Origin: Emiliania huxleyi CCMP1516
Lineage: Eukaryota
Assembly: GCF_000372725.1 (NCBI RefSeq)
Contig: NW_005201318.1
Location: 51,190 to 86,281, forward strand
DNA length: 35,092 nucleotides
Direction: 5' to 3'
The translations under genes and the position numbers were made by a program. The notes under the pieces were generated by a model that was given only the letters and a program-made list of their open reading frames with translations, ran no database searches and had not been told where the DNA came from. This document shows, piece by piece, positions 1 through 35,092 of the stretch. Each line of letters begins with the position of its first letter. Position 1 is the stretch's first letter.

Positions 1-16
1 ACCGCCGGCGCCGCCC

Positions 17-56
<40 letters not shown>

Positions 57-486
57 TACCACCGCCACGGCTGCCGCCACTGCCACCGCCGCCACTGCCA
101 CCGCCACGGCTGCCACCGCCGCCACTGCCACCGCCGCCACTGCCACCACCGCCACTGCCACCGCCACGGCTGCCACCGCCTGCGGAGCGCGGGCTGGCCG
201 CCTCTTGCGTCGCCGCCGCGTCGAGGTCGATGGCGTTGGCGCGCGCCTCGCGGTCCCGCTGCTCGCGGCTGACGGAGCGCGTCACCACTACCTCGTCCTC
301 GTCTGAAGAGCTCAGCTCTACAGTCTCTGGTCGCAGCCTGCCTTCGGGCGTCTGCCGCTCGGCGCCGTTTAGCAGGATCGTGTAATAAATCTCGCCCGGG
401 TCGTCGGTATGGACCTGCTGCACGATGGCTGCAGCGAGGCTGCCCTCACGCACGTACACGACCCGCTCGCCTCGCCTGAACCTGGG
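1..486 (-). CDS. Partial uncharacterised protein: SH3/Tudor-like beta domain, acidic SIM-like motifs and a Gly/Ser-rich tract; runs off the left edge
   Basis: Manual translation of the minus strand from 486 gives PRFRRGERVVYVREGSLAAAIVQQVHTDDPGEIYYTILLNGAERQTPEGRLRPETVELSSSDEDEVVVTR...AIDLD...GGGSGGGGS with no stop before the window edge. Start codon not located; the fold is a guess. Confidence 0.55.
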
Positions 487-762
487 CTGTGCCACCCGAC
501 AAGCGCTGCCGCTGATCGGCCGTGGAGGATCTCCGCCTCCGTCTCTGGCGCGGCGCAGCACGGCGGCGGGAATGGCGGCGCCGCCGCTCTGCACGGCGGC
601 GGCGGCCCGGTTGGGTGCAACCGCCGTCTGTGTGTGTGTACCGGGACGCACGCAGGGGGCGGGCTTCAAGTTTTGGAAAAGAATTTAGTTTTGCGTATCT
701 CCGGTGTCTCGCGTGATGCTAAATCGCCGCGCCGAACTCGACCGAACATTCGCATATGCATC

Positions 763-1103
763 ATGGCGGTGCGTTGCCCGCCCCCGACACACGCGCTTCA
801 CACACGTGCTACGCAGGACCGGGAGCGGGAGCGAGAGGCTGCACGGATCCTCAACCCAGCAGCAACGGCGTACGAAGTGCTGGGTGTTCCGCCGAATGCG
901 ACCCATGAGCAGATAGCGGCCCAGCACAGAGAGCTGCAGAAACGCGCTGGCATCCGGACGAACACAGAAACAGCCACGAGCGGGCAACGCAGATCTTTCA
1001 GAAGATCGAGCAGGCCTGGGACACGCTCCAGGAGCCATCTCGCCGCGCTAAATACGATCAGGCTGCGCCGTCAGGCTGTGAGCCAGGACGCATTCGCTGG
1101 TGA
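763..1103 (+). pseudogene. Small J-domain (DnaJ-like) protein with a 2-nt frameshift
   Basis: From ATG 763 the frame reads ...TAYEVLGVPPNATHEQIAAQHRELQKR. After 2 extra nt (946-947, in cgcgc) it continues WHPDEHRNSHERATQIFQKIEQAWDTLQEPSRRAKYD...W* (TGA 1101-1103), with HPD and the R..YD end typical of J-domains. Confidence 0.8.
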
Positions 1104-1154
1104 GGGCAGCATCGGTGCGACGTTGCGGAGCGGTTTTTTTCTAGAGCACCCACG

Positions 1155-1586
1155 CTTTTCCTCTCTATTTCCCCGGGAAAACTCCGTGGAAATCGTCATT
1201 TTGGGGGGCTCTGAGCCGAGTCTGAGGCTGTTTGGGGGCCAAAATCAGCAAAATCGGAGAGAGAGAGATTCTTCTTCAAAATCGGCAGCATACGGGATTA
1301 CGGGTATTAGAGAGAGAGAGAGGGATTGTTTGTTTTCGGGTATTTTGTTGGGAATACTGGAAAATACCCGGGTAGTTTGCCGATTCATCCTCAACGTTGC
1401 TTCAGATTTTGCCCCAGACAGAGGCTAGAGCCAGACCACGAGCATCCAGCTCTCAGACTCAGGGAAACTCGAGAGACCAAACAGAATGCCGAGCACCAAA
1501 CTCCCTCTGTTTTCCCTGGAAATTTCCGGAAACGCAAAGTCGAAAGTGCTGGGGACCCTGTGTTTTCCTTTTTGTTTGCCGGAAAA
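1155..1586. repeat. Dispersed repeat family C, copy 1 (reverse complement of 17792-18148)
   Basis: Shared blocks such as gtggaaatcgtca, ggggctctgagccgagtctgaggctg, ctctcagactcagggaaactcg and ctgttttccctggaaatttccggaaacgcaaagt. Confidence 0.9.
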
Positions 1587-1606
1587 GTACGTGCAGGCTC
1601 CAACAC

Positions 1607-1633
1607 AGGTAAGGTAAAGGTAAGGTAAGGTAA
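1607..1633 (-). repeat. (GGTAA)n / (TTACC)n microsatellite, possibly a retroposon 3' tail
   Basis: aggtaaggtaaaggtaaggtaaggtaa. Confidence 0.7.
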
Positions 1634-1900
1634 ACGTCTCCACACACACAAAGTGGTGGGGCAAGGGGGGGCGACCCTCGCATCTCCACGCCCGGACACG
1701 GGCAGGAGCCCCACGGCATTCAAAGTGCAAGCACCGGCCCGGTGCCGTGGGTGAGCAACCTGCACGCGCCGCCCACTCCCTCCCTCCCAGACACAACCCG
1801 CACACAACCCCCACAGCGTGGTCGTCTACGTGTTCAGAAACACCAAGCAGCGAGGCGAGGGTGAAGGGGTAAGGGGCTGTGTGGGGCAGAATCTTCATCC

Positions 1901-2152
1901 GGCTATGGAGGCTATGGCAAGCTGGGCCACGGCGACGCGCAGCCCCACCTGCTGCCCAAGAAGGTCGAGGCTTTTGCCGGCCAGTGCGTCGCTGTGTCCG
2001 CTGGATATCACCACAGCCTCGCCCTCACCGCCGACGGCGCCTTCTTTAGCTGGGGCAAGGGCGAGGACGCCTGCCTAGGCCACGGGGACGACCTGAGTGT
2101 CGAACCAGCTGCTGCCCAAGAAGCGGTTGAGGCGTGGGCGCCGGAGCAGTGA
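1901..2152 (+). pseudogene. 5'-truncated RCC1-repeat gene fragment (C-terminal ~1.5 repeats)
   Basis: GYGGYGKLGHGDAQPHLLPKKVEAFAGQCVAVSAGYHHSLALTADGAFFSWGKGEDACLGHGDDL, then frameshifted NQLLPKK...AWAPEQ*. Same C-terminal pattern as the gene at 3698-5304. Confidence 0.85.
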
Positions 2153-2333
2153 TGAGAAGGGCGAACGGGTGCAAGGCTCTGTGTTTCCACGCGTCGCCCA
2201 CGTGCCTATTTGCCACCTGATTCGCCACCTGCGNNNNNNNNNNNNNNNNNNNNNNNNNNNNNNNNNNNNNNNNNNNNNNNNNNNNNNNNNNNNNNNNNNN
2301 NNNNNNNNNNNNNNNNNNNNNNNNNNNNNNNNN

Positions 2334-2804
2334 GTGAGGGGCGGGAGCGCAGCCATTCCAACGGCTGGGAAAATTTCTGAACGGCCGTGCATGCGTCTGC
2401 ATGCCGGACAACTAAGAAGGTCCCTCGCTCCCGCTCCTCTCTCGGAAGACGCGCGCCGGCCTGGGGGACTCGCTTGCGATCCCGTTCCAGCCAGAGGCCG
2501 CGTGAGGCGTGTGGGACGGTGCACGCTGGGGCTCGGCCCCGAGTGCGCTGGCCTCGCGTCTCGAGGGGAGGGCGGCTCGTAACTGAGGTCCGCCTGCGGA
2601 GACAGTCGTCCTCCCCTCAACCCGGCGTGAGGGGCGGGAGCGCAGCCATTCCAGCGGCCGGGAAAGTTTCTGAACGGCCGCGCATGCGCCTGCATGCCGG
2701 CTTACTAAGGAGGTCCCTCGCTCCCGCCCCTCTCCCGGAAGACGCGCGCCGGCCCGGGTGACTCGCTTGCGAGGTAGATCCCGTTCCAGCCAGAGGCCGC
2801 GTGA
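2334..2804. repeat. Diverged tandem repeat with a ~293-bp period, next to an assembly gap; possibly part of a retroelement terminal region extending to ~3260
   Basis: gtgaggggcgggagcgcagccattcc...gatcccgttccagccagaggccgcgtga starts at both 2334 and 2627. Confidence 0.8.
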
Positions 2805-3697
2805 CCACCACAGGGACTGTCTGGCGCGGGAGGGGAGATCTAAGCCGAACTCGCCGGGCACGCCGGCGAGGTGACGGTAGATCACCTCTTGAGGATCACC
2901 TCCGCCAGACGATCCCTCCCGACGGGGACCGGTCTTGGGCCATTCCAACGGCCAGGCCGCTCGCTTAAGGCTGATTGGCTAGACGAGCGGCCTACCTCCA
3001 ACGGGGCGGTCCGGGAACGCGTGGAACCTGCCCACCTCGGTGGGAGGTGGTTTGGCGCCGACGGACCGCCCTCTCCACCACCCTCGCCCAGGGATCTACA
3101 ACGCTGTCTTAAGGTCCGACAGGTTCGGCACCGGGCACCGCCTCGGTATACAAAATGCGCCTGCGGGCGGACCCTCACAGATCACAGATCACTAACAGAG
3201 TAGAAGGATCTGACCTCGGGGCCGATGTGACCAAGAATTGGTAGCGTGGTTTTACCTCACACCCATGGTCTCACAGTGTGCCGGCAGTCGCCGAGCAGTG
3301 TCGCTCACACAAGCCACAGCACAAGTGACTGAGGGCCAGTGAGGGCGAGCCCATCGCTGTCACAGCTGTGGTAGCCGCACAGTAGGCTGTGTCAACTGTG
3401 CAGAGCGTGTGAGCAGCCGAGGAGCTGCTCTCCAGGCTTCAGGCGCAAAGAGCTGCATGCCACCGAAAGCGCTGTCGAGGTTCGCCGAGCGCGGCGCAGG
3501 TTGGAGGACACCGTCACCGACGAGCGCGTTGGAGTATTCACTCCGGACAAAGCCGGCCACACGCACACGAGCTGCGGCCGTGTGGCCGTCATAGTGGCGA
3601 GGCGCGGGACTCTATGTGTGCGGCCCGCGGTGCGCGCATCAGAAATGGCCTTTTTCCCGTGCTCAACACACTATAAGAATATCGCGAGCAAACCCTC

Positions 3698-5304
3698 TCA
3701 CTGCCCCAGCCCCCTCTCCCCGAATCGCTCGATCTTCTTGGGCAGCAGCTGGTGCGACAGGTCCTCTCCGTGGCCCCAAGGCAGCCGCGTTCGCCCAGAC
3801 CCCAAGCATAAACACCGCCGTCGGCGGCGATGGCGAAGCTATTGTATTCCGCAGCCGACACAGCGACGACGCGCTGCCCAGCGAAGGCTTCGACCTGCTT
3901 GGGCAGCAGCTGGTTCTGCTGGTCGCCGTGGCCCAGCTGGCCAGAGGCTCCATAGCCCAGCTCCAGACGGCGCCGTCGGCGGTGATGGCGATGCTGTGGC
4001 GATCTCCCGCCGACACAGCGACGACGCGCCGGCCAGCAAAGGTCTCGACCTTCTTGGGCAGCAGCTGGTTCTGCGTGTCGCCGTGGCCCAACCTGCCAGA
4101 GACTCCATCGCCCCAGCTCAAGACAGCGCCATCGGCGGTGATGGCGAGGCTGTGGATGCCTCCAGCCGCAACAGCGACGACGCGCCGCCCAGCAAAGGCC
4201 TCGACCCTTTTGGGCAGCAGCTGGCGCTGCTGGTCGCCGTGGCCCAGCCGGCCAGCGCCTCCAAGGCCCCAGCTCCAAGCGGCGCCATCGGCCGTGGTGG
4301 CGAGGCTATGGCGGGCTCCAGCCGACACAGCGACGACGCGCTGCCCAGCGAAGGCCTCGACCTGCTTGGGCAGCAGCTGGTCCTGCTGGTCGCCGTGGCC
4401 CAGCCGGCCGTAGTCTCCATCGCCCCAGCTCCAGGCGCTGCCGTCAGCAGTGATGGCGATGCTGTGGTACAGCCCAACCGACACAGCGACGACGCGCCGG
4501 CCAGCAAAGGTCTCGATCTTCTTGGGCAGCAGCTGGTCCTGCTCGTCGCCGTGGCCCAACTGGCCAGAGAATCCACCGCCCCAGCTCCACACAGATCCGT
4601 CGGCGGTGAGGGCGAGGCTGTGGTATGCTCCAGCCGCCACGCTCACGGCGCGCTCGTCACCCAGCATTGACGGGAGGCGGGTCGGCGTGTTGAGCTGCGT
4701 CACGCCCTCGCCGTGGCCGAGAAGGCCTGGAAATTCCTCGTCGTCGTCATCCTCCTCCTCCTCGCCCTCCCTTGCCGCTGACCCGCACGACGAGAGCCGC
4801 CCCTCGCCGTCGATGAAGACGCTGTGCCGTTCGCCTGCTGACACCCTCGCCGGCGCGTTGGACTCGCGCAGCAGCGCCGAACAGCACAGCCACCGCACGG
4901 CGCAGCCCTCGCCCTCTGGCTGCGCCGGCAGCTCGAAGCCGCGCTCTTGCGCCCACAAGCGGATGCCCTCCTCCGCAAGCGAGGCGTGGAAGAGTAGCGA
5001 GACGGCCGCGACGCGAGCGATGTCGGCGGGGTCGCAGCGGGAGAGGGCGCGCTCGAGGAGCTCCCTGGGAAGGTCGAGCAGGCGGGCGGGCGGCGGCGTG
5101 TCTGGCGAGGGAGCGGCGGTGGGGGCGGAGGCGAGGCGGCGCGAGCGGCGGCGCGGCGGCTGGCGAGTAGAGGCCCCGCCCACCCAGGGTACCCCTCTCG
5201 AGGGACCCATTGGGTTCTTTCGAGGGCTCGCCGGGGCTCTGCTCCAAGAGACCTCGAGAGAGCGTGCGTGTGCCTCTACTCGCCAGGCGCGGCGGGGTGG
5301 ACAT
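3698..5304 (-). CDS. F-box-like + RCC1-repeat protein. Proposed start ATG 5304 with intron 5283-5160; two apparent frameshifts near the 3' end (~3957, ~3775), so a pseudogene or sequencing errors
   Basis: LLDLPRELLERALSRCDPADIARVAAVS is F-box-like. It is followed by repeated VSAG.HS.A.TADG.VWSWG.G..G.LGHGD...QLLPK.VE.F units. Correcting indels in two G-runs gives ...CLGHGEDLSHQLLPKKIERFGERGLGQ* ending at 3698. Confidence 0.85.
5160..5286. mobile_element. 127-bp MITE with 15-bp perfect TIRs and 9-bp TSD; candidate introner
   Basis: TIRs ctggcgagtagaggc (5160-5174) and gcctctactcgccag (5272-5286). Flanking direct repeat gcgcggcgg at 5151-5159 and 5287-5295. Confidence 0.85.
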
Positions 5305-5437
5305 CGCGAAGAAAAGAATTTTACGCTGGCCTCGAGGACTGGGCACGGGACGCACGCACGCACGCTTATCTGTGACTACTCCATCTAGCCTGGGGGGGCG
5401 CAGGAGGGCTCAGGAGGGGCAGAAGGGGTAAGATGTG

Positions 5438-5629
5438 CAGTCGCGCTCCCAAATACGTGCATCACTTTGTGACGGTGTTACAACTTTGAGGGCGCCCAGT
5501 TGATTGCGCCTACTTTCATGAGCGTCGACATGGTAGTTATCGAGATATGGTTGATCAAAAAAGTTGTAACACCGTCACAAAAGTGATATGCACACAGCAC
5601 ACGAGACACGAATATTGGGAGCGCGACTC
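5438..5629. mobile_element. ~190-bp MITE with Tc1/mariner-like ends
   Basis: Outer IR agtcgcgctcccaa / ttgggagcgcgact and inner IR tttgtgacggtgttacaacttt / aaagttgtaacaccgtcacaaa. Ends tg|cagtc and gactc|ta each differ by one base from TA|CAGTC...GACTG|TA. Confidence 0.75.
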
Positions 5630-5786
5630 TATCGTATGCGGGGTGAGGCCAGCTAGTCGACACAGGTAACCTGGTCCTTGGATCGTGGATGCTGGAACCT
5701 GCCCAACTCAAAAGTTTTCTCTCTTTAACGAAGGACATAAATTTCTCAGTTAAAATACGAGCTCGAACCGCGAGACGGGGGGGGCG

Positions 5787-7572
5787 TCACCCCTCGCCGC
5801 ACGACGAATCACGGCACCACGGCTCGAGCACGGCGGCGATGAGCAGCCACGTCTGATAGGCGACGGGAAGGAAGAGGTTGTCGATCTGGTCGGTGGCCGC
5901 CTCGAGCAGACAGGCGACCGCAGTGCCGCCGGCAAGGGCGGCCCACGTGCGTGCATCGGCCGGCGCGCCGTCCGGGCTGCTCACGTGCAGCAGCAGCAGC
6001 AGCGCCAGCAGGGTCGAGCCGGCCGCGGCCGCGGAGCCCTCGAGCGTCTTGCGGCTGCGCGGCCAGCGCGTGCGCCCGAAGCGCACGCCGACGAGGGAGG
6101 CCATCGCGTCGCCGACCCCGAGGACGAGCACGCCGGCGAGCGGCGCGCCGCGGACGGCGGCGGCGGCGAGGGGCGCGCGAGAGGCCGGCGGCGGGGGGGG
6201 CAGCGCGCTCTGCAGCCAGACCGGGAGGGCGCAGCCCGCGAGGAGGTAGATGTGGGTGAGTACGAGGGTGCCCGCGTCGCGGCTGTCGATGAAGGCGGCG
6301 AGGAAGGCGGCGAGCGGGCGCGCGAGCGGCGGCAGCGCGCCGACGCGCACGAGCTCGAGGAGGGCAAAGGCGGGCACCACCGCGGCGAGAGCGAGCGCGA
6401 GGAGGCTCGGCGCGAGCACTATGGCGGGGCAAAACAGAGCCACCGCGAGCAGGTGGAAGATCTTGCGCGCCAGCAGCAGCCGCGCGCGCCGCGCCCGGCG
6501 GCGGCTCGCCTCGGGCCCAGGCGACGGCTCGGGCTCGAGCGGCTGCGGCGGCGGCGACGCCGCCGCCGACGCCGCCGACGCCGCCGATGCAGACGACGCC
6601 GCCGACGCAGACGACGCCGCCGACGCAGACGCAGACGCCGCCGCGAGCGTGCTCTCCGCCTCTGCGAACGCCTCCGCCTCGGCCTCTGCCTCGGCGTCCC
6701 GCCTGGCATCCTCCGGCGAGAGCGGCGGTGGCGCGACGCACGCGGCGGCGACGCAGCCGATCGGCGTGGCGGCGGCCCAGTAGGCGACGAGGGCCGGCCG
6801 GCCAGGCCCGGTGAGGGACGAGAGGAGCCACCGGAGCGGGGCGGCACCGACGAGCGCCTCGAGCCACGGCAGCAGCACGCCGCCTAGGGCGAGGGCGATG
6901 CCGCNNNNNNNNNNNNNNNNNNNNNNNNNNNNNNNNNNNNNNNNNNNNNNNNNNNNNNNNNNNNNNNNNNNNNNNNNNNNNNNNNNNNNNNNNNNNNNNN
7001 NNNNGCGCGGCCGCCTCGCCAAGCGTGAAGGACCGGCGCACCATCGCGGTCGACCAGGCGAGGGCGGCCACGTGAGTGAGGAGCGATACGAGCGTGATGC
7101 CGGGGTCGGCGCCCTCGGGGGCGGCCACGGCCAGCGTCAGCAGCGGCGGCAGCGCGGAGAGCAGCGGCGCGCTCCACCACGGGAGGGACGCCGCCAGCGG
7201 TTGCAGCAGCAGCACGAGCGGCGGCTGGACTGCACAGCCGAGCAGCGCCCAGAGGTGCGCCCGGAGGAGCGGTGCCGCCGGCGTGGCCGCACGTACGTTT
7301 GCGAGCGCCATCGCGCACAGCAGCAGCGACGGGGAGCAGCAGCCCAGCGCCAGGCCCATCGAGGGTGCGCGCCGAAGCGAGCAGCATCCGAGGCGGCGCA
7401 CGATGGCGGGTGCTGGGAGGTGGAGGCCGACGGCGGCCGCGCCCAGGCACACGAGCGGAAGCGCCGCCGCCTCGGCCGTCCAGCCAATGGCGTGCAGCGG
7501 GACGGCGAGCAGCACCGACGCGAGGACGACCAGTGAGGCCTCCACCGCAGAGGCCACCAATCCCGTCGTCAT
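5787..7572 (-). CDS. DOLK: Dolichol kinase (CTP-dependent, SEC59/DOLK family); spans the N-gap 6905-7004
   Basis: Multi-TM protein with family motifs RKIFHLL, DSRDAGTLVLTHIYLLAGCALPVWL, GVLVLGVGDAMASLVG..FGRTRWP.S.KTLEGS and DQIDNLFLP. Hydrophobic N-terminal half starts at MTTGLV (ATG 7572). Confidence 0.9.
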
Positions 7573-7761
7573 GCCTGAAAGAGGACGTCCGCGTTGGGGG
7601 TTGGGGAGGGGGGAAGGGGTTGTGTGGGTCTGTAGATGCCTGGCTGGCCGCGGTGAGACGCATGAGGCTGTGAAAGGCGCCTGTGAGGCAGACCGCTGGA
7701 AATAGTCGGACAGCTGAGAGCAGGCCACAGTCTACTTTCCGCGAAATGGAAGGAAGGAGAG

Positions 7762-7935
7762 AGAGAGAGAGAGAGCTTTTAGAAAACCAACAAGAAATCA
7801 CGACTCTCACAGTGATTTGGGCTCGGCAGCTTGTCAGCCCGCAGCCGAAGCTGGGGCCGGTCCCGTAGCCGAGAGAGCCCGCGCCGATGAGTTCGACGCG
7901 GTCGGGGGGGCCTGCGGAGAGGCCAGCGAGATGGC
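7762..7935 (-). repeat. Dispersed repeat family A1, copy 1 (reverse complement of 33328-33497), ending in a (TC)n tail
   Basis: Near-identical gccatctcgctggcctctccgcaggcc...aagctgccgagcccaaatcactgtgagagtcgtgatttcttgtt.gttttctaaaa.ctctctctc in both copies. Confidence 0.9.
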
Positions 7936-8725
7936 CTCGAGCCGGGGTCGTCCTCCCGATGGGGGACTACGTAGCGCACTAGCCGTCTTCCACACGGACA
8001 TGGTCCCTCGGGAGGGGTCCCTGGACCCTGCTGCTCCGAATCTCTTCGTACACATCCTCCTGCTGATCTCCGCAAAGTCCTGCTCCCTCCCTCGTCTCGC
8101 CCTGCGCGTCTGCTCTCCGCCTCCCCGTCGTCTGCTCTGCGTCGCCTGGCGACGGGTCCTCCATAGCGCTTAGCGGTTCTAACACAGGTACACAAAAAAG
8201 AAACTTGGTTTTTGTTGCGTTATGGAAACAGGGCAGCAAGGAAAATCCACGCCGAGCGATTTCCGCGAAAATTGGTTTCCGCGGCCCGAGGGCGCAAGTC
8301 GTGCTTTTGAAAAAGGCGAAATAGCGATTGCGGTGAAGGACCGCAGGTTAGGGATCAACATCACGATCAGTAAGGTGGTGCAGACAGCGGATGGCCGAGC
8401 GTCCGGTAGGCCGAACAACGCTCTGTCCTACCTGGGGACCGCCGAGTTGCCGGCAATATCGCCCAGCCGGCGCGTGCGGCTGGAGTTGATCACCTTCGCC
8501 TCTTGCGACTGCCGCAGTGCCAGCTCTGTATGCGTTACTACACGCCGTTCGGCCGGAGCGTCCTGGGCGGGCAGACGCCCGCCCCCGCCCGGCGGCCGAC
8601 TCTGGGATAGTAAGGTCGAGTCTTGGTGGCACGGAGACGGTCACGAGACGGGACGGACGGAACCTCCGGACTCCAGGACGACGCCACGGGACTCTAGGAG
8701 AGAGAGAGTGTGTGAAGGGAGTCTG

Positions 8726-9016
8726 GGCCAGTCGCAGCCGTGAGGCATGCCATAGCAGCAGAGGCACCTCACGTACGGCTCGAGTCGAGTAACCGTAACT
8801 CGCTTTGTCAATCTTTTCGGACCTTTGATGTGAGTCAGGTCGGAGTCGTCGGCGGAGTCGTCGACATCGTGGTCGACGGGGTGTGCGAACCGATAGCGCA
8901 GTGGCGTGTGTCGGCGAGCGAGCCGAAGGCGCGCGAGAGAGAGAAATCCCTCGTCGGAATGGTCGACAGGCCAGTCGCAGCCGTGAGGCATGCCACAGCT
9001 GCAGCAGAGGCACCTC
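8726..9016 (+). repeat. Pair of ~45-bp direct repeats (8726-8770, 8969-9016)
   Basis: ggccagtcgcagccgtgaggcatgcca...gcagcagaggcacctc occurs twice. Confidence 0.85.
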
Positions 9017-9111
9017 CCACCCATTGGGCGGGCACACAGAAGGCCAGGGCAGCACTGGCAAGTGCAACGCGCCTCATGTCGGAGAGCGACCGTGCCTCGC
9101 TCGCCGCTTAT

Positions 9112-9300
9112 GATGTAGAGTTTGTTGTAGAGATTTCACGTTGTAGGGAGCGCCTCTACATCGGTCATCGCTCTACCAACGCAGGCAGTTCGTCATGCGG
9201 CGGATGTAGAGCTCTACAGCTCTACAGCGCTCCAGAGCGCTCTACAGCTCTACAGCTCTACAGCGCTCTACACTCTACATCCTCTACACCCTCCCTCAGG
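9112..9300. repeat. CTCTACA/TGTAGAG motif cluster; probable end of a TIR transposon
   Basis: tgtagag copies at the left and many ctctaca copies at the right, ending ctctacatcctctacaccctccctcagg. Confidence 0.65.
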
Positions 9301-9711
9301 GCGCCACCCTGCTGGGGCTACCCGTAAACTAACTGTAGTGAGCGTCGGGCTGGTGGTTCGACACCGAGATTAGTATTGTTGGCTCAGAGAGGGGGGAGAG
9401 GCACGGCCTGCGTAAAAAAGACACTTTTGTGTCGACGAGTATAACTCCTCGCCACTTGCTCCAATGATATCAAACCCTGTATGATTCTGAAAGGTCTCGA
9501 TGAGAGCTTCACCCCGAGCATAGGTTTCATGGTAGTACGAGCACGCAGTCCCGAGATATGGCCTCGAACGCACAAAAAAGACGCAGACCGTAAAAAAGAC
9601 ACGACGTTCGTATAGGTCTCTAGAAGCTCGCACTTCTTTTCTTTTATCCACACCTGCAGGCGACCCTGCCGAACAGCAGCTGCTTTTTCGACCCTGGCCC
9701 TGAGGCGCCGG

Positions 9712-9880
9712 ACCCATCGGCGCCAACGCTTCCCACGCATCCAACGCCGGGTCGTACCGCTCGACTGAGCTGAAGTAGTCACCGTTGTACCCGCCCACAG
9801 CATACAGGTTGCCGTCGAGCACCGCCACAGAGTGAGAGTCCCCCGCCTCCGCCATCGGCGCCACAGCCTCCCACGCCGTG
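9712..9880 (-). pseudogene. Isolated Kelch-repeat fragment
   Basis: AWEAVAPMAEAGDSHSVAVLDGNLYAVGGYNGDYFSSVERYDPALDAWEALAPM is one canonical Kelch blade (GG, Y, W). The flanks are unrelated. Confidence 0.8.
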
Positions 9881-9968
9881 CCTCTATCCTCATCCACCTA
9901 TTCCGGACACAGGCCTCTCGCCGCCCTACAACCCAGGTTGCTTTGCCGCCGCCACTCCCTCGACGTTC

Positions 9969-10937
9969 ATGAACTCCTGCCTCGCCGCCTCCGACGCTGC
10001 CACCGTCCGCTGCTGGGAGGCCTTTTTCGCGCCGCCCGCCGTCGATCCGAGCGGCGTGGATCTCGAGACTGGCGACCTGCTCCTCGCTGGCGCAAACCCG
10101 AGCGGCAGGACGCCGGTGCGCGCCACCCTGCCCGCGCACTCGTCACCACACCCAGCCTCACCGCCTCCACCTCCGCTGCCGTGTGTGTAGGGTCTCAACT
10201 CGATCGGGACCTGCCGTTGGGACCATGTGGGTGTGGTCGTGGTGCGGGAGGGTGTGCCGTACGTCGTCGACAGCGGGTCCACACGCTACTACCCCTTCTG
10301 CACGCGCCCGCTCCACTTCTCCGCCGCCAGGCCGGCCGACGCGTGGGCCTCACAGCAGTCTGGCCCTCAGATGTACCGGCTCAGCCAGTTTGTCGCGGCG
10401 CTGGCCGAGGGCCCGCTGCAGCACAGCTCGCCGCCCTGGACCTACGAGCGACTGGCCGTCCGCAGGCTGCGCGAGCCGCTCACGAGTGAGCAGCGAGGCT
10501 CGCTCCTCGCGGCGCTCGAGGCGCTCGCGGACGTGCCGTACGAGCGACGCTCTGGGGAGATGACTGCCGGCGCCGTCGACGCGCTCGATTGCTGCGGCGT
10601 GCTGCGCAACCGAGAAGAGCTGCGGCACTCGCTGTTTTGCTCGGAGCTGGTTGCGGCGGCGTTCATGGAGGCGAAGCTGCTGCCCCCCTCGTCCGTCCGG
10701 CCCGCCAACGAGTACGTGCCGTCCGACTTTGCGCGCGACCGTGGCGGGAACCTGAGCTCCCTCTGCGGCTGCTGCTGCGCCTCCTGGTTGCTCGGCCGCT
10801 GCCTCGCGGCACTCGGCTGCGGCGAGCTGCGCAGCCACGCAACAGGCGAGCCGCTCCTCGGGGCAGAGGTGCTTCTCCGCACACGCGGGCCGCCGGCCGC
10901 GACGATGGCGCGAGGACCGGCACCGGCAGCGGCGTGA
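9969..10937 (+). CDS. Permuted papain-like (NlpC/P60, YaeF/YiiX-type) amidase; exons 9969-10115 and 10191-10937
   Basis: LETGDLLL, WDHVGVVV (catalytic His), DVPYE, LFCSELVAAAF (catalytic Cys after His) and YVPSDF. A phase-0 GT-AG intron at 10116-10190 joins the two frames. Confidence 0.85.
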
Positions 10938-11479
10938 TGCTGATGGCCCACTCCCCTCTCGAACGACAAACCACGCTTTGTTGTCTCGCTCCTCAGTCTC
11001 GTGTCTTTGTTTTGTCTTGCGGAATCGAAAACTGTACTACGACTCTGGCGGCGGCGCAGGTGGTGCGGGTCGTGGCGCCGCCGCGTCGGCTCGTGCCTTG
11101 CACTGACGGCAGGACGCGTCATCGTAGTAGCGCCAGTTGAACTTTCCTCGCAAGCAGTTGCAGCACCACCTAGAAGGGGCGCTGATGGGTGTTAGTTCGA
11201 GAAATCGGAGGAATCGCTCAGCGCTTTAGAGACCGGAGGAGAGATGAAATGCAGGCGGACGCTCACTCCTCGTAGTGGTCAAACCCATCGCCACTGCAGT
11301 CGGCCTCCTTGGAGCTATGAGGATCACGCTTGATTCGGCAGCCCGGGCAGTTGCCGTTGGCACAGCCGACCATCAACTGGAGCGGCTTTGTGGCTGGGCC
11401 TTGGGCGGCTCCAGGACTGTGGCGTCGGCCGCCCGGCTCGTCTTGCAAAAGAATTTTTTTCCTATCTCTCGTGTGAAAT

Positions 11480-11518
11480 CCTCCCTTGGGTTGTCTGTTT
11501 TCTTTCTTTCTTTCTTTC
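11480..11518 (+). repeat. Repeat family B, short 3'-terminal copy with (TTTC)n tail
   Basis: cctcccttgggttgtctgttttctttctttctttcttt matches the 3' part of the copy at 16001-16077. Confidence 0.75.
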
Positions 11519-11787
11519 GTGTGGAAATCCCATTGTCAGCCGTCACGATGCACCCGAAGGGGACCCCAGCGCCGGCATCATCATCAGTGAGTGAAGGCAC
11601 AAGTGTTAGAAGATAATAAAAATCTCTCTCTCTCTCAAGTGTTCGAAGAGAGAGTGGACCTGAGCAATGATATGACGGGGCGGCAAATGATAGCAGTGGG
11701 CGTCAGAAGACTCGTCCTTGCTCGAGGAGAGCTCGATAGACTCGAGGGGCCAGGATATGCAGCGAGTAGGACGGAGCTGCGCCGAAA

Positions 11788-12092
11788 GGCGCAAGAAGCC
11801 GCGAGAACAAGGGACCGGCAGGCGGCGGCGGCGTCGCAGAACGAGGCAGAGGAGAGCGACGCGACAGAGGAAGAAGCGACAAGAGAGAGAACGACGTCAG
11901 TGGGACGACCGCGAGGTGGTATGAAGGTTGCAGCGAGAATCGGCGAGAGACTGCGAAGAGAGATAGGAAGAGGCGAACGCCCAAGGGTGGGCGACGGCTA
12001 GCGCATCACACCCCTCTCCTTAAAATCCCTGTGTGGTGGCGGCGTGCCGTCCTCCCATCCCTCCCTTGGCGTGTCCGTTTTCTTTCTTTTTC
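11788..12092 (+). repeat. Repeat family B, long copy (left arm of an inverted pair)
   Basis: Reverse-complement match to ~12428-12729, including cgcgagaacaagggaccggcaggcggcgg...gggtgggcgacggctagcgcatcacacccctctccttaaaatccctgtgtggtggcggcgtgccgtcctc. Confidence 0.9.
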
Positions 12093-12177
12093 TGTCGTGT
12101 GCGGTGTGGGTGAACCCTGCCCAGCCCCCCTCCGTGTCGCGAACTCGCGATGCGCTCCCAACTCCCGTTCGCTGTGT

Positions 12178-12238
12178 CCGAGAGAGATTTTTAGCAATAC
12201 CAAACAAATCTAACACTCACACGTCATTTGGGGCCTGG
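12178..12238 (-). repeat. Dispersed repeat family A2, copy 1 (matches 32301-32363)
   Basis: ccgagagagatttttagcaataccaaacaa.tctaacactcacacgtcatttggggcctgg in both places. Confidence 0.9.
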
Positions 12239-12427
12239 TTTGTTTGTTGCTGTGTCCGTGATCGTCCTTCTCTGCGGACGGGCCCCTCCCTCCACCCTTC
12301 ACGTACGGGATCATGAGGCCGAAGAAGTGGTTCTATGTATAAATAGCCCCGCTCGCAGGGCGTGCAGCACGAAGGAGGGTTCTTGTTTTATACGGTTTTC
12401 GCGCAGAATTCTTTTCCAGTGCTTTAA

Positions 12428-12729
12428 AAAGAAAGAAAGAAAACACGCAGCCCAAGGGAGGGATGAGGACGGCACGCCGCCACCACACAGGGATTTTAAG
12501 GAGAGGGGTGTGATGCGCTAGCCGTCGCCCACCCTAGGGAGTCTGCCTCTTCCTATCTCTCTTCGCAGTCTCTCGCCGCTTCTCGCTGCAACCTTCATGC
12601 CACCTCGCGGCCGTCCCACTCTCGTCGTTCTCTCCCTTGTCATTTCCTCCTCTGTCGCGTCGTTCTCTTCTGCCTCGTCCTGCGACGCCGCCGCCTGCCG
12701 GTCCCTTGTTCTCGCGCCTTCTTTCGCCA
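12428..12729 (-). repeat. Repeat family B, long copy (right arm of the inverted pair)
   Basis: Diverged reverse complement of 11788-12092, with an (AAAG)n run at its left end. Confidence 0.9.
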
Positions 12730-13138
12730 GTGCAGGTCCGCCGGGTGCACTTGGAGCACTTGGAGTGCAGTCATCGCAGGGAACCGAGACGCGCTGCTTC
12801 TTGTCAGCGCTCGAGCAGCGCTCGAGCCAGCGTTCTGAGGGCGGTCGGCGGCTTCGCGAGCGCGAGCGCGCCTTGTCGCCTCCGTAAGTCGCTTCTTCTC
12901 ACGACGCGCCTCGCGCATGGCCAGCGCCGTCTGGAGCACCTCGGGTGGAGCCTGCAGGATGTGGGCCTCGCAGCCCCATTCGCCCGCCGACTCTAGTCTG
13001 ACGGTGCACCTCGTCCCTGTCTGCGGGTGGACAAAGCGGCAAAGCTTGGAGTCATTGCAGGTCCGGCCCATGCTTGGCAATTGTAAAGGAAAAGAAATAT
13101 TCTGTCGACTTCGGCTCGGTTCACTCTTGCCGAATCCA

Positions 13139-13888
13139 ATGTTCTCCCTCGCCGCCGCGGTCGCTGCGCTCGCACCACCATCTTCCCGCGCCGACGTGCA
13201 GAGGGCGTGGAGAGCGCCAGTGCCGCCCGTGATGCTTTGGAGAGCCGCGCAGCGTCATATCACCTTCTCCTCGATCACGGACGACGCAGAGGCCATTTCC
13301 AAGCTGCGTCAGATCGCGGAGGAGATTTCTACCTGGAGCGGCGAGGACTGGGCCATGTTCAACGCGCCCGCCGTTAAGCTGCGCCTCGACACCCAAGGCT
13401 CCGACCGCTACGGTGGCGCTGGCCCGAGCGTGGTGCATTAGTAGGCAGCACGTGCCGTGACGCGAGTCGCACCCGCGCAGGCGCCGTCGTTCTGGAGTTT
13501 CTGACCTGGGGCGGAAGCCGCGAGGGTGCGCTCGGCATCGAGCTTGAGGCGTGTCCCACGCCCTTGAACAAGGAGCGGAAGCGCCAACGCCTACGAGAGT
13601 CGTAGTGCCGCCGACTCACCGGGTGTGGTGGTGGCGTGATAGGGGCGGAAGCGGCTGCTGTGGACGACCAAAGGCTCGCGGCGCGAGACGGTGGAAAACG
13701 TGCTCTTCAAGCTCTTTCTCGAAGAGGTACGGAGCGGCAGCCTGAGCAGCGTCTGCCGCCTCAAGGCAACCTCGTTCCTCCCGGCCTCCTCGGACGCTGC
13801 CTTCACAGGGCTCATGATTCAGAATCGGCGCCTGCGGGAGGAGCTGCGCGAGATGAAGACACGAGATGCGGCCCCCGCGTCCCCTTAG
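13139..13888 (+). CDS. Uncharacterised protein, possibly plastid-targeted; exons 13139-13412, 13481-13548, 13643-13888
   Basis: Phase-consistent GT-AG (13413-13480) and GC-AG (13549-13642) introns give one frame: MFSLAAAVAALAPPSSR...DRY|GAVVLEFLTWGGSREGALGIELE|GRKRLLWTTKGSRRETVENVLFKLFLEE...ASP*. The N-terminus resembles a signal/transit presequence. Confidence 0.6.
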
Positions 13889-14413
13889 AATGGCGCGTAC
13901 TAGGGACGTCGCCAAGCGCACACCACGGCGTGAGGCCGAGGCGGCGGACAAACGCGGTTTTCTAGAATGTGAGTAGTATATTGTGGGCTAGCCAGTGAAG
14001 TGTTGTGGGCCGCTGCATGAGAGAGGTTGCCGTTATAGAGCGTATCTATTGATGCGCAGTGATAAGCATGTGCCTGTCTCATAATCTCGGAAATCATCGC
14101 GGGACGCGGGGGACGGGGAGAGGCGCGCACGAACGTCGAACCCCCGCGCCCCGCCGCGCGGCGGCCGCGCGACTGCCGACTCGTGTGGCACGAGGCGGAT
14201 CGCTCCGGAGCCTCGAGAGCGCGCGCGCCGCGGTGGGTTGCCCCGTTGCCTCTCCGTGTGTCCCCCGGGCGCCTGTCCTCTTTTTTTACGTTCACCGACA
14301 ACTTTACATGCACATGTGTAAAACGCTTGCAGCTTGCACAAACATTGCAGTTCCACGACCGGCACGCGGCAGATCGGCGGTCGGCCCTCCAGCCTCCGAC
14401 AGCCGGGATATTT

Positions 14414-15906
14414 CTACACCCACAAGGCGGCAATCGGTCTCGCCATGGCCCCCTCTGCATGCTGCGCCACCGCGGCGCGCAACAGCAAATTGCCGCCCAA
14501 ATGCTCGGCGCAGAGCTCGTCGAGCCGAAAGGAGACTCCTCCACCTCGCAACGACTCATTCTGAACGAGCAGCACCGCCTGGCAGAGGAGGGCGGGAGAG
14601 GTGAGGTTGAGTTGCTGCACGGCCATCCCGGGAGAGCGGCCGCGCCGGAAGCGACGGGGCGGAACGGAGCGAGAGGCGGACGTGCAGCAGCGACGGCGGA
14701 GCCTCCTATGGGACAGTCGTAGGCGCGTCACGGGCACGTCGCGGACGGGGCGGCGGGGGGACTCAGCAGCGAGGGCTCCTTGAGGGTGTTGCACAGCTTG
14801 GAGAAGGCGGCGGGCGGCCACGGCCCCAGCCGCGCCGCGTCGACGATGCGGAGCGCGCGGATCGAGACGCCCGTGTCCCTCCGGTGCCTCCGGCCCGACC
14901 GGCCCCTCTCCGCACGGGAGGGGCGTGAGCCGGGCCGGCTGGCCGCCTCGGCGGCGGCGGCGGGCGGAGTGGCGGCGGGCGAGGCGGCGACGACGGGCGA
15001 GGCGGAAGAGGCCGAGGCGACGGAGGCGGCGGAGGCGGCGCGCGCTGCGGTGACGGCGTCTCGGAGCGTCGTCGCCGCGGCGGTCCCGACAGCTGGGCCT
15101 TGCCACGCGGTGGCGGCGGCGGAGGGCGGCAGGCACGAGGGGAGGATTGGGGTGGAGAAGGAGGGGCCAATGGGGGCGGGGAAGGGGCGGGTGGGCGGCG
15201 GCGCCTCGCCCGCCCTGTCTACGCGGAGGTCCTCCCATGAGGAAGCAAGGAAGGAGGCCGCGCTGAGCGAGCTGGCCAGAGAGGTTGCGGCGGCCGCCGG
15301 TGGCGGCGGGGGCGGGGGCGGCTGCGGCGGCGGCAACGACGGCGTGGGAGGTGCGAGGCCCAGCTGCGCCAGGGGGGATGGCGGCGCGAGCTGCTGCGCT
15401 GGCGGCAGCGGCGAGCGCGAGTGGTGCGCCGAGCCGAGGGGCGAAGCGGCAAAGGAGGAGGAGGACGGGGAGGACAGCGATGGAGAGGAGAGCGAGGACG
15501 AGGCGGACGAGGACGGGAGCGAGGAGCAAGAGGCGGAGAGCGGGTTGGCCAAGCGCCTGCCGCGTCTCCTGCGCCGCGGCGCGGACGCCGCCGCCGGCAG
15601 CAGCTCCCAGTTGGGCCGGTGCCCCGTCGCGGGCAGTGCCGCGTCGTGAGGAGCTAGGCGCGACTTGCGGCCGTGCGGGCCAGCGAGGGCGTTGGGCACG
15701 TACTGTGCGTGAGGGAAGGGCGTGAGAGGAAGGGTGGAGGCGTGAGAGGGGCGGCTGCGCGCGCGCACCTCGTAGGTCGGGCACTTGGAAAGGAGGTCTT
15801 CGTGGGAGGAGAGGAGGTCGTCGATGTCGCCGGCCTCGCTCTCGGAGGAGGAGTCGTCATCGAGCAGCGTGAGCATTGACCGAATCGATCCGTTTATGTC
15901 GTCCAT
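14414..15906 (-). CDS. Uncharacterised low-complexity (Ser/Pro/Ala-rich) protein, multi-exon; 3' structure uncertain
   Basis: ATG 15906 MDDINGSIRSMLTLLDDD..., a GT-AG intron with pyrimidine tract at 15768-15703, and a long open frame to ~14780. A plausible last exon AVLLVQNESL...ALWV* ends at 14414. Confidence 0.5.
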
Positions 15907-16000
15907 CGCTTCTCTTGGCAGGGAGAGAGGAGTCCCATGCAGTGGGTTGCGGGCATTAAGAAACCGTGCGGCGCCGCGGCCCCGAGAAAAGGCCAGATAG

Positions 16001-16077
16001 TCCTTAAAATCCCTGTGTGGTGGCGGCGTGCCGTCCTCCCATCCCTCCCTTGGGTTGTCTGTTTTCTTTCTTTCTTT
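16001..16077 (+). repeat. Repeat family B, 5'-truncated copy
   Basis: tccttaaaatccctgtgtggtggcggcgtgccgtcctcccatccctcccttgg is identical to the 3' part of 11788-12092, followed by (TTTC)n. Confidence 0.9.
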
Positions 16078-16169
16078 AAAGGCCAGACAAGAGAACGGGA
16101 ACCCCGGGCTCAAAATTCTCTTCGCCTGCGTGGCCACTTGCACGGAAAAAGAATCCCAGCAGAGGGCAA

Positions 16170-16873
16170 GGGGCATCCCCCCCCCGCGCCAGGAGTTGCG
16201 GCGGCCGGCACCGCCCCCAGGCCCGCCCCCACCACCACCGCCTCCGCCCCCGCCACTGGAGCGACCGCTGGGTCGAGGAGCCGCCCCTGAGGTTCCACAG
16301 CAGGCGGTGCGGTCGCCAGCGCCGCCATCGTTCCCGCCACCCGCACTGCCACTTCCGCCCCCGCCACTGGAACGGCTGCAGGGTCGTGGGGCCGCCCCAG
16401 CGGCTCCACACCAGGCGTTACGGCCGCGAGGGCCGCCACCGTACCCGCCGCCCCTGCCACTGGTGCCTCCACCCCCGCCGCCGACGGGGCCGCCACCGTA
16501 TGGACCCGCTCGGAATAACTGGGGGGATCCGGAACCGCCCCGCCGGAGGCTGGTGTACCCGGGAGGAGGAGCTGGGGGAGGGGAGTTGCCGCAATACGAT
16601 AACGGACCCGCCGGCGAGCCGGAGGGCCGAGGCCGGAGGGCCCCGGGGGGGGCTTGGGGTCAGCTGTCGGAGGAGGCGAGAGATGAGCTGACGCGGCCTC
16701 TGCGAGTAGAGTCGGGACGTACGAGCTCGCCGGGGGGGGACCCGTCGCGGTGGCAGCCGGGCCACCGTGATCTCCGACAGGGAGGGCCACGCCTCCCCGA
16801 GCCTGAGGAGGAGCCGGCGGAGGGGGGGGGCGAGCCGAGGACGATAGAGAGGCCGCGGGTGCGGGCACGATGA
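16170..16873 (+). other. Proline-rich open frame with an internal ~115-bp duplication; possibly mobile-element derived
   Basis: PPPPPPLERPLGRGAAP / PPPPLERLQGRGAAP duplication. No ATG start or recognisable domain. Confidence 0.3.
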
Positions 16874-17791
16874 CTCGCCGACCAGGGAGAGCGGGCTCGA
16901 CCTCCCGGGGGTGGAAGTGGGTGTGACCCAATGCCACCGTTCTCGCCCAGGGGGTCGGGAGCGGGGTCGCCGGAGGCGAAGTCAGCGGGATCAGGCAGAG
17001 AGGACGAAACGGTGGCGGGGCCGCGGCCAAAGAAGGCTAGGAGGGGAGGTCGGGCCCCACAATCATCGCATAACCATCGGAAGGCGAACAGGAGGGAGGG
17101 CCGAGGGGAGGGAGGGCCCCCCTCGGAGGGGGGGTGAGGAGACCGTGCGCGGAGCGGGGGGGCTCCGAGCGGTGCAGTCAGTGAGGAATGGGTGTGTTGT
17201 CGTGCTAGTGCCTGGTGTCTACTAGCCCCGAGTAGAGGGGGCGTTCCGCTGCTAGGGGAAACCCGGAGCACAGAGCTAACCCTCGGGGACCCGTGTTTAC
17301 TTTAAGGCCCTTTCCCTGCGAACGCGCACCCCCGGGGCTAGGGCTCTCTTGCCCGTAACCCGATCCCGATCATCCGGCCCGCTGGGTGCGCTTCTTAGCT
17401 CCCCGGCCCTGGATGTGAGGCTGCCAACTGCACTCCAAGTGCTCCAAGTGCCATACGACCTCGCGCATTCGACCCAGCTCCGAGCACGCTCGCTCGCTTG
17501 CTGCTGCGGCGGCGGCGGCAGCGACGGCGACTGCCGGCTGCCGGCTGCCGGCCGCCGGCTGCCGGCGGCCGGCTGCTGCCGGCTGACGGCTGCGGCGAAC
17601 GGCGACGGCTCGGTTCGCGTTCGCTCCGCGAGGGTGCGACTGAGCCTGCCGCGCTCGATCTGGGAGCCACTCGGCGCCAGGTCGAACGGCGGTCGGCTCG
17701 GCCACGCGCCACCGCTCCACGCCAAGGCGCGGGCGGCGGTGCTCGCCGGCGCTCGCGCATCGCTTCTCTTGGCAGGGGTTGGGCGGCCAGG

Positions 17792-18148
17792 TTTTCCGGA
17801 AAACAAAAAGGAAAACAGAGGGTCCCCAGCACTTTGCGTTTCCGGAAATTTCCAGGGAAAACAGAGAGAGGGTGTTTGGTGCTCCATTCTGGAAACTCGC
17901 GAGTTTCCCTGAGTCTGAGAGCTGGTCTGGGGCAAAATCCTCGGCAAAATTGAGGAAATCGACAAAATACCCTGGCGGTCGCAGGGTAATTTCCAGGTAT
18001 ACACGGGTTCTCCGCGAAATTCCCGGCATTTTGCCGATTTGGCCTAAAATTTGGCTGATTTTGGGCCCAAACCAGCCTCAGACTCGGCTCAGAGCCCCAA
18101 AATTTGACGATTTCCACGCAGTTTTCCCGGGAAAACAGAGAGGAAAAG
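17792..18148. repeat. Dispersed repeat family C, copy 2
   Basis: Reverse complement of 1155-1586, lacking the GA-rich insert present in copy 1. Confidence 0.9.
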
Positions 18149-18585
18149 AGAGGGAGTTGTAGAGAAAAAAGGAAAGGAAAACAGACGGGGTGCGAGAGGC
18201 AAACCTGGCCGAGCCCAAGGCAGGGGGGACCGGAGTGGCTCAGCATTCCAGAGCGGGTCTCGTTCGTCTTGTAAGCAGGCTTGTGAGTTTCTAGAGATTT
18301 TTAGCAATTCGTTGTTTGAGTACCGTTCTCGGCGATGGATGGGTGGGCGAGCGGCGAGGGCACCTCCTCTATCCCGGGCGGCACGCACAGCCACAGGCGG
18401 GCCCACGTATTCGGATTCAAACAAATCTCTTTTCCTGCGGGCCAGGCCGGCCACAACGCGGCCATCGCGGGCGCCGTGGAAAAGAAAATCCGCCACGATC
18501 TGACGGCGCGCCTGCCCCGCGGGCTGACTCCGGGAGCGACTCAACCTCGCGGGCTACTACTGACTCAAGCTCAAGCTACTGCGCC

Positions 18586-21411
18586 ATGCAAGGCCTCCGC
18601 GAGCTTGAGTCGCTCCAACAGCGACCCGTCAGCAGCGCCGACGAGCAGCCGCCAGCCAAGCGCGCGCGGCCGGGCAGCGGAAAGGCGGCGCTCGAAGCGG
18701 CAGAACTCCTCGCACGCGCTGAGCGGGAGTTGGAGGAGTCGCAGGTCGAGGTCGCCGCGGTGGACGAGAACGGGATGAAGGCGATGGTGCTGGCGGTCGA
18801 GCGGCGGATCAACGACAATATGGCGCTGCGCATGAAGTACCCAGACCGCCCCGAGAAATTCATGGACTCGGAACTCGAGCTGTTTTCGCATCTCAAGCGG
18901 CTGCACGTGCTCGCGACGGCGCCTGAGCTCTTCCCGACGTTCGTGCGGACCAAGTGCGTCTCCTCGCTGCTCGGCTTGCTGATGCACGAGAACTCGGACA
19001 TCTCAATCGACGTCGTCGATCTGCTGCACGAAATGGCAGACGCCGATGGCGCCGACCCAGACGACGTCAAGGCGCTGGCCGACGCGCTGGTCGAGCACGG
19101 TGCGCCGGCTGCGCTGATGGAGCACCTGAAGCGGCTGGACGAGGCGGTGGACGAGGAGAGCCGCGCCGTGCACCAGTCGCTCGGCATCTTCGAGGCGCTG
19201 CTCGAGGCCAGCCCGGAGCTGTCAGCGCCACTGGCACGTGACGCGGGGCTGATGTCGTGGCTGCTTGGCCGGATCAAGCTGCGCCCCTTCCACGCAAACA
19301 AGCTATATGCGACGGAGCTGCTGGCCGTGCTGCTGCAGCAGAACGCGCCCAACCAGGCCCTGTTCGGCGAAGAAGGCGGCGTGCTCGCGCTGCTCACCGC
19401 TACCTCGTACTACAAGAGGCGCGAGCCGCAGGCGCGCGCGCCTCGAAGCTGAATGGGTATTCCTGTACTCCAACCAGCACTCGAGAGAACGCGCACTCAG
19501 CTGTACTCGACCGTATTCCCGCGGTGCTCATTGCACTCGAAGCCCGTGTCTGCACGCGGTGCTCTGAATACACACTGCCCGATGCCGTCTTCACGCAAAG
19601 ACACAACCCCGGGCCCACGACGCACAAGCACAGACAGTCGAGAACCGGGAGAGACAGCGACGACAGTCAGAAGTCGGCACTGGGTCCCAGCCAGGAAGGC
19701 GAATGCGATGGCGGCCGTCTCCTCACCCCGACGGCCGGCGTCTTCTCGCGGCAGGCCCTTGAGGAGGCTGAGCTGGTCGAGAACATGTATGACTGCCTCT
19801 GCAGCGCGCTGCACGCGCCCGCCAACCAGACGCTCTTCCTCAAGGCGGAGGGCATCGAGCTGATGATCCTCACGCTCAAGGAGCGCCGCTTCGCCGCGCA
19901 GGTGTGCAGAGACGCTGCCCGCACTCACAGCCACACACCTCGCCCGCACCTCGCCCGCACCTCTGACACGCCGGCGAGCGCCAGCAGCTCCTGTTCACAG
20001 CGACGATGTGTGAAGGACGCTGCCCGCACCCACAGCCTCTCGCACACCCCTCGCCACGGCCCCGCACACACACGCTGCCACCCCCCCCCCCCCCGGCTTT
20101 TCTTCCTCCCCCCCCTGGGCCTTTCCTCCTTTCCTTTCCTCCTTTCCTCCTTTCCTCCTTTCCTCCCCGGGGGCGGGGGAGCGCCAGCAGCTCCTTGGGG
20201 GAAAGGGTTTGCAAAGCCCCCCCCCCCCCCCCCCTCCCCTCCCTCCCCTCGCCCCACAGGGCGCACTGCGCGCACTCTCGGCAAGCCTCGCGCGCAACGG
20301 CGCCAACTGCGAGCGCTTCGTCGACATCCGAGGGTTCAAGACGCTCTTCCCCCTCGTCGGCGCCGCGCCGCCGCCGCCGCCCGCCTTTGCGAAGAGCAGC
20401 GAGGAGAAGCGCACCGCGCAGCTAGCGCACGACGAGCACTGCGCCTCGCTGCTGGTCACTCTGCTGCACCAGCTGACCGGCGAGCGGCGGCGGAGGCACA
20501 ACGCCACTTCCCCCCCCGCTTCTATTGCGCGAGCAGGGCTCACCGCCGTCGCGGAGAGGCCTAGTACCATACCTCCAGAGTACCGAATCCCGTGTGGGTT
20601 CAGTCCCGTGGGTGGTGTGGTAGGCTGCTGGGCAAGCTTGCGGAGGGAGACTGCGAGAAGCTGGAGCGGCTGCTGCGCCTACACTTTTCCTACACCGAGA
20701 GGGTCGAGCTGGCGGCAGAGGCGGCGCTCGCCGTCAGCGAGGTTGGCCGCGGCGGCGAGGAGGAGGGGGGCCCTAGAAGCGGAGTATCTCCTCATATCTC
20801 CCCGTATCTCCCCGTATCTCCCCATATCTCCCCCTATCTCGGGCCCTAGAAGCGGAATACTACGCATTTTTGTATTCGAACGAGCGCTCGAGGGGACACG
20901 GAAACCGCCGTATTCGGCCAGAACCCGCGGTCTTCACTGTGTTCGTAGCCGCTCGTATTCGCGCGGTGCTCTGAATCCTCTGCGCAGTACCGCATTCCCG
21001 CCCTGAGGTTGGCGTACTCACACTTAGGACGAGGACGAGCTGGACGACGCTCTCTACCTCGCGAGGACGGGCGCCGGCTTGCGGACGCTGCAGCTGGTCG
21101 ACACGGCGCTGTGCTACGTGGCGGGGTCGCGCGCCAAGCCGCTGCTGGGGCGGCTGCTCCACGGCTTGTACGAGGGCGGCGCATCCCTCCACAGCGTCTG
21201 GGGAAACGCCGACGAGCACCTCAAGACTTGCGACGGCGGCGACGAGCCGCTGCCGGACGCGGCTGAGCAGCGGTCGGTGAGCGAGATGGGCGAGGCCGTG
21301 CGCGCGCTACTGTCGAGGTACAAGTCCGCCGACGACGCGGAGGGCGAGGGCGGAGACGACCGGGGCGAGGGTTCGGCCGACGCCGCGGCCAGCAGCGCCG
21401 GGCCAGAATGA
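18586..21411 (+). CDS. CTNNBL1: Beta-catenin-like protein 1 (Prp19/CDC5L complex); exons 18586-19431, 19755-19901, 20260-20495, 20624-20741, 21028-21411
   Basis: Family motifs N..LRMKYPDRPEKFMDSELEL, LLGLLMHENSDISIDVVDLLHEM, NKLYATELLAVLLQ, ELVENMYDCLCS, FLKAEGIELM, NCERFVDIRGFKTLFP, EKLERLLRLH and LYLAR..AGL.TLQ. All four introns are phase-consistent (two GC-AG, two GT-AG). Confidence 0.93.
20769..20856 (+). repeat. Intronic 10-11-nt tandem repeat (tatctcccc.) bracketed by a 16-bp direct repeat gggccctagaagcgga
   Basis: tatctcctca tatctccccg tatctccccg tatctcccca tatctccccc tatctc in CTNNBL1 intron 4. Confidence 0.85.
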
Positions 21412-21904
21412 GCAATGCCAATGGGGGGCGGGAGAGCGCGCCCGGCGGCAGGAACGAGGAAGGCGCCTCGTCTGACGCCTGTCGTCAACGCTCATGTGCA
21501 CGGTGCTCTTTCTGCCTATTAGTACCACGACAGTTTGTTCGGAGGAGTCTGTCTAGTGTCTGCACAAAACACAGTGAAAGTGTGTGCGCGCTATTTCCCC
21601 TCTCCGGCTCCGCGTAATCGGCCCGCATGCCGCAAAAGGCCAAAACGCCCATGGCCTTTAATCTGATCCGAGTCGTCACAAAACGCGTTTAATCCATCGT
21701 CCGCTCTCGAGAGTGTCGAGTTGCGAGAGGCGCTAGGACAATGCGGTGTACAGCAGACGGTGTAAATATATACATCTGTACGTGAACGCGCGGGAAGCGC
21801 GCGGCGGAGAGCGACTAGAGGAGAGACCCCGGCCTCCGTGCTGCACCCACCCGCGGCGGGGGTCGTGAGAGAAGTGACAGTGGCGGCTCGGCTGAACTCG
21901 CTCC

Positions 21905-22315
21905 TTAGTTCGGGCACAGCTCTCCCGCGGCCTCCACCTCCCGCTGCGCGGCGAGCCTCTTGGCCAGATACCTCTCCTCCTCGTCTCCGATGAAGAGCAG
22001 TGGCGCCAGCCCGAGCACGCAGCCGATCGAGATGCCGATGAGCTGCCCGACGGTGGTCGCGCGTTTCGAGGGCGGCTGCACGAGCTGGTGAGGCGAGAGG
22101 TGGTGCTCGGGCAGGCCTAGCCGCCCGGACAGCCGCTCCACGGTTGCACCTGCCTGCAGGCCGACGACGTCCGAGCAGAGGTTTCCGAGCCCTGCGGAAG
22201 AGAGGGGGGGGGGCTAGATGAGCCGGTGCACATGCAGACGTAGACGTGTGCGTGTGCGTGCGTGCGTGCGTGTGCGTCTCTCTGTCTCTCCCTCTCCCTG
22301 TGTGTGTGTGTGTGT

Positions 22316-22348
<33 letters not shown>

Positions 22349-22911
22349 GCTGGCGAGCGCGAAAGCCTGCAGCGGCCATCGCCGAGAGCCCCAGCGCCGC
22401 TCCAAACGCGGCCTCGATCTGGTCGCCGGCCACGAGCATGATGAAGTTGTCGAGGAAGCCTGATCAACCGCATATGTGAAAAGTCTCTCGCCGTTTTTGC
22501 GTCTGGCACGCGGCGCGGCCGAGCGAGCCGAACGCGACAAAGGGGATTGCGGCGCCCAAGCCGAGCTTTCGAAGCTGGGCGGTGGTTGGCGGCTCGGCCG
22601 CATCATCGCGCGCCGCCGCGGCCGACGGCGATGCCGCGTGCCACTCGAGGCGCGCCTCCGTCGCGCCCTCTGGCGCTGCCGCTCGCTCAGTCCACACAAC
22701 TCGCTGACCGGACCCGTCTGCCACGGCAGCATCGACTCGCCGTAGCTTGTAGATGAGGTCGGGGTCGGAGAGGGAATGACCGTGCCGCCGGAGCGAACGC
22801 GTGTACCACGAATGGAATTCGGCGGACGATAGTTTGCCGTCCGAGTCGAGGTCGGCGCTCGCAAAGGCGTCGATGACGCTGAGCAGCTCGTCTCCCGTAG
22901 TCGTCCGCAGG
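21905..22911 (-). CDS. TMEM65: TMEM65-family membrane protein with an upstream EF-hand; exons 22911-22529, 22459-22367, 22191-21905; 5' end lost in the N-gap
   Basis: Spliced product ...AAIPFVAFG|FLDNFIMLVAGDQIEAAFGAALGLSAMAAAG|LGNLCSDVVGL...VE..LGL...GQLIGISIGCVLGLAPLLF matches the TMEM65 signature (PF.GFGFLDN.IMI.AG..IE...MAAA.LGN..SD). Two GC-AG introns. Confidence 0.88.
22299..22348. repeat. (GT)n microsatellite in a TMEM65 intron
   Basis: Directly visible. Confidence 0.95.
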
Positions 22912-23585
22912 CTGTGCGTGCAGATCAGGTGTGAGCGTGGCGGNNNNNNNNNNNNNNNNNNNNNNNNNNNNNNNNNNNNNNNNNNNNNNNNNNNNNNNNN
23001 NNNNNNNNNNNNNNNNNNNNNNNNNNNNNNNNNNNNNNNNNNNNNNNNNNNNNNNNNNNNNNNNNNNNNNNNNNNNNNNNNNNNNNNNNNNNNNNNNNNN
23101 NNNNNNNNNNNNNNNNNNNNNNNNNNNNNNNNNNNNNNNNNNNNNNNNNNNNNNNNNNNNNNNNNNNNNNNNNNNNNNNNNNNNNNNNNNNNNNNNNNNN
23201 NNNNNNNNNNNNNNNNNNNNNNNNNNNNNNNNNNNNNNNNNNNNNNNNNNNNNNNNNNNNNNNNNNNNNNNNNNNNNNNNNNNNNNNNNNNNNNNNNNNN
23301 NNNNNNNNNNNNNNNNNNNNNNNNNNNNNNNNNNNNNNNNNNNNNNNNAGATCAAAAAGAGGAGTCATTTGGCATACAACTTAAAAGAAAGATCGATGAA
23401 TTCTCGCACGACAAGGGCGCGGAGGGGCGCGGACTGGTGCACACACCCACGTAAAAAGAACCCAAGTTGCGAAGCTTGGCGTGGCAAATCGGCCCCCAAG
23501 GGCTGACCCGCCGGGCCAACACATTCCTCCTATCTCGGCTGAGGAGAAGACGGTCGACGAGAACGAGGAGAGCGAGGTAGGGAGG

Positions 23586-23589
<4 letters not shown>

Positions 23590-23632
<43 letters not shown>
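23590..23632. repeat. (GA)n microsatellite
   Basis: Directly visible. Confidence 0.95.
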
Positions 23633-23634
<2 letters not shown>

Positions 23635-23911
23635 CTGAGCAGTGGCAGCAGATGACTCAGCCCGCAGCGGGCCGCAGCATCGCGGTGCTCAAGAGCCGCA
23701 CGCCCGGTGAGACGTCGCGCGAGCTGTGCGAGTCGAGTCGTTGGTGCGGTCGCACAGCTCGGCTCGCGGCTCGATGAGACGCTGTTTCTGCTGCACAGGC
23801 CCTCGTTCCCCCTATCACGCTGGAGGGATGGCACAGAGCTCAGCGCCGGGGGGGAGAACCGTCAAATTGGACTTTAGGAGTTGAACCGTCAGCCCACGTA
23901 TAGGGGGTTGT

Positions 23912-25621
23912 TCATCGGCCGTCTTCGACAATAGGCAGGCTCGCGCGACCGTCCCGGCCGGGCAGGAGCCTGCTCCAGCGGCTGGCTGTGCCAGTCGCGG
24001 CTGCCAGCGCCACATCTCTCAGGTACGCTACCACCTAAGAAATCGGAGGGCTGGCTTTAGTCAGCTCACGCATGACAGCGCCGTGGTGGCGATCAAGATT
24101 CGGCGCGACCGGCACAGCATCGCGGGATATGCAGTTTCTTAGCGGACACAAAGGGCCGAGGGCGAGAGGGCGAGAGGGCGAGGGGAAGAGAGGGAGGGAG
24201 AGAGGGACGAGTACCGGGCATCGGCACCTCGCGCGATGGCAACGGCAGAGGCGCCTCGCCCTCTGGCTGCATGCGCCGTGCGCGGTGGAAGAGGGCAGCC
24301 ACAGCCGCATCCGTCGCGGGCGGCGGCGGCGGTGGTTCGCCGAAGACGGTCGCGTAAATTACGGCGGCACAAAGGTAGGAACCAGTGGGCGAGAGGTGGA
24401 AGTCATCCGTGTGAAAGAGGCGCCTGTGAGCAGGGCGAGACGAGGACTTTGCAGCGAGAGGGATGGTCGGATGGGGATTCGCTACACTGCAGAGACCGAG
24501 GCGGAACGCGACGCCCGCCTTGACCGGGCCGGCCCGCCTCAGAGTGCTTGGGGCGCGGTGGGGCGCACACCTCCAGAGCTCAGGCCTCTCGTCGTGCACA
24601 GCCTTCATCGCGGCGCCTGAGGCGTAGAATGGAGAAACGAATGGAACAGAGGCAAGCGAAGCGAGACGCCGACAGCTGCCAACGGCGCCCAGGGGCGCGA
24701 CGCGCGGCTTGTGCTCTGGCGGTAGCGCGGCGCGCAGGGCGTTGGCGCACACGGCGGTGCCCTCCTGCAGGCGCTGCGTGAATTCGGCGTTGTCTCCAAG
24801 ATCATGACTCCCCTTCTGGTGGGAGCGGTAGGCATGCGTGCAGAGCAGCGCCGGTGTCGCGCCCGCCCTTATAAGCAGAGGCGCGTACCCGTCCACGAGC
24901 GTCACCACGCTTTCAGCCAGCGACTCGGCCCGCGCCGGCGCCTGCCCAAACGGAACGCTCTGTCAGGGACTCGCATCGGCTGCAGGCAAGGCTGGTGGTG
25001 GTGGCTCAGTCAAGATGCCCCCGCGCCACCTTTGCCGGGGCCGCTGAGCCTGGCGGCGCGCCTCGCGCTGCTGCCAGCGTCGCATGTGCTCCCGGGATGT
25101 GTGGGAGCCGCATTGGGTTGATGGTTGGGAAGGCTCCCGCCGCAAGTGTGGGCGACGTTTGGCGGGAGGATGTCGGCCTGCGTGTAGTCATTCATGACGA
25201 CAGTGTCCCACGGCGCCGCCAGAAGGGTGGCAACGCTGTCGGCGCCAATGTCGTGGCTCCCGTCGGCACGCAGCGCGTTGGGCGTGCCAAACTTATTGCG
25301 CATCCCGTTCCCCTTGCGTAGCAGTGTCCCATACGACGCGCCTCCGCGGAAGCAGCAGTCGTGCACCAGCGTGCGGCCGGCGGCGTGGCAGAGGGCCTGT
25401 GGTGAAGCAGTCCCGAAGAGTCAGGACGGACGGCATCCGGCTTTCGAGTGGCCCGGTGTCCAGAGCGCCTCCACGAGCCGAGGCACATCATTGAAGTAGA
25501 GGATGGAGTTGCCGACGAAAGCCACTCGAGCGCTCGACCGTCGCGGGCGCAGCCGCAGCCGCGCTATCACCACGCAGGTGACGGCTGCGACGGTCGCGAG
25601 CGCACCTAATCGCCACTCCAT
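23912..25621 (-). CDS. SGNH/GDSL-like hydrolase with an N-terminal membrane anchor; multi-exon
   Basis: MEWRLGALATVAAVTCVVIA, block-I-like RVAFVGNSILYFND, WDTVVMNDYTQ|APAR (GC-AG intron 25177-24942) and block-V-like LFHTDDFHLSPTGSYL.A.V.Y. A last exon 24034-23912 is proposed; other introns were not resolved. Confidence 0.75.
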
Positions 25622-25857
25622 CCGACGACCGCACTCACTCGTACGTCCCAGATGTTCGCTCGAGGGCCACGGCATGTTGTGGGTCATCTTCTCTGTGTGC
25701 ACTTGGAGACTTTAGTGTGTGCTTGTTGGGGACTCTCTCTCTCTGTCTGTGCAGTTCTAATCTGCCAAGCCCAGTGTCGTGCGAGGGAGCTTATAAAATT
25801 CTTATTCGGGTCCTCTCGAGACAAGTGGACCCGATGCCGATCGCCCATTCACATATA

Positions 25858-27336
25858 CTCTACTCAGAGCGGTGGTTGAGGCCGATTGCCTCAACTGTCA
25901 ACCACGTGGTTGACAGAGGCCTCAACCCTCAACCAAGTGGTTGACAGACCCCTTCAACCCCTCAACCACGCGGAATGGCTGTTCACACCCCCCGCGCAAA
26001 GGTCTGAACACACATTCTCTGTGAACCATTCATGTCGTCTTCTTTAACGCCTGGATGCTGCATCACACCTCCCATTCACGCACGTAGCTGAAGCAAGTAT
26101 CGTAAAAACGGCGCGTCGAAGGCCCCCGCACGGGGGGATCCCGGCCGACATCATGGTCGTCCGCGGACGCGGCCCTCCGTCTCCGGAGACATTACCGAAC
26201 TCAAAACTGCTTACCAAAGCCAGATACGAGCTCAGCTCAGTGAGATCTAGCAGCACATACCCTCAGTATCCAGAATAGCAAAGTCTGAAAAAGTCGGTCC
26301 GACCGCGCAGAGCGGTCTGGCTGTCTGCAGAGCTTCCGTCCGAGCCCTGAGAAATGTCGGAGGCATGTCGGCCCATGTTCGCGATTTTGATGGCGTTTGC
26401 CCTTATTGCACGTGAAACAGACCGCGCCGGCCACGCACCCTTGTTCCCGGAGGCCAACTCGAACAGGTTTGAGCAATGGCCGCCTTCCATGCTCGACACG
26501 TCCGCCCGCCATCAAGTTGTACGATGAAAAATGCAGCAGGAACTTAGTTGCCTCGAAGGCCGCCCTGCTCGAAGGCCGCCCTGCTCTCGGCATTGTGTTG
26601 TTGACTGATAGCACTGTCTGATCCAACCAGAAAGAGCCGTCGAAGAGCCGTCGAGAGCTACATGAGACCCAAGTCGTCATGATGTACCAGAAAACGAAAC
26701 TAGCGCCAAAATTGAGATCTCAGGATTGACATTAATTTCTCGCGCCTGCTTTCGCTGCTTGAGGCTCGCCAAACAGATACTGCGTCTATGGCCGTGTGCA
26801 ACGTCAAGTCGTTATATAACCGCGACAAGACCATCGCGCCAACCGCGACTCTGTTGCTTTTATGCGGCAGCATTCACCGTGACTCTTGCCGTGAATGGTT
26901 AGTGACCGCAATACTACGCCGTGAGCTGAGCTCACCAGCCGTTTATCTTCCTTCCCTTGCCTTCTCTTGCCGTCCGTTCTCTGTGCGCATTCCACTGCAT
27001 GCATGCGGCATCACAAGCGTCTTCTGCCGGGCGCGCATCTGAACTCGTACCTGGTAGGCCATCGCTTTGCTGAAGGATCAGGCGCCTGAATGGCGACAGT
27101 GAGCGTCTCCTACTTATGGATTGCGCTCAAGGTACGAGGACCGCAAGAGCGCGCCGCAGGCGAAGCGATTTTTTGGCGGCAGGGCTGTTCCAATCTTGTG
27201 ATCACGCGCGAGCCTGTGAATACGCCCCGGAGGCCTCAACCCCCAACTAAAGGGTTGACGGGGGGTCTCAACCGTCAACCAGATGGTTGAGGGGGGGCCT
27301 CAACCCTCAACCCGTCAACCACCCCTCTGAGCAGAA
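25858..27336. mobile_element. ~1.47-kb putative non-autonomous TIR transposon with subterminal TCAACC/GGTTGA arrays
   Basis: Left end ctctactcagagcggtggttga; right end tcaaccacccctctgagcagaa (imperfect reverse complement). Dense TCAAC/GTTGA motifs within ~120 bp of each end. The interior is lower in GC with no recognisable transposase. Confidence 0.7.
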
Positions 27337-27388
27337 TATGCGCACAACCCCGGGCCAGAAATCGATCATTCACAGGTCATGGTAGCCA

Positions 27389-27887
27389 GCACCCGAGGGT
27401 TTTACCAAGCTGCCAACCCTATTCACGCACTGTGCGCAAAAGACCCCACCAACCAACCAACTGTTGCCGGGCCCGAGTGCGCGAAGTGCGGGACCAGCCA
27501 ACCAGCCTCCTGGGCCGGCCAGGGTCCTGCCAGGGTCGCCCACGGGTCAAAAATTTCTTCGCTCCGCGTATTCAACACGTAGGACATCAAAATGGGTCAA
27601 AATGGGCTATTTCACGCCTCTTCAGGCTCCCAGATCCATCTTCTCACCACTGTCCATCCTGAAATTGCGTCACGAGGGTCACAGTGGCCTGTTAGACGCG
27701 CTGGGGTGCCAGGGGAAGGAGCCGTTACGACCGTTACGGCGTGGCCGACCGTTACGCGAGTGCGCGAAGTGCGGGACCAACCAACCAACATCTGGAGGCC
27801 TGGAGTGCGCAGAGTGGGGGACCACCCAACCAACCCAGGGCCCGGAGTGGGTGAATAGGGTTGGCAGCTTGGTAAAACCCTCGGGTG
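27389..27887. mobile_element. ~500-bp MITE with 37-bp perfect TIRs and a 3-bp (CAG) TSD
   Basis: cag|cacccgagggttttaccaagctgccaaccctattcac ... gtgaatagggttggcagcttggtaaaaccctcgggtg|cag. Internal direct repeats gagtgcgcgaagtgcgggacca.ccaacc. Confidence 0.9.
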
Positions 27888-27908
27888 CAGACGGAGAGCG
27901 ATGTAGCG

Positions 27909-28631
27909 ATGGCGTGGACCGAGCACACCTCGAGCTCTGGCCGCCCCTTCTTCTACAACCCGGCTACCGGCGCCTCGGTGTGGGAGCGTCCGGCGGGAAT
28001 TTCCGAAGCGCGAGTGTTCTCGCGAGACACTCCGCCGACGCTGCGCGCCTGCATGGCCACGGACCGGCGCGTGCGGGCACTGGCTGGTGCGATCGTCCGC
28101 CGGTGTGGCGTCGATGCGCTGCCGCGTGTGCAGGCGGCTGGCGCCGACACGTCTCTGTGCGCCGACGGCCGTGGAGGCGCCTTCTGCTGCGAGTCGAACC
28201 GCATTTTCCTGTGTGCGTCGACGGCGTGGGTCTCGTGCCGCGAGCTGGCGTACGAGCTGTCGCACGCCTACAACACGTGCACCCACGTCACGCGCTGCGC
28301 GCACGGTGGCATACAGGTGGATGACGCGTCTTGCGGCTACCTCTCTCCTCCCGATCTCGCCTGCTCCGAGCTGCGCGCGGCATATTGGACGGAGCGCTGT
28401 GCGGGCCGTGCAGAGAGGGACGAGGCGCGGTGCCTCAAATGGCACGCGGCGTGGGCGCTCCGCGCTTGCTATCCCTCGGATGAGCACCACCCAGCCCATG
28501 TGCGCCACGCTGTGCAAGAGTGCACACCCAGAGGCGCAGACGCCAACCTCACGCGAGGCGGCGGCGACGATGAACAGGAAGCGGTTGGGCGCCCAGGGGA
28601 GGCGACGGCGGCCGACGCAAAGCGAGTGTAG
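27909..28631 (+). CDS. WW domain fused to an ATP23/peptidase-M76-like domain
   Basis: WTEHTSSSGRPFFYNPATGASVWERP is a WW domain. GGAF...IFLC...ELAYELSHAYNTC...LACSELRAA...C...RCLK..A.WAL parallels ATP23 (L.HELIHAYD.C...ACSEIRA). Single exon. Confidence 0.8.
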   Translation: MAWTEHTSSSGRPFFYNPATGASVWERPAGISEARVFSRDTPPTLRACMATDRRVRALAGAIVRRCGVDALPRVQAAGADTSLCADGRGGAFCCESNRIFLCASTAWVSCRELAYELSHAYNTCTHVTRCAHGGIQVDDASCGYLSPPDLACSELRAAYWTERCAGRAERDEARCLKWHAAWALRACYPSDEHHPAHVRHAVQECTPRGADANLTRGGGDDEQEAVGRPGEATAADAKRV

Positions 28632-28841
28632 ACGGCCTTGTTCCTTTTTCATGCGTGTTGGGCGTCTGTCGTCAACATACCGCCCACGACACATCCGACA
28701 GCTCTCTCCGCTGCCTGCAGCCTGGCTGATAAAGCCGTAACACCCGCGCCGCGGAACGCGGTTAGCATGGTGTGTGTGTGTGTGTGTGCAGCCCGGCACA
28801 GGAATATACACACAGCGCGTACTCAGTTACCACTCCTCCAG

Positions 28842-31800
28842 CTAGGGAGGCCCGAGATCGGGACGAAGTCTGCCTCCATTCGGCTCAACGCCAGCAGCGC
28901 CGCCTACAGGAGCGTCGAGACCCAACTGTTTGACTCTGGCAAGGGCGCGCGGTGTCGAGGATGGGCGGCAACGCCCCACCTCAACTGCGGCCTGCTCGCT
29001 GTGCTCGGACTCTGGGCCGAGCGCCTCCGGCCCGAGCTGCAGCCACGACCGCAGCTTGCCCTCGCCGTACCCACTGCCGTACCCGCCGCCTTTCGCCGTG
29101 GTGTGGAGCGACGGTGCCGAGGAGCGGCGCGGCAGCGAAGCAGCCTTCGTAGGGAGCAGATGGGGCACGGCCTTAGTTCGGTATTGTAGTGGGTGGGTGT
29201 GGGACGGGGGGGGGAGTGGGGGGGAGAGGGGGGCGGGGCGGGGGGGGGGGGGGGGGGCACCAATAAACGGGCCAAAAGCCCGGGGGCAACAGTCAAAGGG
29301 CGCGGTAGCGCCCCCCCTTCGCCCTTAAAGCCCGGGGCGGCGCGGGAAATGGGGGCAAGGGGTTCAATGCCCCCCGCCGCCCCCACGGAAGCCCTCCCCT
29401 CGTTGCAAATCGCGAGCGAAGCGAGTGCCGCCGCTGCCGCCGCCCTTGGTCGCCGACGACGCCCCGCCGCGTGCAAGCCGTACCAAAGGCGGCGCGGCAC
29501 CGGCGCGGCAGAGAGCGCCCCGCACCGTCTCATCGACAGCGAGGGCGCCAACGGCTCGGGCGGCGGCGGCGCGCGGCGCCTCCACGCCGCCCGAGCCGTG
29601 CAGCCCCGCCACCAACCCCGTGACGCCGCCCGCGGCGAAAATGGCGGCGCGCCCCGTGGCGTCGGCAGCGAAGGCGTGGAGGGCGTTTGCCGCGGCCTCG
29701 CGCGCCGGCTCGGACGGCGCCTTGCGGGGCCGGAAGCGTCAGCACCCAGAGCTGTGGGGGTGGTGACTTGCATCTCTGCCAAATCCCGGCTGCATCTCGG
29801 CCAAATCCCGGCTGCATCTCGGCCAAATCCCGGCTGCATCTCTCCCAACTCCCGGCTGCATCTCTCCCAACTCCCGGCTGCATCTCTCCCAAATCCCGGC
29901 TGCATCTCTCCCAAATCCCGGCTGCATCTCTCCCAAATCGGGGCTGCGTCCCGGCTGCGTCTCGGCTAAGCGTCGCCTGCACCAGCCGCGCGAGGGGAGG
30001 GATCGCGGCAGAGAGCGGCTGCAGCGGGCTCTCGGCCTCAGACTCGGACTCTCGAGGCGCGGAGTCGGCGGCGGCGGCGGTCGCGGCGATGGCGAGGTTC
30101 CGGATCCCGCGCGCCGCTGCTTCCGCCGCCGCCGCACTGCTNNNNNNNNNNNNNNNNNNNNNNNNNNNNNNNNNNNNNNNNNNNNNNNNNNNNNNNNNNN
30201 NNNNNNNNNNNNNNNNNNNNNNNNNNNNNNNNNNNNNNNNNNNNNNNNNNNNNNNNNNNNNNNNNNNNNNNNNNNNNNNNNNNNNNNNNNNNNNNNNNNN
30301 NNNNNNNNNNNNNNNNNNNNNNNNNNNNNNNNNNNNNNNNNNNNNNNNNNNNNNNNNNNNNNNNNNNNNNNNNNNNNNNNNNNNNNNNNNNNNNNNNNNN
30401 NNNNNNNNNNNNNNNNNNNNNNNNNNNNNNNNNNNNNNNNNNNNNNNNNNNNNNNNNNNNNNNNNNNNNNNNNNNNNNNNNNNNNNNNNNNNNNNNNNNN
30501 NNNNNNNNNNNNNNNNNNNNNNNNNNNNNNNNNNNNNNNNNNNNNNNNNNNNNNNNNNNNNNNNNNNNNNNNNNNNNNNNNNNNNNNNNNNNNNNNNNNN
30601 NNNNNNNNNNNNNNNNNNNNNNNNNNNNNNNNNNNNNNNNNNNNNNNNNNNNNNNNNNNNNNNNNNNNNNNNNNNNNNNNNNNNNNNNNNNNNNNNNNNN
30701 NNNNNNNNNNNNNNNNNNNNNNNNNNNNNNNNNNNNNNNNNNNNNNNNNTTTGGTCGACTCACTAGAAAGCGAATCGAGGCTCCGGACCCGTGGGGCCCG
30801 CCTGCGCTCGCTGCCCTCCCCAGGCGCACGGAACTCCGCACGCGGCTGCTCGGCGTCGGCTCGCGCCGCGGAGAGGTCGCTGGGGTCGCGCTGGGCACCT
30901 CGCGACGCCGCCCGCCCGCAACAGCGCCCGGCGGCCGCTCTCGTGCAGCGACAAGTTTGCGAGCACCGCCGACGCCGCCTCGGCCTCCTCCGCGCGCCTC
31001 GAGCCGACGAGGCCGACGAGCAGTGGCACTCCCCCGCCGGCGACGATGGCGGCGGCGATGTCGAGGTGTACCGAGAGGTTGGCGAGCCCCCTCGCGGCGT
31101 GCGTCGCCGTCGCGCTGCTGCGGGCGCCGCATCGCCCCTCCGCGGCGAGAAGCGCGAGCAGCGCCTGCGCGCCTCCGGCCGCGGCGACCGCTACCTTCAG
31201 GTCGGCGGCGAGGGAGAGGCGGGAGAGCGCGGCGGCGGCGGCGGCGGTGATGCGGTCTGCGGCGCACTTGGAGGTGGCAGGGGCCGTCGCTCCGTCGCGC
31301 ACGGAGGGGGAGAGGAGCCCCGGTCCCGGTCCCCACCCCGCGCTGCTGCCGCTGTTCCGGCCCGGCGGTGGCAGCCCGGCGCCACCAGGCCCGCACGGTG
31401 CGGCGGGGTCGGCGGCCCTGCAGAGCGCGACGAGAGGGCCGACCGCGCCGGCGCGCGCAGCTGCGGCGCGGCCTTCCGGCGACCCCGCCAGGTTGGCGAC
31501 CGCGGCCGCGGCCGCCTCGCGCGCCTCCTCCGAGGCGGGAAGCGGCTCCCGGCTCCCGAGCGGGCCGCCACCGCCTCGAGGTGCTCGCAGGAGCGCGACG
31601 AGACGCGGCATCGCCTCGGCGGAGAGGAGCGCATGCTGCCCGGCGGGCCCGAACGACAGGTACCGCGCCGCCTGCGCGGCCGCCTCGCGTGCCTCGGGCG
31701 GAGCGAATACTGAGAGCGCCGCCGCCAGTGCGTGCGCGCCCCCCACCGCTGCAATCTCATCGCGCCGCATCGAGTCGGCATGATCGTCCAGCAGCGCACC

Positions 31801-32064
31801 GGCGCGGTCGGCGGCGGCCCACCCACCATGCGCGTCGATCGCCGCCTGATTCTGCGGCGCGCACGCCAGGTCGCGTAATGCAGCCGCCGCCGCGACGACA
31901 GTCCGGCGGTCGAGCTGGTCGCAGGCTACACCGAGAGCGTGCACCCGCAACTCCACGTCGGACGGACCGCCCCGCCCGTTCTCGCTGTCCAGGCCTTCGT
32001 ACCAGAGCTCCTCCTCCTCCGCCGACGGCAGGCAGCGTGAGAGCAGCGCACAGATGCCGCTCAT
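28842..32064 (-). CDS. Armadillo-repeat protein; multi-exon, spans the N-gap 30142-30750; 3' part low quality
   Basis: Repeated ARM-type units: AAAALRDLA, AGAVGPLVALCR, AAAALSRLS..DLKVAVAAAGGAQALLALL, AARGLANLS....AAIVAGGGVPLLVGLV, AAANALHAFA and AGGIEPL. Probable start MSGICALL at 32064; the 3' end is uncertain. Confidence 0.8.
29767..29966. repeat. 22-bp (2x11) tandem minisatellite filling an intron of the ARM gene
   Basis: ctgcatctctcccaaatcccgg / ctgcatctcggccaaatcccgg repeated about 8 times. GC donor at 29976 on the minus strand. Confidence 0.9.
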
Positions 32065-32300
32065 TGAGAGAGAAGCGCCCCGGCCGTGCGGATGCAAAAG
32101 GGGGGCTTCGAAAATGACCCATGGCGTGCAACCCTCTCAGCACTGTAGCACGAGCACTGGATAGGGTCGATTCCGCATGGTACGGGACCCCATGAACACC
32201 CCTGTGCATGCCGTCCGCCATATGGGCTGCCCCTGTCAGCAGAGCAGAGTGGCCTGTAGGTTCGCGCGTGTCGTCGTCTTCTGTCTCGCGTCCACCCATA

Positions 32301-32363
32301 CCGAGAGAGAGATTTTTAGCAATACCAAACAACTCTAACACTCACACGTCATTTGGGGCCTGG
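32301..32363 (-). repeat. Repeat family A2, copy 2
   Basis: Matches 12178-12238. Confidence 0.9.
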
Positions 32364-33004
32364 AGCCCTGTTCACGCGCGCGCGAGACGTGCAGACAGGA
32401 GGGTTGCCAGGTGAGAGCGAATGGCGCGGTTCACGCCTCGCACAACAGAGAGAGAGATGCGCTCTGTGCAACAAATATTGCTAAAAATGTATGTTTGTCA
32501 CTTTCATCTTAAAGAGCTCCGAACCCTCCACTGCCGCTGAACCTTCTTTTCTAGAGACTAGACGGCTAGGATTGAGAGCAGCCTCGCCCTAGAAAGTCGA
32601 AGGATTGTGAGCACCGAGAGAGAGAGAGAATTCTTGATACGAAACCACGACGACACACACCAGTCGACTCGCATCGGTTGCCTCCATGAACGGCGGAGCT
32701 ATTCTCGCGCCCACACCACACCTGGCTCCAACGTGGACACGCCCATAGCTGGGGACACTACTAGGTCACGCATGGCATCACAGAAGTTTTATCTCTGGGC
32801 CCCGAAAGGCATCTCTAGCAGTGTCGTTACACATGCCCCCTCCCCTCCTGGGCGCATGCGCCTCACGTCTCGCCAGAGCATAAGCCCTTGGCGTGTGGCG
32901 AGACGAGTTTTTCGCCATCGCAGCGAGCAGCAAGCCGCCCGCCGCAAACAGCCGGAGGCCTCGCCGCGGCACTGGCTGCGCCGCGGTCCCGCACCCGTCG
33001 ACGC

Positions 33005-33043
<39 letters not shown>

Positions 33044-33327
33044 GCACCCTGAGCAGCACTCCTCGCAATCGTAGCATCTCTATTGCGAGCCGGTCCCCTC
33101 GCAATCGGTGGGATCACTGACTCGATTCTACATGTACATGTACCTCGAATTCTTCCACCCCCACGACTCGGAACACGAATGTGACAGGACCATCGGGTCC
33201 TTCAGCCACCAAAGCGAGATCACAATAAACAGCTGAGCCTGCCTCTGGCCTCGCCTCCCTCTCCTTCAGGCATTCGTGGCATCCTATGCGCTATGGGTCG
33301 TCCAGAGTATCGACCTCTGTCTGGCTT

Positions 33328-33497
33328 GCCATCTCGCTGGCCTCTCCGCAGGGCCCCCCGACCGCGTCGAACCGATCGGCGCGGGCTCTCTCGGCTACGG
33401 GACCGGCCCCAGCTTCGGCTGAGGGCTAACAAGCTGCCGAGCCCAAATCACTGTGAGAGTCGTGATTTCTTGTTCGTTTTCTAAAATCTCTCTCTCA
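33328..33497 (+). repeat. Repeat family A1, copy 2
   Basis: Reverse complement of 7762-7935. Confidence 0.9.
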
Positions 33498-33590
33498 CAC
33501 GCACCGCACGACACCACACGCTCTGTGTGACACATTTCTTGTTGGCTTCTAAAAATCTCTCTCCACACGCCACCGCGCGCGCGCTCACAC

Positions 33591-33645
33591 GCGTGCCGTC
33601 CTCCCTCCCTCCCTTCGGGTGTTTCTTTTCTTTCTTTCTTTCTTC
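33591..33645 (+). repeat. Repeat family B, diverged short copy
   Basis: gcgtgccgtcctccctccctcccttcgggtgtttcttttctttctttctttctt. Confidence 0.7.
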
Positions 33646-33780
33646 AGCGATTAGAAAAAAGAATTTCGGACGGCCTACCCCGCGCCCACACCCCGTCCTC
33701 CCATCCCTCGCCTGGCTGGGCAAGTTTCTGTCCGCGGGCGGTTTTCTTCCTCGCTGTACCTGCGTAGGGGCGCGCCTAAA

Positions 33781-35092
33781 ATGTCAGAGTCAGTGTGTGG
33801 CACCTCGCCTGCCGACGCGCCGCTGCTTGGGCAGCGCGTCGTGCTCGGCGGGCTCTCTTCCCGCCCCGAGCTGAACGGGAAGCGGGGCGTGGCGCGGAGC
33901 TTCGAGGGCGGCCGCTACGCTGTGGCGCTCGAGGGAAGCGGCGAGAGCGTGCGGGTGCGGCCTGAGAGGTTGCGGCCAGTGGCGGCGGCGGAGCAGGCGT
34001 CGAGCGGTGACTCGGCAGCCCCCGATGCGGTCGTGGCAGCGGCTGCGCGAGGCGAGGAGGAGGCGGTGCTGGCATGGCTCGATGCCGGCGGGCGGGCCGA
34101 CGCGATGTACGAGAGAGGCGGCGTGAGCGGCCTCACGCTGCTGATGGGCGCCGCCAACCACGGCCACGAGCGGGTGGTCGAGCAGCTGTTGCGGTACGGG
34201 GCGGACATCGACCTGCAGGACAGCGACGGCGACTCCGCGCTGATGGCTGCCGCCTACGGCGGTCAGGAGCTGGTGGTCGAGCTGCTGCTGCGGCACGGGG
34301 CGAAGGTCAACCTGCAGGACAGCGTCGGCAGCACCGCGCTTATTGACGCCGCCCTCAACGGCCACGAGCGGCTGGTCGAGCTGCTGCTGCAGCACGGGGC
34401 GGAGCTCAACCTGCAGAGCAGCGACGGCGACACCGCGCTGATGGCCGCCGCCTTCTTCAACCGCGCCGCCGTCGTGCGGCGCTTGCTGCGGGCGGGCGCA
34501 GACACGGCGGCGCGCAGTGCGAGCGGCATGACGGCGCTGCATTGGGCCAAGGAGAAGGGCCACGCCGAGTGCGTCGAGGCCTTCCGGCAGCACGTCAAGG
34601 AGGCGGTGGTGGCGGGACGGCCCACTGCGGCGGCAGCCGGCTCTGAAGGCGCAGGCGGCGCTTCCTCCGGCGGCGCTTCCTCGGCTGGATCGAGAGTCAC
34701 GAAGACGCTGTCTCCAGCGGTGGCGGCGGAGCAGGCGTCGAGCGGTGTCGCGGCAGCCCCCGACGCGGTCGTGGCAGCGGTTGAGCGAGGCGAGGAGGAG
34801 GCAGTGCTGGCGTGGCTTGACAGCGGCGGGCGGGCCGACGCGACGTACGAGTGTGGCAAGTCGACTGGCCTCACGCTGCTGATGGGCGCCGCTGTCCACG
34901 GCCACGAGCGGGTGGTCGAGCTGCTGCTGCGGCACGGGGCGAAGGTCAACTTGCACGACAGCGACGGCGACACATCGCTGATGTACGCCGCCCACCAAGG
35001 CCACGAGCGGGTGGTCGAGCTGCTGATTCGGCACGGCGCGGAGATCAACCTGCATAACAGCAAGGGCCAGACCGCACTGATGAAAGCCGCTT
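33781..35092 (+). CDS. Ankyrin-repeat protein with an N-terminal 'GL..RPELNG' beta domain; runs off the right edge
   Basis: From ATG 33781: MSESVCGTSPADAPLLGQRVVLGGLSSRPELNGKRGVARSFEGGRYAVALE..., then GLTLLMGAANHGHERVVEQLLRYGADIDLQDSDGDSALMAAA... ankyrin repeats. The ankyrin block is internally duplicated (~33976 and ~34715 onward). Confidence 0.92.
   Translation, partial: MSESVCGTSPADAPLLGQRVVLGGLSSRPELNGKRGVARSFEGGRYAVALEGSGESVRVRPERLRPVAAAEQASSGDSAAPDAVVAAAARGEEEAVLAWLDAGGRADAMYERGGVSGLTLLMGAANHGHERVVEQLLRYGADIDLQDSDGDSALMAAAYGGQELVVELLLRHGAKVNLQDSVGSTALIDAALNGHERLVELLLQHGAELNLQSSDGDTALMAAAFFNRAAVVRRLLRAGADTAARSASGMTALHWAKEKGHAECVEAFRQHVKEAVVAGRPTAAAAGSEGAGGASSGGASSAGSRVTKTLSPAVAAEQASSGVAAAPDAVVAAVERGEEEAVLAWLDSGGRADATYECGKSTGLTLLMGAAVHGHERVVELLLRHGAKVNLHDSDGDTSLMYAAHQGHERVVELLIRHGAEINLHNSKGQTALMKAA

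Follow-up and report, generated by a model that had tools for sequence, protein, structure and literature searches.

The window analysed here, a stretch of 35,092 nucleotides of Emiliania huxleyi CCMP1516, carries on its minus strand a gene for an F-box/RCC1-repeat protein belonging to a large family, and codons 6 and 7 of this gene are separated by a short inverted-repeat element. The features of the locus are the following:

3713..5304, minus strand: host gene, coding for an F-box/RCC1-repeat protein from a large family, 3' end approximate (from homologues and Pfam)
5302..5304, minus strand: start codon of the F-box/RCC1 gene (from homologue comparison)
5160..5286, no strand assigned: MITE of subfamily A, without transposase, 127 bp (from structure and family comparison)
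5160..5174, plus strand: terminal inverted repeat, which on the minus (coding) strand finishes with CAG at 5162-5160, the predicted acceptor
5272..5286, minus strand: terminal inverted repeat; read on the coding strand, it gives CTG followed at 5283 by the predicted GC donor
5151..5159, no strand assigned: target-site duplication, 9 bp, 3' copy in coding sense
5287..5295, no strand assigned: target-site duplication, 9 bp, 5' copy in coding sense
5160..5283, minus strand: predicted GC-AG intron, 124 nt (from sequence and frame arithmetic)
5208..5210, minus strand: in-frame ATG within the element, a possible alternative start
5309..5318, minus strand: T-tract with its start 32 nt 5' of the element, a recurrent targeting landmark of the MITE family

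The structure put forward in the original prediction was reproduced in full. The 127-bp element (5160-5286) has perfect 15-bp terminal repeats with all coordinates as predicted, and on the minus strand it stands six codons, or 18 nt, past the ATG at 5304. Among duplication lengths of 3-14 bp, 9 bp alone fits (5151-5159 = 5287-5295). Retention of the element shifts the frame, whereas removal of 5160-5283 (124 nt) gives a product in frame with an added Leu-Pro-Pro-Arg, and the ATG at 5210 is indeed in frame. A scan for inverted repeats of at least 10 nt with duplications of at least 7 nt and a span of 50-1500 found the element to be unique in the window. Other repeats are also present. At 5439-5628, some 120 nt upstream from the RCC1 T-tract, stands another MITE-like element, whose long inverted repeats are imperfect (a 14-bp outer and an inner match of about 25 bp) and for which no clear duplication was found. 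Two further long inverted repeats lie at 11788-12728 (arms of 46 and 231 nt) and 27389-27888 (arms of 43 nt), with no duplication detected.

Homologues of the host protein were compared over the 130 residues queried, using the best 120 of 180 matches. The empty-site sequence MSTPPRRRSRRL occurs in 27 homologues among the 120 listed, including P0002, which has 98% identity to the host protein over the queried residues. The empty site that the original prediction had proposed to look for in relatives is thus present, and the insertion is recent and not common to the relatives found. The occurrence of MSTPPRRRSRRL in P0002 and the other homologues also supports ATG 5304 as the probable true start of the gene. 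The spliced form of the site was absent among the 120 listed homologues, which, being empty alleles, cannot show a splice footprint. Joints that skip 136 nt, as expected for the empty site, were found over 4950-5500 in sequencing runs X10, X1 and X2, at a level of likeness that admits paralogues. The host allele bears two further frameshifts, near 3957 and near 3775, that were absent from the original prediction and may reflect decay or assembly error. A partial public gene model of CCMP1516 (P0001), identical to the window's protein over the 130 queried residues, starts directly behind the predicted acceptor, at 5159; it was discounted as support for splicing, because a transcript of the empty site would align from 5159 too. 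A fragment of another RCC1-repeat gene lies at 1883-2149 on the plus strand of the window and adjoins an N gap.

The element belongs to a family, which was sampled from metagenome contigs and assembled sequencing runs. In a metagenome scan, 40 loci had two paired 11-bp ends at a distance of 98-158 bp; five of them, with unrelated interiors and without the 9-bp duplication (L005, L009, L014, L038, L040), were dropped, as were six more that repeat another locus's site. This leaves 29 distinct sites, or 30 with the window. Of the 35 family loci, 34 were drawn from two assemblies; as these have six sites in common, the loci may sample one population. The multi-copy, non-autonomous family with terminal inverted repeats that had been postulated from one copy therefore exists, with two main subfamilies, A (the window type, 16 sites) and B (13 sites), and L008 unclassified. 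Copies measure 98-148 bp and have perfect inverted repeats of 11-22 bp beginning CTG; the outer 11-13 bp are common to all, and the interiors differ by many indels. The 9-bp duplication, likewise foreseen as a family trait, is perfect at 20 of the testable sites, which number 29 with the window included, and has at most one mismatch at 22 of them, while sites without it may be assembly chimeras or old copies. A 7-bp duplication with repeats longer by 1 bp fits many sites; it was rejected in favour of 9 bp because it fails at the window, L002, L012, L013, L019, L023, L025, L026, L032, L037 and L039. The target is biased to G-N7-C, its first base tending to G and its ninth to C (29/44 after symmetrising). 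Loose ends at both element ends in the culture runs X1, X2 and X10 point to further insertion sites. The family thus has the marks of a MITE: a short non-coding element with terminal inverted repeats, a duplication of constant length, dispersed copies and empty alleles. Duplicated or stuttered right ends, which suggest slippage or aberrant transposition at the repeat, were seen at L011 (1001-1178), L030 (1001-1135), L034 and L037. Isolated element-end-like sequences with unrelated interiors at L027 (1321) and L010 (829) possibly represent other families sharing the transposase.

No transposase Pfam match was obtained in the 48 window frames, and no autonomous partner with the same ends was found in the scanned viral and prokaryote collections. 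Two search patterns had 0 matches in the viral contigs, and Rfam returned two sub-threshold matches only. Two single-end matches in prokaryote genomes, without element structure, were taken as chance.

The sharp spacing of the copies to a T-tract is the main new result on this family. At 22 of the 30 sites one strand carries a 10-mer with at least seven T whose start lies 24-42 nt 5' of the element, the interval of -42 to -24 having been picked after the flanks were viewed, and at 18 sites the tract starts within -35 to -30. The background of the test in the window is 3.8%, an A-tract control gave 0/30 and nine other distance intervals gave 0-8/30. All distances from 300 nt inwards were covered by a scan in 10-nt bins, and the peak is robust to four thresholds, to dropping the window copy and to the use of duplication-bearing sites alone. 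An A-rich motif test (21/30) was set aside in favour of this positional test, its motifs having been chosen after looking. Elements lie in both orientations relative to the tract. On the tract strand, candidate ATGs are offset from the junction by -18 (window), -5 (L019), -4 (L017), +1 (L023), +12 (L039) and +55 (L015); the gene is backed by Pfam at the window, L015, L023 and L039, and at L017 and L019 the ATG lies within the duplication. At L001, L021 and L037 the visible gene begins on the opposite strand, as at divergent promoters, and the insertion of L022 is possibly just before a stop. Three of the 26 strict T-tracts of the window lie at most 30 nt before a likely ATG, including that at 5318 before ATG 5304, so that the tract is found at gene starts but elsewhere too. 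We infer that it stands at or near the transcription start. A common sequence of about 80 nt, possibly the end of another repeat supplying the tract, was observed past the A-rich tract side in the right flanks of the unrelated loci L002, L019 and L010, and one short repeat is found both in the window (3130-3200) and in the right flank of L018. With 22 of 30 sites 24-42 nt behind a T-tract, and often at or near a start codon, the family is mainly a gene-start-targeting MITE. The role first proposed for it, that of an intron-generating invader of exons, does not hold as the main one, since about three quarters of the sites lie behind the tract and 3 of 30 are well inside coding sequence.

These three coding copies (window, L010, L027), a small and biased sample, place sequence-similar elements at unrelated positions in unrelated genes, as introners do. 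The window copy is of subfamily A, reverse and in phase 0, whereas L010 and L027 are of subfamily B, forward and in phase 2. Copies in both orientations were found at transcribed-looking sites, which the original prediction had proposed to test. The host of L010 is methyltransferase-like and has an apparent frameshift near its end; its relatives numbered none in the longer-protein search and one in the representative search. The host of L027 is a TIR-domain protein; the element, whose retention would give a stop, is the only apparent break in it along the contig. A splice footprint was absent in 12 relatives covering the L027 site, all of them empty alleles that cannot show it. One coding copy in three sits in an apparently intact stretch (L027), the hosts of the window copy and L010 having other frame breaks.

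Whether the element could be spliced was assessed against native introns inferred from frame switches (L023 300-1299, window 19431-20624, L027 657-726). GC donors account for 56-61% of E. huxleyi junctions, and retention reads occur at 89% of inspected native introns (PMC4028052). The eight inferred native donors are of GC, GT or GA type; all have G at -1, six have AG, and little seems to be needed beyond G/GH. None of the eight has the RAG of GCGAGT, so that the description of the element's donor as of a type common in this window is not confirmed in its details. The inferred native acceptors are pyrimidine-rich and read AG/G in 7/7. By these rules the element ends would be recognisable as splice sites in both orientations. 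Owing to the target bias, the base next to the terminal CAG of the element is G at 41 of 60 strand-ends, but not on the coding strand of the window copy, where the duplication at 5151..5159 begins with C and gives CAG/C against the native AG/G. The proposed frame-neutral arithmetic (3 + 9 nt left) holds at all six coding-side sites tested, at each of which retention gives a stop or a shift. For a random GC-rich end, a terminal acceptor combined with a frame-neutral G/GYRAG donor has p=1.8e-4, or 7e-3 under the loose donor rule of this alga; as the pattern was selected in hindsight, these figures are no more than suggestive. In the predicted RNA fold, donor and acceptor pair with each other in a 15-bp stem (z = -2.7).

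Sequencing runs bear little on the window copy itself. Across the 17 runs listed, the share of the words of 4600-5700 that a run contains is at most 0.48. Over 4950-5500 runs X10, X12, X1 and X2 have essentially no cover at 5330-5348, which leaves the filled allele unrepresented but is no evidence against it. The 124-nt skip was absent among the 15 of 39 joints listed, in runs that lack the filled allele of the site. For L031, possibly an old copy, no contig of X1 or X10 spans the site, and X15 and X12 gave no placement. Contigs of the RNA-labelled run X10 join element ends to foreign flanks; they do not show retention, because the run may contain DNA.

We consider the window element to be a recent copy of a gene-start-targeting MITE family whose ends would likely allow removal as a GC-AG intron leaving 12 nt, an explanation that we hold with about even confidence; for useful splicing itself, predicted from the sequence of the ends, the scales are likewise level. 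Under this explanation a transposase, Mutator-like by duplication length and 5'-end bias, would mobilise the element by cut and paste. Most insertions would fall 30-35 nt past a T-tract, itself a likely mark of gene starts, guided perhaps by a bound factor or by a nucleosome or other chromatin edge whose position depends on the tract. Splicing from the predicted donor, at base 4, to the predicted acceptor, at the final base, would work in either orientation, and as 3 + 9 = 12 nt are left after splicing, the frame would survive in any phase; spliced copies in 5' leaders would lose their internal ATGs. A more specific version, which we regard as tentative and short of an even chance, is a transposon tethered to the T-tract with a complete symmetric intron in its repeats, whose gene-start insertions become introns of 5' leaders or first codons.

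A serious competitor, though one to which we give less than even weight, is an ordinary gene-start-targeting MITE without useful splicing, its splice-like ends being a by-product of the transposase binding site. Copies would then persist through their leader location, through an ATG re-created by the duplication (L017, L019), through diploid masking or in hosts that are dispensable or dead paralogues, and the window copy would knock out an already decaying RCC1 paralogue or be bypassed by restart at ATG 5210. The few coding copies, two of three of them in damaged hosts, agree with this, as does the absence of the checked coding insertions (window, L027) from all close relatives found; the predicted hairpin would hide both splice sites. 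The X10 junction contigs point the same way but are weak, as their even depth may reflect DNA and native introns themselves mostly show retention reads. Absence of the family from two introner catalogues also fits, yet those catalogues would miss it, and the double frame-neutral fit is unlikely for such an element under the strict donor rule. The opposite extreme, a general and efficient introner that seeds coding introns genome-wide independently of orientation and phase and adds four codons each time, appears improbable. The coding copies in both orientations and different phases, with arithmetic that holds at all, speak for it; the sites, however, cluster at the T-tract and not in exons, no fixed copy or protein footprint was found, and hosts are damaged.

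If the element is spliced, a culturable alga of global abundance would harbour an actively polymorphic source of new introns, intron gain would have a route that favours 5' positions, and the element's freedom of target and phase from splice-site recruitment would offer a clean control for the proto-splice-site model of phase bias. A tethered, intron-carrying transposon, if real, would be a self-neutralising promoter parasite and an intron source hidden from surveys of annotated coding introns. Without splicing the family would be a further MITE whose insertion preference is unusually sharp. In either case, the tight spacing to the T-tract suggests that insertion is targeted by some mechanism and that this haptophyte has a core motif at its gene starts.

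Among known transposons, the 9-bp duplication combined with 5'-end insertion bias is shared with Mutator/MULE elements. Termini of that group typically start G-rich and often form long repeats, whereas those of the Emiliania family are short and begin CTG; we assign the family to no superfamily. The bacterial IS4-family elements IS50/Tn5 and IS10 combine a 9-bp duplication, ends beginning CTG and a G...C target bias, a likeness that may serve as a lead only. Maize Mu likewise makes a 9-bp duplication and is strongly biased to gene 5' ends and transcription starts, but has repeats of ~215 bp and a weak SW::SW target consensus (PMC2774946), in contrast to the 13-22-bp repeats beginning CTG, the G-N7-C target and the few-nucleotide precision of spacing to the tract described here; one Dataset S2 note on Mutator/MULE gives "GG/CC termini" (PMC12130899).

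Introners catalogued in E. huxleyi comprise five families with a mean of 37 or 70 nt (PMC9860276, Table S6) or three of about 37-69 nt (PMC12130899, Dataset S2). In the portions of these catalogues available to us none is TIR-positive, has a 9-bp duplication or is marked "carry both", and by the listed features none matches our family. The 2022 survey used only annotated introns between start and stop (PMC9860276), and E. huxleyi gene models favour GT donors (PMC4028052), so that such catalogues would miss this family. No published description of it was found, Repbase, introner sequence files and parts of supplements being places that could hold a consensus, and the available portions of PMC11282704 and PMC10290126 contain nothing specific to it. 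The family is apparently new and uncatalogued, and a plausible introner by prediction.

The mechanism itself, with both splice sites carried and four codons added, is not new in kind. An introner family of Aureococcus sp. carries both sites and adds 12 bp, or four amino acids, per insertion (PMC9860276, Fig. 2F-G), and "carry both" appears 44 times in Dataset S2 of PMC12130899. The Aureococcus family (Gozashti et al., 2022) reaches its 12 bp from 4 bp of element and 8 bp of duplication, compared with 3 + 9 in Emiliania; its splicing comes from annotated introns, whereas ours is predicted (PMC9860276), and the legend of Fig. 2F-G is silent on both sites lying in inverted repeats and on both orientations. 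ILE classes of Polarella glacialis and A. anophagefferens are also TIR elements forming introns in either orientation with GC donors (bioRxiv 2020.10.14.339549). In the classes described there, the duplication mostly supplies one of the splice sites or both, so that target and phase are limited (bioRxiv 2020.10.14.339549); in the Emiliania family, by contrast, both predicted sites lie in the repeat.
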